Assembly: GCA_041397165.1 (NCBI GenBank) | Contig: JAWKXE010000018.1 | Span: 17,289 to 81,288, forward strand | Source of the DNA: Paracoccaceae bacterium | Lineage (GTDB): Bacteria; Pseudomonadota; Alphaproteobacteria; Rhodobacterales; Rhodobacteraceae | Length of the DNA: 64,000 bases | Reading direction: 5' to 3' | Shown here: one piece after another, positions 1 to 64,000 of the stretch | Layout of the letters: each line of letters opens with the position of its first letter | Numbering within the stretch: the stretch's first letter is position 1 | Position numbers and translations under genes: made by a program | Notes under the pieces: generated by a model | The model's database searches: none | What the model was told of the DNA's origin: nothing | What the model saw: the letters and a program-made list of their open reading frames with translations, nothing else

Positions 1-92
1 TCGGCCGCCTCTTGCTGGGCGCGGTCGTCGAGAACGGCGAGGGTGCGGTCGTTCGAGATGAAGTCGAAACCGATCAACAGATCTTCGGGCAT
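1..92 (-). CDS. N-terminal fragment of an unidentified protein; the gene continues past the window start
   Basis: ATG at 92-90 on the minus strand, preceded by aaaggatacccaa (AGGA-type RBS). It reads MPEDLLIGFDFISNDRTLAVLDDRAQQEAA with G/C-rich third positions. Too short to name. Confidence 0.35.
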   Translation of the reverse strand, partial: MPEDLLIGFDFISNDRTLAVLDDRAQQEAA

Positions 93-232
93 TTGGGTAT
101 CCTTTCATGAATGCGCCGCCTGGGCGGGGATGTTTGCGTTAGGCATTCATGGGTCGGATGGACCCGCGCCGGGGTTCAAAGAAATCCCGGGGTTTCGGAT
201 TATTTATTGTAACGAATTGAAGTATATGAAGT

Positions 233-1132
233 TTATTTCGGTGTGACCGCACCCCGACCCTGCCAGCCGGCCGGAATGGCATCGCCGAAGCGGGCACGGC
301 AGAAGGCATATTGCGGCGCCAGGAAATCCGCGAGCGCGGCGCGCGCGTCGTCGGGCAGGGGCAGTTTCACCGTGGTCTCGTTGCGCGCCTCGCGCGGTAC
401 ATTGGCATGGAAGGGCAGGCCGGCAACGGCGCAGAGACGGCGCAGGGCGGCGTCCGAAAACAGATCTTCGTAGAACAGATAGAGCAGGTCCTCGGCCGGG
501 AAACAGGCGTCGAGCGCGGTGACGATGGCGCGGTAATCGGCGCGCGCGGTCAGGGCGGGGGCCTGCATCGCCTGGGCCCAGGTGGCGGCGATATCGTTGT
601 CCGGGTTCATCTGTTGCAGATGGCGCAGTTGCGACCAGAACCGCGTCACCGGATCGCGCATCAGGAACAGGACCCTGGGCCGGATGCCATGGCCGGCGCA
701 AAAACCCTTCATCCAGGCAAAGCCCTCGGGGCCGATGGTGGAATAGGCCGGGGTCAGATCGGCGCAGCATCGGGTGCGGGCGTCGGCCAGCCGCGCGAAA
801 TGGTCGAAATAGGCCGCGTCGTCATAGATCATCTGCACCCGGTCGACGCTGGCCTGGAAGGTGGCGCGCTGGCGCAGGTTCTGCGCCGGGTCGCCCGGCT
901 GCTCCAGGTGGAAGGCCAGCCGCGACAGCGCCACCGCCTCGACATCGCCCAGCGCGTGCTGCGGGAAGCGGGCGTTGAAGAAATGCAGCTCCTTCAGCGG
1001 CGAGGTGGCGGCCTCGGGGATGGCGCAAAGGTAGTGATAGAGCCAGCTGGTGGCGCATTTCGCCGCCCCGATGCAGATCAGGAAGGTCTTGCCGTCGAGC
1101 TTTGGATGGGTCTGCGGTCGCGTGGCTGGCAT
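233..1132 (-). CDS. sulfotransferase family protein
   Basis: ORF 233..1240, trimmed to the internal ATG at 1132 (MPATRPQTHPKLDGK...). It has a PAPS 5'-phosphosulfate-binding-like motif (FLICIGAAKCATSWL) and a 3'-phosphate-binding-like motif (LFLMRDPVTRFWSQL). Confidence 0.7.
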   Translation of the reverse strand: MPATRPQTHPKLDGKTFLICIGAAKCATSWLYHYLCAIPEAATSPLKELHFFNARFPQHALGDVEAVALSRLAFHLEQPGDPAQNLRQRATFQASVDRVQMIYDDAAYFDHFARLADARTRCCADLTPAYSTIGPEGFAWMKGFCAGHGIRPRVLFLMRDPVTRFWSQLRHLQQMNPDNDIAATWAQAMQAPALTARADYRAIVTALDACFPAEDLLYLFYEDLFSDAALRRLCAVAGLPFHANVPREARNETTVKLPLPDDARAALADFLAPQYAFCRARFGDAIPAGWQGRGAVTPK

Positions 1133-1338
1133 GTTTTCCGCGCGCCGCGCGGGCGCCCCCTTGCATGGTGTTTCCCCGGCCCCGGCGCGTCGGCTGCGGG
1201 GTCGTCCGGGCCAAGGCTGCCACAGCGGCGGCAAGGGCACAATATTCGGGCGGTTCGCCGGGCGCGCAATCCGCCCATTCGCCTTGCGCCCTTGCCCCCG
1301 CTTGCCCTAAAAGTCCCAAAGACATTTGGGGAGGCAAC

Positions 1339-2560
1339 ATGCGTCGAGTAGTCGTTACCGGTCTGGGGATCGTGTCCAGCATTGGCACCAATGCCGACGA
1401 GGTCCTGGCCTCGCTCAAATCCGGCCGGTCGGGCATCCGGGCCGATGAGAAGATGATCGAGCATGGCTTCCGCAGCCGGGTCTCGGGGCAGATCGACATC
1501 GACGTGGCCGAACAGGTCGACAAGCGCACGCTGCGCTTCATGGGGCCGGGGGCGGCCTATGCCCATATCGCCATGGGCCAGGCGATTGCCGATGCGGGCC
1601 TTGAGGAAGGCGATATCGTCAACCCGCGCACCGGGCTGGTGGCGGGCTCGGGCGGGCCCTCGACCAGTGCCATGCTGGTGGCGCATCAGACGGTGCTGAA
1701 CGCACCGGCGCGACCAAGCGGATCAGGAGCCCTTCGCAGTTGCCGAAATGCATGAGCAGCACGATCTCGGCCAACCTGGCCACGGCCACAAGATCAAGGG
1801 CATCAACTATTCCATCACCTCAGCCTGCTCGACCTCGCTGCATTGCATCGGCAACGCGGCCGAGCAGATCATGCTGGGCAAGCGGGACGTAATGTTCGCC
1901 GGTGGCGGCGAGGAACTGGACTGGACGCTCAGCTGCCTCTTCGACGCCATGGGCGATGTCGTCAAGTATAACGACACGCCCGAACGCGCCAGCCGCGCCT
2001 TCGATGCCGGCCGCGACGGTTTCGTCATTTCCGGCAGCGGCGGCATCGTGGTGCTGGAAGAGCTGACGCACGCGCTGGCGCGCGGGGCGAGATCTATGCC
2101 AGGTCACCGGCTTTGCCGCCCACCTCGGACGGGCATGACATGGTGGCGCCCAGCGGCGAGGCGGCGAGCGGGCGATGCGCACGGCTGACCCTGCCCGAAG
2201 GCCGCCGGGTCGATTACATCAACGCCCATGGCACCTCGACGCCCGTCGGCGACGTGGGCGAGGTCGAGGCGGTGCGCCGGGTCTTCGGCGAAGGCAGCAC
2301 GCCGCCGATCAGCTCGACCAAGTCGATGACCGGCCACGCCCAGGGCGCGGCAGGGGCGCTCGAGGCGATCTTCTGCCTCTTGGCGCTTCGCGATGATTTC
2401 ATCATCCTCGATCAACGTCGAAACGCTCGACCCGGCGATCGACCCGGGCGAGGTGGCGGTGGCGCTGAAGGAAGGCGCCGGGCTCGATTCGGTGATGACC
2501 AATTCCTTCGGCTTTGGCGGCACCAACGGGTCGATGATCCTGTCGCGGTATCTGGGATGA
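1339..2560 (+). pseudogene. fabB: beta-ketoacyl-ACP synthase I (FabB), broken by at least 4 frame changes; probably sequencing indels
   Basis: Read across three frames it gives MRRVVVTGLGIVSSIG..., [35 protein letters not shown] (active-site Cys), [36 protein letters not shown] and NSFGFGGTNGSMILSRYLG-stop. For example, ctgaacgc sits where ctggaacgc is expected. Confidence 0.85.
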
Positions 2561-3356
2561 GCGCTATGAACGACTGTATGAAGGGCAAGCGCGGGCTGAT
2601 CATGGGCGTCGCCAACGACCGCTCGATCGCCTGGGGGATCGCCAGGGCGATGGCCGAGGCCGGGGCCGAGCTGGCCTTCACCTATCAGGGCGAGGCCTTC
2701 GGCAAGCGCCTGGCGCCGCTGGCCGAAAGCGTCGGCAGCGATTTCATGGTCGATGTCGACGTCACCGACGATGCCTCGCTCGACGCCGCCTTCGCGGCCC
2801 TGGCGGCGCGCTGGGACCGGCTGGATTTCCTGGTCCATGCCATCGCGTATTCGAACAAGGACGAGCTGACGGGCGGTTCCTCAACACCAGCCGCGACAAC
2901 TTCAAGAACTCGCTCGATATCTCGTGCTATTCCTTCATCGAGTGGCGCGGGCCGACGCTGATGACCGAGGGCGGCACGCTTCTGACGCTGACCTATCAGG
3001 GCTCGAACCGGGCGGTTCCGAATTACAACGTGATGGGCGTGGCCAAGGCGGCGCTGGAGGCGACGGTGCGATGCACGGCCAGCGATCTGGGGCCGCAGGG
3101 CATCAGGGTGAACGCGGTCTCGCCGGGGCCGATGAAGACCCTGGCCGGCGCCGCCATCGGCGGGGCGCGCAGGAACTTTTCCGCCATGTACGGAAGGGAG
3201 CAGCGCCGCTCAGATCGAACGCGACGCTCCGAGGAGGCGGTGGGCAGCACGGCGGTCTATCTGGCCTCGGACGCAGGCGCCTTCACCACCGGCGAGGTGA
3301 TCCGCGTCGATGGAGGCTATCACGTTCTGGGGATGCCGCAGCCCGACCACCTCTGA
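2557..3356 (+). pseudogene. fabI: enoyl-ACP reductase (FabI), frameshifted; probably sequencing indels
   Basis: MSAMNDCMKGKRGLIMGVANDRSIAWGIA (NAD-binding N-terminus), YNVMGVAKAALE (catalytic Tyr/Lys), IRVNAVSPGPMKTLA and GEVIRVDGGYH. The frame breaks at ~2870-2960, and a compensating indel pair at ~3170-3240 leaves a locally out-of-frame patch. Its ATG overlaps the fabB stop (ATGA). Confidence 0.85.
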
Positions 3357-3521
3357 GCCGGGCGGCACGCCAGGCACTTGCAGTGCGGGCGTTCTTTACT
3401 AAATCGTAACGAAGTGGCAGAATACTGGCCATCTGAACGAATGTTCTTGTGTTCACATGACATCACCTGAACAAAGTCCCCGGCAAAGTTGCTGCTTCGC
3501 CGGGTTCTCTGTTTCAACGGG

Positions 3522-3611
3522 TTAGCCGCCGAACCAGAGCTTCAGGACGGCGACCAGCAGCGATGCCGCTGCCAGAATCACCATCCATTTCCTGAACGAA
3601 TGCTCATTCAC
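3522..3611 (-). CDS. candidate 29-aa small hydrophobic protein (VNEHSFRKWMVILAAASLLVAVLKLWFGG)
   Basis: GTG at 3611, 9 nt downstream of GGAGG (rc of cctcc at 3621-3625), one predicted TM helix, TAA stop. It lies in an AT-rich convergent spacer and is below the ORF-track length cut-off. Confidence 0.25.
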   Translation of the reverse strand: MNEHSFRKWMVILAAASLLVAVLKLWFGG

Positions 3612-3689
3612 ATTTCATCACCTCCTTCCACCGCGATGGGTCGCGGGTTCGGTCAAATTAGAGGTGAATTGTTAACCCTTCGTTGAGGC

Positions 3690-4403
3690 TCACCGCCGCC
3701 GGAAGGTCAGGTAATGCGGCACCCGGCCTTCGCGCAGGGCCTTCTGTTCGTAGCGGGTGGACAGCCAGTCCTCCCAGGGTTCGCGCCAGTCCGCCGGCCG
3801 TTCGGCCAGCCAGTCGAAGCCCTGGCGCGGCACCTCTTCCAGGGTCTGGCGGACATAGTCGGGAATATCCGTCGCCACGCGGAAGATCGCCCCGGGCTTC
3901 AGCACCCGCGCCAGCGGTTCGAGATGCTCGGCGGTGACGAAGCGGCGCCGATGGTGCCGCTTCTTCGGCCAGGGATCGGGATAGAGCAGGAAGGCGCGGG
4001 CAATCGAGGCCTCGGGCAGCACGTCGAAGAGGTTGCGCGCATCGCCCGGATGGATGCGGATATTGTCGCAGCCGGCGCGGCGGATCTTGCCCAGCAGCAT
4101 GGCGACGCCGTTGATATAGGGTTCCGCCCCGATGATGCCGGCCTGCGGGTTCCGCTCGGCCTGATGCACCAGATGTTCGCCGCCGCCGAAGCCCACTTCC
4201 AGCCAGACCTCGCGCCCGCCGAACAGCGCGTCGAGGTCGAGCGGCACCCGCTCGGGGTTCTCCTCCCAATCGACCGGGCCGGGCGACAGGCGGGCCAGAT
4301 CCTCGGCCAGATAGGTCTCTTGCGCGGGTTTCAGGGTCTTGCCCTTCACGCGGCCATAGAAGTTCCGCCAGGGCGCGCCGGTATGGTGGTTCGATGTGGT
4401 CAT
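3690..4403 (-). CDS. trmB: tRNA (guanine46-N7)-methyltransferase
   Basis: 237-aa ORF with EVGFGGGEHL (SAM-binding), LYPDPWPKKRHHRRR and TDIPDY, all TrmB hallmarks. Confidence 0.9.
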   Translation of the reverse strand: MTTSNHHTGAPWRNFYGRVKGKTLKPAQETYLAEDLARLSPGPVDWEENPERVPLDLDALFGGREVWLEVGFGGGEHLVHQAERNPQAGIIGAEPYINGVAMLLGKIRRAGCDNIRIHPGDARNLFDVLPEASIARAFLLYPDPWPKKRHHRRRFVTAEHLEPLARVLKPGAIFRVATDIPDYVRQTLEEVPRQGFDWLAERPADWREPWEDWLSTRYEQKALREGRVPHYLTFRRR

Positions 4404-4577
4404 GCCCGCCTCCTACTGCGGGGCGGGGAAGGTTTCAACTCTGCGGTTCCGGGCGGCGGGCGGTTCCGGCGAAATCCTGCAAAAATGCACATCATGTGAT
4501 GAATTTATTGGAATGGTTCATTTGCGCTCGCTACGCCAGATTGCCCGCCAGACAGTCACACGAACAGGACGGAAAAA

Positions 4578-5003
4578 ATGACCCAAGTTCAAACCTTCGC
4601 TGCCCCCGTGGGGCGGCTTCTGCTGGCCTTCATCTTCATCATGGCCGGCGCGCAGAAGATCACCGGATACAGCGGCACCCAAGGATATATGGAGATGATG
4701 GGCGTGCCGGGCGCGCTTCTGCCGCTGGTCATCCTGACCGAGCTGGGCGGCGGCATCGCGCTGGCGCTGGGTTGGCAGGCGCGGCTGGCGGCCCTGGCGC
4801 TGGCAGGCTTTTCGCTGCTGTCGGGGCTGATCTTCCATTACCTCCCCTCGCTGGGGATGGAGGGCATGGAGGCGCAGACCCAGATGATCGGCTTCATGAA
4901 GAATGTCAGCATTGCCGGTGGGATGCTGATGGTGGTCAGCCTGGGCGCCGGCGCCTGGTCGCTGGACAACCGGGCCAGGACCGGCGCCCGCGCCACGGTC
5001 TGA
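4578..5003 (+). CDS. DoxX family membrane protein
   Basis: 141 aa, 4 predicted TM helices. GRLLLAFIFIMAGAQKI and the overall layout are typical of DoxX. Confidence 0.8.
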   Translation: MTQVQTFAAPVGRLLLAFIFIMAGAQKITGYSGTQGYMEMMGVPGALLPLVILTELGGGIALALGWQARLAALALAGFSLLSGLIFHYLPSLGMEGMEAQTQMIGFMKNVSIAGGMLMVVSLGAGAWSLDNRARTGARATV

Positions 5004-5067
5004 CCCGGGGCAGGCTTGTGAACGAAACGACCCCGGCCGCAGCCGCCCTGTGGCCGGGGTTTCGCGG

Positions 5068-5391
5068 TCAGGCGAAATCGTTGGGGTCGAAGCTCTGGCG
5101 CTCGATCACGCGGATATTCTCGTAAGGCGTGCCCTTGACGGTGGCCCGCACGACCGCCTCGGCCCGGTCGAAATCGGTGACGTCGAAGCCGAAATTCACC
5201 TCCGGCTCGCCCGTTTCGCCATTCGCGCCCAGTTCGGCACCGGCCCATTCGCCGGCATCGGCGTCGAGCAGCGCATTCTCGATCAGTTCCATCGCCGCGT
5301 TGCGGAAATCGAGCGCGCGGACAGGATCGCCGTTGCCCAGACCGGGGATGGACTTGACGTCGTAATAGATCTCGATCGACTTGACCTGCAT
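5068..5391 (-). CDS. small acidic hypothetical protein
   Basis: ORF 5068..5412, trimmed to the ATG at 5391 (MQVKSIEIYYDV...). G/C-rich third positions. No family recognised. Confidence 0.5.
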   Translation of the reverse strand: MQVKSIEIYYDVKSIPGLGNGDPVRALDFRNAAMELIENALLDADAGEWAGAELGANGETGEPEVNFGFDVTDFDRAEAVVRATVKGTPYENIRVIERQSFDPNDFA

Positions 5392-5471
5392 GGCGGCACC
5401 TTCTGACAACACGTGTTGCGCAGGGCTATCGCAGGAAATCCTGTCAATTTTAGGGAGTTTCCCGGGCAGGC

Positions 5472-6101
5472 TCAGAGCCGGGCCGAGGGCCGCGCGGCGA
5501 TCCGGTCGAACCAGGCGCGGGTGGCGGTGTTGTCTTCAGGGATGCGGGCGCGGATGACGCGGGCGAAGTCGGTGAAGACGAATGCGGTGATATCGGCCAG
5601 GCTGAAGGCATCGCCGGCCAGCCAGGCGCTGTCCGACAGTTGCTGTTCCAGCAGGGCGAAGAAGGCCGCCACGCGGGCGCGGCCGCGCTCGGCCAGTTCC
5701 GGGATCTGCGGCAGGTCCAGCGGCCCGGGCAGGGCGCGGTCCTTCATCGCCGGATGGGAATTGCGGAAGGCCTCGGCCACGGCCATGCCGCCTTGCGCCT
5801 CGGCAATGGCGTTCCACATCGCCACGCGGGCCTTTTCATCGGCATCGCGCCCCATCAGCTGCGGTTCGGGAAAGCGCGCTTCCAGATAGGTGGCGATGGC
5901 GACGTTCTCGGTCAGGGTGCTGCCCGCGTCGGTGATCAGCACCGGCACGGTGGCGCGCGGGTTCACCGCCAGGAAGGCGGGGCTCAGCTGTTCGCCCGTG
6001 GCGATGGAAATCTCGCGGGTTTCGATCTCCAGCCCCTTTTCGGCGATGAACATCCGTGCCCGGCGCGGGCTGGGGGCGGTGGGGCAGTCGTAGAACAGCA
6101 T
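5472..6101 (-). CDS. glutathione S-transferase family protein
   Basis: 209 aa. The N-terminal thioredoxin-like part (SPRRARMFIAEKGLEIE, VPVL) and the C-terminal helical part (LAGDAFSLADI) follow the GST pattern. Confidence 0.85.
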   Translation of the reverse strand: MLFYDCPTAPSPRRARMFIAEKGLEIETREISIATGEQLSPAFLAVNPRATVPVLITDAGSTLTENVAIATYLEARFPEPQLMGRDADEKARVAMWNAIAEAQGGMAVAEAFRNSHPAMKDRALPGPLDLPQIPELAERGRARVAAFFALLEQQLSDSAWLAGDAFSLADITAFVFTDFARVIRARIPEDNTATRAWFDRIAARPSARL

Positions 6102-6109
6102 GGATCACC

Positions 6110-6793
6110 TCATTCGCGCAGGATGCCGCCGTCGTGCAGCGCGGCCCGGGGCGGAAACCACATGGTATCGCGCGGGGCGTGCATTTCCACCGCGAACTCG
6201 GCCTTGACCCCGCGCGAGATCGACCAGGTCAGGTCCTCATAGGCCTCGGCCCAGGTGTCGCGATAGATCCACGAGGCGAACTCGAAGGGCGTGTCCCAGC
6301 CTTCGTCCTCGTGCCACTTGTCGTAATAGCGTTCGACGGCCCCGGCCGACCAGCTGCGCGAATGGAACCCGATCTTCGAGCCACGCAACATGCTGCGCCG
6401 GTCGCCGCCCAGGAAGATGCGCACGCAGGAGGACGAGCATTCGCCGTCGACCTCGGTATCCAGTTCGAAGTCGATGGCGATGCGGGCCATTTCCTTGGCC
6501 GCCCAGACCGAGCCGCCGCCGCTGTTGAGCCTGAGCGTGGTGATGCCGTCGTTGTCGCGCAGCAGGTCGCGCAGCGCGTCGACATCGCCGTTGGAAATCT
6601 CCAGCGCGGCATCGGTCTCGGTGTCGTAGATCAGCGTGGTGCCGTCGACGGTGAATTTGCGGGCCGCGTCCTGACTGTCTTCGGCCTCGGTCTCTTCCGC
6701 CAGCTCGGGCTGGGCCAGGGCCTGTTCGGCCCCGGCGGGAAAGGCCGGCAGGCCGACGCAGATCAGAAGCAGCGGGCAGGCAAGATAGGTCAT
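6110..6793 (-). CDS. exported protein, ClpP/crotonase-like (COG3904-like periplasmic protein)
   Basis: ATG at 6793 gives the signal peptide MTYLACPLLLICVGLPAFPAGA, followed by LNSGGGSVWAAKEMARI...SSSCVRIFLGG. The stop is 8 nt from the GST start. Confidence 0.6.
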   Translation of the reverse strand: MTYLACPLLLICVGLPAFPAGAEQALAQPELAEETEAEDSQDAARKFTVDGTTLIYDTETDAALEISNGDVDALRDLLRDNDGITTLRLNSGGGSVWAAKEMARIAIDFELDTEVDGECSSSCVRIFLGGDRRSMLRGSKIGFHSRSWSAGAVERYYDKWHEDEGWDTPFEFASWIYRDTWAEAYEDLTWSISRGVKAEFAVEMHAPRDTMWFPPRAALHDGGILRE

Positions 6794-6879
6794 GGCGTTG
6801 AACCTAGCCGGATTTTTCGACCCGGCAAAGAAAAACCGGCGGCCGCGCGAGCCGCCGGTTTCGGTCCAATTCACCAGGA

Positions 6880-8047
6880 TCAGACCAGCGCTTTCAGCGC
6901 CTCGGCCAGAATCGGTCTTTCGGGGAGAAGCCGCCATCGGCGTCCGGGCTGCGGCCGAAATGGCCGTAAGCCGCGGTGCGCTGGAAGATCGGCTTGTTCA
7001 TCCCCAGATGGAGTGCGGATGCCGCGCGGGGTCCAGGTCCATCGCCTCGCGCACGGCGGCCTCGATCGCCTCGTCGGCGGCACGGCCGGTGCCATGGGTG
7101 TCGACGAAGATCGACTGCGGCTCGGCCACGCCGATGGCATAGCTGAGCTGCAGCGTGCAGCGGTCGGCGAGGCCGGCAGCGACCACGTTCTTGGCCAGAT
7201 AGCGCGCGGCATAGGCCGCCGAGCGGTCGACCTTGGTCGGGTCCTTGCCGGAAAACGCGCCGCCGCCATGCGGGGCCGCGCCGCCATAGGTGTCGACGAT
7301 GATCTTGCGCCCGGTCAGGCCGGCATCGCCATCGGGGCCGCCGATGACGAACTTGCCGGTCGGGTTGACGTGCCAGGCGGTCTTGCCGGTGATCCAGCCC
7401 TCGGGCAGGATATTGCGGATATAGGGCTCGACGATGGCGCGCACGTCTTCCGACGAAAGCGACGCGTCGAGATGCTGGGTCGAGAGCACGATCGAGGTCG
7501 CCTCGACCGGCTTGCCGTTCTCATAGCGGATCGACAGCTGCGACTTGGCGTCGGGGCCCAGCGCCGGCTCGGCGCCGGATTTGCGGACCTTGGCCAGCTT
7601 GCGCAGGATGGCATGGGCATACTGGATCGGGGCCGGCATCAGCGCCTCGGTCTCGGTGCAGGCATAACCGAACATGATGCCCTGGTCGCCGGCGCCTTCG
7701 TCCTTGTTGTCGGCGGCGTCCACGCCCTGGGCGATATCGGCCGACTGGGCATGAAGATAGCTGTCGACCTTCATGTTGGCCCAGTGAAAGCCTTCCTGCT
7801 CGTATCCGATATCCTTGACGCAGTCGCGGGCGATCTGCTCGACCCGGGCGATCACCTCGCCGGGGCCGCGGACTTCGCCGCCGATGACCACGCGGTCGGT
7901 GGTGGCGAAGGTTTCGCAGGCGACGCGCGCCTGCGGGTCCTCGGCCAGGAAGGCGTCGAGAACGGCATCGGAAATCCGGTCGCAAACCTTGTCGGGATGG
8001 CCCTCGGACACGGATTCCGAGGTGAAGATGTAATTCTGTCGTGACAT
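6880..8047 (-). pseudogene. metK: S-adenosylmethionine synthase (MetK) with 2 frame changes near the 3' end; probably sequencing indels
   Basis: [51 protein letters not shown] and [19 protein letters not shown]. The C-terminus (..AEALKALV) continues in the frame of ORF 6880..7287. Confidence 0.9.
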
Positions 8048-8053
8048 GAAATA

Positions 8054-8098
8054 TGCTCCATTGGGTCTTGCCGCTCACGCCAGGAAGCCGTTGTGAGG
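8054..8098 (-). ncRNA. SAM/SAH-type riboswitch candidate in the metK 5' leader
   Basis: The minus-strand RNA reads CUCACAACGGCUUCCUGGCGUGAG-CGGCAAGACCCAAU-GGAGCA-UAUUUC-AUG. It has a 5-bp stem (CUCAC/GUGAG) and a loop containing GCUUCC that can pair with the GGAGC Shine-Dalgarno (pseudoknot). This matches my recollection of the Rhodobacterales metK SAM/SAH motif. Confidence 0.6.
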
Positions 8099-8180
8099 GC
8101 ATCGGACACTCGTTACGCGCGCCGGCCTGAAGGGTCAATCGCAAACTGCGGTCAAGTCCGGAACTCGGCCCGGGGTTGCC

Positions 8181-9733
8181 TTATTGACGGGCAGGGCGGC
8201 GGCGATGCAGCAGCGCGGCGGCGCCGAGGCCCAGCAGGATCAGCAGCAAGGCGGGTCCGTCGCCGCTGCGGGCATAGAGCGTCGGCGGCGCTGGCGGGCG
8301 GGGGGCATCGGCAAGGCCGAGCTCGCCCAGGGAGGGATGCGGTTCAGGATCTCGCCCTTCGGGCCGATCATCGCCGAGACGCCGGTATTGGCCACCCGCA
8401 CCATCGGCAGGCCCTGTTCGATGGCCCGCATCCGGGCCTGTTGCAGGTGCTGGTAGGGCCCCGAGAACTGGCCGAACCAGGCATCGTTGGTCAGCTGGAG
8501 CAGCAGCCGGGGCCGCGCCGGGGCGGCGGCGGCATGCGGGGAAGGGCCGCCTCGTAACAGATCAGCGGCACGGCGGGGCCGATCTCGGGCAGGGTGATCA
8601 GCCGCGGCCCGGGGCCGGGCGAATACCCGTCGCCTTCGCCCGCCGCCAGCCCGTGGATGCCCCAGCGCGCCGCCAGGTCGCCCAGCGGGATATATTCGCC
8701 GAACGGCACCAGGTGGTGCTTGTCGTAAAGCGCCTCGACCTGGCCCTCGGCCCCCAGCAGGATCAGCGAATTGTAAAGCCGCCCGTCGCCGATCCGCCGA
8801 ATGCCCAGCACCACGGGCGTCGCCGCGGCGGCCTCGGCCACCATCGCCAGCGGCGGTCGGCGCCGTCGAGCATCCAGGGAATGGCGGTTTCCGGGCCAGA
8901 CCACCAGGGTCGGCACCCGGCCCTCGCCGGCCAGTCGGTGAACTCGAGCTGGCGATAGAAGAAGGTCATGACATGGTCGGGATCCCATTTCTGATCCTGC
9001 GGCGCGTTGGGCTGGACCATGCGGATGACGGGTGCGTCGGGCGCGGGCGGGCTGGGCTGCGACAGCGGCACCGCCAGCGCGATCAGCCCGGCGCCCAGCG
9101 CCAGCGGCGCCAGGGCCCCGCGCCAGCCCGGCGTGGCCAGCCGCCACAGCAGCGTGGCCACCACCAGCGCCGCAAGGCTCAGCCCGTGCGGGCCGATCAG
9201 GGCGGCATATTGCTCGGCCGGGCTCGATTCCCAGATGTATCCGATCAGCGCCCGAGCGGTCAGGATGTAGGCGCGCCGCATCTCGGCCCCGCCGAGCGCC
9301 GCGACGAAACCCAGCGCCCCGCCGCGGCCCAGTGCGCGCGCCAGCGCCATCGCCCCCGCCCCAGAAGGAAGCGCGAGGCCCCCCGACGGGAAGACCAGCG
9401 CGAAGGGCGCCATCCAGCCATGCCGGGCGATATCGACGAGGAAGGCTCGACGATCCAGTTCAGCGCGGCGGCGAAATAGCCGGTGCCCACCGCCAGCAGC
9501 CGATCCGAGCGCGGCCGGGCGCCGCGCCGGGCGCCACCAGCGAGAAGAGGCCATAGAGCCCGGCCAGCCCGATCAGGCCCAAGGGCCACAGATCGACAGC
9601 GCCTGCGCCAGCGCGCCGCCACCGCGCCGCAAAGCGCCGCCAGCGCCATCAGGCGCCGCAGGAAGGTGCTGCCGATCCGCGCGCCCAGACGCTCCGACAG
9701 GCTGGGACGCCGGCGCGGCGCGGGGTCAGTCAT
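8181..9733 (-). pseudogene. lnt: apolipoprotein N-acyltransferase (Lnt), at least 3 frame changes
   Basis: Fragments lie in three frames: a multi-TM N-terminus (9260..9733, 8763..9554); a CN-hydrolase core with [28 protein letters not shown] and PLICYEA; and [21 protein letters not shown]. The stop is at 8181. Confidence 0.8.
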
Positions 9734-10644
9734 CGCCGGTTTCGGGCAGACGCACGCGCAGCCGCTTGATCCGGCGCGGGTCGGCGTCGATCACCTCGAA
9801 TTCGGGGCCGTCGGGGTGCTTCACCACCTCGCCGCGCACCGGCACCCGGCCCGACAGCATGAAGACCAGCCCGCCCAGCGTGTCGATCTCCTCCTCGTCG
9901 ACATCCTCGTGCCGGGTCAGCGACCGGCCGATGGCGGCCTCGAATTCATCCAGCGGGGTCTTGGCCTGGGCCAGCCAGCTGCCGTCCTTGGTCTGGGTGA
10001 AAAGGTCGGCCTCGTCCTGGTCGTGCTCGTCCTCGATCTCGCCGATGACCTGTTCGATCAGGTCCTCGATGGTGACCAGCCCGTCGACCCCGCCATATTC
10101 GTCGATCACCAGCGCCAGGTGACGGCGCTCGGCCATCTTCGACAAGAGCACGCCGATCATCGACGGCGGCACGTAAAGCAGCGGCCGCAGCATCTTCTTC
10201 AGCGCAAAGGCCTTCCGGGTACGCCGTTGAAGCCATGTGCAACGCGAAATCATCCAGGTGGGCCATGCCCAGCGGCGTATCCAGCGTGTCCTGATAGACC
10301 AGGATCCGGGTCAGCCCGCTGTCGCGGAACACACAGACCAGCTCGTCGCGGGTGATGGTCGCAGGGACGATCTCGGCCTTGGGGATCATCACGTCCTCGA
10401 CCGTCAGGCGGCGCAGGTTGACGATGCCGGGGAGTATCGCTTGGGTCGGGGCCAGGGCACCGGGCGCGTCCGCCTCGTCCGTCTCGGACGGGCTGAGCGC
10501 CCCGAAGATGCGGCGGAAGAAGCCGCCGCGTTCGGCCGCGTCCACGCTGGCCGTTTCACTGGAACTTTCGTCGGGTGTGTCACCCGTGCCTGTCTGCGCG
10601 CCGTGCGCCGCGCCAGACGAGCCGTCGATTGCGTCGCCCATCAT
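9726..10644 (-). pseudogene. corC: CorC/TlyC-family CBS-domain protein (magnesium/cobalt efflux-associated), one frameshift near 10200-10240
   Basis: LRRLTVEDVMIPKAEI (CBS), then after the frame change LLYVPPSM, HLALVIDEYGGVDGLVTIEDLIEQVIGEIEDEHD and a CorC_HlyC-type C-terminus. Confidence 0.8.
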
Positions 10645-10668
10645 CCCTTTCCGCGGGGGTCTGCCCCG

Positions 10669-11169
10669 TTACGCCTCCCTATATGGGTCAGCGAGGCCCA
10701 GTTTGCCAAGTATCGCGGTTTCCAACCCCTCCATGAGAGTGGCGTCGAGGTCACGCTGATGATCGTAGCCCAGAAGATGCAAGGTTCCGTGAACGATCAG
10801 ATGGGTGGCGTGATCGGCCAGCGGCAGGCCGCGCTCGGCCGCCTCGCGGGCGCAGGTGTCGAAGGCGATGGCGATGTCGCCCAGTTCCGGGTCGTCGCCG
10901 TCGTCCGGGGGCAGGGGGGCGCTGCCGTCCGCCTCGGCGCCGCGTTCCTCGGAGGGCCAGCTCAGCACGTTGGTGGGCTGCGGCTTGCCGCGGAAATCGG
11001 CGTTGAGCGTGGCGATGCGGGCGTCGTCGCAGGCCAGCAGCGCGATCTCGAACCCGCCGGTGTCGAGCCCGAGATGCGCCAGCACCGCCGCGGCGGCGCG
11101 TTCGGCCAGCGCGGGCAGCTCTGCCGCGTCCCAGCGCGGGTCTTCGATGATCGGATCGACGATGCTCAT
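10669..11169 (-). CDS. ybeY: rRNA maturation RNase YbeY
   Basis: ATG at 11169 (MSIVDPIIEDPRW). The metal-binding motif HGTLHLLGYDH is present. Confidence 0.9.
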   Translation of the reverse strand: MSIVDPIIEDPRWDAAELPALAERAAAAVLAHLGLDTGGFEIALLACDDARIATLNADFRGKPQPTNVLSWPSEERGAEADGSAPLPPDDGDDPELGDIAIAFDTCAREAAERGLPLADHATHLIVHGTLHLLGYDHQRDLDATLMEGLETAILGKLGLADPYREA

Positions 11170-11299
11170 GCCGCCTCTTACCGCCGATCCGGGGAAAGGG
11201 ACAGGGGGCAAGACGGGGGGCAAGACGGGGGGCGGCGGGCTTGACGCAGGCCGTGCCACGGCCTAACCGACAGGAAAGCTCGGAAACAGGGGGCGACGG

Positions 11300-12121
11300 A
11301 TGACCCAGCACGATGCGAAACCCGGGCGGCGGATCGCCCCGCGCAAATGGGCGATGGCGGCCTTGACCGGACTGGCGGTGGTGCCGCAGCCGGCGCTGCT
11401 GAGCGGCGCGGCGCTGGGCGCGCTTGCCGGCGCGGGCCGCGCCGATCAGGCGGCCGAGGCGGGCGAAGCCGGCGAGGCCGCGGTCGAGCGCAGCGAGGAT
11501 GGGCCGGCGGCCTTCCTGACCGGCCTCGGCTATTTCGAGGGCACCTACCGGATCGCGGCGGCGCTCTATCTCGGTGGCCAGCGCGATCTGGCGCGCGCCC
11601 ATCTCGACGAGTCGCACCATGCCTTCTACGAGGATATCGAAGGTCAGCTCGACGCGCTCCATGCGCCGGGCTTCGAGGCCGAGGCGGGCGCCTTCCTGCA
11701 GGCCATCGCCGAGGATGCCGACGATGCCACGGTCAAGGCGCGCTATGATGCGCTGATGGCGGCGGTGGGGCTGGCGGCGCAGGCGGCGGAGGCCTCGGGC
11801 TATGACCGGCTGCTGTCGATCCGCGAGCTGATGCTGCTGGCGGCGGCGGAATACGAAGGCGGGGTCGAGGCGGACGGCCAGATCGGCATGGCCATCGAAT
11901 ATCGCGACAGCTGGGGCTTCTATGCCACCGCCCGGGCGCGGGCCGAGGCGCTGGCGGCGGGCGATGGCGCGCTGGCCGAGGCCGGGCGCGCGGTGCTCGA
12001 ACAGCTCGACGGGCTCGACGCGCTCTATCCCGGGCTGACGGCCAGCGCGGCCTCGGCCGATCCGGCGCAGCTGACCGTCGCGGCCGGCTGGATCGAGATC
12101 ATCGCGCTGCGGCAGAAGTAA
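11300..12121 (+). CDS. exported all-helical hypothetical protein
   Basis: 273 aa with a signal-like N-terminus (RRIAPRKWAMAALTGLAVVPQPALLSGAALGALAGAG) and an Ala/Glu-rich helical body. It ends 6 nt before piuC. No family recognised. Confidence 0.6.
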   Translation: MTQHDAKPGRRIAPRKWAMAALTGLAVVPQPALLSGAALGALAGAGRADQAAEAGEAGEAAVERSEDGPAAFLTGLGYFEGTYRIAAALYLGGQRDLARAHLDESHHAFYEDIEGQLDALHAPGFEAEAGAFLQAIAEDADDATVKARYDALMAAVGLAAQAAEASGYDRLLSIRELMLLAAAEYEGGVEADGQIGMAIEYRDSWGFYATARARAEALAAGDGALAEAGRAVLEQLDGLDALYPGLTASAASADPAQLTVAAGWIEIIALRQK

Positions 12122-12127
12122 CCGCCG

Positions 12128-12781
12128 ATGCCCATCGTCCTGAGCGATCTCTTCAGCGCGGCCGAGACCCGGGTGCTGTTCGAGGCGGCGCAGGCGCTGG
12201 ATTTCGAGGATGGCGGCCGCACGGCGGGGCGGCTGGCGGGGGCGGTGAAACGCAATCTCCAGGCCGCGCCGGGGCCGGCGCGCGCGGCGGTGCTGGACAA
12301 GGTCAAGGCGTCGCTTCTGGCCCATCCGCTGTTTCAGGCGGTGGTCTATCCCAAGGGCTTCGCCGGCATGGTCCTGTCGCGCACCGAGGGCGGCGGTGAA
12401 TACGGGGCACATATCGACAACGCCCTGATGCCCGGCGGGCGCGCGGATCTGTCCTTCACGATTTTCCTTTCCCCGCCCGAGGCTTACCAGGGCGGCGCCC
12501 TGTGCATCTCGGACCGGGTCGAGGAACGCCAGTTCAAGCTGGGGCCGGGCGAGGCGGTGGTCTATCCCGCCGACACGCTGCACCGGGTCGCGCCGGTGAC
12601 GGCGGGCGCGCGGCTGGTCATTGCCGGCTGGGCGACCTCCTGGGTCCGCGACCCGCGCCAGCGCGAGATCCTGTTCGACCTCTGGCAGGCCCATGCCCGG
12701 GCCGAGGCGGCGGGCGATGGCGATCAGGCGCGGCTGCTGTCGAAGGCGCGGTCGAACCTGCTGAGGATCTGGGCAATCTGA
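12128..12781 (+). CDS. piuC: Fe(II)/2-oxoglutarate-dependent hydroxylase, PiuC/YbiX-like
   Basis: 217 aa with YGAHIDNAL (HxD) and ADTLHRVAPVTAGARLV (distal His, Arg), in the PKHD-type hydroxylase layout. Confidence 0.75.
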   Translation: MPIVLSDLFSAAETRVLFEAAQALDFEDGGRTAGRLAGAVKRNLQAAPGPARAAVLDKVKASLLAHPLFQAVVYPKGFAGMVLSRTEGGGEYGAHIDNALMPGGRADLSFTIFLSPPEAYQGGALCISDRVEERQFKLGPGEAVVYPADTLHRVAPVTAGARLVIAGWATSWVRDPRQREILFDLWQAHARAEAAGDGDQARLLSKARSNLLRIWAI

Positions 12782-12797
12782 TCTGCGGATCGCACGG

Positions 12798-12824
12798 GTG
12801 CCGGGCTGAAGCCCGGCCTACGGG
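12798..12824. repeat. REP-like hairpin, family 2 (stem-TGAA-stem-CCTACGG)
   Basis: gccgggcTGAAgcccggCCTACGG, lying between convergent genes. Related copies are at 33421, 41172 and 62554. Confidence 0.6.
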
Positions 12825-12842
12825 TCGCGCGCGCGGTGATAT

Positions 12843-14781
12843 TCAAAGCACCAGGTCTTGCGGTTCGTCCTCTTCGAGGTCGTCCTCGGGCACGGCGTCT
12901 TCGATCGTGGCGGTCGCATCCAGCGCCAGCAGCGCCATCAGCGGATCGACCTGCGGCATGGGGCCGAAACTGCCGTCGGGCTGGGTCTGATAGAACAGGT
13001 CCTCGCCCAGGTTGGGGCTGCCGTCGGCGAAGCCGGTCACGCGGGTGACTTCATAGATGTGGTCCTCGTCGACGTCCCAGGCGTCGTCATAGCTGGGCTG
13101 AAACCAGTCCTGCGTCGAAATCGCGCCGGTCAGCGGGTCGATGGTGAACAGCTGCGCATCGGGGCCGATCAGGCTGTAGATCGCATCGCCCGTGCCGGGA
13201 TCGGCCGGGCCCGGGTCGACCGTTCCGGGATCGCTGCCCCCCGGATCGCTGGCCCCCGGATCGGTCGGGTCGCTGCCATCGGGGGCCTGATCCAGCTGGG
13301 TCAGCTCGCCCTCGGCCACGGTGTCGAACCAGATCGGCTGTTCCACCGGGGCGCTGCCGTCCGAAGGGGTGGCGACGAGGGTAACCTCATAGACGTGATC
13401 CTCGTCCTGGTCCCAGGCATCGTCGAGCGAGGGCGTGAACCAGTCCTGCGGCGCGATGGCGCCGGTGGCGGGATCGACGGTGAACAGCTGCGCATCGGGG
13501 CCGGTCAGGCTGTAGACCGTGCCGTCGGGCCGGGGTCCGAAGTACCGGGGTCGGCGGTATCTGGATCGGCGGGGTCGTGCCCGGGTCCGCCGTGTCTGGA
13601 TCGGTCGTTCCTGGGTCCGCCGCGTCTGGGTCGGTGGCACCCGGATCGCTGCCGTCGCTGCCGTCGGGGGCGTGATCCAGCTGGGTCAGTTCGCCCTCGG
13701 CAAGGGTGTCGAACCAGAAATCCTGCTCGACCGCCGGGCCGCCATCGCCGGGCGTGGCGACCAGCGTGACCTCGTAGACATAATCCTCGTTCTGGTCCCA
13801 GGCGTCGTCGAGCGACGGCGTGAACCAGTCCTGCGGCGAGATCGCGCCGGTGGCCGCGTTGACCGTGAACAGGAACGCATCGGGCCCGTTCAGGCTGTAG
13901 ACGAAGGCGCCCGCCGGGCCCAGCGGATCGGACGGGCCCAGCGGATCGCTCGGGTCCGTCGGATCGGTCGGGTCGCCGGTCGTGTCGACGGTGAACTCTT
14001 CGGCCACATATTGCCGTTCGGTCCAGTCGACATAGACCTGCGCTAGCTGGCCGTTTTCGTCCCAGGTCGCCATGTCGTGCTCGGCATAGGCCTGCATGAT
14101 CTCGAGCGACCGCGCCGCGTCCTCGGGGGACAGGTTCGGCGCCAGGGCGCCCGACTGATACTGGACGTAATGCGTCACGTCGTAGCTGTCGGCGCTGTAA
14201 CCCGCCATCGCCTCTTCGGCGAAGATCGTGGTGTGGACGTGATCGGTATGTTCGCCCGCGACATAGCTGCCATCGCTGACCTGAAGGCGGAATTCCTCGG
14301 GGTCATGCGCCTCGATCAGCGCGTTCAGCACCTCGACCAGGTCAGCGCGGGTATAGCTGTTGGCGCCGTCGACCGAGGTCAGGCTGGCCAGATCGCCGCT
14401 TTCCAGCCGGGCCAGCTGTTCCTCCTCGCCCGGGGCAAGCATCCCGCCGCCATCGGGCAGGCGCAGGAAATAGAGCCGGATTTCCGGCGACTCGGCGATA
14501 TAGGAACTGGCGATGTCGAAGCTTTGACCGTCGACCTCGACCGTCACCGTCTCGTCCACCCAGGTGCCGCCGCCGGCCATGTTCAGATAGGCCGCGCGGG
14601 CGCCATCCTCGCGGGCGCTCCAATACTCCTCGTCCAGGCCGGAATCGCCGGCGGTGACATAGATCGTGGTGTTGACCTCGCCGGCCTCGATACTGTGCAG
14701 GATATCGGGATTCATGAACAGGATATCGTCGTCCTGATGGGCAACGATGGTCATCGCGCCGCCGGTGGAAATAATCGGCAT
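12843..14781 (-). pseudogene. PIG-L/LmbE-family deacetylase domain fused to three cadherin-like repeats and an acidic C-terminus; 2 frame changes in a DP-rich linker (~13540-13600)
   Basis: The N-terminus MTIVAHQDDDILFMNPD plus HTDHVHT is the LmbE/PIG-L zinc-site pattern. Three modules of the form YSL-GPDAxLFT-TGAI-QDWF-PS-DDAWD-D-YEVT follow. The C-terminus is EDAVPEDDLEEDEPQDLVL. ORFs 13387..14781 and 12843..13640 are two pieces of one gene. Confidence 0.7.
12990..13905 (-). repeat. three tandem coding repeats, spaced 385 and 336 bp (cadherin-like modules)
   Basis: The caggctgtaga motif (rc of the ...Y-S-L codons) recurs at 13891-13905, 13506-13520 and 13170-13184, each followed by near-identical sequence. 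Confidence 0.8.
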
Positions 14782-14939
14782 GGGGGCCCCCGAACTGAAT
14801 GTCAGATTTGAAATCGTGAACCGACAGCGCGGAAATTCGCTGCGCTGCTACCTGCAAGAGAGTAGCAGAAAACCGCCGATCCGCCGTTTCTTAATTCGAA
14901 ACAGTGTGTTCGCAGGAGGGAGGGCGGAGCAGGGGCGGT

Positions 14940-15953
14940 TCAGGCCGTGTCGGCGTCATAGGCCTCGATGATCGCCGCGACCAGCGGGTGGCGCACCACG
15001 TCCTTGGCGGTGAAGTAATTGAAGCTGATGCCGTCGATATGCGACAGCAGCCGCTCGGCATCGGCCAGCCCCGAGGCGACGCCGCGCGGCAGGTCGACCT
15101 GGCTGCGGTCGCCGGTGATGACCATGCGCGAGCCTTCGCCGAGACGGGTGAGGAACATCTTCATCTGCATGGTGGTGGCGTTCTGCGCCTCGTCCAGCAC
15201 CACGAAGGCATTGGCCAGCGTGCGGCCGCGCATGAAGGCCAGCGGCGCGATCTCGATCCGCTTTTCCTCGATCATCTTGGCCAGCTGCTTGCCGGGCAGG
15301 AAATCGTTCAGCGCGTCATAGAGCGGCTGCATGTAGGGATCGACCTTTTCCTTCATGTCGCCGGGCAGATAGCCCAGCTTCTCGCCCGCCTCGACGGCCG
15401 GGCGGCTGAGGATGATGCGGTCGACATGGCCCTCGATATAGAGGTTCACGCCCACGGCCACGGCCAGATAGGTCTTGCCGGTGCCGGCCGGGCCGATGCC
15501 GAAACACAGCTCGTTCTCGAACAGCGACCGGACATAGGATTTCTGCGCCTCGGTGCGCGGCTCGACCGTCTTCTTGCGGGTGCGGATCTCGACCCGGCCG
15601 GCGCGGAACATTTCCAGCTGTTCGCCGTCGTTGCCCGGGGTGGTGTCCATCCTGAGCTCGCGGTCGACATCGCCCGGCGCCACGGCGCGGCCGGTTTCCA
15701 GCCGTTCATAGAGCGCGTGCAGCACGTTCACCGCCTCGCCGGCCGAAAGCGCGTCGCCGAACACGACCAGCTGATTGCCGCGACGCAGGATCTGCACGCC
15801 CAGCTTCTGTTCGATATCGGAAAGGTTGCGGTCGTATTCGCCACACAGTTCGATCAGCAGGCGGTTGTCGGGAAACTCGACCAGGTGCTCGGTCAGCGCA
15901 TCGGGATCGGCAGGGGCGGCGGATTGCGGTGGGGGCAGCACGTTGGTGACCAC
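14940..15953 (-). CDS. phoH: PhoH-like ATPase
   Basis: 337 aa with Walker A GPAGTGKTYLAV, VLDEAQN and ITGDRSQVDLP. Confidence 0.9.
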   Translation of the reverse strand: MVTNVLPPPQSAAPADPDALTEHLVEFPDNRLLIELCGEYDRNLSDIEQKLGVQILRRGNQLVVFGDALSAGEAVNVLHALYERLETGRAVAPGDVDRELRMDTTPGNDGEQLEMFRAGRVEIRTRKKTVEPRTEAQKSYVRSLFENELCFGIGPAGTGKTYLAVAVGVNLYIEGHVDRIILSRPAVEAGEKLGYLPGDMKEKVDPYMQPLYDALNDFLPGKQLAKMIEEKRIEIAPLAFMRGRTLANAFVVLDEAQNATTMQMKMFLTRLGEGSRMVITGDRSQVDLPRGVASGLADAERLLSHIDGISFNYFTAKDVVRHPLVAAIIEAYDADTA

Positions 15954-16044
15954 TCAACTCTCCATCTGGTGGGTCTGGCTTGAATGCTGCCAAGATGTGG
16001 GGCGCAGTGCAACCCGGCTGATTAAAATGTCATCGGAATGAGAC

Positions 16045-16074
16045 GAAAAAACCGCGGAGGGGGTCCCTCCGCGG
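16045..16074 (-). terminator. rho-independent terminator after the lipoprotein gene
   Basis: The minus strand reads ccgcggaggg-acc-ccctccgcgg followed by a T7 run. Confidence 0.6.
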
Positions 16075-16100
16075 CGATATTTCAGGCAGTCGGCCAAGGC

Positions 16101-16430
16101 TCAGAGCGGATCGCCGATGATGCTGGTCGAGCCACCCTTGAAATCGCCGGTGGCCACGTTCGGCGGCGCCACGCCCGAGCAGACCGGCTTGCCGTATTTG
16201 TCCAGACGCGCGGACAGATAGCCCTCGACGCCATCGTCGATGATCCAGTGATCGCAGCCGTTGGGATCGACCCAGATGCCGGCCTTGAGCTGGCTCAGGT
16301 GTTTCTTGTCGATGCCACGGTCATAGGTCTTGTCGGCGCCGACGGGCCCATGTTCCAGAAGCAGCGCCTCGCCGCAGCCCGAAACCGAGCCGGCCAAGGC
16401 GATCGCCACAATTGCGTTTGCAAGTTTCAT
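16101..16430 (-). CDS. lipoprotein with a conserved Cys-containing domain
   Basis: ATG at 16430 gives MKLANAIVAIALAGSVSGC (lipobox). The domain IWVDPNGCDHWIIDDGVEGY...GKPVC is shared with the next gene. Confidence 0.7.
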   Translation of the reverse strand: MKLANAIVAIALAGSVSGCGEALLLEHGPVGADKTYDRGIDKKHLSQLKAGIWVDPNGCDHWIIDDGVEGYLSARLDKYGKPVCSGVAPPNVATGDFKGGSTSIIGDPL

Positions 16431-16446
16431 GTCTTTCGGCCCCCGG

Positions 16447-17031
16447 TTACTGAATGCAGATGATTTCGACGCGGCGGTTCTTGGCCATGCCGGCCGCCGA
16501 GTTGTTCGGAGCCGCCGGCATCCGTTCGCCATAGCCGCGGACATCGACGATGCGGGCGCCGACGCCCTGGGCGACGCGCGCGACCGAATTGGCGCGGCGC
16601 AGCGACAGGCCGAGGTTGTATTCATCCGAGGCGCGGCTGTCGGTATGGCCGGCGATGATGAAGGCGCGGGCCGACGACTGTTGGAAGAACTGCTGCAGCT
16701 TGGCCTTGCCGGCGCTGTTGATCTTGCTCGAGTCGGTGGCGAAATACTGGTCGGAATACATCACGCCGCAGACGTTCTGCGGCCGGCAGACCGGCATCCC
16801 CTGACGGGTCAGGTGGTTGTCCATATAGCCTTCGACGCCGTCGTCCATGACCCAATGCTCGCAGCCATCGGGATCGACCCAGATGGTGGGCACATATTCT
16901 TCGCCCTTGATGACCCGTTGCTTGCCGCCGGCCTGGGCGTCAGCCGCCCCGGTCGACAAAATGACACCCAGAGCCGCGGCAGCCAGGCCACAGACGAGCG
17001 CATTCACTGTTTTCGAAATCGTTTTCGCCAC
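16447..17031 (-). CDS. OmpA-family protein carrying the same N-terminal Cys-containing domain
   Basis: GTG at 17031 with a GGGA RBS and the signal peptide VAKTISKTVNALVCGLAAAALGVILSTGAADA. IWVDPDGCEHWVMDDGVEGY...GMPVC is followed by an OmpA-like C-terminus (IAGHTDSRASDEYNLGLSLRRA, NRRVEI). The start is uncertain. Confidence 0.75.
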   Translation of the reverse strand: MAKTISKTVNALVCGLAAAALGVILSTGAADAQAGGKQRVIKGEEYVPTIWVDPDGCEHWVMDDGVEGYMDNHLTRQGMPVCRPQNVCGVMYSDQYFATDSSKINSAGKAKLQQFFQQSSARAFIIAGHTDSRASDEYNLGLSLRRANSVARVAQGVGARIVDVRGYGERMPAAPNNSAAGMAKNRRVEIICIQ

Positions 17032-17291
17032 AGCTTCTGTCCCTTGATAAGTTTCCCCCACCAAGCCGCAAAAAGGCGAATCCGTAAAAAACGGGCGCCC
17101 CCGCGACCCAGACATGATTGTGGCGTTACTCTAGCACCTTTGCCCGGCATGTGAAGGAGAATTCACCAGATATTGTGGCCCATGCGGAAACAATGGCGAT
17201 TTCTGGCGAAGGATGCCCGGATCGCCGCCGCGGCGCCCGCCCGGGGCCAAGAATAACCGGTGTTTTCCGTCCCTTGGCGGGCCGTTCCGGG

Positions 17292-18611
17292 TCAGATCAG
17301 GACCCCGCCCAGGGAATTGGCGCCGCTTTCGGTGATTCTCACCTGCCGCAGTTCTCCCACCCCGGCGGGACAATCGTCGACATGGACGGCGTGCAGGTGA
17401 TCGGACTTGCCCACCATCTGACCGGGTCGGCGGCCGGGTTTCTCGAACAGCACGCCCACGGTCTGCCCGACCATCGCATCCTGCCGCGCCCGCTGTTGCC
17501 GGGTGATCAGCGCCTGAAGCTCCTGCAGGCGGGCATCGGCCACGGCCTCGGGCACCTGGGCGCGCTCGGCCGCCGGCGTGCCGGGGCGGGGCGAATACTT
17601 GAACGAAAACGCCTGGCCATAGCCGACCCGCTCGATCAGATCCATCGTGTCGGCGAAATCGGCGTCGGTCTCTTCCGGGAAACCGACGATGAAATCGCCC
17701 GAGATCAGGATGTCGGGCCGCGCCGCGCGGATCCGGTCGATCAGGCGGAAGTAACTGTCGCGGTCATGGCTGCGGTTCATCCGCTTCAGGATCCGGTTGC
17801 TGCCCGACTGCACCGGCAGATGCAGATAGGGCATCAGCTTGGCGCAGTCGCCATGCGCCGCGATCAGATCGTCGCTCATGTCGTTGGGGTGGCTGGTGGT
17901 GAAGCGGATGCGCTCCAGCCCGTCGATCTCGCTCAGCGCCCGGATCAGCCGCGCCAGGCTGTAATCGCCATCCGCGCCGGCACCGTGATAGGCATTCACG
18001 TTCTGCCCCAGGAGGGTGATCTCGCGCACGCCGCGCTCGACCAGATCGCGCGCCTCGCTCAGGATGCGCGCCGCCGGCCGGCTGACCTCGGCGCCACGGG
18101 TATAGGGCACGACGCAGAAGGCGCAGAACTTGTCGCAGCCCTCCTGCACGGTCAGGAAGGCGGTCGGCCCGCGCTTCGCCTTGGGCCGGGTCTTCAGCAC
18201 CTCGAACTTGTCTTCCTCGGGCATCTCGGTGTCGAGCACCTTCGCGCCGGCTTGCGCGCGGGCCTCCATTTCGGGCAGGCGGTGATAGGCCTGCGGGCCG
18301 ACGACCAGATCGACCAGCGGCTGGCGGCGCATGATCTCTTCGCCCTCGGCCTGGGCGACGCAGCCGGCGACGCCGATCTTCAGCCCGGGATTCGCCGCCT
18401 TCAGCGCCTTGAAACGGCCCAGCTCGGAATAGACCTTCTCGGCCGCCTTCTCGCGGATGTGGCAGGTGTTCAAGAGAATCATGTCGGCCTGATCGGGGCT
18501 TTGCACCTCGACATAGCCCGACCCGCCCAGCGCCTCGGCCATGCGTTCGCTGTCATAGACGTTCATCTGGCAGCCATAGGTCTTGATGAAAAGCTTCTTC
18601 GGGTCGGCCAT
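17292..18611 (-). CDS. miaB: tRNA-i6A37 methylthiotransferase
   Basis: 439 aa with [11 protein letters not shown], the radical-SAM motif [15 protein letters not shown] and a TRAM domain at the C-terminus. Confidence 0.95.
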
Positions 18612-18718
18612 GGCATCATCCTCGCGCGTCAGGCGGGTTGCTTACACAAGCGGCGAACGGCTTGCAATGCACATGGAATTAACCGATTCTGCGGCAGAAG
18701 GCACGCGAAGGGGCTTCG

Positions 18719-19588
18719 ATGCAGTATTCCGGACTGAAGGATTTCCTGGTCAGGGGCCAGGCGGCGCTGGCCAGGGGGCCGGTGGCGCTGATCTTCGCCG
18801 AGGACGAGGTCGAGCTGGACACCACGCTGCGCCATCACCAGCAGCTGGGCTTCAAATCGGTCGTGGCCTTCATGCCCGGCAGTTTCGGCCTGCCCGGCGA
18901 TCTGGTGAAATCGGTGCATCGGGTGACCTACGATCCGGTCGCCGACGGCGCGGTGCAGCGGGCGGTCGACGCGGTGATCGCGGCGGCGCCGGGGGTCTGG
19001 CTCTATTACTGCTACAACGCCGAATACCTGTTCTATCCGTTCTGCGAGACCCGCACGGTGGGCGAATTGCTGGCCTTCCATACCGAGGAACGCCGCGACG
19101 CGATGCTGACCTATGTGGTCGACCTCTATGCCGGCGATCTGTCGCGCTATGCCAACGCGGTCTCGCTCGATACCGCCTTTCTCGACAAATCGGGCTATTA
19201 CGCGCTGGCGCGGCCGGACGCGGCCAATGACAACCACCCCAAGGAGCGGCAGCTGGATTTCTTCGGCGGGCTGCGCTGGCGGTTCGAAGAGCACGTCCCG
19301 GCGCCGCGCCGCAAGATCGACCGGATCGCGCTGTTCCGCGCCAAGCCGGGGCTGAGGCTGCGCGAGGATCACACCTTCTCGGACGAGGAATACAACACCT
19401 ATGCCTGCCCCTGGCACAACAACCTGACCGCCGCCATCGCCAGTTTCCGCACCGCCAAGGCGCTGAAGCGCAATCCCGGCTCGACCTTCGATATCGACAC
19501 CTTCCGCTGGCACAATTCGGCCCCGTTCGAATGGCATTCGCGCCAGCTTCTGGACCTCGGGTTGATGGAACCCGGGCAGTGGTTCTGA
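18719..19588 (+). CDS. conserved hypothetical protein
   Basis: 289 aa with codon bias typical of the window. It is divergent from miaB. No family recognised. Confidence 0.6.
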   Translation: MQYSGLKDFLVRGQAALARGPVALIFAEDEVELDTTLRHHQQLGFKSVVAFMPGSFGLPGDLVKSVHRVTYDPVADGAVQRAVDAVIAAAPGVWLYYCYNAEYLFYPFCETRTVGELLAFHTEERRDAMLTYVVDLYAGDLSRYANAVSLDTAFLDKSGYYALARPDAANDNHPKERQLDFFGGLRWRFEEHVPAPRRKIDRIALFRAKPGLRLREDHTFSDEEYNTYACPWHNNLTAAIASFRTAKALKRNPGSTFDIDTFRWHNSAPFEWHSRQLLDLGLMEPGQWF

Positions 19589-19636
19589 TCCCGGCCTGAG
19601 CCAATCGAGTGCCTGCGGCACCCACGTTGCCTGATG

Positions 19637-19784
19637 CCGGGGGACGCTGTCCCCCGGACCCCCTGGGATATTTACAGTCAGATGAAGTGGCGACCCGATC
19701 CGCTCTTCATCTGACCATAAATATCCCGGGGGCTGGCGACAAAATGCCTTTTGGGCATTTTGCGCCTTGGGGGCTGGCCCCCAA
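19637..19784. repeat. composite palindromic intergenic repeat, family 1 (REP/MITE-like)
   Basis: G5/C5 hairpin ccggggga-cgctg-tcccccgg; the inverted pair ctgggatatttacagtcagatgaag / cttcatctgaccataaatatcccgg; hairpins aaaatgcc-tttt-gggcatttt and ttgggggc-tg-gcccccaa. A related copy is at 30300-30445. Confidence 0.7.
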
Positions 19785-19858
19785 TCCCGCGTCTGGGCAA
19801 TGGACGGCGGCGGAAGGCTGGGCTATCACGCCGCCAGTTTCACCAAGGATGGCTCAGC

Positions 19859-21208
19859 ATGGCGTCTCACGGCACCCCGATCCCGATGACCTCTCACCCC
19901 TGCGGCGCGCTTGCGGGCGAAGCGCAGGTGCCGGGCGACAAGTCGATCTCGCACCGGGCGCTGATCCTGGGGGCCTGTTCCGTCGGAGAGACGGTGATCA
20001 CCGGCCTGCTCGAAGGCGAGGACGTGTTGGCCACCGCCCAGGCGATGCGCGATTTCGGCAGCGAGGTCAGCCGCGATGCGGACGGCACCTGGCATGTGCA
20101 GGGCGTGGGCGTTGGTGGCTTTGCCGAGCCGGCCACGGTCGTCGATTGCGGCAATGCCGGCACCGGGGTGCGGCTGATCATGGGGGTGATGGCGACGCAG
20201 CCGATCACCGCCACCTTCACCGGCGATGCCTCGTTGAATTCGCGCCCCATGGCGCGGGTGACCGACCCGCTCGCCCTGTTCGGCGCGCGGGCGATGGGGC
20301 GGTCGGGCGGGCGGCTGCCGATGACGATCGAAGGCGCCCGGGCGCCGGTGCCGGTGCGCTATACCGTGCCGGTGCCCTCGGCCCAGGTGAAATCCGCCGT
20401 GCTGCTGGCGGGCCTCAACGCCCCGGGCGAAACCGTGGTGATCGAGAAGGAAGCCACCCGCGACCATACCGAGCGGATGCTGGAGGGCTTCGGCGCCGCG
20501 ATCACGGTCGAGGAGACCGAGGAGGGCCGGGTCATCACCCTCAGGGGCCAGCCCGAGCTGAAACCGCAGACCATCGCCGTGCCGCGCGACCCCAGTTCCG
20601 CCGCCTTCCCGGTCTGCGCCGCGCTGATCGTGCCCGGATCGGACGTGCTGGTGCCGGGCATCGGCCTGAACCCGACCCGCGCCGGGTTGTTCGACACGCT
20701 GCGCGAGATGGGCGCCGATCTGAGCTATGAAAACCCCCGCGAAGAGGGCGGCGAGCCGGTGGCCGACCTGCGGGCGCGCTTCTCTCCCGACATGCGCGGG
20801 ATCGAGGTGCCGCCCGAGCGCGCCGCATCCATGATCGACGAATACCCGATCCTCTCGGTCGTGGCGGCCAATGCCGTGGGCGACACGGTGATGCGCGGCG
20901 TCAAGGAGCTGCGCGTCAAGGAGAGCGACCGGATCGAGGCCATGGCGCGGGGCCTGCGCGCCAACGGGGTCGCGGTCGAGGACGGCCCCGACTGGTGGAT
21001 CGTCAAGGGAAGCGGCGCCGGCACCGTGGCGGGCGGCGCCACGGTCGAGACCTTTCTCGACCACCGCATCGCCATGTCCTTCCTGGTGCTCGGCATGGCG
21101 GCGCGGGCGCCGGTCGCGCTGGACGACGGCGCGCCGGTGGCGACTTCCTTCCCGATCTTCGAGCCGCTGATGGCCGGCCTCGGCGCCGATATCCGGCGCG
21201 CGGGCTGA
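19859..21208 (+). CDS. aroA: 3-phosphoshikimate 1-carboxyvinyltransferase (EPSP synthase)
   Basis: ATG at 19859 ([12 protein letters not shown]...). Motifs are [35 protein letters not shown] and DHRIAMSF. Confidence 0.95.
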
Positions 21209-21285
21209 CCTGCGGCGAGAGGTCCGGCAGCCTCGGCCGTCAGGCGCTGCTATAAGGTCCCGCGAACAGGAACGAAGGACGCGCC

Positions 21286-21903
21286 ATGCCCCGCACCCTC
21301 TATGCCCATCTGCAGCTTTGGGACCCGGTCGGCCAGATGAAGCTGGACGAAGGTCTGACCTATGGCGGCCAGACCATGTTCTTCGTGCTGGCGGCCGAGG
21401 ATCTGGTGGCCGGCATGGCGCGGCTTCTGGAGGCGGTGCAGGCCAAGCGGCTGGGGCTGATGCGGGTGATCCATGCCGGCTATACCGAGGATTTCAAGCC
21501 CGACGATTACCCGTTCGAACTCGACCTGGCGCCGATGATCGCGGATGCCGAGACGCTGGACAAGATCTGCGCCCTGCCGCCGGTGACCTTCGCCCCCAAC
21601 GCGCTGGTCACGCCGCTCGACGTGACGGTCGCCATCCTCGACCTGGCGCCGGAACACGGCGCCGAGGGCGGTGGCATGATGCTGGCGGCGATGGACGGCA
21701 ATGTTGCCCAGACGGTGCCGGGCCTTCTGACCCATATCCGCGATCAGGGGCTGCGGGTGCGCTCGATCGAGGAAGTGAAGGACGCGACCGAGCATTCCGA
21801 GGGCTATGGCTTCGAGATCGGGATCGAGAAGCTGGTCGAACAGGCCCGCGGCAGCGCGGCGCCGGTCTTCTCGGACGTGCTGGTCTATGGCGGCAAGCGC
21901 TGA
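21286..21903 (+). CDS. hypothetical protein with an internal two-fold repeat
   Basis: 205 aa. The two halves resemble each other: [40 protein letters not shown] versus [39 protein letters not shown]. Confidence 0.55.
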
Positions 21904-21933
21904 GCCCGCCGAACTGGACGCCGCGCCGCGACA

Positions 21934-22464
21934 GTGCCAATCTGGGCGGCGATGAGATACCGCGCGCTCTATATCCTGATCAGCCTCGCCACCGCCGGGC
22001 TCTATCTGACCATGGCGCTCTGGACCATGCCCGAGATCAAGCTCGAGGCCGATGGCCAGATGCCGTTCGACCTGCGCCCCTTCGGCTATTCCCCGGCCCA
22101 GGCCGAGGAATTTCTCAACGCGCTGTCCGAGGAGGGCCGGGTGTTCTATGCCGGGGTGCAGCATCGGCTCGATGCGGTGTTCCCGGCGCTTCTGCTGATC
22201 TGGGCGGGCTGGACGGTCTGGCTGCTCTATCGCGGGCCGCTGCGCTGGGGGCTGATCGCGGCGGCGGCGGTCGGTTGCGGTGCGGATTATGCCGAGAACG
22301 CCGCCGTGGCGCGGCTGCTCGACGGGTTCGACATCGACACGGCCAGGACGGCCGCGCATTGGACCATGGCGAAATCGGCGGCGGTTTCGGTGGTTTATGT
22401 GGCGATCCTGTGGTCGGTCGGGCGATGGCTGTGGCGCAGGGTTTTCAAGCGCAGCGCAGGTTGA
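21934..22464 (+). CDS. hypothetical membrane protein
   Basis: About 170 aa with 4 predicted TM helices. The start is ambiguous (GTG at 21934 or ATG at 21952). Confidence 0.5.
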
Positions 22465-22496
22465 TAAGCCCAGGGCCTGAACAGTCGGAGAGTGAG

Positions 22497-23111
22497 ATGC
22501 GCATCACGGTCGCCATCGACGGCCCCGCTGCGGCGGGCAAGGGCACGGTTTCGCGCGCGGTGGCGGCGCATTTCGGGCTGGCGCATCTCGATACCGGGCT
22601 GCTTTACCGCGCGGTGGCGGCGAAGGTGCTGGCGGGCGCCGATCCGGTCGCGGCCGCGCGGGCGCTGGCGGCCGGGGATCTTGGCGGCGACCTGCGCACG
22701 GCCCAGGTGGCGCAGGCGGCGTCCAAAGTGGCGGCGATCCCCGAGGTGCGCGCCGCGCTGGTCGATTTCCAGCGCGCCTTCGCGGCGCGGGCCGGCGGCG
22801 CGGTTCTGGACGGGCGCGATATCGGCACGGTGATCTGCCCCGAGGCCGAGGTGAAGCTCTATGTCACGGCGTCGCCCGAGGTCCGGGCCGAGCGGCGCTT
22901 TCTGGAGCTTTCCGCGACGGGCGCCGAAACCACGCGGGACGCGGTCCTGGCGGATGTGCGGGAACGCGATGCCCGCGATCAGAGCCGCAGCCATGCGCCG
23001 CTGAAACCGGCCGAGGACGCGGTGGTTCTGGACACATCCGAGATGAGCATTGAACAGGCGGTCGCCACGGCCATCGCCGTGATCGAACAGGCAACAGGAG
23101 ACAGGCAATGA
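22497..23111 (+). CDS. cmk: cytidylate kinase
   Basis: ATG at 22497 gives [23 protein letters not shown] (P-loop), followed by LDTGLLYR and [10 protein letters not shown]. Confidence 0.9.
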
Positions 23112-24106
23112 AAACCCGCAAGCTTGGCCAGAACGGCCCCGAAATCGCCGCCGTGGGCTATGGCGCGATGAGCTTTTCCGATTTCTACGGCAAGACCACC
23201 GAGGCCGCCTCGCACGCCGTTCTGGACGCGATGCGCGACTGGGGGGTGAACCATATCGACACCTCGAACATCTATGGCATGGGCCGCTCGGAAGAGTGGA
23301 TCGGCTCCTATCTGGCGAAGAACCCCGGCGCGCGCGGCGAGTTCGTCATCGCCACCAAGGCCGCGATCACCCGCGACGGCGACGGCAAGCGCTGTTTCCG
23401 CAACGACCGGGCGCATCTCGAAGCCGAGCTGGACAAGAGCCTGACGAAGATGGGGGTCGAGCAGGTCGCGCTGTTCTATGTCCATCGCCGCGATCCCGCG
23501 ATGCAGATCGAGGAGGTGACGGAAGGCCTGGTCGAGATCATGAAGACCGGCAAGATCGCCTCCTTCGGCTTTTCCGAGATCGCGCCGGGCAGCCTGCGCC
23601 GCGCCCATGCGGTGCATCCGGTGGCGGCGGTGCAGTCGGAATACAGCTTGCAGACCCGCGCGCCCGAACTGGGCCTGGTGCAGGCCTGCGCCGAACTGGG
23701 CACCGCGCTGGTGGCCTTCTCGCCGGTGGGGCGGTCGCTCCTGACCGACCATCCGCTGCCGAAAGAGGCGATTGCCGATCTGCCCTTCCTGTCGGGGAAC
23801 GAACGCTTCCAGGAGCCGAACCTGACCCGGAACCTGGCCGCGACCGACCGGTTCCGCGCCCTGGCGGCCGAGATGGGCGAACCGGCGGCGGCGCTGGCCA
23901 ATGCCTGGCTGCTGGCCCAGGGCGAGCATATCGTGCCGATCCCCGGCACCCGCTCCGTCGACCATTTCCGCGAATGCGTCCGTGGCGCCGAGATCGCGCT
24001 TTCGACCGAGGATCTGGCCCGGATCGACGCGGTTCTGCCGGTCGGCTGGTGCCACGGCGACCGCTATAATGCGGATCAGTGGATCGGACCGGAACGCTAT
24101 TGCTGA
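23108..24106 (+). CDS. aldo/keto reductase
   Basis: 332 aa with [34 protein letters not shown] and IPIPGTRS. Its ATG overlaps the cmk stop (ATGA). Confidence 0.9.
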
Positions 24107-24113
24107 GCGCCGG

Positions 24114-24137
24114 GGAAGGCCGTTCGAACGGCCTTCC
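24114..24137. terminator. perfect 24-nt palindrome between convergent genes (bidirectional terminator or REP candidate)
   Basis: ggaaggccgttcgaacggccttcc, followed by a second imperfect hairpin gcaagc...gcttgc. Confidence 0.45.
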
Positions 24138-24165
24138 GCAAGCTCGCTCGAGCGGCTTGCCCGGC

Positions 24166-25197
24166 TCAATAGCGCCGGTTCACCCGTCGCGGCGCGCGGA
24201 CCCGACCCTTGGAGCGTTCGCGCAGGAAGACGAAGAGGCCGGCGCCGACGATAAGAAGGATGCCGACCAGCACCCAGAACCCGGGCAGTTCGCCCCAGAT
24301 CATCCAGCCCCAGAAGATCGCCAGCGGCAGGCCGGTATATTCGAACGGCGCCACCGTCGCCGCCGCGGCCATGCGATAGGCCTGCGATATGGTGTAACCG
24401 ATCACCGCCGAATTCAGCCCCAGCCCCAGGAACAGCCAGCGGTCGGTGCCTTCGGGCAGCACCCAGTCGCGCAACAGGAAGCGCAGGCTCTCGTTCTCGA
24501 CCGCGTCCTCATAGCGGCCGTCGCCCACCGTCAGCCAGACCAGCAGCGACACCAGGATGAACATCCCCTGGATATAGACCGCCATGGCCGAGGCCTTCGA
24601 GGTGACGCCCAGCTTGCGGGTCAGCACCTGGTTCAGCGCATAGGTCGCGGCCGAAAGGACCGGCAGCGCCAGGATCCAGCGGCTGACCCCGCCCGGCGCC
24701 TCGCGGGCCCAGGGCTGCATCATCAGCACGACGCCGAAGAAGCCCACCACCACGGCGCCCAGCCGCATCGGCCCCACCTTTTCGCCCAGGATCGGGATCG
24801 ACAGCAGGGTGATCATCAGCGGCGCCACGAAGAACAGCGCGGTCGCATCCGCCAGCGGGATCACCGCCAGCGCGGTGAAATAGGTCAGGTTCGACACCAC
24901 GATGACGAAGCCGCGCAGCGCGTGCAGGCCGGGGGTGGCGGTGCGCAGGATGCTCCAGCCGCCTTCGAGCTGCACCAGGATCAGCGAAAAGCACAGGCCG
25001 ATGGCCGAGCGGATCAGCACGATTTCATGCAGCGGATAGCCGCCCGAAAGCTGCTTGACCAGCATGTCGTTGATCGAGATCGCCACCATGGCGACCACGA
25101 TGAAGGCGATCCCGGCGCCGGGGCGGTTCTGGGCGCTGGGCGGCGCGGGGGCGGTCGGCGCGGTCATGGCGGTTCCTTTCCGGGTCCGCGCTAACAT
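24166..25197 (-). CDS. DMT-superfamily (EamA-like) transporter
   Basis: 343 aa with about 10 TM helices arranged as two EamA-like halves. The start may be the ATG at 25167. Confidence 0.8.
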   Translation of the reverse strand: MLARTRKGTAMTAPTAPAPPSAQNRPGAGIAFIVVAMVAISINDMLVKQLSGGYPLHEIVLIRSAIGLCFSLILVQLEGGWSILRTATPGLHALRGFVIVVSNLTYFTALAVIPLADATALFFVAPLMITLLSIPILGEKVGPMRLGAVVVGFFGVVLMMQPWAREAPGGVSRWILALPVLSAATYALNQVLTRKLGVTSKASAMAVYIQGMFILVSLLVWLTVGDGRYEDAVENESLRFLLRDWVLPEGTDRWLFLGLGLNSAVIGYTISQAYRMAAAATVAPFEYTGLPLAIFWGWMIWGELPGFWVLVGILLIVGAGLFVFLRERSKGRVRAPRRVNRRY

Positions 25198-25330
25198 GTG
25201 GCGCCGGGCAGGGGAATAGCGCGCCTGCCGCCCGGCGCGTGACTTTTATGCCGATGACGCGGGGGAATTTTCCGGTCGGTGCGTCATCGGCACGGGGGGC
25301 TGCCTTGTCTCTTCACGCCCGCGCCTCTAC

Positions 25331-26134
25331 ATGGGCTGGATGAAACGCTTCATCCCCTTCGTCAAGACGCCCGCCCGGGTCGCGGTGATCCGGCTGCAGG
25401 GTGCCATCGGCACCGGCCGGCTGCCGCTGAACGACGAAGCTTTGGCGCCGGTCATCGACCGCGCCTTCAAGCGCGGCAAGCCGCGGGCGGTGGCGCTTCT
25501 GATCAATTCGCCCGGCGGCAGCCCGGTGCAAAGCGCCCGCATCGCGTCGCGCATCCGCCGGCTGGCCGAGGAAAAGGCCATCCCCGTCCATGCCTTCGTC
25601 GAGGACGTGGCGGCCTCGGGCGGGTACTGGCTGGCCTGCGCGGCGGATGACATCTTTGCCGACAAGGCCTCGATCGTCGGCTCGATCGGGGTGATCTCGG
25701 GCGGCTTCGGCGCGCAGGAGTTCATCGCCCGCCACGGCATCGAACGGCGCATCTATACCGCCGGCGCGTCGAAATCGCAGCTCGACCCGTTCCGCGCGGA
25801 AAACCCCGAGGACGTGGCGCGGCTGAAAGCCATCCTGGAACAGATGCACGAGGTCTTCATCGACCACGTCCGCAGCGGCCGGGGCGACCGGCTGAGCGCC
25901 GATGAACGGCTCTTCACCGGCGAGTTCTGGCTGGCCGGGCAGGCGCGCGAGCTGGGCCTGATCGACGGCATCGCGCATCTCGAACCGAAGCTGAAAGAGC
26001 TTTACGGCAAGGATGTGAAGCTGATCCCCTATGGCCGCCGCAAGGGCTGGATGAGCCGCTTCGGCGCCGCCCTGGCGGGCGATGCGCTGGCCATGGTGGA
26101 AGAGCGCACGCTCTGGGCGCGATACGGGTTGTGA
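25331..26134 (+). CDS. S49-family peptidase (SppA-like)
   Basis: 267 aa with INSPGGSPVQS, DVAASGGYWLACAAD (Ser nucleophile context) and GSIGV. Confidence 0.85.
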   Translation: MGWMKRFIPFVKTPARVAVIRLQGAIGTGRLPLNDEALAPVIDRAFKRGKPRAVALLINSPGGSPVQSARIASRIRRLAEEKAIPVHAFVEDVAASGGYWLACAADDIFADKASIVGSIGVISGGFGAQEFIARHGIERRIYTAGASKSQLDPFRAENPEDVARLKAILEQMHEVFIDHVRSGRGDRLSADERLFTGEFWLAGQARELGLIDGIAHLEPKLKELYGKDVKLIPYGRRKGWMSRFGAALAGDALAMVEERTLWARYGL

Positions 26135-26138
26135 CGGG

Positions 26139-26300
26139 ATGCTGAGCAAGGTCGTCCTGCTGTTCCTGGTCTTCATCGCGGTGCTTGGCATGTTCGGCAA
26201 ACTGCGCCTTCCGGGCGCGAAACGGTTGGGTGGTGCGCGTTGCCCGCAGTGCGGGCGGCCGCGGATCGGGCGGGGCCCGTGCCCCTGCGGGAAGGGGTAA
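26139..26300 (+). CDS. small membrane-anchored Cys-rich protein (53 aa)
   Basis: MLSKVVLLFLVFIAVLGMFG (TM helix) followed by CPQCGRPRIGRGPCPCGKG (zinc-ribbon-like CxxC...CxC). It is packed tightly between the S49 peptidase and the antiporter. Confidence 0.5.
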   Translation: MLSKVVLLFLVFIAVLGMFGKLRLPGAKRLGGARCPQCGRPRIGRGPCPCGKG

Positions 26301-26303
26301 GGC

Positions 26304-27263
26304 ATGGATTGGCTTTTCGCGGGGCTGGGTCTGATCATCCTGCTCTTGGCGGGCGACAGCCTGGTGCGCGGCGCGGTGAACATGAGCCTGCGGCTGGGCG
26401 TGCCGGCGCTGATCGTGTCGCTGACCATCGTCGCCTTCGGCACCTCGGCGCCCGAGCTTCTGATCGCCATTTCGGCGGTGCGCGACGGCGCGCCGGACAT
26501 CGCCCTGGGCAATGTGGTGGGCTCGAACACCGCCAACGTCCTGCTGGTGCTGGGCCTGCCGGCGCTGCTGGCGACGCTGCACTCCTCGCAATGCGAGACG
26601 CGGAAGAACTTCATCTTCATGCTGACCGGCACGATCCTGTTCATCGGCCTGGCCTTCCGCGGCGAATTCGACTGGATCGCCGGGGTGATCCTGCTTCTGG
26701 CGCTGAGCTTCATCCTGGGCGACAGCTTCCTTCACGCCCGCCGCCACCGCCGCGAGATGGCCGGCCTGGCGCTCGAGATGAGCGAGGAGGACGAGGTCGA
26801 GGGCGCCGATCCCGACATGCCGTGGTGGAAGATCCTGCTGTTTCTGGCGCTGGGCCTCGTTGGCCTGCCCCTTGGGGCCGACCTGCTGGTCGATGCCTCG
26901 ATCAATATCGCGCGGATGTTCGGCGTGTCCGAGGTGGTGATCGGCCTGACGCTGGTCGCGGTCGGCACCTCGCTGCCGGAACTGGCGACCACGGTGATGG
27001 CGGCGGTGCGTGGCCAGGCCGACGTGGCGCTGGGCAATGTGATCGGGTCGAACATGTTCAACCTGCTGGCCATCATCGGCATCACCTCGCTGATCGGGAC
27101 GGTCCCGGTGGCGGCCGAATTCATGAACTTCGATCTCTGGGTGATGCTGGCGGCTTCGGCGCTGCTGATCCCCTTCGTCTTCCTGCGCCAGGACATCACG
27201 CGGGCCTGGGGCGTGGCCCTGACCGGGCTTTACGGCGCCTATGTCGTGGCGGTGCTGGTATGA
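26304..27263 (+). CDS. Ca2+/Na+ antiporter (CaCA family, YrbG-like)
   Basis: 319 aa with two alpha-repeat motifs: GTSAPELLIA...GNVVGSN and GTSLPELATT...GNVIGSN. Confidence 0.9.
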   Translation: MDWLFAGLGLIILLLAGDSLVRGAVNMSLRLGVPALIVSLTIVAFGTSAPELLIAISAVRDGAPDIALGNVVGSNTANVLLVLGLPALLATLHSSQCETRKNFIFMLTGTILFIGLAFRGEFDWIAGVILLLALSFILGDSFLHARRHRREMAGLALEMSEEDEVEGADPDMPWWKILLFLALGLVGLPLGADLLVDASINIARMFGVSEVVIGLTLVAVGTSLPELATTVMAAVRGQADVALGNVIGSNMFNLLAIIGITSLIGTVPVAAEFMNFDLWVMLAASALLIPFVFLRQDITRAWGVALTGLYGAYVVAVLV

Positions 27264-28054
27264 GCGGGGCGGCGCCCGGCAAGGCCCTGATCACCGGCGG
27301 GGCCGACCGGCTGGGCGCGGTGATGGCGCGATACCTTGCCGCGCGCGGCTGGGACGTGGCGGTGCATTACCACTCCAGCGCGGCGAAGGCCGACGCCCTG
27401 GTCGATGCGCTGCGCGGCAGCGGCGTCCGGGCGGTGGCGCTGCAGGCCGATCTGCTGGACGAGGGCGCGGTCGAGCCGCTGGTCGCGCGGGCGGCCGAGG
27501 CGCTGGGCGGGCCGCTGACCTGCCTGATCAACAACGCCTCGATCTTCGAATACGACACGCTGAAGACCGGCACCCGGTCCAGTTGGGACCGGCATATCGA
27601 ATCGAACCTGCGCGCGCCCTTCGTGCTGAGCCAGCGCTTCGCGGCGCAGGCGCCGGCGGCGGTTCCGGACGCGCTGGGCGAGCCGCGGGCGCGGGCGCTG
27701 ATCGTGAACATGATCGACCAGCGGGTGCGCAAGCTGACGCCCGAGTTCGCCTCCTATACCATCGCCAAGATGGGGCTCTGGGCGCTGACCCAGACGGCGG
27801 CGCAGGGTTTGGCGCCGGACGTGCGGGTAAACGCCATCGGCCCCGGGCCGACGCTGATCGGTGCCCGCCAGTCCGAGGCGCATTTCGCCCGGCAGCGCGC
27901 CAACACCGTGCTGGGGCGCGGGTCGAACCCCGAGGATATCGCCGCCGCGCTGGGCTATTTCCTCGACGCGCCGGCCGTCACCGGTCAGCTTCTCTGCGTC
28001 GATGGCGGTCAACATCTGGGTTGGAAGACCCCCGACATTCTGGGCCTCGAATAA
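27260..28054 (+). CDS. SDR-family oxidoreductase (pteridine-reductase-like)
   Basis: ATG at 27260 overlaps the upstream stop. Motifs are ALITGGADRLG, NNAS, YTIAKMGL (YxxxK) and VNAIGPGP. Confidence 0.8.
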   Translation: MSGAAPGKALITGGADRLGAVMARYLAARGWDVAVHYHSSAAKADALVDALRGSGVRAVALQADLLDEGAVEPLVARAAEALGGPLTCLINNASIFEYDTLKTGTRSSWDRHIESNLRAPFVLSQRFAAQAPAAVPDALGEPRARALIVNMIDQRVRKLTPEFASYTIAKMGLWALTQTAAQGLAPDVRVNAIGPGPTLIGARQSEAHFARQRANTVLGRGSNPEDIAAALGYFLDAPAVTGQLLCVDGGQHLGWKTPDILGLE

Positions 28055-28086
28055 CCCGCCGCGAGGGGCGGGAAACCGCCCCGGCA

Positions 28087-28380
28087 GAGCCGAAAATGCG
28101 CATCCTCGAGAAAAGTTTTGCACGGCGCGCGGAAGCGTTACAAACGCGTTACAAAATCTTTAATGTTTTCAATATTTTGCTGGATGGTTGAAAAATTACT
28201 GTTTGAAAACAGAGCGTTACGATTGCGCCCAATTTTTAGGCAAATCAAGGAAGCGGGCCGAAAACAACGAAAATTTCCCGCTCGCGCCGCAATACCCACC
28301 GAGTTATCCACAGATTTGGTGGATGCCTTTTATCTTGCTCTCGACCACGGGACGTTGCAGCAGAGGGGGGAATCAATATC
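28087..28380. promoter_or_regulatory. AT-rich intergenic island upstream of uvrC with a DnaA-box 9-mer and phased GCGTTAC repeats
   Basis: ttatccaca at 28304-28312. GCGTTAC at 28135, 28146 (11-bp phase) and 28214. Palindrome ctgttt-ga-aaacag at 28199-28212. The local composition is far below the window's G+C. Confidence 0.4.
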
Positions 28381-28389
28381 TTGCGTATC

Positions 28390-30279
28390 ATGACGACGAC
28401 TTCCGACCCAGAGACCGGCGAAACCCCGCCCGCGCCCGTCACCGGGCACGCGGTGATCGCGGGCTATCTCAAGACGCTCGACGGCTCGCCCGGGGTCTAC
28501 CGGATGCTCGATGCCCAGGCGCGGGTGCTCTATGTCGGCAAGGCGCGCAACCTGCGCGCGCGGGTGTCGAGCTATGCCCGGCCCGGCGGGCATTCGGGGC
28601 GGATCGCGCGGATGATCCGCGAAACCGCCTCGATGATGTTCCTGACGACGCGGACCGAGACCGAGGCGCTGCTCTTGGAGCAGAACCTGATCAAGCAGCT
28701 GAAGCCGCGCTATAACGTGCTGTTGCGCGACGACAAGTCCTTCCCCAACGTGCTGGTCACCGACCATCCGTTCCCGATGATCAAGAAGCATCGCGGGGCG
28801 AAGAAGGAGAAGGGCAGCTATTATGGCCCCTTCGCCAGCGCCGGCGCGGTGAACCGGGCGCTGGCGCAGTTGCAGCGGGTGTTCCTGTTGCGCAACTGCT
28901 CGGACGCGATGTTCGAAAGCCGCACCCGGCCCTGCCTGCAATACCAGATCAAGCGCTGCACCGCGCCCTGCGTCGGCAAGCTGTCCGAGGCCGACTATGC
29001 CGACGCGGTGCGCGATGCCGAACGCTATCTTTCGGGGCGGTCGACCCAGATCCAGGAAAAGCTGGCGGGCGAGATGCAGGCGGCCTCGGACGCGATGGAA
29101 TTCGAGAAGGCCGCCGCCCTGCGCGACCGGATCAAGGCGCTGACCCAGGTGCAGACGGCGCAGGGCATCAACCCGCGCGCCACGGCCGAGGCCGATGTGA
29201 TCGCGCTGCATCTGGACAGTGGCCAGGCCTGCGTGCAGGTCTTCTTCATCCGTGGCAACCAGAACTGGGGCAACCGCGATTTCTATCCCCGGGTGGGCAG
29301 CGACGAGATCGAGGCGGCCGAGGTGCTGGAGGCCTTCATCGGCCAGTTCTACGACGCGCACGAGCCGCCGAAGCAGCTGTTGCTGTCGCACGCGATCGAA
29401 GATGCCGATCTGATGGCCGAGGCGCTGTCCGGCAAGGCCGGCCGCAAGGTCGAGCTGCTGCTGCCGCAGCGGGGCGAGAAGGCCGAGCTGGTGGAAAGCG
29501 CGGCACGCAACGCCCGCGAAAGCCTGGCGCGGCGCATGGCCGAGACGGCGACCCAGGCGAAGCTGCTCAGGGGCGTGGCCGAGGCCTTCGGGCTGGAGCG
29601 CCCGCCGGCGCGGATCGAGGTCTATGACAACAGCCACATCCAGGGCGCATATGCGGTGGGTGCGATGATCGTGGCCGGGCCCGAGGGGTTCATGAAGAAC
29701 GCCTATCGCAAGTTCAACATCCGCGGCGACGACCTGACCCCGGGCGACGATTTCGGCATGATGAAAGAGGTGCTGACCCGGCGCTTCAAGCGGCTGTTGA
29801 AGGAGGATCCCGAGCGGGAAGAGGGCCATTGGCCCGACCTGCTGCTGATCGACGGCGGGGCGGGGCAGGTTTCCGCCGTCAAGGCGATCATGGATCAGAT
29901 GGGGGTCGCCGATATTCCGATGGTGGGGGTGGCGAAGGGGATCGACCGCGATGCCGGCAAGGAGGAGTTCCACCGCCCCGGCGCGCGGCCCTTCGCGCTG
30001 CGCCACAACGATCCGGTGCTTTACTTCATCCAGCGGCTCAGGGACGAGGCGCACCGCTTTGCCATCGGCACCCACCGCGCCAAGCGGGCCAAGGCGGTGG
30101 GGGCGACGCCGCTCGACGACATCCCCGGCGTCGGCGCGACGCGCAAGCGCGCGCTGCTGCAGCATTTCGGTTCGGCCAAGGCGGTCAGCCGGGCGGCGCT
30201 GGCCGATCTGAAGGCGGTCGAGGGGGTGTCGGACAATCTGGCCGAGACGATCTACGACTTCTTCCACGAGCAGGGCTGA
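28390..30279 (+). CDS. uvrC: excinuclease ABC subunit C
   Basis: GIY-YIG N-terminus ([25 protein letters not shown]), a UvrBC domain, an endonuclease V-like domain and a C-terminal (HhH)2 ([18 protein letters not shown]). The ORF opens at 28381 (TTG); ATG 28390 is preferred. Confidence 0.93.
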
Positions 30280-30325
30280 GGCGGTGTGATCCGGATGAGG
30301 GCCTGCGGCCCGCAGGTTTCGTTAT

Positions 30326-30412
30326 GCTGGGGGGCCAGCCCCCCAGACCACACGAAAGCTGGGGGGCCAGCCCCCCAGACCACACGAAAGCTGGGGGGCC
30401 AGCCCCCCAGAC
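30326..30412. repeat. 32-bp tandem repeat, about 2.7 copies, each unit a G6/C6 hairpin
   Basis: The unit is gctggggggccagccccccagaccacacgaaa, at 30326-30357 and 30358-30389, with a partial third copy. It runs into gggatatttccggtcagatgaag (30418-30440), the family-1 core also seen at 19663. Confidence 0.85.
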
Positions 30413-30492
30413 ACCCCGGGATATTTCCGGTCAGATGAAGGGGCGGACGGGGTGGCTTTTCGGCGGCGTCAAAGCAGGCTAGAAGGTGGGCG

Positions 30493-31116
30493 ATGAGGTG
30501 GACGATCCCGAATATGCTGACCGCTTTGCGGCTTCTGGCGGCGCCGATGGTGCCGGTGATGTTCCTCTATTTCTCGCGGCCCGGGGCGGATTGGTTCGCG
30601 CTGGTGCTGTTCGTGGGCGCCTCGGTCACCGACTGGTTCGACGGCTATCTGGCGCGGGCCTGGAAGCAGCAGACCAAGATCGGCACCATGCTGGACCCGA
30701 TCGCCGACAAGGCGATGGTGATCATCGCGCTGGTGGTGATCTGCGGCTATTCCACCTGGACGCCCTGGCTGGTCCTGCCGGCGACGATCATCCTGTTTCG
30801 CGAGGTCTTCGTATCCGGCCTGCGCGAGTATCTGGGCGATGTGGCCGGCACGCTGAAGGTGACCCAGCTGGCGAAGTGGAAGACCACGCTTCAGATGGTG
30901 GCCATCGCGGTGTTGTTCAGCCAGGGCATCTTCGAGCATCAGGCCGAGGTGAAGGAGATCGCCGGCGACGTTCTGGCCGAGCAGCGATATCTGGATTTCC
31001 GGCTCTGGGCGGGGCGGCTGGGCGTCGGCCTCTTGTGGTTCGCCGCCGTGCTGACGCTGGTGACGGGGTGGGATTATTTCCGCAAGGCGATGCCGCATCT
31101 GCGGGAGGACAAGTGA
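30493..31116 (+). CDS. pgsA: CDP-diacylglycerol--glycerol-3-phosphate 3-phosphatidyltransferase
   Basis: 207 aa with the CDP-alcohol phosphatidyltransferase motif DWFDGYLAR...LDPIADK. Confidence 0.9.
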   Translation: MRWTIPNMLTALRLLAAPMVPVMFLYFSRPGADWFALVLFVGASVTDWFDGYLARAWKQQTKIGTMLDPIADKAMVIIALVVICGYSTWTPWLVLPATIILFREVFVSGLREYLGDVAGTLKVTQLAKWKTTLQMVAIAVLFSQGIFEHQAEVKEIAGDVLAEQRYLDFRLWAGRLGVGLLWFAAVLTLVTGWDYFRKAMPHLREDK

Positions 31117-31361
31117 TGGACGTGCTCTATTTCGCCTGGGTGCGCGAACGCATCGGGGTGCCGCGCGAGGCGGTCGAGACGCAGGCCGCGACGGTGGCCG
31201 AGCTGGTCGAGGAGCTGCGCGCGCGCGAGCCGCGATACGAGGCGGCCTTCGCCGATCTGGGCGCGCTGCGGGTGGCGCTGGATCAGGAACTGGCGGATTT
31301 CGGCGCGCCGCTGGCCGGCGTGCGGGAAGTGGCCTTCTTCCCGCCGATGACGGGCGGTTGA
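31116..31361 (+). CDS. moaD: molybdopterin synthase sulfur-carrier subunit
   Basis: 81 aa, MDVLYFAWVRERIG... ending in the diagnostic C-terminal GG (PPMTGG). Its ATG overlaps the pgsA stop. Confidence 0.85.
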   Translation: MDVLYFAWVRERIGVPREAVETQAATVAELVEELRAREPRYEAAFADLGALRVALDQELADFGAPLAGVREVAFFPPMTGG

Positions 31362-31362
31362 G

Positions 31363-31809
31363 ATGAAGGTGCGGGTTCAGGCCGGGCCGTTCGATTTCGG
31401 CGCCGAGGCCGCCGCCTTCGCCGAGGGTCATCACGATATGGGCGCGGTCGTCACCTTTACCGGCATCGTGCGCGATGTCGAGGGCGGGCTGGACCGGATG
31501 GAGATCGAGCATTACCCGGGCATGACCGAAAAGGCGCTCGAGGCCCATGCAGGCGAGGCGATGGCGCGCTTCGGCCTGGGCGACGTGCTGGTGATCCACC
31601 GCCATGGCAGCCTGCGGCCGGGTGAGATGATCATGATGGTGGCCACCGCCGCGCCGCACCGGGCCGATGCCTTTCAGGGGGCGGAATTCCTGATGGATTA
31701 CCTGAAATCCCGGGCGCCGTTCTGGAAGAAGGAATTCACCCGGACGGGCGGCACCGGCGAATGGGTGGCGGCGAAGGACCAGGACGAGGACGCGCTGAGC
31801 CGCTGGTAG
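31363..31809 (+). CDS. moaE: molybdopterin synthase catalytic subunit
   Basis: 148 aa with GAVVTFTGIVRD, HYPGMTEK and APFWKKE. Confidence 0.9.
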   Translation: MKVRVQAGPFDFGAEAAAFAEGHHDMGAVVTFTGIVRDVEGGLDRMEIEHYPGMTEKALEAHAGEAMARFGLGDVLVIHRHGSLRPGEMIMMVATAAPHRADAFQGAEFLMDYLKSRAPFWKKEFTRTGGTGEWVAAKDQDEDALSRW

Positions 31810-31888
31810 CGGGCCCGCTGACGCCAAGGCAGGCTTGCAGGGCGCGCGCCGGGGTGCGACGGCTGGGCCGTTCAGGCAGGAGGCGCGC

Positions 31889-32185
31889 ATGTCCAAACTT
31901 CTGGAAGAGATCTGTGCCGAGTTGCAGCCCCGGGTCGCGGGGGTGCTGAAGGGCAGCGCGCGGCTGGATGTCGCCGGCGAGGGCAGCGTCATGCTGGACG
32001 GTGAGGGCGCCCGTCCGGGCGAGGGGCCGGCGGATGTGGTGCTGAAGGCCTCGGCCGAGGTCTTCCGCGCCATCGTCGAGGGTCGCCAGAACCAGGTCAT
32101 GGCGGTGATGTCGGGCAAGCTGAAGGTCGAGGGCAGCCCGCAACGGGCGCTGAAGGTGGGCGCGATCCTGACCGGCAACGGCTGA
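31889..32185 (+). CDS. SCP2 sterol-binding-domain protein
   Basis: ATG at 31889. VMSGKLKVEGSPQRALKV is a typical SCP2 C-terminal signature. Confidence 0.65.
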   Translation: MSKLLEEICAELQPRVAGVLKGSARLDVAGEGSVMLDGEGARPGEGPADVVLKASAEVFRAIVEGRQNQVMAVMSGKLKVEGSPQRALKVGAILTGNG

Positions 32186-32254
32186 GCCGCCGGATTCGGG
32201 TTTCGCATCCCGTCCGCCCCGGGGTAGCGTGATCCCGGAGCAGGCGGAGGGGCC

Positions 32255-33430
32255 ATGACGGCAGTGCAGATCTCGAACCGGCAGGCGCGTTGGCTGTGGC
32301 TGGACGCGCAGGGGCTGGCGGCGACGCCCACGGGCAAGCTGGACCTGGGCCAGATGATCCACGATCTGGGCTTCGTGCAGCTCGATACCATCCGGGTGAT
32401 CGCGCGGGCGCATGACCATATCCTGTGGTCGCGCAATCAGAACTATCGCGAGCCGATGCTGGGCAAGCTGTTGAAATCGCGGCAGGTGTTCGAGCATTTC
32501 ACCCATGACGCCAGCGTGTTGCCGATGCAGGTCCTGCCCTATTGGCGGCGCCAGTTCGGGCGGATGGCGGCGCAGATCGGCGGCTCGGATTACTGGGGCG
32601 GGTTGCCCGACGCGGCGGGGCGGGCAGAAATCTTGGAGCGGATCGCGCGCGAGGGGCCGCTGTCGACCCATGATTTCGACAGCAAGGTCGAGGCCAAGAA
32701 ACACATGTGGCAGCGCCCGCCGCACAAGCAGGCGCTGGATTACATGTGGTATGCCGGCGAGCTGGCGACCTCGCACCGCGAGGGATTCACCAAGGTCTAC
32801 GATCTGGCCGAGCGGGTGTTTCCGCCCGATCTGCACGGCCACGAGGTGGCGGACGAGGTGCAGCAGGACTGGCTCTGCCGCGGCGCGCTGGCGCGGATGG
32901 GCTTCGGATCGCAGGGCGAGATTCAGCGCTTCTGGGCGGCGATGAGCGCGGCCGAGGTGAAGGCCTGGATCGCCCGCAACCGCAAAGGCCTGGTGCCGGT
33001 CGAGACCGAAGGCGCCGATGGGCGCCGGGTCTCGGGCTGGGCGCTGCCGGATATCGAGGAGCGGCTGGCGCGGCTGGGCCCGCCGACGGCGCGGCTTCGC
33101 ATCCTCAACCCGTTCGATCCGGTGATCCGCGACCGGGCGCGGCTGGAGCGGCTCTTCGGGTTCGATTACCGCGTCGAGATGTTCGTGCCGGCGGCGCAGC
33201 GGCGCTGGGGCTATTACATCTATCCGCTGCTCGAGGGCGACCGGTTCGTCGGCCGGATCGAGGCCAGGGCCGAGCGCGACAAGGGCGTGCTGCGCCACGA
33301 GCGGACCTGGGTCGAGCCGGGCGTGAAATGGACCGAGGCCCGGCAGGCGCGGCTGGAGGCGGAGCTGACCCGCATCGCCCGGCTGGCCGGGGTGGACGAG
33401 GTGCGGATTTGCGGCGGGACGGCGGGGTGA
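32255..33430 (+). CDS. winged-helix DNA glycosylase-like protein (YcaQ/AlkZ family)
   Basis: 391 aa with the family-typical N-terminus (RWLWLDAQGL, GFVQLDTIRVIARAHDHILWSR) and a YYIYPLL...GRIE C-terminus. Confidence 0.75.
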   Translation: MTAVQISNRQARWLWLDAQGLAATPTGKLDLGQMIHDLGFVQLDTIRVIARAHDHILWSRNQNYREPMLGKLLKSRQVFEHFTHDASVLPMQVLPYWRRQFGRMAAQIGGSDYWGGLPDAAGRAEILERIAREGPLSTHDFDSKVEAKKHMWQRPPHKQALDYMWYAGELATSHREGFTKVYDLAERVFPPDLHGHEVADEVQQDWLCRGALARMGFGSQGEIQRFWAAMSAAEVKAWIARNRKGLVPVETEGADGRRVSGWALPDIEERLARLGPPTARLRILNPFDPVIRDRARLERLFGFDYRVEMFVPAAQRRWGYYIYPLLEGDRFVGRIEARAERDKGVLRHERTWVEPGVKWTEARQARLEAELTRIARLAGVDEVRICGGTAG

Positions 33431-33466
33431 AACCCCGCCCTACGGGGCCGGCGGGCGGGGTTCAGC
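33421..33466. repeat. REP-like element, family 2
   Basis: ggcggggTGAAaccccgcCCTACGG plus gggcggggttcag. It spans the stop codons of both convergent genes. Confidence 0.6.
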
Positions 33467-33788
33467 TGCCCTGCAGCTGTTCGACATAGGAGCGCAGCTC
33501 CTCGGCCTCGTGGCGGGCGTCGCGCAGGCCTTCCATGGCGGCGGTCAGCTCGGCCTCGGTCTGGCTCAGCTGGTTGGTCAGCTCGGCCTCGCGCTGCTGC
33601 AGATAGGTGATCGCCTGGTCGCGGGTCTCTTCCGCCTCGTGCAGTTCCTGCGCCATGCGGTCCAGCTCCTCGACATCCGAGCGCGCCACGCGGGTGAAGC
33701 GGTGGATCAGCCAGTTGGCGAACCAGCCGGTGCAGAAAGCCACGAACAGGATGACCGCGGTCCAAATGATGAACTCAATTCGTGTCAT
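33462..33788 (-). CDS. membrane-anchored coiled-coil protein
   Basis: ATG at 33788 gives MTRIEFIIWTAVILFVAFCTGWFANWLI (TM helix), followed by heptad-rich sequence (EELDRMAQELHEAEETRDQ...). Confidence 0.6.
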   Translation of the reverse strand: MTRIEFIIWTAVILFVAFCTGWFANWLIHRFTRVARSDVEELDRMAQELHEAEETRDQAITYLQQREAELTNQLSQTEAELTAAMEGLRDARHEAEELRSYVEQLQGS

Positions 33789-35775
33789 CGGGAACTCCTT
33801 CTGCTGCACCTTGCGCGCCGCTGTGGTCGGTGCCGGGATCGTTTTCGTCGCCCGAACCTTCGCTGGCGGCGTCGGCCGGGTCGATCTGTTCGGCGGTCTC
33901 GCCCTCGGCCGCATCGCCGGCCTGGGTCTTCTCGAGGCTGTCGAGCGCGGTTTCGCGTTCCGTCACCGGCTTCGGCCGGATCAGCGTGAACTCGATCCGC
34001 CGGTTGGCCTCGCGGCCTTCCTCGGTATCGTTCTCGGCGATGGGTTCGGTTTCGCCATAGCCCACGGCCGAGAAGGACGAGGTCAGCACGCGCAACTCGC
34101 GCAGCCCGTTCAGCACCGCCTGGGCGCGGGCCTGGGACAGTTGCTGGTTCATCACCTCGCGGCCCTGGCTGTCGGTATGGCCGGCGATCTCCAGCTTGAC
34201 GGGGCCGCATTTCTTCAGGATCGCGGCAATCGCCTCGACCGATTTGCGCGATGGGCCGTCGATCGTGTCGGAGCCCGGCTCGAAGCTGATCTTGCGCTCG
34301 GCCTGCACCGCCTTGATGTCGGCGATGCATTCTTCCGGGGTGGGCAGGCCGGCGACCGGGTCGAGCTTCTTCTGATAGGTCACGTCGATGGCGAATTTCT
34401 GCGCCTCGCCCAGCTTTTCCGACAGCAGCCGGGCGATCGCCGCATTGGCGTCGGGGTTGCCGGTATTGCCCGAGATGGTGAGGTCGTCTGGCGTCACCGT
34501 GACCGCGCCGTTCGACAGCTGGGCCAGCGCGTCGAGCGCGGCCAGCACCCGCACCGGCCAGTCGCGCGGCAGGTTTTCATCCAGCCGGGCCGAGCTGTGC
34601 ACGGTGGTCGAGCCGAACCGGGCCCGGGCGAAGCTGACGGCGGTCTCGCGCAGCAACTCGTCGCTGACCCGGCCACGCAGTTGCACCAGGCCTTCGGGCG
34701 ACAGGGTGGCGACGAACTCGGGCGTGCCGGTCTCTTTCGCCGCTTCCGGCTTGGGCAGGACGGCGTGCAGGGTGAAGACCTCGGGCAGGGTGTTTTCCAG
34801 CTCGCCCACCTGGGTGTCGAATACGCTCTGGTCGGTGCCTTCGCGGGCCACCAGGGTGATGTCGGCATCGGCAAAGGTGACCGAACCGCCCCCCAGCTTG
34901 GCCAGCGCCCCGATCGCCATTTCGGCGGCGGTCGACCAGTTGGGCGAGGGCACGCCCAGGCCGATCACGCATTGCGCCTTGCCGTCGAGCCCGGCCTGGG
35001 CCGCGGCGCGCAGGATGCGGTCGCGGGCGTCGGCGGTGTCGGCCGAACAGCTGTCGAACCGGGCGCCCGTCTCGTCGATCAGGAAGCGCAGCGAAAAGGG
35101 CGTGATCACCGGCCGCGGCGCCGAGATTTCGAGCGCCACCTTCAGCCCCTCGGGGGCGGCGCGTGTCAGGTCGCTTTCCAGCTTGCGCTTGGCCTCGGGG
35201 CTGTCGGACATGGCGGTGATGGCGACATGGTCGGCGTCGATCGAGATCTTCGAGCGCGGCAGCGACCGCAGCGACCGCAGCCCATAGGCCAGCGCCGCGT
35301 CCCAGCCGGCGGGCACCGGGTAATCCGCCACTTCCAGCAGATCGGCGACATCGTCGCCGGCGATGGCGTGCAGATCCTTCAGCAGCGCCTCGCGGTTCGA
35401 TTCCGCGGGGATCAGCCCGATCAGCGAGATGCCGGTATCGTTGCGCAGGATCTCGATGGAAAAGCGCGGCGGCGTCAGGCTCTTGGTGGCGGCCATCTGG
35501 AACCGGTCGACCACGCGGGCGGCATCGACGACCTCGCCGGCGGTCGAGATCGCCAGGAAGCGGTCGGCCTCGCTGGGCGCCGTGCCGGTGAGATAGACGC
35601 GCAGCCCGTCGGCATGGACCTCGGCCCAGGTCAGGGTCTTGCGGTCCAGCGCCTGGCGCACGCCGATCTCGGAATTTTCCTCGATCAGGGTCACCGCCGA
35701 GCGGGCCGCGAGAAGGCTGGCGACAGCGGCCGCAAGGAACGTGGCGGCGATGATGGCAATGGCGGAAAGACGCAT
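33775..35775 (-). CDS. large OmpA-family protein
   Basis: 666 aa with an N-terminal TM/signal segment, repeated BON-like modules, an OmpA-like domain (EIAGHTDSQGREVMNQQLSQARA, NRRIEFT) and an acidic tail. Confidence 0.8.
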   Translation of the reverse strand: MRLSAIAIIAATFLAAAVASLLAARSAVTLIEENSEIGVRQALDRKTLTWAEVHADGLRVYLTGTAPSEADRFLAISTAGEVVDAARVVDRFQMAATKSLTPPRFSIEILRNDTGISLIGLIPAESNREALLKDLHAIAGDDVADLLEVADYPVPAGWDAALAYGLRSLRSLPRSKISIDADHVAITAMSDSPEAKRKLESDLTRAAPEGLKVALEISAPRPVITPFSLRFLIDETGARFDSCSADTADARDRILRAAAQAGLDGKAQCVIGLGVPSPNWSTAAEMAIGALAKLGGGSVTFADADITLVAREGTDQSVFDTQVGELENTLPEVFTLHAVLPKPEAAKETGTPEFVATLSPEGLVQLRGRVSDELLRETAVSFARARFGSTTVHSSARLDENLPRDWPVRVLAALDALAQLSNGAVTVTPDDLTISGNTGNPDANAAIARLLSEKLGEAQKFAIDVTYQKKLDPVAGLPTPEECIADIKAVQAERKISFEPGSDTIDGPSRKSVEAIAAILKKCGPVKLEIAGHTDSQGREVMNQQLSQARAQAVLNGLRELRVLTSSFSAVGYGETEPIAENDTEEGREANRRIEFTLIRPKPVTERETALDSLEKTQAGDAAEGETAEQIDPADAASEGSGDENDPGTDHSGAQGAAEGVPDDTN

Positions 35776-35834
35776 CGAACCCGGGTCTTGGAGTGCTCTG
35801 AGATGTCCTTAAGGTGCCGCGCCGGCGGTTGCAA

Positions 35835-36800
35835 TCACCCGATCAGCGCGGCGGCGAAAAACAGCAAGGGGATCAGCCCGGCATCGCGGTTCGAGCGGAA
35901 CAGCATGAGCTGGCGTTCCGGGTCGTCGAGCTTGAGGATGCGCATCTGCCAGACCATGTGCCAGCCCATCGCCACCACGCCCATCAGCGACAGAAGCAGC
36001 ACGATGGGGTTGTCGTTGAAGCCCACCAGCGTGGCGATCACGGCGAAGCCCAGCAGGCTGAGGGTGGCGACGAAGAACCGTCTGAGCCAGCGCGGCGTGC
36101 CGTCGCCAAAGAGCCGCGCGGTCGATTTCACCCCGATCAGCGCGTCGTCCTCGATATCCTGCAACGCATAGATCGTGTCATAGAAGAGCGTCCAGGCGAT
36201 GCCGGCCAGATAGAGGATCACCGCCGGCGGCGCCAGCGTGCCGGAATGCGCCGTCCAGGCCAGCAGCGCCCCCCAGTTGAAGGCGATGCCCAGGAAGACC
36301 TGCGGCCACCAGGTGAAGCGCTTGGCGAAGGGATAGACCGCCACGGGCAAGAGCGACAGGATGCCGAGCAGGATCGCATTGCGGTTGAAGGTCAGCAGGA
36401 TCGCGAAGGCAATGAGCGCCTGCAGCGCCATCCACACCACCGCCTGCCGCGTGCTGACCTGCCCCGAGGGGATGGGCCGCGACCGGGTGCGCTCGACCTG
36501 GGCGTCGATCTTGCGGTCGGTGATGTCGTTCCAGGTGCAGCCCGCCCCGCGCATCAGCCAGGCGCCCATGGCGCAACCCGCGAAGATCCAGGCATCGAAC
36601 CAGCGGTATTGCCCGTCCTGCAGCATGGCCAGCACCAGCCCCCACCAGCACGGAATCAGCAGAAGCCAGGTGCCGATCGGCCTATCGGCGCGGCTGAGCC
36701 GCAGATAGGGGCGCGTCCAGCCCGGGGCGAGGGTATCGACCCAGTTGCCTTTCACCGCGTCGGCGACCTGTCCCTCTGGCGTCTGCTTGTCACTGGTCAT
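35835..36800 (-). CDS. ubiA: 4-hydroxybenzoate polyprenyltransferase
   Basis: ATG at 36800 (MTSDKQ...). Motifs are NDITDRKIDAQVERTRSRP and YDTIYALQDIEDD (the two Asp-rich motifs). Multi-TM. Confidence 0.9.
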   Translation of the reverse strand: MTSDKQTPEGQVADAVKGNWVDTLAPGWTRPYLRLSRADRPIGTWLLLIPCWWGLVLAMLQDGQYRWFDAWIFAGCAMGAWLMRGAGCTWNDITDRKIDAQVERTRSRPIPSGQVSTRQAVVWMALQALIAFAILLTFNRNAILLGILSLLPVAVYPFAKRFTWWPQVFLGIAFNWGALLAWTAHSGTLAPPAVILYLAGIAWTLFYDTIYALQDIEDDALIGVKSTARLFGDGTPRWLRRFFVATLSLLGFAVIATLVGFNDNPIVLLLSLMGVVAMGWHMVWQMRILKLDDPERQLMLFRSNRDAGLIPLLFFAAALIG

Positions 36801-36827
36801 ATGGTCGGGCCCAATCGTGAGGACGGA

Positions 36828-37556
36828 ATGAAAGCGGCGAAGATCAGGCTTTATGTAGAGCATCCCCTTGGGGAAGGGCAAACCGTTCCTTTGAGCCGGG
36901 AGCAGGCGCATTACCTCTTCGGCGTGATGCGGCTGGGGCAGGGCGATGCGGTGGCGCTGTTCAACGGGCGCGACGGCGAATGGCGGGCCGAGGTGGCGAG
37001 CGCGGCCAAGCGCGGCGGGGTGCTGGACTGCGTCGCGCAGAGCGGCGACCAGCGCGATCCGCCCGACCTGTGGCTCATGTTCGCGCCGATCAAGAAGGCG
37101 CGCACCGATTTCATCGTCGAGAAGGCGGCCGAGATGGGCGCCGCGAAGATCATGCCGGTGCAGACCGACTTCACCAATTCCGAGCGCATCCGCCAGGACC
37201 GGCTGCAGGCCCACGCCGTCGAGGCGGCCGAGCAATGCGGCGGCACCTTCGTGCCTGAAGTCAGTGAGTTGCAGCGGCTTTCTCAGGTTCTGGATCAATG
37301 GCCATCGGGCCGCCAGCTGATGTTCTGCGACGAGGCCCTGGCGGGGGGCTCGTCTGTCCTGTCGGACAGCCTCGCCGGTCAGCCCTGGGCGATCCTGATC
37401 GGGCCCGAGGGCGGGTTTTCGGAGGCCGAGAGGGACAGGCTGAAAGGGCTGCAATTTGCCCACCCGGTGGCGCTGGGCCCACGCATCCTGCGCGCCGACA
37501 CGGCGGCGGTGGCGGCGATGACGCTGTGGCAGAGGCAGTTGGGGGATTGGCGGTGA
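36828..37556 (+). CDS. rsmE: 16S rRNA (uracil1498-N3)-methyltransferase
   Basis: ATG at 36828 with RLYVEHPL, FNGRDGEW, IGPEGGFSEAE and LGPRILRADTA. Confidence 0.9.
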   Translation: MKAAKIRLYVEHPLGEGQTVPLSREQAHYLFGVMRLGQGDAVALFNGRDGEWRAEVASAAKRGGVLDCVAQSGDQRDPPDLWLMFAPIKKARTDFIVEKAAEMGAAKIMPVQTDFTNSERIRQDRLQAHAVEAAEQCGGTFVPEVSELQRLSQVLDQWPSGRQLMFCDEALAGGSSVLSDSLAGQPWAILIGPEGGFSEAERDRLKGLQFAHPVALGPRILRADTAAVAAMTLWQRQLGDWR

Positions 37557-38068
37557 GCCTTATCCGTCCCGAGGCGCGCGCGGCCCTTTGGCGCTGGCGC
37601 GAGGTGCTGCTGGGCGCCGCGGTGACCGCGCTGGGGGCGAACTGGGCCCTGACCGCCTTCGGGGTGATGGGCTGGCTGGGCTGGCCGGTGCTGGCGCTGG
37701 GGCTGATCCTGCTCATCGCCGGGCTGCAGCGGGCGCGGGTGCGGCCAAGGGCGGGCGGCGCCGGGCTGGTCGAGCTGGACGAGGCGCAGCTGAGTTACTT
37801 CCTGCCCGAGGGCGGGGTGATCGTGCCCCTGGCCGATGTGGTGCGAATCGAGATCGTCACCGCGCCGCCCGACGTGCTGACCTGGGTCTTCACCGATGGC
37901 TCGGGGCGGGCCGCGCGCATCCCGGCCTCGGCGGCGGGGGCCGAGAGGCTGCTCGACGCGCTCAGCCATTTTCCCGGCGCCAGCTTCGGCCAGGTGATCG
38001 AGGCCTCATCGGCGCGCGGGGCAAACGCTTTCGTGATCTGGCGGAAGAACCTGACGCGGTTGCATTGA
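37553..38068 (+). CDS. hypothetical membrane protein
   Basis: GTG at 37553 overlaps the rsmE stop (GTGA). Two TM helices are followed by a soluble domain. The start is tentative. Confidence 0.45.
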   Translation: MSLIRPEARAALWRWREVLLGAAVTALGANWALTAFGVMGWLGWPVLALGLILLIAGLQRARVRPRAGGAGLVELDEAQLSYFLPEGGVIVPLADVVRIEIVTAPPDVLTWVFTDGSGRAARIPASAAGAERLLDALSHFPGASFGQVIEASSARGANAFVIWRKNLTRLH

Positions 38069-38137
38069 CACCCCAGGCCTTTGCGGCCACTCCTTACCAC
38101 CTGAACCACACGCGCGAACTTTTCCGGAGCATTCCCC

Positions 38138-39508
38138 ATGTCCATTCCCCAGTCCGGCGGCGGGCCGATCGAGCGCCACGAGCAATTGGCCGAGTATCTG
38201 GAAAGCGGCTGCAAGCCCAAGGAAGATTGGCGGATCGGCACCGAGCACGAGAAGTTCGGCTATTGCAAGGACACCCATCTGCCGATTCCCTATGCCGGCG
38301 AGCGTTCGGTCCTGGCGGTGCTGGAGGGCCTGCGCGACGGCCATGGCTGGGAGGGGCTCTATGAGGGCGACAACCTGATCGGCCTGCAGAAGGACGGCGC
38401 CAATGTCAGCCTCGAACCCGGCGGGCAGCTCGAACTTTCCGGCGCGCCGCTGGAGAGCATCCATCAGACCTGCGACGAGGTGAACACCCACCTGCGCGAC
38501 GTGAAGGACATCGCCGACAAGGTGGGCGTGGGCTTCATCGGCCTCGGCGCCGCGCCGGAATGGACGCATGAACAGATGCCCTTGATGCCCAAGGGCCGCT
38601 ACAAGCTGATGGACGGCTATATGCGTGAAGTGGGCACCATGGGCACGTCGATGATGCGGCGGACCTGCACGGTGCAGGTGAACCTCGACTTCGGGTCCGA
38701 GGCCGACATGGTGCAGAAGATGCGCGTCGCCGTGGCGCTGCAGCCGGTGGCGACCGCGCTCTTCGCCAACTCGCCCTTCTTCGAGGGCAAGCCCAATGGC
38801 CACAAGAGCTGGCGGAGCCGCGTCTGGCGCGATCTCGACCCGGCGCGCACCGGCATGGTGCCCTTCATCTTCGAGGATGGTTTCGGGTTCGAGCGGTGGG
38901 TCCAGTATGCGCTCGATGTGCCGATGTATTTCGTCTATCGCGACGGCAATTACATCAACGCGCTGGGGCAGAGTTTCCGCGATTTCCTCAAGGGCGAGTT
39001 GCCGGCCCTGCCGGGCGAGACGCCGACGCTGAGCGATTGGGCCGATCACCTGACCACCGTCTTCCCCGAGGCGCGGGTGAAGAAATATATCGAGATGCGC
39101 GGCGCCGACGGCGGCCCCTGGCGGCGGCTTTGCGCGCTGCCCGCGCTCTGGGTCGGGCTGCTCTACGACCAGACCGCGCAGGAGGCCGCCTGGGACCTGG
39201 TCAAGCACTGGGACGCCGAGACGCGCGAGGCCTGGCGGGTCGAGGCCTCGGTCATGGGCTTGCAGGCGGTCGTGGGCGGGCGGCGGATGCTCGACCTGGC
39301 CGGCGAGGTTCTGGCGATCGCCCGCGAAGGGCTGCGCGCGCGCGCCATGCCCGGCGCCGGCGGCATGGTGCCGGACGAGCGGCACTTCCTGCATGCGCTG
39401 GAAGATTCGGTGACCGACGGCAAGGTTCCGGCGGATGAGCTGCTGGAGCGCTATCACGGTGCCTGGGGCGGCGACCTGAGCCGGATCTACGAAGAATTCT
39501 CTTACTGA
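38138..39508 (+). CDS. gshA: glutamate--cysteine ligase (plant/alphaproteobacterial GCS2 type)
   Basis: 456 aa with RIGTEHEKFGY, LEPGGQLELSGAP and MRRTCTVQVNLD. Confidence 0.9.
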   Translation: MSIPQSGGGPIERHEQLAEYLESGCKPKEDWRIGTEHEKFGYCKDTHLPIPYAGERSVLAVLEGLRDGHGWEGLYEGDNLIGLQKDGANVSLEPGGQLELSGAPLESIHQTCDEVNTHLRDVKDIADKVGVGFIGLGAAPEWTHEQMPLMPKGRYKLMDGYMREVGTMGTSMMRRTCTVQVNLDFGSEADMVQKMRVAVALQPVATALFANSPFFEGKPNGHKSWRSRVWRDLDPARTGMVPFIFEDGFGFERWVQYALDVPMYFVYRDGNYINALGQSFRDFLKGELPALPGETPTLSDWADHLTTVFPEARVKKYIEMRGADGGPWRRLCALPALWVGLLYDQTAQEAAWDLVKHWDAETREAWRVEASVMGLQAVVGGRRMLDLAGEVLAIAREGLRARAMPGAGGMVPDERHFLHALEDSVTDGKVPADELLERYHGAWGGDLSRIYEEFSY

Positions 39509-39554
39509 ACCGGGGCAAGGGTGGGTGATTGACCCACCCTCCATGTCCGGCGGA

Positions 39555-39956
39555 TCAGGCCGGGCTGGCCGCGGCCATGGCCACCGCGTCGCCTGACGGC
39601 ATAACCGGAGCGGCGGCGGGGATATCCCTGGCGGCGGGTTTCGGCGCCAGCACGTCGCGCAGCGTGGCGATGGCCTGGGTAAAGCCCAGCCCCAATGCCA
39701 GCGCGGCGAAGCCCAGCGGCAGCAATGCGGTCAGCACGGTCTCGGTGCCGAGGAAGGGCAGTGCGGCCCCGACCAGCAGCACCACACCGGCGCCGATGGC
39801 GGCATAGCCGGTGGCGATCGACAGCGCCGCGGTGCGCGCGGCCGGGCCGCCATCGGGGCAATCCGACATCAACGCGCCGACCTTGAGGATCATGAAGCTG
39901 AGCAGGGCCAGCGCGGCGAAGGCACCGGCGAGATAGAGAAGGGCGGAGGGGATCAT
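39555..39956 (-). CDS. hypothetical membrane protein
   Basis: 133 aa with 3-4 TM helices. It is third in line behind the GbsR-type regulator. Confidence 0.5.
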   Translation of the reverse strand: MIPSALLYLAGAFAALALLSFMILKVGALMSDCPDGGPAARTAALSIATGYAAIGAGVVLLVGAALPFLGTETVLTALLPLGFAALALGLGFTQAIATLRDVLAPKPAARDIPAAAPVMPSGDAVAMAAASPA

Positions 39957-40005
39957 GATATGTCCTTTCGTCTTGGGGTCAGGCGTGGGTGAAGTGAGGG
40001 TCGCG

Positions 40006-40419
40006 TCATGCCGGGCGTTTCGCGGGGCGCTCGGCGAAGCCGTTATTGAGCCGGGCGAAGATGCCGCCCCAGATCGCGGCCACGGGCGTGCCGAATATCA
40101 GGAAGATGCCGGCCATGTCGTCCAGCTCCCGGTTCTGGGCGAGCCGGGCATAGGCCAGCACGGCACCGAAGACGATCAGGTTGACGATGGCGCCGGCGCC
40201 GACGCCGGTCCATCCGGTGATCGGCCCGCGCCCCAGCCGCCACAGCATGAAGAGCCCGGCCAGCGGCAGATAGAAGGGCAGGCCGAAGGGCAGCGCGAAG
40301 ACCGGGATCAGCAGCCAGAAGAACAGGGCCGATCCGACGAAGGGCGCCAGGATCAGCGCGCCGAAGAAGGCGGGCATGTGAACCCGCCGGGCGGGCCAGA
40401 GGGTATGGGCGCCGGTCAT
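40006..40419 (-). CDS. hypothetical membrane protein
   Basis: 137 aa with 4 TM helices. The start could be the internal ATG at 40377. Confidence 0.5.
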   Translation of the reverse strand: MTGAHTLWPARRVHMPAFFGALILAPFVGSALFFWLLIPVFALPFGLPFYLPLAGLFMLWRLGRGPITGWTGVGAGAIVNLIVFGAVLAYARLAQNRELDDMAGIFLIFGTPVAAIWGGIFARLNNGFAERPAKRPA

Positions 40420-40569
40420 CGCCGCACCCTCCGGCCCGGGCCGGCAAAGAGCCGCGCGCGGGCTCGCCGGAACCCCAGGAACCGGTCGAGAAGGCCGGGG
40501 CAGGGGCGGGCGGTGAATGCTGTGTTTGCAGTTATTTCTGTCATGAGAGAAACTCCCGGTTAAAATTTT

Positions 40570-41103
40570 TTACGACCCGGACCCCTTGGGCAGGAAGCGG
40601 GCGATCCTGGCGCCCAGTTTCAGCAGGGTCATCTGGGTGCCGCGCGGCAGGCGGGCCATTTCGCCATACCAGTCGTCGAACATCTGCATGGTCTCCAGCG
40701 TCTCGGCGAAGCGGGCCTTGATCGCGGGCGGCGTGCCGTCGGTTTCGGCCTCTTCGGCCACGGCGCGCAGGGCGGCCAGGGTGGGGGCGTATTCGCGCTC
40801 GCGCCGGCCTTCGACCACGGTGTTCACCAGATCGAACATGTCGCGGACCGAGGTGAAGTGATCGCGCCGGTCGCCCAGCTGGCGCGAGGGTTTCACCAGC
40901 TTCCAGCCCTGCAATTCCTTCAGCGCGGTCGAGACGTTCGAACGCGCCAGGCTGAGCGTGTCGCAAATCTCGTCCGCCGTCATCGGCTCGGGCGCGATAT
41001 GCAGCAGCGCGTGGATCTGCGCGACCGAACGGTTGACCCCCCATTTGGCGCCCATTTCCCCCCAGTGGAGGATGAAGTTCTGCATGGCGGGGGTCAGGTG
41101 CAT
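40570..41103 (-). CDS. GbsR/MarR-family transcriptional regulator
   Basis: ATG at 41103. The winged helix is MTADEICDTLSLARSNVSTALKELQGWKLV, on a GbsR-like N-terminus (FILHWGEMGAKWGVNRSVAQIHALL). Confidence 0.7.
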   Translation of the reverse strand: MHLTPAMQNFILHWGEMGAKWGVNRSVAQIHALLHIAPEPMTADEICDTLSLARSNVSTALKELQGWKLVKPSRQLGDRRDHFTSVRDMFDLVNTVVEGRREREYAPTLAALRAVAEEAETDGTPPAIKARFAETLETMQMFDDWYGEMARLPRGTQMTLLKLGARIARFLPKGSGS

Positions 41104-41120
41104 GGGTGAGTCGCTTTTAA

Positions 41121-41138
41121 TTTCTGTAAAGACAGAAA
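41121..41138. promoter_or_regulatory. inverted repeat TTTCTGT-aaag-ACAGAAA upstream of the regulator (operator candidate)
   Basis: The palindrome lies 18 nt upstream of the regulator ATG. The extended half-site ACAGAAATAAC recurs in the opposite orientation at 40532-40542, ahead of the first membrane gene. Confidence 0.3.
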
Positions 41139-41171
41139 TAACAGAATGATCCGCAATTTGCAAGCGCGGAT

Positions 41172-41196
41172 GGTGCGTTGAAAACGCACCCTACGG
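41172..41196. repeat. REP-like hairpin, family 2
   Basis: ggtgcgtTGAAAacgcacCCTACGG. Confidence 0.55.
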
Positions 41197-41251
41197 GACC
41201 GTGGACGAAGGAGGGCGGTGAAGCGGGGGGTCGGCACCCACCCTGCGGGGG

Positions 41252-41857
41252 CTATTTGCGGCCGATCCTCGGTTCCGTGCCGGCCTTGATCCGCTCGATA
41301 TTGGCCTTGTGGCGCCAGACGATCAGCACGGTCAGGATCGTGGCCAGCACCATCACCTCGCCGCGCCCCGCCAGCAGCGCCCAAAGCGGCGAGGCGGCGG
41401 CGGCGATCAGCGCCGAGAGCGACGAGAGGCGCGACAGGATGGCGGTGAAGATCCAGGTGCCGCAGCAGGCCAGCCCCACGGGCCAGGCGATGGCCAGCAT
41501 GATCCCAAGGAAGGTGGCCACGCCCTTGCCGCCCTTGAAGCCCAGCCAGACCGGGAAGCAATGGCCCAGAAAGGCCGCCAGCCCGGCGACCTGGGCCGCG
41601 CTTTCGCCGCCCAGCCAGCGCGCCAGCAGGACGGCGACGGCGCCCTTGGCCGCGTCCAGGATCAGGGTCAGCGCGGCGGCTTTCTTGGACCCTGTGCGCA
41701 ACACGTTGGTGGCGCCGATATTGCCCGATCCGATCTGGCGCAGGTCGCCCAGCCCCATCGCCCGCGACAGCACCAGGCCGAACGGGATCGAGCCCAGAAG
41801 ATAGCCCAGCACCGCCCAGAGGGCGAGGGTGGCATATGTGACCTCGGGGTCGGACAT
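41252..41857 (-). CDS. plsY: glycerol-3-phosphate acyltransferase PlsY
   Basis: 201 aa with [23 protein letters not shown] and multiple TM helices. Confidence 0.9.
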
Positions 41858-43134
41858 CAGCCGTAAACCTTTTTGCCGCCAACGAATGTGGCCAGCACCT
41901 TACCCTGCATCCGCGCCCCGTCAAACGGCGTATTCTTGGATTTCGAGTTGAGTTTGAACCGGTCCAGCACGAAGGGCGCGTCGGGATCGAACAGCACCAG
42001 ATCGGCCGGCGCCCCCGCGGCCAACCGCCCGGCGGCCAGGCCCAGCCGCCGCGCCGGGTTCAGCGCGATGGCGCGGAACAACTGCGGCAGGGTGATCTGA
42101 TCGGCATGGAACAGCCTGAGCGCCGCCGGCAGGAAGGTTTCCAGCGCGACCGCGCCGCTGGCGGCCTCCTCGAAGGGCAGGCGCTTCGATTCCTCGTCCT
42201 GCGGCGTGTGCATCGACGAGACGATGTCGATCAGCCCCGATACCACGGCCTCGACCGTGGCCATCCGGTCGGCCTCGGACCTGAGCGGCGGCTTGACCTT
42301 GAAGAAGGTGCGATAGTCCGAGACGTCCATCTCGTTCAGGGTCAGGTGGTGGATCGAGGTGCCGGCGGTGATGTCGAGCCCGTTGCGCTTGGCCCGCTCC
42401 AGCGCCGGCAGGGCGCGGGCCGTGGTGATCTGGTCGGCGTGATAGCGCGCCCCGGTCATTTCCAGAAGCGCGATGTCGCGGTCGAGCGCCATCCGCTCGG
42501 CCATCGACGACACAGCCGACAGCCCGCGCAGCGAGGCGAACTTGCCGCTGGTCGCGGCGGCGCCCTTCGACAGGATCGGCTCCTGCACATGGGCGATGAC
42601 CAGCGCGCCCAAGGAACGGGCATAGCTCAGAGCGCGGGTGAAGACCTTGGTGTCGGCGACCACCCGGTCGCAATCGGTGAAGGCCACGGCGCCGGCGTCG
42701 AGCAGGAAGCCGATCTCGGTCATCTCGCGGCCCTCGCGGCCCTTGGTCAGCGCCGCCATCGGCAGCACGTTGACCGGCGCGGCCTCACCCGCGCGGCGGC
42801 GGATGAATTCCAGCGCCTCGGGGGTGTCGATGGCGGGCAATGTGTCGGGGCGGGTGACCATGGTGGTGACCCCGCCCGCCGCCGCCGCCCGCCCGGCCGA
42901 GCGATAGCTTTCCTTGTGCCGCTCGCCCGGCTCGGCCACCTTGACGCCGATATCGACGATGCCGGGGGCCAGGCACTTGCCGCCGCAGTCGATGACCTCG
43001 TCGGCGGCGGGCGGCTCGCCCGGCCCTGACGCGCCGGTCTCGCTTATGATCGCGCCGTCGAGCAGGACCCAGCCCAGGCTGTCGGTCTGCGCCTCGGGGT
43101 CGATCAGACGGGCATTGGTCAGGAGGGTGGTCAT
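41857..43134 (-). CDS. pyrC: dihydroorotase-like protein lacking metal ligands (PyrC'-type, probably non-catalytic)
   Basis: ATG at 43134. It has the amidohydrolase fold (LIDPEAQ..., APGIVD, GGVTTMV), but the HxH site reads DIGVKV instead of D-x-H-x-H. It lies in the pyrB operon. Confidence 0.8.
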
Positions 43135-43703
43135 GCGGTTTGCCCTTTCTGGATGTCGCTGATCAGGCGGTGGACCTTGCGTGCCCCGGCGATGCGCTTG
43201 AAGCCGATCGGCACGGTATAGCTGCGGCGGTTGCCGCGCCGGGTTTCGCTGGCAAACCACAGCGTGCCGGGATCGGCCCCGTCATATTCCAGCGCGGTAT
43301 CGGCGGCGATGACATAGGATTTCAACCGCTTGCCCTGCCAGGGCAGTTCGGTTGCGATGAAGGCCCGTCGGTTCGTCAGCGTATACCAGGTGAAACGCCG
43401 CGCCACGGCCCGTGTCAGGGCATAGCCGCCCGCCATATGCAGCCCGGCGCCGACGAAGATCAGCCCGAAGAGCGGAAAGAGGTTGCGGAAGAACCAGGGC
43501 GCGTGGCCGTCGCGGGTCATGGAAAAGGCCATCGAGGTCCAGAACACCGCGAAGGCTGTCATGAAGACCCCCATGGCGATCTGCGCCGGCCGGACCGGGC
43601 GCAGCGTGATCCCCGGCTCGGGCCGGCCCTGCCAGAGGATCGTCTCGCCCGCGTCCAGCAGGTCCTCCCAGCCCGGGGGCGGGGGCGCGGGGCGCGCGCT
43701 CAT
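43131..43703 (-). CDS. membrane protein, 2 TM helices plus a bacterial-PH-like domain (paralog 3)
   Basis: 190 aa with two TM helices followed by FTWYTLTNRRAFIA...GTLWF...IGFKRIAGARKVHRLI. ATGA overlaps at both ends. Confidence 0.6.
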   Translation of the reverse strand: MSARPAPPPPGWEDLLDAGETILWQGRPEPGITLRPVRPAQIAMGVFMTAFAVFWTSMAFSMTRDGHAPWFFRNLFPLFGLIFVGAGLHMAGGYALTRAVARRFTWYTLTNRRAFIATELPWQGKRLKSYVIAADTALEYDGADPGTLWFASETRRGNRRSYTVPIGFKRIAGARKVHRLISDIQKGQTA

Positions 43704-44149
43704 GGCCGGCCCCCGGCGCGGACGCGCTCGATCAGGGCGCGGGTGGCGCGGCCATCGGGCTGATACTTGATCAGGTGCTTGCCCCCCGACAGGGTCACGA
43801 CCTGCACCGCCGACATCAGCGTGTTGATCTCCTTGATCTCGCGCAGCCCCAGCGCCCGGCCGCCGGGGCCCAGCAGGCGGCGGTCGGTCAGGTCCCAGCG
43901 GGTCTTCAGCTCTTCCGAGGCCATGTACCAGCCGCGAAGCGCGATGGCGGCCAACCCGCCGATGGCGCCGGTCCAGACATGCGGGTTGCCCATCGCCCAG
44001 AGGATGACCATGCCGGCGGCCATGGCGATGGCGGCCATCACCGCGTGATCGCGCAGATAGGTGGCGCGGTCGGGGCTCAGGCTGGCCAGCACCGTCTCGC
44101 CCTCGTGCAGCGGCGCGCTGGGCGTCAGTTCATAGCGCAGGTCGCTCAT
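43700..44149 (-). CDS. membrane protein, 2 TM helices plus a bacterial-PH-like domain (paralog 2)
   Basis: ATG at 44149. Two TM helices followed by RWDLTDRRLLGPGG...IKEINTLMSAVQVVTLSGGKHLIKY. Confidence 0.6.
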   Translation of the reverse strand: MSDLRYELTPSAPLHEGETVLASLSPDRATYLRDHAVMAAIAMAAGMVILWAMGNPHVWTGAIGGLAAIALRGWYMASEELKTRWDLTDRRLLGPGGRALGLREIKEINTLMSAVQVVTLSGGKHLIKYQPDGRATRALIERVRAGGRP

Positions 44150-44640
44150 GCCGTGCCGCCCCCCGGCGCGGCGGCGGCGGCGCGGGCGGCCGCGATCCGG
44201 GCCTGGATGTCGCGCGGCCGGGCGACGAAGCGCATCGCGGTCGAGGTGCCGCCCTCGAAGCCCAGCCGCAGCGCCCACCAGAACCACGGCTCGGTCCATT
44301 CGACCGCGCGCAGCGGCACGGCGGCATTGTCCTCGGGCGCGCCGGCTTTCTCATAGATCAGGCGGTGGGTGGTCAGGTGCCAGGCCTCGTCCCGGACCCG
44401 GAACCATGTCAGGTGGTCGTCGAACAGGAAGACGAACAGCACGGTCAGCACCGGCACCGCCACCAGCCATTGCCTGAGGTCGAGATAGCCCAGCGACGAC
44501 AGCGCCAGCGCGGTGGCGAAGCTCAGCAGAACCGAGCGCTGGGCGAAAAGCGTGAAATTCGGCCGCCAGCTGGCCAGAAGCTGTTCGTCGCTGGCCAGCG
44601 GCGTCGCGATCCGGCGGGGGGAGGGGGCGGGTTTCTTCAT
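44146..44640 (-). CDS. membrane protein, 2 TM helices plus a bacterial-PH-like domain (paralog 1)
   Basis: 164 aa with two TM helices followed by AWHLTTHRLIYEKAG...VPLRAVEWTEP...MRFVARPRDIQARI. Confidence 0.6.
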   Translation of the reverse strand: MKKPAPSPRRIATPLASDEQLLASWRPNFTLFAQRSVLLSFATALALSSLGYLDLRQWLVAVPVLTVLFVFLFDDHLTWFRVRDEAWHLTTHRLIYEKAGAPEDNAAVPLRAVEWTEPWFWWALRLGFEGGTSTAMRFVARPRDIQARIAAARAAAAAPGGGTA

Positions 44641-44644
44641 CGGG

Positions 44645-45626
44645 TCATGCCAGCGCCTTGATACGGTCGTGGAAGACCCGGTGCAGATCGTTCAGTCTCT
44701 CATAGAGCCAGGCGTGCTGCTGTTTCCAGGCCTCAGGGTCGGTCGGGTCCTGATCGGGCTGGGTGAGGCGGATCGCCTGCTGGGTGCCGCGCAACTCGTC
44801 CCAGTCGAGGACATAGCCCAGTTCGGCCTCGATCTCGGCGCGTTGGTCGAGGAGGGACAGGCGCGCTTCCGGGGCTTGCGAGCCGTAGAGGGTCAACTCG
44901 GCACGGATCCATTTCGCCTGGCTGTTGACCGAGCCCGTAAGCCCGATATTGGCCCGCCCGATAGCGAAAGTGGTCCAGGTCTGCGGTAGCGGCTTGCGCG
45001 GACGCAGTCGCGCGTTGTCGGTCAGATCGTTCATGTCTTGTAGATAGTCGCGGAAGGCGCCCCAATAGCGCAGATAAGTCTTCTGCAAGTCGCTCAACTC
45101 GCCGCCCTGGGCGTCGCTGCGGCGGGCGGTCTCGGTCAGCCGCGCCCAATCGTCGGGCTTGACCACCACGTTGAAGCGCGGCGCGATCGGGCTTTGGTCG
45201 ATCCGCCACAGTTCCAGCTCGACGGCAAAGAAGGCATGGCCCTCGCCGGTGATCGAATTCAGCCAGGTCAGGGCGGTGCGGTGCTCTTCGCGCAGGTGTT
45301 CGCAGATCAGCACCACGGTAGCCGCCTTCAGCCCGCTGGCATAGGTCAGAAGCTTGCCGAAATGGTCGTGGTCGGAACGGCCATACTGGTTCTCGATAAG
45401 CACCGTGGCCTCGCCGGCCTGGGTGGTATCGAGCGCGACGATATCGGCGAAATAGGCGCCGACCGAAACCTCGGTGTCCTTTAGGCTGAGCCCTCGGCCC
45501 GAAACCCAGTGCCTCGCTCAGAAGGTCGAGATGGCCAGCCAGCCAGGGGGTGAAATCGCGCGCCTCGTTGGGCCAGGTGGCCCGGATGTCGCGGATGCGG
45601 TGAAACTGGCCCAGCGCTGCGGTCAT
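44645..45626 (-). pseudogene. PD-(D/E)xK-like nuclease N-terminus plus a DUF4268-like C-terminus; one frameshift near 45480
   Basis: [42 protein letters not shown], then (after the frame change) ...DIVALD..VLIENQYGRSDHDHFGKLLTYASG (D...E-x-Q/K core), followed by LQKTYLRYWGAFRDYL...IRAELTLYG...LDWDEL. Its ATG overlaps the pyrB stop. Confidence 0.6.
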
Positions 45627-46594
45627 ACCATCACCCCGGCGCGCGCCTCGCGGGCGGCGCGCTGGTTGCGGGCCAGCAGGTCCATCGCCGCCATGCGCAC
45701 GGCGACGCCCATCTCGACCTGCTCCTGGATGACCGAACGGTTGATGTCGTCGGCGATCTCGCCGTCGATCTCGACACCGCGGTTCATCGGCCCGGGGTGC
45801 ATGACGATGGCGTCGGGCGCGGCGCAGGCCAGCTTTTCGGCGTCGAGCCCGTAGCGGTGGTAATATTCCCGCTCGGACGGGATGAAGCCGCCGTCCATAC
45901 GCTCCTTCTGCAGCCGCAGCATCATCACCACGTCGACACCGGCGAGACCCTCGCGCATGTCGTCATAGACCTCGACCCCGAACTCGGCGATGCCCGAGGG
46001 CATCAGCGTCGGCGGGCCGACCAGGCGGATGCGGTTCTCCATCTTGCCCAGCAGAAGGATGTTCGAGCGCGCCACGCGGCTGTGGGCGATGTCGCCGCAG
46101 ATCGCGATGTTCAGCCGCTCCAGGCGCCCTTTCGAGCGGCGGATGGTCAGCGCATCGAGCAGCGCCTGGGTCGGATGCTCGTGCCGGCCGTCGCCGGCGT
46201 TCAGCACCGCGCAGTTGACCTTCTGCGACAGAAGGTCGACCGCGCCGGAATGCGGATGGCGCACGACCAGAAGGTCGGGATGCATGGCGTTCAGCGTCAG
46301 CGCGGTGTCGATCAGCGTCTCGCCCTTCTTGATCGAGCTGGCCTGCATCGCCATGTTCATCACATCCGCGCCCAGCCGCTTGCCGGCCAGTTCGAAACTG
46401 GCCTGGGTGCGGGTCGAGTTCTCGAAGAACATGTTGATCTGGGTCAGGCCCGCCAGCGCCTCGGAATGCTTGTTGCCGGATCGGTTGAGGGCGACATACT
46501 GATCCGACAGGTCGAGCAGCGTGGTGATGTCGGACGGCGAAAGCGGTTCGATCCCCAGAAGATGCCGATGCGCAAAACCTGGTGCAAAGCTCAT
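45623..46594 (-). CDS. pyrB: aspartate carbamoyltransferase catalytic subunit
   Basis: 323 aa with [21 protein letters not shown] and [11 protein letters not shown]. Confidence 0.95.
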
Positions 46595-47072
46595 CGCAAT
46601 CTCTCCCGTTTCCGCTTTGTCGGCGGTTATAGGAAGGGGGCGGGGCGGAGTCTAGCCGCCGCCGCGCCTCAAGCCGCGCTCCCCGTCGCCGCGGCGCCCG
46701 GGTGTCGGCGGGCGCTTTCCCACCCACCCCGCGCGGCTTGAGGCGCGCCGTCGGTGCGGGGCGGTGGGGAGGGGGCTCGGTGGAATGCGGGGAAGGTGCG
46801 TTTCAGCGACGAAGAAGGGCGGACTGTACTCCAGGGCGGGCGGCGGCATGGCTCGCTCCGGAACGCGTCAATCCCCGACAGAGATGCCGGCACAGCGTCA
46901 GACGGGGGCGTAACGCCTGCCTCGGGTCCCCGCCGCGCGTCAGCGCGGCGCTCCCCCTTCGTCGGGGCCGAGCGAAGCGAGGCCCCGTGGCGACGCCGTC
47001 AGGCGGCGCAATCGCCGCCAGGCGAAATCGCCGGTTCAGGCCGGGGCCGGGCTGCGATAGGCTGGGGCCGAG

Positions 47073-47882
47073 ATGGAATCGGCATTGTCATATCACGCCG
47101 CGCTCGACGCGCTGGCCTGGCAGATCGAACTGGGCGCCGACGAGGCGATCGGCGATCGGCCGGTCGACCGTTACGAACTGCCCCAGAGCCCGCCCGCGGC
47201 GAAACCCGCGCCCGAGCGGCCGCCCCTGCCGGCGCCGGCGCTCTCGCTGGCCGCTCCGGCCCCTTCGGCGGCACCGGCGGTCGATCCGGTCGCCGTGGCG
47301 CGCCAGGCGGCCTCGGCGGCGGGCAGCCTCGATGCGTTGCGGGCGGCGATGGCGGCCTTCGATCAGTGCGAGCTGAAGCGCGGGGCGCGGCAATTGGTCT
47401 TCGCCGATGGCCAGGCCGGCGCGCGGCTGATGATCGTGGGCGAGGCGCCGGGCCGCGACGAGGACCTGCAGGGCAAGCCCTTCGTCGGCCGCGCCGGGCA
47501 GCTTCTGGACCGGATGCTGGCCGCCATCGGCCGTGGCCGCGCGGATGCGGCCGCGCCGGTCTATATCGCCAATGTCATCCCCTGGCGGCCGCCGCAGAAC
47601 CGCGATCCCAGCCCCGAGGAGATCGCCATGATGCTGCCCTTCCTCGAGCGTCATATCGAACTGGCCGAGCCCGAGGTTCTGATCCTGATGGGCAATATCA
47701 GCTGTCAGGCGGCGCTGGGCCGGCGCGGCATCACCCGGCTGCGCGGCCAGTGGGTGCAGGCCTTCGGCCGCCCCGCCCTGCCGATGTTCCACCCCGCCTA
47801 TCTGCTGCGCACCCCCGCCGCCAAGCGCGAAAGCTGGGCCGATCTGCTCGAAGTCAGGGCGCGGCTGGGGGGCGGGGCGTGA
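47073..47882 (+). CDS. uracil-DNA glycosylase, family 4
   Basis: 269 aa with an Ala/Pro-rich N-terminal extension, then LMIVGEAPGRDEDLQGKPFVGRAGQLLD and HPAYLLR. Confidence 0.85.
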   Translation: MESALSYHAALDALAWQIELGADEAIGDRPVDRYELPQSPPAAKPAPERPPLPAPALSLAAPAPSAAPAVDPVAVARQAASAAGSLDALRAAMAAFDQCELKRGARQLVFADGQAGARLMIVGEAPGRDEDLQGKPFVGRAGQLLDRMLAAIGRGRADAAAPVYIANVIPWRPPQNRDPSPEEIAMMLPFLERHIELAEPEVLILMGNISCQAALGRRGITRLRGQWVQAFGRPALPMFHPAYLLRTPAAKRESWADLLEVRARLGGGA

Positions 47883-48466
47883 GGCCCTTCCGATCTGGCT
47901 GGCGCTCGTCCCGGCCGGGCCGGCGGCGGCGTTCGACAACGACTATGCGGCGCTCTTCGCGGCGCATGAGGCCGAGGTGCTTCAGGCCGCGCCCGGCCTG
48001 CGGCGGCTGGAACTGCCGGGGCCGGTGGTGGTCGAGGAGAGGCGGCAGGGCGATGGCAGCCTGCGCTATTCCGGCACCGACCTGTCGGGGCGGATGGCGG
48101 CGGCTGCGGCATGCGGCTCTCCTCGACATGGTGGTCGAGACCGGGCTCTGCCCCGGCATGATCGACCCCGAAGCGCGCAGGGTGCTGGACGCCGAACTGC
48201 GCGAGGTGGCGGGCTTCGTCGCCGCCAACGCCTTTCCGCCGCTGCCCGAGGCCGAGATACGGCCGCGCCTGATCGAGCTGATCCGCCAGCGGACCGCGCG
48301 GTTTCAGGCCGCCGCCCCGGGCTGCGATCCCTCCGACAGCGGTCGGCAGGACGCGGCCGAAATCGCCCGCAACCTGGCCCGGCCGGGCGGGCAGGCGGCG
48401 GTGCAGCGAATGATCGGCCTGCCGCGCCTGCCGGTGGAAAACGACTGTCCGCAGGGAAGCACATGA
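47879..48466 (+). pseudogene. exported hypothetical protein, two frame changes (~47892 and ~48100)
   Basis: GTG overlaps the udg stop. Restoring one C in cccttccg gives MRPFPIWLALVPAGPAAA (signal-like). The tail ...LLDMVVETGLCPGMIDPEARRVLDAELRE is in the original frame. Confidence 0.35.
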
Positions 48467-49056
48467 ACCTTCTGGCCTTTTCCGACCTCCACGCCAGCCG
48501 CAAGCAGGCGGCCCTGCTGGTCGAGGCAGCGGCCAAGGCCGATCTGGTGATCGGTGCCGGCGATTTCTGCAACATGCGCCAGGGCCTGCCCGAAGCGCTG
48601 GCGCTGCTTCGGGGCATCGCCGCGCCGATGGTCCTGGTGCCGGGCAATGCCGAAAGCGCCGAGGAACTGCGCGCGGCGGCGGGCCCCGGCGTCACCGTGC
48701 TGCACGGCGCGGGCACCGAGGTGGCGGGCATCCGGCTCTTCGGCCTCGGCTATGGCGTGCCGCCGACCCCCTTCGGCGCCTGGTCCTGCGATCTGTCCGA
48801 GGCCGAGGCCGAGGCGATGCTGGCGCCTTGCGACACCGCCGATATCCTGATCACCCATTCGCCGCCCAAGGGCATCGCCGACCGGACCTCGACCGGCCTC
48901 TCGGTCGGCTCGACCGCGATCCGCGCGGCCATCGACCGCATCCAGCCGGGGCTGGCGCTTTGCGGCCATATCCACGACAGTTGGGGCCAGGAGGGGCAAC
49001 TGGGCGCGACCCGCGTCGTCAACCTCGGCCCCTTCGCCAATTGGTTCGAACTGTGA
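48463..49056 (+). CDS. metallophosphoesterase
   Basis: MNLLAFSDLHAS, GAGDF, PGNAES, ITHSPP and CGHIH are the calcineurin-like phosphoesterase motifs. Confidence 0.75.
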   Translation: MNLLAFSDLHASRKQAALLVEAAAKADLVIGAGDFCNMRQGLPEALALLRGIAAPMVLVPGNAESAEELRAAAGPGVTVLHGAGTEVAGIRLFGLGYGVPPTPFGAWSCDLSEAEAEAMLAPCDTADILITHSPPKGIADRTSTGLSVGSTAIRAAIDRIQPGLALCGHIHDSWGQEGQLGATRVVNLGPFANWFEL

Positions 49057-49063
49057 GGGCACC

Positions 49064-49606
49064 ATGAGCCGGATCGACGACAGCAAGGAATTCATCCCCG
49101 TCCGCATCGCCGTGCTGACGGTCAGCGACACCCGCAGCCTGGCCGAGGACCGCTCGGGCGACACGCTGGTGGCGCGGATCGAGGGTGCCGGCCACATCCT
49201 GGCCCATCGCGCGATCGTGCAGGACGAGCGCGCCGAGATCGCGGCGCAGCTGCGCGCCTGGGTGGCCGACGCGGGCGTCGATGTCATTCTCTCGACCGGC
49301 GGCACCGGCCTCACGGGGCGCGACGTGACCGTCGAAGCGCATCGCGACGTCTATGAGAAGGAAATCGAGGCCTTCGCCACCGTCTTCACCATCGTCTCGA
49401 TGCAGAAGATCGGCACCAGCGCCGTGCAGAGCCGCGCCACCGGCGGCGTCGCGGGCGGCACATACCTTTTCGCGCTGCCGGGCAGCCCCGGCGCCTGCAA
49501 GGACGCCTGGGACGAGATCCTCGCGCCGCAATTCGACTATCGCCACCGGCCCTGCAACTTCGTCGAGATCATGCCGCGGCTCGACGAGCATCTGAGGCGC
49601 AAGTGA
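49064..49606 (+). CDS. moaB: molybdenum cofactor biosynthesis protein B
   Basis: 180 aa with VLTVSDTRS, ILSTGGTGLTGRD and ALPGSPGA. Confidence 0.85.
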   Translation: MSRIDDSKEFIPVRIAVLTVSDTRSLAEDRSGDTLVARIEGAGHILAHRAIVQDERAEIAAQLRAWVADAGVDVILSTGGTGLTGRDVTVEAHRDVYEKEIEAFATVFTIVSMQKIGTSAVQSRATGGVAGGTYLFALPGSPGACKDAWDEILAPQFDYRHRPCNFVEIMPRLDEHLRRK

Positions 49607-50043
49607 GCGGTTTCGCCGATATCGGCCCGATCCCGGACAAGGTGATCTGGCAGGGCGCCACCGTGCTGGCGCGCGATGCCGAAGGCCGGGTGCTGATGCA
49701 GCTGCGCGACGACCATGCCGGCGTGGCGGCGCCGGGGCAATGGTGCCTGTTCGGTGGCGCGGTCGAGCCGGGCGAAAGCCTGGACCAGGCCGCGCGGCGC
49801 GAGTTCCATGAAGAAACCGGCATCGACATCGCGGGCCACCGGCTCGACCCGCTGGCCCGTTTCGGCTCGGCGGCGCTGAAGGGCGGCGTGGTGCATGTCT
49901 TCGTGCTGAGGCGGCCCGTCAGGGCCGACGAAGTGACGCTGGGCGAAGGCGCGGGCTTTGCCTTCCTGACCCGGGCGCAGGTCGAACGCTTCGATCTGAT
50001 CGCCAATTTCCGCAGCGCGCTGCAGGGCCTCGAAGATTTCTGA
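49603..50043 (+). CDS. NUDIX hydrolase
   Basis: The Nudix box GGAVEPGESLDQAARREFHEETG is present. Its GTG overlaps the moaB stop. Confidence 0.8.
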   Translation: MSGFADIGPIPDKVIWQGATVLARDAEGRVLMQLRDDHAGVAAPGQWCLFGGAVEPGESLDQAARREFHEETGIDIAGHRLDPLARFGSAALKGGVVHVFVLRRPVRADEVTLGEGAGFAFLTRAQVERFDLIANFRSALQGLEDF

Positions 50044-50182
50044 AACCTGCCGCGACGGAAGCGGCCGGCTGCGGCGTTTAACCCTCGAGGCTTCAAAAAT
50101 CTTGCGGCTGCGCTAGATTATTCTATCGGTTTAGCAAGGTTTTGCCCGGGGCTCGCCCGGGCGCGCGACAAAGGACCCGACC

Positions 50183-51646
50183 ATGCGCTTTCTTCGTCAG
50201 AGCCTGACCGGCCTGTTCCTTCTGTCCCTGACCCTGGGGATTCTGGCCTATGCCGGGGTGACGCTGAAACAGGCGGTCGAGGCGCGGATGGCGCGGCAGG
50301 CGCGGCCGCCGCAGGCGCAGGAACGGGTCTTCGCCGTCAATCTGGTGCGCGCGGTCGAGGCCGAGGTGGCGCCCGTCCTGACCGCCTATGGCGAGGTCCA
50401 GAGCCGCCGCACGCTCGACCTGCGCGCCGCCGTGGGCGGCGAGGTGGTGAAACTGTCGCCCGCCTTCGTCGAAGGCGGACGGGTGCAGGCCGGGGCGCTG
50501 CTTCTCAAGGTCGATCCGGCGGATGCGCAGGCCGCGCTCGACCGCGCCGAAAGCGATGTCAGCGATGCCGCCGCCGAGGTCCGCGATGCCGCCCGGGCGC
50601 TCGACCTGGCGCGCGACGAACTGACGGCGGCCGAGGATCAGACCGTCCTGCGCGAACGTGCCTTCGAACGCGCCCAGAACCTGCGGGCGCGCGGCGCCGG
50701 CACCGACGCGACGGTCGAGACCGCCGAGCTGGCGGTCAGCGCCGCCCGCGCCGCGGTGCTGTCGCGGCGTCAGGCCATCGCCCGTGCCGAGGCCCGCGTC
50801 GATCAGGCCGCGACCCGCCAGACGCGGGCGAAGATCGCCCGGGACGAGGCGGCGCGAACCCTGTCCGAGACCGAGCTGCGCGCCGCCTTCGCCGGCACCC
50901 TGGCCGATGTCGCGGTGGCCGAGGGCCGGCTCCTTTCGGCGGGCGAGAAGCTGGCGCAGCTGATCGACGAGGACGCGCTCGACGTGGCCTTCCGGCTGTC
51001 CACCCGCGATTATGCCAACCTGCTCGATGGCGATGGCCGGCTCGAACCCGCGCCGATGCGCGCCCGGCTCGATCTGGCGGGGGCCGACCTGGTGGCCCAG
51101 GGCTATATCGCCCGCGACAGCGCCGCCGTGGGCGACGGCCTGACCGGGCGGCTGGTCTTTGCCGCGCTCGATCAGGCGCGCGGGTTGAAGCCCGGCGATT
51201 TCGTCACCGTCGAGATCGACGAGGCGCCGCTGCGGGACGTGATCGTGCTGCCCGCCGGCGCGCTGGGCTCCGACGGCACGGTGCTGGCGCTGGGCGCGGA
51301 CGACCGGCTCGAGACGGTCGCGGTCGAGCTGCTGCGCCGGCAGGGCGACGATATCCTGCTGCGCGCCCCCGATCTGGCCGGGCGCGAGGTGGTGCGCGCC
51401 CGCACCCCGCTTCTGGGCGCCGGCATCAAGGTCAGGCCGCTGCGGGTCGAGACCGGCGAAGTGGTGCAGGCCGAGGAACCCGAACGGATCGACCTCAGCC
51501 CCGAACGCCGGGCGCGGCTGAAGGCCTTCGTCGAGGCCAGCGAGCGGATGCCGGCCGATGTGAAGACCCGCCTGCTGAGCGAGCTGGAACAGCCCCAGGT
51601 GCGGGCGCAGATGGTGGCGCGGCTGGAAGCGCGGATGGGGGGCTGA
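50183..51646 (+). CDS. RND efflux periplasmic adaptor (HlyD/MFP family)
   Basis: 487 aa with an N-terminal TM helix, a long coiled-coil hairpin and a beta-barrel domain. It sits directly upstream of the RND pump. Confidence 0.8.
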   Translation: MRFLRQSLTGLFLLSLTLGILAYAGVTLKQAVEARMARQARPPQAQERVFAVNLVRAVEAEVAPVLTAYGEVQSRRTLDLRAAVGGEVVKLSPAFVEGGRVQAGALLLKVDPADAQAALDRAESDVSDAAAEVRDAARALDLARDELTAAEDQTVLRERAFERAQNLRARGAGTDATVETAELAVSAARAAVLSRRQAIARAEARVDQAATRQTRAKIARDEAARTLSETELRAAFAGTLADVAVAEGRLLSAGEKLAQLIDEDALDVAFRLSTRDYANLLDGDGRLEPAPMRARLDLAGADLVAQGYIARDSAAVGDGLTGRLVFAALDQARGLKPGDFVTVEIDEAPLRDVIVLPAGALGSDGTVLALGADDRLETVAVELLRRQGDDILLRAPDLAGREVVRARTPLLGAGIKVRPLRVETGEVVQAEEPERIDLSPERRARLKAFVEASERMPADVKTRLLSELEQPQVRAQMVARLEARMGG

Positions 51647-51692
51647 GCGTGACGAACCCCCGTCCCGACGCGGCCCCGATGCGGAGCCCGAC

Positions 51693-54600
51693 ATGAGCCC
51701 CCGGCCGCCGCGCACGCTGCTGTCGTATTTCGCCCGTCACGCGACGGCGGCGAACCTGCTGCTGGTCGTGCTGCTGGTCGCCGGCCTGGCGGCGCTGCCC
51801 CGGATGCGGGCCCAGTTCTTCCCTGACGTGGTGGTCGACACCGTCAGCGTCAGCGTCACCTGGGAAGGCGCCGGGGCCGAGGACGTCGATGCCGCCATCG
51901 TGCAGGTGCTGGAACCGGCGCTGCTGTCGGTCGAGGGTGTGGAAAGCTCCTCCGCGACCTCGACCGAGGGGCGCGCCGGGATCAGCCTCGAATTCGAGCC
52001 GAGCTACGACATGGCCCGCGCCGCCGACGATGTGCAGGCCGCCGTCGACGCCGTCACCACCCTGCCGGAAGAGGCCGACGAGCCCGAGGTGACGCGCGGC
52101 GCCTGGCGCGACCGGGTGACCGATGTGGTGATCACCGGCCCGGTCTCGCCCGGTCAGCTGGGGCTTTTCGCCGATGAATTCGTCACCCGGCTGTTCGCCG
52201 CCGGCGTGACCCGCGCCACCATCCGCGGCGTCGCCGCGCCGCGCACCGTGGTCGAGGTGCCCTCGGTCAATCTCATCGCCCATGACATCAGCTTCGCCCA
52301 GATCGCCGCCGCCATCGCCGAAGAGGTCGATGCCGACCCGGCCGGCGATGTCGAGGGCGCCAATGCCCGCGTCCGCACCGGGGTCGAGAAACGCGCGCCG
52401 GATCAGATCGAGGCGGTGGTGCTCAGGGTCAATCCCGACGGTTCCAAGCTGACGGTGGGCGATGTGGCCCGTATCCGGGTCGAGGGCACGGCCCGCAACC
52501 GCTCGTATTTCGTCGGGCCCGACCCGGCGATCTCGGTCCGGGTCGACCGCTCGGCCCAGGGCGATGCCATCGACATGCAGCATACGGTCGAAAAGGTGGC
52601 CGCGACCCTGCAGGCGACCCTGCCCGCCGGCGTCAGCGTCGATCTGATCCGCACCCGGGCCGAGGCGATCACCGACCGCCTGAACATCCTGATCGACAAT
52701 GGCGCGGTCGGGCTGGTGCTGGTGGTGCTGCTGCTCTTCCTGTTCCTGAACGCCCGCACGGCGCTCTGGGTCGCGGCGGGGATTCCGGTCTCGATGCTGG
52801 CGGCGATCGCGATGATGTATGCCTTCGGGCTGACCCTGAACATGGTGTCGCTCTTCGCGCTGATCATCACCACCGGCATCATCGTCGACGATGCCATCGT
52901 GGTCGGCGAACATGCCGATGCCCGGGTCCGCAAGCTGGGCGAGAAGCCCCTGCAAGCGGCCGAGAACGCCGCCAACCGCATGGCCCTGCCGGTGTTTTCG
53001 GCCACGCTGACCACGCTGATCGCCTTCTTCGCCCTGACCGCCGTCGGCGGCCGCATGGGCGACATGATCAAGGATATCCCCTTCACCGTCATCGTCGTGC
53101 TGACCGCCAGCCTGATCGAATGCTTCCTGATCCTGCCCAACCACATGGCGCATTCGCTGCACCGTTCGGGGCTGAAGGACCACTGGTACGACTGGCCGTC
53201 GCGCAAGGTCAATCGCGGCTTCGTCTGGCTGCGCGACCGGCTCTTCCGGCGCTTCATCGCCGCCGTGGTGCGGCTGCGCTATCCGGTGCTGGCCGGGGCC
53301 ACGGCGCTGTTGCTGGCGCAGGTGGGCCTCTTCCTGCGTGGCGACGTGCAATGGCGGTTCTTCAACTCGCCCGAACAGGGCAGCGTCACTGGCAACTGGG
53401 CGATGGTCCCCGGCGCCACCCGCGACGACACCCTGGCCATGCTGCGCGAGATGCAGCGCGCGACCGATGCGGTGGCGGCGCAATACGCCGCCGAAAACGG
53501 TGGCGTGAACCCGGTCGATTACGCCGTGGCCGAGATCGGCGGCAATTCCGGCCGCACCCTGCCCGGGGCCGACACCAAGGATGCCGACCTTCTGGGCGGC
53601 ATCGCGATCGAGCTGATCGACGCCGACGACCGGCCCTATTCCAGCTTCGCCTTCGTCGCCCGCCTGCAGGACGAGGTGCGCCAGCATCCGATGGTCGAAA
53701 CCCTCAGCTTCCGCGGCTGGCGCTCGGGGCCGGGGGGCGATGCGCTCGACGTGCAGTTCTATGGCGCCGACGCGGCCACGCTGAAGGCGGCGGCGCAGGC
53801 GCTGAAGACGCGGCTCGGCCGCTACCCCGAGGTCAGCGCGGTCGAGGACGACCTGGCCTATGACAAGGACGAGCTGATCCTCGAACTGACGCCGCAGGGC
53901 CGCGCCCTGGGCTTCACCATCGACGGGCTGGGCCGGGTGCTGCGGCACCGCCTGAACGGGCTCGAGGCGGCGACCTATCCCGAGGGGCCGCGCAGCGCCG
54001 AGATCCGCATCGAGCTGCCGAAATCCGAACAGACGGCGGATTTCCTCAGCCGCCAGCAGATGCGCACCGCCTCGGGCGGCTATGTGCCGCTGGCCGATAT
54101 CGTCAGCGTCGCCTCGCGCGCCGGCTTCTCGACCGTCAAGCGCGAGAACGGCATCCGCACCGTTTCCGTCACCGGCGACATCTCGGAAGACGACCCGGCC
54201 CGCGCCGAAGAGATCATGCAGGCGCTGCAGCAGACCATCCTGCCCGAGATCGCCCAGAGCCATCAGGTCGAATGGCAGCTTTCGGGCCTGGCCGAGCAGG
54301 AGAACGAATTCCTGAACGACGCGCTTCTGGGGCTGATCCTGTGCCTGGTCGGCATCTATCTGGTGCTGGCCTGGGTGTTCTCCAGCTGGACCCGGCCGAT
54401 GGTGGTGATGGCGATCATTCCCTTCGGCCTGGTCGGCGCGGTCTGGGGCCATTACATCTGGGATGTGCCGCTGTCGATGTTCACCGTGGTCGGGCTTCTG
54501 GGCATGACCGGGATCATCATCAACGATTCGATCGTGCTGGTGACGACGATCGACGAATATGCCAGCGAGCGCGGGCTGGTGCCCTCGATCGTCGATGGCG

Positions 54601-55094
54601 CGGCCGACCGGCTGCGCGCCGTCTTCCTGACCACCGCCACCACGGTGATCGGCCTGGCGCCGCTGCTCTACGAGAACTCTCAGCAGGCGCAATTCCTCAA
54701 GCCGACGGTGATCACGCTGGTCTATGGCCTGGGCTTCGGCATGGTGCTGGTGCTGATGGTGGTGCCGGCGCTGATGGCGGTTCAGGCCGACCTGCACCGC
54801 CAGATCGCCGCCTTCCGCCACGCCCTGCGCGCGCCGCGCCGGGCCGGGGCGGTGCGGGCGCTGGCCCTCTTCGGCGCGCTGGCGGTGCTGGCCTGGCTGG
54901 GCGCGACGCTGGGCGCGGTCGCTTGGGACGGGCAGCTCTGGCCGGCGCTGGCGGGGCTGCTGCCGGCGGGGCTGACCGGGCGGATGGCGCCGCTGCCGCT
55001 GGCGCTGGGGCTCTACCTGGCCGGGGTCGCGGTGCTGATCCTGGCGCTGTTCCTCGCGGCGGCGGGCGCGCGGCTGGCCCGGCGGCGGGGATAG
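51693..55094 (+). CDS. RND efflux permease (AcrB/AcrD/AcrF family)
   Basis: 1133 aa with a 12-TM layout and two large periplasmic loops. SLFALIITTGIIVDDAIVV and MFTVVGLLGMTGIIINDSIVL are the conserved TM4/TM10 regions. Confidence 0.9.
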   Translation: MSPRPPRTLLSYFARHATAANLLLVVLLVAGLAALPRMRAQFFPDVVVDTVSVSVTWEGAGAEDVDAAIVQVLEPALLSVEGVESSSATSTEGRAGISLEFEPSYDMARAADDVQAAVDAVTTLPEEADEPEVTRGAWRDRVTDVVITGPVSPGQLGLFADEFVTRLFAAGVTRATIRGVAAPRTVVEVPSVNLIAHDISFAQIAAAIAEEVDADPAGDVEGANARVRTGVEKRAPDQIEAVVLRVNPDGSKLTVGDVARIRVEGTARNRSYFVGPDPAISVRVDRSAQGDAIDMQHTVEKVAATLQATLPAGVSVDLIRTRAEAITDRLNILIDNGAVGLVLVVLLLFLFLNARTALWVAAGIPVSMLAAIAMMYAFGLTLNMVSLFALIITTGIIVDDAIVVGEHADARVRKLGEKPLQAAENAANRMALPVFSATLTTLIAFFALTAVGGRMGDMIKDIPFTVIVVLTASLIECFLILPNHMAHSLHRSGLKDHWYDWPSRKVNRGFVWLRDRLFRRFIAAVVRLRYPVLAGATALLLAQVGLFLRGDVQWRFFNSPEQGSVTGNWAMVPGATRDDTLAMLREMQRATDAVAAQYAAENGGVNPVDYAVAEIGGNSGRTLPGADTKDADLLGGIAIELIDADDRPYSSFAFVARLQDEVRQHPMVETLSFRGWRSGPGGDALDVQFYGADAATLKAAAQALKTRLGRYPEVSAVEDDLAYDKDELILELTPQGRALGFTIDGLGRVLRHRLNGLEAATYPEGPRSAEIRIELPKSEQTADFLSRQQMRTASGGYVPLADIVSVASRAGFSTVKRENGIRTVSVTGDISEDDPARAEEIMQALQQTILPEIAQSHQVEWQLSGLAEQENEFLNDALLGLILCLVGIYLVLAWVFSSWTRPMVVMAIIPFGLVGAVWGHYIWDVPLSMFTVVGLLGMTGIIINDSIVLVTTIDEYASERGLVPSIVDGAADRLRAVFLTTATTVIGLAPLLYENSQQAQFLKPTVITLVYGLGFGMVLVLMVVPALMAVQADLHRQIAAFRHALRAPRRAGAVRALALFGALAVLAWLGATLGAVAWDGQLWPALAGLLPAGLTGRMAPLPLALGLYLAGVAVLILALFLAAAGARLARRRG

Positions 55095-55184
55095 GCCGAA
55101 CCCTCCGTCCCGGGCCGGTCGGGGCTGGACCCGGCCTTGCCGGATCGGCTAGGGTCGGGCGACGATCCGGGGGGAGCCTTGTTC

Positions 55185-56285
55185 TTGTCACAGCCTGTTC
55201 CGAAACCGGCCGCCCTGGCCGCGGCCCTTGCCTTGGCCGGCGTCCTGGCGGGCTGCGCCGCCGATCCGCTGGCCGATGTGCCGCGGCTCAGCGATGTCGC
55301 CCTGTCGGAACCGGCCCCGGTGGTCGAGGCGGTGGCCGCCCCGGAAGAGACCAGCGACAAGACCGGCTTCTTCCAGCGCCTGATGCGCAAACGCGAAGTG
55401 GCGCCGCCCTCGGCGGAGCCGGCAACGGATGCGACCCCGGACGACAAGACGGGCGAGGCGGTGGCCGAAGCGCCCGATGCGCGGCCCGCACCCGATCCGG
55501 CCCCCGCGCACGAGGCAACCGCCACCCCGGCGGCCCCGGCGGCCCCGGAACGGCGCGGGCTCTTCGGGCTGTTCGGCAAGCGTCCGCCCGACGCCGCCGC
55601 CGAGACAGGCGCCCTTGCCGAAAGCGCCGTGGCCACGCCCGCCGACATCGCGGCGCCCGAGCCCGCCGCCTTGCCCCGGCCCGAGGCCCTCGAGACCCCC
55701 GAGACGCCCACGGCCAAGTCGGCGGAAGCGGCCCGCCCCGGGCTCTTCAGCCGCCGCACGGCCGCCGCCGCGCCCCGGCCCCGGCATGGCGGCCCGGCGC
55801 TGCGCGATGCCGCCCCGGGCGAGGTGCTGCCCTTCGGCGTGGTGGCCCGCGCCTGCCACATGAAGCGTGGCGAGATGGGCAAGGAAGTGGCGAAATACCC
55901 CGAGCGCGGCGCCAAATACCGCGTCTATGACAGCGCGCCCGGCAACCTGGGCCTGCACAGCTTCTATCTGACCGGCTTCGGCGACGGCTGCCCGCGCCAG
56001 GTGACCGCCGCGCTGGCGGTGTTCGGCACCCCCGGGATGTACGAGGCGCTGCGCTATGGTCTGCCGGCCAAGGCGCGCTCGAAGAAGCCCACCGACAAGG
56101 CCTATGAGACGGTGAAATCGCGGCTCTGCGGCGTGTCGCGCAGCCAACCCTGCGGCACGCGGATCGACCGGCTCGAGAAGCACACCGTGTTCCTCAGCCT
56201 CTATGACCGGTTCGAGGATGCCCGCGGCTGGACCAACCTGCTCTTGAGCGAGGGCGAGGTGATCGCGGCCGACCACGACGGCTGA
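55185..56285 (+). CDS. lipoprotein with a Pro/Ala-rich linker and a conserved C-terminal domain
   Basis: TTG at 55185, 8 nt after GGGGGGAG. The lipobox is LALAGVLAGC. The track ORF opens at 55137, so the start is uncertain. Confidence 0.5.
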   Translation: MSQPVPKPAALAAALALAGVLAGCAADPLADVPRLSDVALSEPAPVVEAVAAPEETSDKTGFFQRLMRKREVAPPSAEPATDATPDDKTGEAVAEAPDARPAPDPAPAHEATATPAAPAAPERRGLFGLFGKRPPDAAAETGALAESAVATPADIAAPEPAALPRPEALETPETPTAKSAEAARPGLFSRRTAAAAPRPRHGGPALRDAAPGEVLPFGVVARACHMKRGEMGKEVAKYPERGAKYRVYDSAPGNLGLHSFYLTGFGDGCPRQVTAALAVFGTPGMYEALRYGLPAKARSKKPTDKAYETVKSRLCGVSRSQPCGTRIDRLEKHTVFLSLYDRFEDARGWTNLLLSEGEVIAADHDG

Positions 56286-56347
56286 CGCGCGCGGGCCGCT
56301 CGTCCGTCCTGACGGACGGCCTCGCCCGGGGCGCGCGCGCGCGGCGC

Positions 56348-56542
56348 TCAGTAATGCGGCGGCCGTTCCTGGCCGGTGAAGATATGGCTGCCCTCACCGG
56401 CCTCGCGCTGGGCCTCGCGGTGCATCAGCATCTCGACCCGGCGCATCAGCGTCGCGATCTCGCCGGCCTGGCCCGCGACCACGCCGCTCAGCTCGTCGAC
56501 GGTGCGTTCGAGATGGGCGATCTTCTCTTCCAGCTTTTCCAT
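56348..56542 (-). CDS. slyX: SlyX-family protein
   Basis: ATG at 56542. MEKLEEKIAHLERTVDELSGVV..., a 64-aa coiled coil. Confidence 0.65.
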   Translation of the reverse strand: MEKLEEKIAHLERTVDELSGVVAGQAGEIATLMRRVEMLMHREAQREAGEGSHIFTGQERPPHY

Positions 56543-56666
56543 GCGCCGCTTGTCGCGCCAAGCCCCCCGCCGGTCAAGTGCGCGTTTGCACCGGCTTGCC
56601 CCGCAGGCGCCCATCCGCTAGACGCTGGCCGCGACGGATGACCCCAAGGACAGGACCGGCAGGACC

Positions 56667-58292
56667 ATGGCCAACGAGAAGAAAGCCCCGCGCCCCAAGG
56701 CGGTGACGCCCAAGGGCTTCCGCGACTATTTCGGCTCGGAAGTGACCGAGCGCGCCGAAATGCTGCGCCAGATCGCCGGGGTCTATCACGCCTATGGCTT
56801 CGACGCGCTGGAATCCTCGGCCGTCGAGACGGTCGAGGCGCTGGGCAAGTTCCTGCCCGACGTCGACCGCCCCAACGAAGGCGTCTTCGCCTGGCAGGAA
56901 AGCGACGAGGACGGCACCTCGGGCGACTGGCTGGCGCTGCGCTATGACCTGACGGCGCCCTTGGCCCGGGTCTATGCCCAGCACCGCAACGATCTGCCCA
57001 CGCCTTACCGGCGCTTCGCCATGGGCCCGGTCTGGCGCAACGAGAAGCCGGGGCCGGGGCGATTCCGTCAGTTCTATCAATGCGATGCCGATACGGTGGG
57101 CTCGGCCAGCCCGGCGGCGGATGCCGAGATTTGTATGATGCTTTGCGACGCCCTTGAGGCCGCAGGTATCGAACGAGGCGACTATGTGGTCCGTGTGAAT
57201 AACCGCAAAGTTTTGAATGGTGTCCTTGAGGTCGCCGGTATCCCAGAAGATGATTTGAAAACTCGTGGCATTGTCTTGCGTGCTATCGACAAGCTGGACC
57301 GTCTTGGATTCCAAGGGGTTCTGGACCTGCTTCGTGATGGGCGAAAAGACGAAAGCGGCGATTTTACCGAAGGTGCAGGACTCTCTGCACAGCAAGCAGA
57401 TCGAGTCATTAAGTTCTTCAATGCGAAGGATGAAGTCCTCGGTCACGCATTTCTAACGGGCGCCGGAGACCTTGAGCGGTCCGGCGATGAGATCGAACGC
57501 GACTTGCGGGCAATTGCGAGTTTTCCTCCGGATGGCTTTGACGAATCTCGAACAGCGGATCTCTACAACCGCCAGCTCTTGGGCTTTCTGGGCGCGCTGG
57601 CTGATGGTTCGAGCACTGGCCTGCAAGGCGTGCAAGAGTTGAAGGACATTGCCCTGATCTGCGCGGCCCAGGGCTATGGCCCCGACCGCATCGTCATCGA
57701 CCCCAGCGTCGTGCGCGGCCTCGGCTATTACACCGGCCCGGTCTTCGAGGCCGAACTGACCTTCGAAATCCTCGACGAGAAGGGCCGCAAGCGGCAATTC
57801 GGCAGCGTTGCCGGCGGCGGGCGCTATGACGATCTGGTGAAACGCTTCACCGGCCAGGCCGTGCCCGCGACCGGCGTCTCGATCGGCGTCGACCGGTTGC
57901 TCGCCGCGCTGCGGGAAAAGGGCCGGATCGGCGCCCGGGCCCAAGGCCCCGTGGTCGTCACCGTGATGGACCGCGACCGCATGGCCGACTACCAGGCCAT
58001 GGTGGGCGAACTGCGCCAGGCCGGCATCCGCGCCGAGGTCTACCTGGGCAACCCGAAGAACTTCGGCAACCAGCTGAAATATGCCGACAAGCGCGAAAGC
58101 CCCGCCGCCGTGATCGAGGGCGAGGACGAGAAGGCGCGCGGCGTCATCCAGATCAAGGACCTGATCCTGGGCGCGCAGATCGCGCAGAACGCCACGCTCG
58201 AGGAATGGAAGGAACGCCCCAGCCAGTTCGAGGTGCCGCGCGACCAGCTGGTCGCCAAGCTGCGCGAGATCCTGAACGGGCAGGCCGGCTGA
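56667..58292 (+). CDS. hisS: histidine--tRNA ligase, unusually long (541 aa) with an internal low-GC segment
   Basis: [18 protein letters not shown], motif 2 [13 protein letters not shown], motif 3 GGGRYDDL...[10 protein letters not shown] and an anticodon-binding C-terminus. See the finding for 57125-57660. Confidence 0.9.
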
Positions 58293-59395
58293 TGCCCCAG
58301 CGCGCCCAGATCCGGGCCGAGGCGGCACGGCTGCGCGGCCTCTTCGAGGCGGCCGGCGCCCAGCCGGTCGAGGCGGCGATCCTGCAACCGGCCGAGACGT
58401 TGCTCGACCTCTATGGCGAGGATATCCGCGGCCGCGCCTATGTGACCTCGGACGCTCTGCGCGGCGAGCAGATGCTGCGCCCCGATTTCACCGTGCCGGT
58501 GGTGCAGATGCATATGGCCATCGGCGCCGAACCCGCCCGCTATACCTATGCCGGCGAGGTCTTCCGCCGCCAGGAAGAGGACGACCGCCGCGCCAACGAA
58601 TACGTTCAGGTGGGTTTCGAGCTGTTCGACCGCGCCAACCCGGCCGAGGCCGATGCCGAGGTCTTCGCCCGCATCCAGGCGGTGCTCGACGGCTTGCCGC
58701 TGCGCGCCTCGACCGGCGATATCGGCATCCTGACGGCGGCCGTCGCGGGGCTTCGGACCACCGCGCGGCGCAAGGCGGCCTTGATGCGCCATATCTGGCG
58801 GCCGCGCCGGTTCCGCGCGCTGATCGAGCGGTTCTCGGGGCGGGCACCGGTGCCGCCCTCGCGCGCCGCGCTGCTGGCCGATCCCGATCCGATGGCGGGG
58901 GCCGGCCCCGAGATCGGGCTGCGAAGCCGTGCCGAGGTGGAAGCGCGGATCGCGGCGCTGCGCGACGATGCGGCGGCGCCGCCGATCTCGGCCGCGCAGG
59001 TCGATCTGATGGACGCGATCCTGGCGGTGCGCGAAACCTTGCCCTTCGCGCTGGAACACCTGCGCGACATCGCCGTCGACCTGCCCGCCATCGCCCCGGC
59101 CGTCGCCCGGCTCGAGGCCCGGGCCGGGGCGCTCTCGGCGCGCGGCGTCGATGTCGCGGGCCTGGATTTCGAGGCCTCCTATGGCCGCACCCAGATGGAA
59201 TATTACGACGGCTTCGTCTTCGGCTTCTATGCCGAGGGCCGGCCCGATCTGCCACCCGTCGCCACCGGCGGGCGCTATGACGCGCTGACCCGGCGGCTGG
59301 GCGCGCTGAGCGGCCATCCCGAACGCGAAATTCCCGCCGTCGGCGGCGTGGTCCGGCCCGAACTGATGCTGGCACTCGGGGGGGCGCGGCCATGA
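58292..59395 (+). CDS. hisZ: ATP phosphoribosyltransferase regulatory subunit
   Basis: ATG at 58292 overlaps the hisS stop. It is a HisS paralog lacking the anticodon domain (LRPDFTVP, YYDGFVFGF, ATGGRYD) and is followed by the short-form hisG. Confidence 0.85.
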   Translation: MPQRAQIRAEAARLRGLFEAAGAQPVEAAILQPAETLLDLYGEDIRGRAYVTSDALRGEQMLRPDFTVPVVQMHMAIGAEPARYTYAGEVFRRQEEDDRRANEYVQVGFELFDRANPAEADAEVFARIQAVLDGLPLRASTGDIGILTAAVAGLRTTARRKAALMRHIWRPRRFRALIERFSGRAPVPPSRAALLADPDPMAGAGPEIGLRSRAEVEARIAALRDDAAAPPISAAQVDLMDAILAVRETLPFALEHLRDIAVDLPAIAPAVARLEARAGALSARGVDVAGLDFEASYGRTQMEYYDGFVFGFYAEGRPDLPPVATGGRYDALTRRLGALSGHPEREIPAVGGVVRPELMLALGGARP

Positions 59396-60087
59396 CGATC
59401 AAGCTGGGCGTGCCCTCGAAGGGGCGGCTGATGGAGAAGACCTTCGACTGGTTCGGCGAACGCGGCGTGACGCTGTCGCGGACCGGGTCCGACCGCGAAT
59501 ATGCCGGCGCGGTCGAGGGCGCGACGGGCGTCGAACTGGTGCTTCTGTCCGCGGGCGAGATCCCGCGCGAACTGGCCGCCGGGCGCATTCACCTCGGCGT
59601 CACCGGCACCGATCTGGTGCGCGAGAAGCTGGGCGGCTGGGAACGCCTGGTCGAGGAGCTGGCGCCGCTGGGCTTCGGTCATGCCGATCTGGTGATCGCG
59701 GTGCCAAGCCTCTGGGCCGATGTCGACACGCTCGACGATCTCGACGCGGCGGCGGCGGCGTTCCGCGCCCGGCACGGCTTCCGGCTGCGCATCGCCACCA
59801 AGTATCACCGCCTGGTGCGCGACTTCCTGCGCGATCACGGCGTCGCCGAATATCAGCTGGTCGACAGCCAGGGCGCGACCGAGGGCACGGTGAAGAACGA
59901 AACCGCCGAGGCGGTGGCCGACATCACTTCGACCGGCGATACGCTGAAGGCGAACCATCTTAAGATGCTGGCCGACGGGCTGGTGCTGCAAAGCCAGGCA
60001 ACGCTCTTTCGGGCGCGCGGCGCCGAGATGTCGGATGCCGACCGCGCGGCACTGGCGGCCCTTCTGGCAAAGCTCGGGCTGAGCTGA
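59392..60087 (+). CDS. hisG: ATP phosphoribosyltransferase (short form)
   Basis: 231 aa with LGVPSKGRL, GVTGTDL and DITSTGDTLKAN. Its ATG overlaps the hisZ stop. Confidence 0.9.
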   Translation: MTIKLGVPSKGRLMEKTFDWFGERGVTLSRTGSDREYAGAVEGATGVELVLLSAGEIPRELAAGRIHLGVTGTDLVREKLGGWERLVEELAPLGFGHADLVIAVPSLWADVDTLDDLDAAAAAFRARHGFRLRIATKYHRLVRDFLRDHGVAEYQLVDSQGATEGTVKNETAEAVADITSTGDTLKANHLKMLADGLVLQSQATLFRARGAEMSDADRAALAALLAKLGLS

Positions 60088-60132
60088 ACGCGGGCCCGAC
60101 CATCGCCGGAAAGGCGTGGCGCGACGCAGGGG

Positions 60133-60564
60133 TCAGCCCATCATCCCATAAAGCGCGCGCAGCGCCAGCGGATAGCCGCGCGCGCCAAGGCCGGCGATGA
60201 CGGCATCCGCGACGGGCGAGATCAGGCTGTCGCGATGCGCCGCGTCGCGGGCGTGGATGTTCGAGAGATGCAGCTCGATCACCGGCCCGGGGAAGGCGGC
60301 CAGCGCCTCGCGGATCGCGTAAGAGGTGAAGGACCAGCCGGCCGGGTTGATGACGATGCCGCCACCCGCCTCATGGGCCGCCTGGATCAGCCCGATCATC
60401 TCGCCCTCGTGGTTGGTCTGGGCGAAGACAAGCGGGCCGCGGGCGGCGTCGCGGCACATCGCCTCGATCTCGGCCAGGGTGGTGGTGCCATAGATATGCG
60501 GCTCGCGCAGGCCCAGAAGGTCCAGGTTGGGGCCGTTCAGCACATGGGCGGGCAGGGCGCTCAC
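60133..60564 (-). CDS. aroQ: type II 3-dehydroquinate dehydratase
   Basis: VLNGPNLDLLGLREPHIYG, QTNHEGEMI, INPAGWSFTS and ELHLSNIHARD. The GTG start at 60564 is tentative and overlaps the upstream stop (GTGA). Confidence 0.85.
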   Translation of the reverse strand: MSALPAHVLNGPNLDLLGLREPHIYGTTTLAEIEAMCRDAARGPLVFAQTNHEGEMIGLIQAAHEAGGGIVINPAGWSFTSYAIREALAAFPGPVIELHLSNIHARDAAHRDSLISPVADAVIAGLGARGYPLALRALYGMMG

Positions 60565-60992
60565 AGCACGCCGATCTCGGCCAGCCGGGCCGACAGGTCG
60601 GGCGGCAGGGCATCGTCCGCCTCGCGGCCCGGGCTCAGATCGGGCGGCGCGTCCTTTGGGTCGAGGTAGCGCCAGCCCTGAAACGGCCGCTTCAGCGCCG
60701 GCGCCACGCGGACCAGCCCGGGGTCCAGCACGATGGCGCAGCGGCGGATGCCATCGCTGCCCGTCACCTCGTCCAGCCGCAGGATGGGCTGGCGGCATTG
60801 CACCGCCCCCTTGATCACCCAGAAGATCGAACCGCCGTTCAGCACCTCTTTCTCGCGCCGGGGCCACATGCGGGTGATGTGACGCGGCAGCCCGTCCGTC
60901 GTCTGGGCGCGCTTCAGGCCTTGCCAGTCGGCCAGATCCTCGACCGACTCGGTGCCGACCGACAGTTTGATCAGATGTGTGACGTTGCGCAT
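60561..60992 (-). CDS. DUF1489-like conserved hypothetical protein
   Basis: ATG at 60992. MRNVTHLIKLSVGTESVEDLADWQ...GGSIFWVIKG is typical of this alphaproteobacterial family (from memory). Confidence 0.6.
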   Translation of the reverse strand: MRNVTHLIKLSVGTESVEDLADWQGLKRAQTTDGLPRHITRMWPRREKEVLNGGSIFWVIKGAVQCRQPILRLDEVTGSDGIRRCAIVLDPGLVRVAPALKRPFQGWRYLDPKDAPPDLSPGREADDALPPDLSARLAEIGVL

Positions 60993-61092
60993 TTCCGGGC
61001 CCCCATGGGCCAAGGATGACGGGATTCCCGGTGGCATTCAATGCGGAACCCGCTAGGCTTGCGCCAACGGGACTGACGGGAAAGGGCGGGCC

Positions 61093-62532
61093 ATGGAGCA
61101 TTGCGATATTCTGATCCGGGGCGGCACGGTGATCGACGGCAGCGGCGCGCCCGGTTTCACCGGCGACGTGGCGATCGAGGGCGACCGGATCCTGCGGGTC
61201 GGCGATTGCACCGGCTGGACGGCCGAACACGAGATCGACGCGCGCGGCCAGGTGGTGACGCCCGGTTTCATCGACGTGCACACCCATGACGATATCGCCG
61301 TGCTCGACACCCCCGCGATGCCGTTCAAGATCACGCAGGGCGTCACCTCGATCATCGCCGGCAATTGCGGCATCTCGGCCGCGCCGCTGGCCTTCGAGGG
61401 CGATCTGCCGGCGCCCTTCACCCTGATGTTCTCGGCCGAGCGCAGCCGGTTTCCGTCCGTCACCGCCTATCGCGCGGCTCTGGCCCAGGCGCGGCCGGCG
61501 GTGAATGTCGGGCTGCTGGTCGGGCATTCGACGCTGCGCGTGGGCGCGATGGGGCTCGACCTGACCCGCGGCGCCACCGCGCCCGAGATCGAGGTCATGG
61601 GCGCGGCGCTGGACAAGGCGCTGGGCGAGGGCGCCATCGGCCTTTCCTCGGGGCTGGAATACCCGCCCTCGAAAGCCGCCGAGATCGACGAGATCGTGCC
61701 GCTGGCGCGCCGCATGACGGCCTTCCCGCAGACCGTCTATACCAGCCACATGCGCGACGAGGGCGACGGCGTGCTGGCCTCGGTGCGCGAAACGCTCGAG
61801 ACCGGGCGGCGGTCGGGCGCGCGGGTGGTGATCTCGCATCACAAATGCGTCGGCGCGGCCAATTTCGGCCGCAGCGTCGAAACGCTCGCCGCCATCGCCA
61901 AGGCGCAGGAGGCCCAGTCGGTCGGGCTCGACGTCTATCCCTACACCGCCTCCTCGACCGCGCTGCTGCCGTCGTTTGCCGCCACCACGCCCGAGGTCAA
62001 GGTGATGTGGTCGCGCCCGCATCCCGAAATGGGCGGGCGGATGCTGGACGATATCGCCGCCATCTGGGGCGTGACACGCGACGAGGCGATCGACCGGCTG
62101 CACCCCGCCGGCGCGATCTATTTCTGCATGGACGAGGGCGATCTGCGCCGCATCCTGGCCTTCCCCACGTCGATGATCGGCTCGGACGGCATCCCGGGCA
62201 GCGAAAAGCCGCATCCCCGGCTCTGGGGCACCTTCCCGCGGGTGCTGGGCCGCTATGCGAGGGAAGAGGCGCTTCTGAGCCTGGCGCAGGCGGTGCACAA
62301 GATGACCGGCCTCTCGGCGGCGCAGTTCGGTCTGACCGACCGTGGCCGGCTGGCCGAGGGCTGCAAGGCCGACGTGGTGGTGTTCGACCCGGAAACCGTG
62401 ATCGACCGGGCCACCTATGACGACCCCGAGCAACCGGCGGCGGGGATTTCCCATGTGCTGGTAAACGGCGCGCTGGCGCTGACCGATGGGGCGCAGACGG
62501 CGGAAAGGGCAGGGGCGTTCCTGCATCATTGA
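61093..62532 (+). CDS. N-acyl-D-amino-acid deacylase (D-aminoacylase) family amidohydrolase
   Basis: 479 aa with DILIRGGTVIDG, PGFIDVHTHDD, SHMRDEG, VISHHKC and SDGIPG. Confidence 0.85.
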   Translation: MEHCDILIRGGTVIDGSGAPGFTGDVAIEGDRILRVGDCTGWTAEHEIDARGQVVTPGFIDVHTHDDIAVLDTPAMPFKITQGVTSIIAGNCGISAAPLAFEGDLPAPFTLMFSAERSRFPSVTAYRAALAQARPAVNVGLLVGHSTLRVGAMGLDLTRGATAPEIEVMGAALDKALGEGAIGLSSGLEYPPSKAAEIDEIVPLARRMTAFPQTVYTSHMRDEGDGVLASVRETLETGRRSGARVVISHHKCVGAANFGRSVETLAAIAKAQEAQSVGLDVYPYTASSTALLPSFAATTPEVKVMWSRPHPEMGGRMLDDIAAIWGVTRDEAIDRLHPAGAIYFCMDEGDLRRILAFPTSMIGSDGIPGSEKPHPRLWGTFPRVLGRYAREEALLSLAQAVHKMTGLSAAQFGLTDRGRLAEGCKADVVVFDPETVIDRATYDDPEQPAAGISHVLVNGALALTDGAQTAERAGAFLHH

Positions 62533-62553
62533 GGCGTGCGCAGGGCAGATCCC

Positions 62554-62610
62554 GTAGGGCGGGGTTCACCCCGCCACCGCGCTGGAATGGCGGGGTGAAC
62601 CCCGCCCTAC
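62554..62610. repeat. inverted pair of family-2 REP units
   Basis: gtagggcggggttcaccccgcc (62554-62575) and its reverse complement ggcggggtgaaccccgccctac (62589-62610). Confidence 0.75.
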
Positions 62611-62763
62611 ACCTTCGGACCAAGCGCGCCCTTGGGTCGTTCGCCCGTCCGATAGCCGGCGCGGAGCGCGCAAGAGAATGTCGTCGCCCGGCCGGAAGGC
62701 ACTGGATTTCGAACCCTTCGCAAGCTATCGTGGGACCCTTCCCAACGCCGAAGGACGCGCCCC

Positions 62764-64000
62764 ATGACCCGTTTCGCCGCCCCGATTGCCGAGCAGATCT
62801 GGGACATGAAGTATCGCTTCAAGGCAGCGGATGGCGCGCCCATCGACCTCAGCGTCGAAGACAGCTGGCGCCGCATCGCCCGCGCGCTGGCGGTGGTCGA
62901 GGAAGAGCCCGCCATCTGGGAAGACCGCTTCTATCATGCGCTGGAAGACTTCAAGTTCCTGCCCGCCGGCCGCATCACCGCCGGCGCCGGCACCGGGCGC
63001 AATGTGACGCTCTTCAACTGTTTCGTCATGGGCACCATTCCCGACAGCATGGGCGGCATCTTCGACATGCTGAAAGAGGCGGCGCTGACCATGCAGCAGG
63101 GCGGCGGCATCGGATACGATTTCTCGACCATCCGGCCCAAGGGCGCCGATGTGAAGGGCGTGGCGGCCGATGCCAGCGGCCCCCTCAGCTTCATGGATGT
63201 CTGGGACGCGATGTGCCGCACCATCATGAGCGCGGGCAGCCGCCGGGGCGCGATGATGGCCACCATGCGTTGCGACCACCCCGATATCGAGGCCTTCATC
63301 GCGGCCAAGTCCGACCCCGCCCGCCTGCGCATGTTCAACATGTCGGTGCTGGTGACCGACCCCTTCATGGCGGCCGTGAAGGCCGACGGCCCTTGGGAAC
63401 TGGTGTTCGACGGCAAGGTCTTCCACACCGTCCAGGCCCGCGATCTGTGGAACCGGATCATGCAGGCGACCTACGATTACGCCGAACCCGGCGTCATCTT
63501 CATCGACCGCATCAACGCGATGAACAACCTCGGCTATTGCGAGACCATCGCCGCCACCAACCCTTGCGGCGAACAGCCCCTGCCGCCCTATGGCGCCTGC
63601 CTCCTGGGTTCGATCAACCTGGCCCGGCTGGTGACGGATCCGTTCGGCAAGGACGCCGCGCTGGACGAAGGCGCGCTCTCCGATCTGGTCGCCACGGCGG
63701 TGCGGATGATGGACAACACCGTCGACGCCTCGCGCTTCCCGCTGCCCGAACAGGCGGCCGAGGCGGCGGCGAAGCGCCGTATCGGGCTGGGGGTGACGGG
63801 GCTCGCCGACGCGCTCCTGATGGTCGGCCTGCGCTATGGCAGCGACGCGGCGGCGGAACAGACGGAAAGCTGGCTCAGGGCCATCGCCAACGCCGCCTAT
63901 CGCGCCTCGGCCGATCTGGCGCAGGAAAAGGGCGCCTTCCCGCTGTTCGAGGCCGACAAGTTCCTCGCCTCGCCCTCGGTCGCGGCGCTGGACGCCGATG
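62764..64000 (+). CDS. nrdJ: adenosylcobalamin-dependent ribonucleotide reductase (class II), 5' part; continues past the window end
   Basis: Open frame from the ATG at 62764 to the window end (absent from the ORF track because there is no stop). Motifs are FLPAGRI, NCFV, GGGIGYDFSTIRPKG, NPCGEQPLPPYGACLLGSINL. Confidence 0.9.
   Translation, partial: MTRFAAPIAEQIWDMKYRFKAADGAPIDLSVEDSWRRIARALAVVEEEPAIWEDRFYHALEDFKFLPAGRITAGAGTGRNVTLFNCFVMGTIPDSMGGIFDMLKEAALTMQQGGGIGYDFSTIRPKGADVKGVAADASGPLSFMDVWDAMCRTIMSAGSRRGAMMATMRCDHPDIEAFIAAKSDPARLRMFNMSVLVTDPFMAAVKADGPWELVFDGKVFHTVQARDLWNRIMQATYDYAEPGVIFIDRINAMNNLGYCETIAATNPCGEQPLPPYGACLLGSINLARLVTDPFGKDAALDEGALSDLVATAVRMMDNTVDASRFPLPEQAAEAAAKRRIGLGVTGLADALLMVGLRYGSDAAAEQTESWLRAIANAAYRASADLAQEKGAFPLFEADKFLASPSVAALDAD

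What the first reader, a model, noticed from the sequence alone, without database searches (positions are those of the whole stretch)
57125..57660. In-frame ~535-bp low-GC patch that replaces and lengthens the insertion domain of hisS
Hand counts of the 60-nt lines from 57121 to 57660 give 45-60% G+C (mean about 53%). The next line (57661-57720) is about 78%, and the rest of hisS looks like the ~two-thirds G+C window. Inside the patch, third codon positions switch from almost exclusively G/C to a mixture (ttt, aat, aaa, gat, ctt, cgt, gca). The frame is unbroken. The edges still read as HisS ([51 protein letters not shown]). The centre ([68 protein letters not shown]) is roughly 35-40 aa longer than I remember for alphaproteobacterial HisS: 541 aa here against about 500. 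Sharp compositional borders inside an essential aminoacyl-tRNA synthetase gene suggest import of a foreign or divergent domain by recombination. The paralogous hisZ is the next gene, overlapping the hisS stop by one base.
Basis: partly seen in the sequence, partly recalled or inferred. Interest (0 to 1): 0.7.

Follow-up and report, generated by a model that had tools for sequence, protein, structure and literature searches.

The report
Swapped low-GC cassette inside hisS
About 600 bases in the middle of the essential histidyl-tRNA synthetase gene were replaced by recombination with a longer, GC-poorer version from another marine Rhodobacterales lineage, and this same stretch of the gene turns out to be swapped between species across the whole family.

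Summary
hisS (56667-58292, 541 aa) contains the lowest-GC stretch of the window. Third-codon-position GC is 0.54 over codons 132-323 (57060-57635) against 0.91 in the rest of the gene (likelihood ratio 96; permutation maximum 22).

The outer parts of hisS, plus hisZ, hisG and gene order, tie the host to an Aquicoccus-like lineage (92% aa). The patch is closest to a different clade (P0006/L060/L053) that ranks about 100th or lower for those host markers. No donor was found; the 44-aa insert (V257-Y300) is an orphan.

This is not a one-off. About half of 199 Rhodobacterales HisRS carry a "long" allele with an unalignable insert at the same site (median pairwise identity 23%). Two Sediminimonas qiaohouensis genomes, 99-100% identical nearby, differ only in this ~500-bp segment. 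41 of 42 other long alleles have AT-shifted third codon positions (about -0.27); short alleles do not.

The insert is under purifying selection (dN/dS 0.09 in one pair) and is modelled as an extra helical hairpin.

It is a mosaic core gene, which is a known kind. The cause of the AT shift and any role of the hairpin remain open.

The parts
56667..58292 (+). hisS coding sequence (541 aa), class II histidyl-tRNA synthetase
   Evidence: ORF. Pfam tRNA-synt_His and HGTP_anticodon. 100% identical to a public MAG protein annotated histidine--tRNA ligase [Paracoccaceae bacterium]. Foldseek and phmmer hit HisRS structures.
57060..57662 (+). Replaced (imported) tract: low-GC3 segment, codons 132-332
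   Evidence: The maximum-likelihood GC3 change-point is 57060-57635. Informative amino-acid sites of the P0006/L060 type run from residue 133 to 332. Ranks invert against hisZ, hisG and the hisS outer parts. No exact 17-mer is shared with 80 related hisS genes across codons ~161-330.
57060..57434 (+). 5' part of the tract (codons 132-256): conserved helices and strands of the insertion domain, of the 'EICMM...GI(A/P)EDD' sequence type
   Evidence: Nearest neighbours are L087 (P0006), L060, L168 and L053 at 84-86% aa. The host-like L085 and L084 rank 143 and 161 of 169. The GC3 deficit of codons 136-185 is unique to this window. AF2 pLDDT is 86-97.
57435..57566 (+). Hypervariable insert V257-Y300 (44 aa) that is absent from short alleles
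   Evidence: Alignments. No relative above 27% identity among 199 HisRS. An insert-centred 96-aa query (residues 240-335) found nothing in 5.8 billion proteins. No Pfam family. AF2 models two short helices (253-264, 273-284) plus loops, pLDDT 57-71. Net charge is -7 over residues 250-300.
57567..57662 (+). 3' part of the tract (codons 301-332): helices that rejoin the catalytic domain, including the N301 / L307 motif shared by long alleles
   Evidence: The (W/R/Y)N-x5-(Y/H)L motif is seen in the alignments. C332 is shared with the P0006/L053/L060 group. pLDDT is above 90.
56997..57059 (+). Upstream homology anchor (motif-2 block, codons 111-131), the inferred left crossover zone
   Evidence: Amino acids here are nearly invariant. 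30% of 80 related loci share an exact 17-mer or longer in codons 121-130. The left GC3 breakpoint is at 57051-57075. The crossover itself is inferred.
57663..57791 (+). Downstream homology anchor (codons 333-375, includes [15 protein letters not shown] / motif 3), the inferred right crossover zone
   Evidence: The last donor-type site is at residue 332 and the first host-type site is at 375. Exact shared 17-mers reappear from codon 331. The crossover is inferred.
58292..59395 (+). hisZ (context; used as a marker of the host lineage)
   Evidence: Pfam tRNA-synt_His without an anticodon domain. The best relative is L085, and the patch-type loci rank 105-117 of 139.
59392..60087 (+). hisG (context; host marker)
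   Evidence: Pfam HisG. The patch-type loci L087 and L060 rank 105 and 101 of 128.

Best explanation
The window's hisS is a mosaic allele. About 600 bp (about 57060-57662, codons 132-332) encode almost the whole insertion domain. This stretch was replaced by homologous recombination with the corresponding stretch of a hisS from a different Rhodobacterales lineage whose synonymous sites are less GC-rich. The crossovers fell in the nearly invariant motif-2 and motif-3 blocks on either side.

The imported stretch is a 'long' allele. It carries a 44-aa insert (V257-Y300), modelled as an extra helix-loop-helix on the surface of the helical insertion domain.

Shown: the compositional break, the phylogenetic incongruence, and the existence of the same cassette exchange in related genomes.

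Inferred: the crossover positions, the lower-GC donor, and the vector. The vector may be transformation or gene-transfer-agent-mediated recombination; it was not tested.

Family-wide, this segment behaves as an exchangeable, highly polymorphic cassette. Each insert type is functionally constrained, and its synonymous sites sit about 0.27 below the host's GC3. The reason is not established. My preferred reading is a regional lower equilibrium GC. One possible cause is that unalignable alleles cannot take part in the recombination-linked GC enrichment that acts on the flanks. The alternative is perpetual fresh import from a low-GC source.
For: Composition:
- GC3 is 0.54 inside against 0.91 outside (likelihood ratio 96 against a permutation maximum of 22).
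- It is the lowest-GC stretch of the window.

Incongruence:
- Spearman -0.58 between outer and patch identity.
- Bootstrap confidence intervals have opposite signs for the two partitions.
- L087, L060, L168 and L053 rank 1-4 of 169 for the patch, but 63-120 for the hisS outer parts and 105-117 for hisZ. L085 ranks 1 for both the outer parts and hisZ, and 143 for the patch.
- Shared gene order AcrB-hyp-SlyX-hisS-hisZ-hisG-DUF1489 with L085.

Window-specific sign of a lower-GC donor:
- Codons 136-185 have a GC3 deficit of -0.31 (z = -5.3). Other long alleles, including the nearest patch relatives, have host-level GC3 there.

The same process caught in relatives:
- Two Sediminimonas qiaohouensis genomes are 99-100% identical around hisS except for about 500 bp at 48-70% identity (dS 1.56 in the conserved part of the patch against 0.09 in the outer parts).
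- L084 (long) and L085 (short) differ only there.
- L082 and L086 share a cassette at 92-98% nt identity in flanks that are 89-92% identical.
- Ruegeria profundi has Ruegeria-type flanks (96%) with a foreign-type patch.
- 41 pairs have at least 95% outer identity but under 80% patch identity.

Cassette properties:
- 96 of 199 alleles are long, with median core identity 23%.
- There is no DNA-level similarity between cores in any frame or strand.
- Core dN/dS is 0.09 with dS equal to the flanks in L014/L016.
- The GC3 deficit is present in 25 of 25 other genome-derived long alleles except L071, and in 16 of 16 from metagenomes. It is absent in 56 short alleles.
- The deficit is regional, not tied to amino-acid constraint. 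It is -0.16 even at invariant residues of long alleles, while variable residues in the flanks deviate by only -0.03.
Against: - No donor was found. The best match for the conserved part of the patch is 84-86% aa and 75% nt. Nothing matches the insert. The import is therefore either old or from an unsampled lineage.
- If the import is old, the low GC3 should have ameliorated unless something maintains it.
- The comparison groups were chosen after looking at the data. One search is the independent check.
- The protein windows used are short and highly conserved.
- The closest relative with a recognisably homologous insert (Rhodosalinus K401) also has a GC3 dip. Part of the composition signal is therefore a class property and not evidence of a recent event.
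- The contig comes from a MAG, and read support could not be examined.
Confidence: 0.8

Rival explanations
1. There was no import in this lineage. The long allele was inherited vertically, and a local force lowers GC3 in place. Candidates are weak amino-acid constraint, translational-accuracy selection, a rare-codon cluster for co-translational folding of the insertion domain, or absence of GC-biased conversion.
For: - Low GC3 is a class property of long alleles in hosts of every GC content.
- Core GC3 partly tracks host GC3 (slope 0.56).
- L014/L016 keep GC3 of about 0.5 in the patch after 27% of synonymous sites there have changed.
Against: - It does not explain the rank inversion of relatives between patch and flanks.
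- It does not explain the unique upstream extension of the dip in this window.
- Weak constraint is ruled out as the cause. Variable flank columns deviate by only -0.03, while invariant columns inside long-allele patches deviate by -0.16.
- A folding-pause explanation would also predict a dip in short alleles, and there is none.
Confidence: 0.1
2. The patch is an assembly artefact. The MAG assembler threaded a variant path from a co-occurring population between shared flanks.
For: The source is a metagenome-assembled genome. Fragmented or duplicated hisS assemblies exist in public data (P0002; L168).
Against: - Both flanks have the same composition, relatives and gene order, so two switches within 600 bp would be needed.
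- The frame is intact.
- A bubble path requires flanks that are identical at k-mer level in both populations. That would itself be the natural polymorphism documented in isolate genomes (S. qiaohouensis DSM strain versus MAG, Rhodosalinus K401, Ruegeria profundi).
- This rival is not testable here because no reads are available.
Confidence: 0.05
3. The extra 44 aa are the remnant of a selfish in-frame element, such as a Rickettsia-palindromic-element-like repeat, a MITE or a mini-intein, and not part of a recombined allele.
For: It is an in-frame, AT-richer insertion at a surface site of an essential gene. Insertions of varied sequence occur at the same site in many alphaproteobacteria.
Against: - There is no second copy and no palindrome in the window.
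- There is no Pfam family.
- The cores of different alleles share no DNA similarity on either strand, whereas repeat families do.
- 44 aa without intein splicing motifs is too small for an intein.
- The low-GC tract, at about 600 bp, is far longer than the insert.
- Long alleles share boundary motifs, which indicates a homologous protein segment.
Confidence: 0.03
4. The patch results from programmed diversification (a diversity-generating retroelement) or from gene conversion by the paralogue hisZ.
For: The centre is hypervariable, and a paralogue lies immediately downstream.
Against: - There is no template repeat of the patch anywhere in the 64-kb window.
- There is no similarity of the patch to hisZ at DNA or protein level.
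- Same-allele pairs show purifying selection and a normal dS.
Confidence: 0.01

Closest known systems
'Novel allelic replacement' of core genes by homologous recombination with distant relatives in marine Roseobacter-group populations (e.g. PMC9426536)
   Same: The organismal group and the signature are the same: a core gene whose synonymous divergence is far above the genomic background because a divergent allele replaced the resident one.
   Different: Here only an internal ~0.5-0.6 kb domain is replaced, not the whole gene. The same segment is replaced again and again across genera, with dozens of unalignable variants. hisS is not mentioned in the two such papers I searched by text.
Mosaic genes with conserved ends and a hypervariable, laterally exchanged centre. 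The classic examples, from my own knowledge, are the flagellin fliC central domain in Enterobacteriaceae and mosaic pbp genes in Streptococcus and Neisseria.
   Same: Conserved flanking blocks act as recombination anchors. The central region is highly polymorphic, compositionally different and phylogenetically incongruent.
   Different: Those are surface antigens or drug targets with a known selective agent. HisRS is a cytoplasmic housekeeping enzyme and no agent is known. No dN/dS above 1 was seen here.
Alphaproteobacterial 'delta-G-1' type HisRS, described as a special HisRS with several unique insertions that co-evolved with tRNA-His lacking G-1 (PMC3064791, citing Ardell and Andersson 2006 and Wang et al. 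2007)
   Same: The taxonomic range is the same (Rhodobacterales, Rhizobiales, Caulobacterales). The protein is closest to eukaryote, cyanobacterial and Bacteroidota-type HisRS structures rather than to the E. coli type. Inserts at this site also occur in distant alphaproteobacterial members.
   Different: Those lineage-wide insertions are fixed features linked to tRNA identity. The insert here is polymorphic within species and absent from half of the family, so it cannot be required for delta-G-1 recognition.
Rickettsia palindromic elements (in-frame selfish repeats inside essential genes; own knowledge)
   Same: An in-frame insertion of about 40-50 aa, AT-richer than its surroundings, tolerated at a surface site of an essential alphaproteobacterial protein.
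   Different: There is no repeat family, no palindrome and no DNA similarity between inserts.

Membership tests
Class II histidyl-tRNA synthetase (HisS) | HisRS catalytic core plus C-terminal HGTP anticodon-binding domain | tested here: met
   Pfam PF13393 (E 2.6e-36) and PF03129 (E 1.2e-9). HisRS structures are the top hits by sequence and by fold.
Class II histidyl-tRNA synthetase (HisS) | Intact reading frame and conserved motif-2 and motif-3 blocks | tested here: met
   Unbroken 541-aa ORF. [25 protein letters not shown] and [15 protein letters not shown] are invariant or nearly invariant across 82 homologues.
Alphaproteobacterial delta-G-1 type HisRS | Cognate tRNA-His lacks G-1 and has A73 | not testable with these tools
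   There is no tRNA gene in the window.
Mosaic gene made by homologous recombination | Sharp compositional discontinuity within an intact gene | tested here: met
   (likelihood ratio 96 against a permutation maximum of 22).
Mosaic gene made by homologous recombination | Different phylogenetic affinities of segment and flanks | tested here: met
   No formal GARD/RDP or tree-topology test was run.
Mosaic gene made by homologous recombination | Identifiable donor lineage with high nucleotide identity to the segment | tested here: not met
   Best is 75% nt and 86% aa for the conserved part, and nothing for the insert.
Mosaic gene made by homologous recombination | Breakpoints in sequence conserved enough to support strand exchange | tested here: met
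   Shared exact 17-mers flank the patch but are absent from it. The breakpoints lie next to motif 2 and motif 3.
In-frame selfish repeat (RPE/MITE-like) | Multiple similar copies and/or terminal inverted repeats | tested here: not met
   Only 64 kb of the genome was available.
Intein | Splicing blocks or Hint domain, at least ~130 aa | tested here: not met
   The insert is 44 aa and has no Pfam hit.
Diversity-generating retroelement target | Nearby template repeat and reverse transcriptase | tested here: not met
   No repeat of the patch in the window. The rest of the genome was not available.

The most novel reading that the evidence does not exclude
The surface hairpin of the HisRS insertion domain may be an arms-race or recognition interface. 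An unknown antagonist or partner would bind it, for example a phage protein that targets the host synthetase (as T4 Vs targets ValRS, from my own knowledge), a toxin, or a natural HisRS inhibitor. Rare insert types would then be favoured. That would explain why dozens of ancient, individually constrained allele types persist and keep being exchanged across genera.

A second unconventional reading is also not excluded. The constant AT shift of these unalignable cassettes could be a sub-genic footprint of recombination-dependent GC enrichment (GC-biased gene conversion) being switched off where alleles cannot pair.
Probability: 0.12. Interest if true: 0.8.

Novelty: new member of a known kind. 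Interest (0 to 1): 0.48.

Why it matters
For annotation, nothing is wrong. This is a functional hisS with a long insertion domain, not a pseudogene or a foreign gene.

For evolution, it gives a clean sub-genic example of core-gene mosaicism in Rhodobacterales. It also exposes a pattern that I could not find described. One domain of an essential aminoacyl-tRNA synthetase exists as roughly 80 or more mutually unalignable variants. These variants are swapped even between conspecific genomes, and they are almost always AT-shifted at synonymous sites regardless of host GC.

That pattern provides a natural experiment on two questions. The first is what keeps GC3 high in GC-rich bacteria (selection, biased conversion or origin). 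The second is whether a cytoplasmic housekeeping enzyme can be under frequency-dependent selection.

There is also a practical warning. hisS is a poor single-gene phylogenetic marker in this group, and compositional HGT detectors will flag it.

Tried and rejected
- **Donor search.** I used blastn of patch and flanks against 80 genome loci and against all 169 loci held. I ran an insert-centred protein search (residues 240-335; no hits) and a patch-only protein search, which returned mostly fragments at no more than 86% over the conserved half. The plasmid collection returned only ordinary chromid hisS. No donor and no mobile vector was found.
- **Embedded elements.** Rfam gave only a sub-threshold chance hit outside the patch. 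There is no sigma-70-like promoter, and terminator-like hairpins are at chance level. There are no internal repeats.
- **hisZ or a DGR template as source.** There is no similarity anywhere in the window.
- **Hidden DNA homology between insert types** (inversion or frame shift): none.
- **Weak-constraint or translational-accuracy explanation of low GC3:** rejected.
- **Amelioration test on L014/L016.** It is inconclusive without an outgroup. Observed W/S differences fit both a stationary GC3 of about 0.5 and slow amelioration.
- **Literature.** Four full-text searches found no description of this hisS polymorphism. Ardell and Andersson 2006 is not held.
- **Fold search.** It only recovered HisRS structures, and none is of the alphaproteobacterial type.
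Full report
**1. The observation**

The window carries hisS at 56667-58292 (+), 541 aa. It is followed by hisZ (58292-59395, sharing one base with the hisS stop) and hisG (59392-60087).

The drop is almost entirely at third codon positions. GC1 and GC2 barely move, while GC3 falls from about 0.9 to about 0.5. A two-breakpoint likelihood fit places the low-GC3 block at codons 132-323 (57060-57635). GC3 is 0.54 inside and 0.91 outside, with a likelihood ratio of 96 against a maximum of 22 in 200 permutations. The patch therefore begins about 65 nt earlier than reported.

Forty-two other coding-like ORFs in the window show nothing comparable. The only other AT-rich spot is an ordinary intergenic spacer upstream of uvrC.

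**2. What the protein looks like**

The sequence is 100% identical to a public protein from a Paracoccaceae MAG. Related Rhodobacterales HisRS fall into two length classes, 490-505 aa and about 520-555 aa.

Long forms carry extra residues at one site of the insertion domain. In the window these are V257-Y300. AlphaFold2 with an 82-sequence alignment predicts the insertion domain with pLDDT 86-97. It models the extra residues as two short helices plus loops at pLDDT 57-71. These are inserted between two confidently predicted helices.

The insert has no Pfam family. It has no relative above 27% identity among 199 HisRS, and an insert-centred query (residues 240-335) found nothing in a 5.8-billion-protein search. 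Residues 250-300 carry a net charge of -7, and 79% of long-allele cores are net negative, which argues against RNA binding.

In the Thermus HisRS-tRNA complex, the insertion domain clamps the acceptor stem and moves as a rigid body (PMC4357726). There is no solved structure of the alphaproteobacterial type.

**3. The window's allele is a mosaic**

Outside the patch, the nearest HisRS are P0021, P0032 and P0019 (an Aquicoccus-like group, 92% aa). Their loci share the window's gene order AcrB-hypothetical-SlyX-hisS-hisZ-hisG-DUF1489. Inside the patch, insert excluded, the nearest are P0006/L087, L060, L168, L053 and P0078 (76-86%). Their flanks are only 79-85% identical to the window's.

- Over 198 comparators, outer identity and patch identity are negatively correlated (Spearman -0.58).
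- Bootstrap gives the outer parts 9.5 points closer to the host-like group (CI 6.5-12.6). It gives the patch 14 points closer to the other group (CI 7.5-21). The nearest neighbour never crosses.
- These groups were picked after inspection. As an independent check I ranked all held loci by hisZ, hisG, the hisS outer parts and the hisS patch. L085 ranks 1, 45, 1 and 143. L087 ranks 117, 105, 63 and 1.
- Informative amino-acid sites switch type between residues 30 and 133, and again between 332 and 375. This matches the GC3 breakpoints.
- Exact 17-mers shared with other roseobacter hisS genes occur all along the flanks. They include the motif-2 and motif-3 blocks next to the breakpoints. None occur in codons ~161-330.

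This is the expected layout for crossovers in conserved anchors around a diverged centre.

**4. It is one case of a family-wide cassette**

Two Sediminimonas qiaohouensis genomes are 99-100% identical around hisS except for about 500 bp in hisS codons ~167-340, where identity is 48-70%. There dS is 1.56 in the conserved part of the patch against 0.09 in the outer parts.

- HLUCCO07 (long) and a close relative (short) differ only in that segment. HLUCCO07's insert resembles that of Oceanicola granulosus.
- L082 and L086 share one cassette at 92-98% nt identity in flanks that are 89-92% identical.
- Ruegeria profundi has flanks 96% identical to other Ruegeria but a patch of another sequence type.
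- Forty-one pairs in the 199-sequence set have at least 95% outer identity and under 80% patch identity.
- Among 96 long alleles, the median pairwise identity of the core is 23%, and only 17 of 4,560 pairs reach 60%.
- The cores share no DNA similarity in any frame or strand.

Long alleles still share boundary motifs, notably (W/R/Y)N-x5-(Y/H)L. In the one close same-allele pair with DNA, the core has dN/dS 0.09 and the same dS as the flanks. The inserts are therefore constrained protein, not junk or hypermutating sequence.

Inserts at the same site also occur in distant (52-57% identical) alphaproteobacterial hisS from soil and sludge metagenomes.

**5. The composition signal has two layers**

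The first layer is a class effect. In 21 long alleles, the mean GC3 deficit is -0.2 to -0.36. It is centred on the insert and fades about 40 codons to each side. In 57 short alleles it is about 0.

Core GC3 is below flank GC3 in 41 of 42 long alleles other than the window's. The mean deficit in the genome-derived set is -0.27, and the slope against host GC3 is 0.56. The one exception is a GC-rich, proline-rich insert type (L071).

The deficit is not a by-product of weak amino-acid constraint. Variable columns in the flanks deviate by -0.03. Invariant columns inside long-allele patches deviate by -0.16, and the same columns in short alleles by +0.02. It is therefore a regional, DNA-level property of long cassettes.

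The second layer is specific to this window. Its dip extends upstream over codons 136-185 with a deficit of -0.31. The other 85 hisS genes average -0.01 with sd 0.06 (z = -5.3). The nearest relatives of that sub-segment have GC3 of 0.83-0.97 there. This is the best evidence that the tract came from a genome with lower GC3 and has not yet equilibrated.

**6. What remains open**

No donor was found in genomes, metagenomes, viral contigs, phages or plasmids. The import is therefore from an unsampled lineage, or it is old.

I could not determine why long cassettes are AT-shifted everywhere. L014 and L016 have changed at 27% of synonymous sites in the patch yet both sit near GC3 0.5. The counts fit either a stationary low equilibrium or slow amelioration.

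I favour a maintained lower equilibrium, because even the lowest-GC hosts show the dip and no reservoir without a dip was seen. This is an inference.

No dN/dS above 1 was seen, so diversifying selection is not shown. A neutral model of a tolerated surface hairpin shuffled by frequent recombination is the default.

**7. Rivals**

- Vertical inheritance with an in-place compositional force fails on the incongruence and on the unique upstream extension.
- An assembly chimera would need two switches in 600 bp between identical flanks. The same polymorphism exists in isolate genomes. Reads were not available.
- A selfish repeat, an intein, a DGR or conversion from hisZ find no support.
- Rfam and promoter or terminator scans give no sign of an embedded element.

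**8. Comparison with the known, and verdict**

Replacement of core-gene alleles by recombination with distant relatives is an established theme in Roseobacter-group population genomics (PMC9426536). Mosaic genes with conserved ends and variable centres are classical.

I found no description of this hisS cassette. The search covers open-access text only.

It is a new member of a known kind. It comes with an unexplained family-wide regularity (extreme allele diversity plus a constant AT shift) that merits a focused study. Interest is moderate.

Noticed in passing
window 28075-28375: AT-rich (GC 0.41-0.53) spacer between an SDR-like ORF ending at 28054 and a uvrC-like ORF at 28381-30279. It is the second-lowest GC in the window and looks like an ordinary promoter region.
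   Followed up: partly
window 55429-55900 (ORF 55137-56285): Very GC-rich (0.80-0.84) Ala/Pro-rich part of a hypothetical 382-aa ORF between the AcrB-like gene and hisS. A 324-aa ORF without Pfam domains lies at the same position in L085, and no gene is called there in L084; homology was not tested.
   Followed up: no
P0026, P0054, P0078 (proteins) and L071: A different insert type at the same HisRS site. It is proline-rich and GC-rich ('NGQAAPAPPPRAGASHPPS'), it is shared by otherwise diverged HisRS, and in L071, the only one of these with DNA examined, it has no GC3 deficit. It is the single exception to the AT-shift rule.
   Followed up: partly
P0002 (686 aa, ENA): A HisRS with an internal tandem duplication of residues ~59-247. 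It is probably an assembly artefact and carries a short allele.
   Followed up: partly
L168 2501-4116: hisS is split into two ORFs by a frameshift inside the cassette region, on a 3.55x long-read contig. A sequencing error is likely.
   Followed up: no
L141, L144, L148, L153, L160, L161: Distant alphaproteobacterial hisS (52-57% identical) from soil and sludge metagenomes also carry variable inserts at the same site, with GC3 0.41-0.58 against 0.71-0.83 in their flanks.
   Followed up: partly
window 37071-37250 in ORF 35838-37559 (-): A milder intragenic GC3 dip (0.62 over 60 codons against 0.82 for the gene). It is the only other internal dip among 42 coding-like ORFs.
   Followed up: no
window 57782-57855 (-): A weak Rfam match to naRNA4 (26 bits against a gathering score of 59.5; E 0.069). 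It lies inside hisS downstream of the patch and is almost certainly chance.
   Followed up: no
window 57112-57126: A terminator-like hairpin followed by a T-rich run, about 50-65 nt inside the left edge of the low-GC tract. The scan found 3 such sites against 1.4 expected, so it is probably chance.
   Followed up: no
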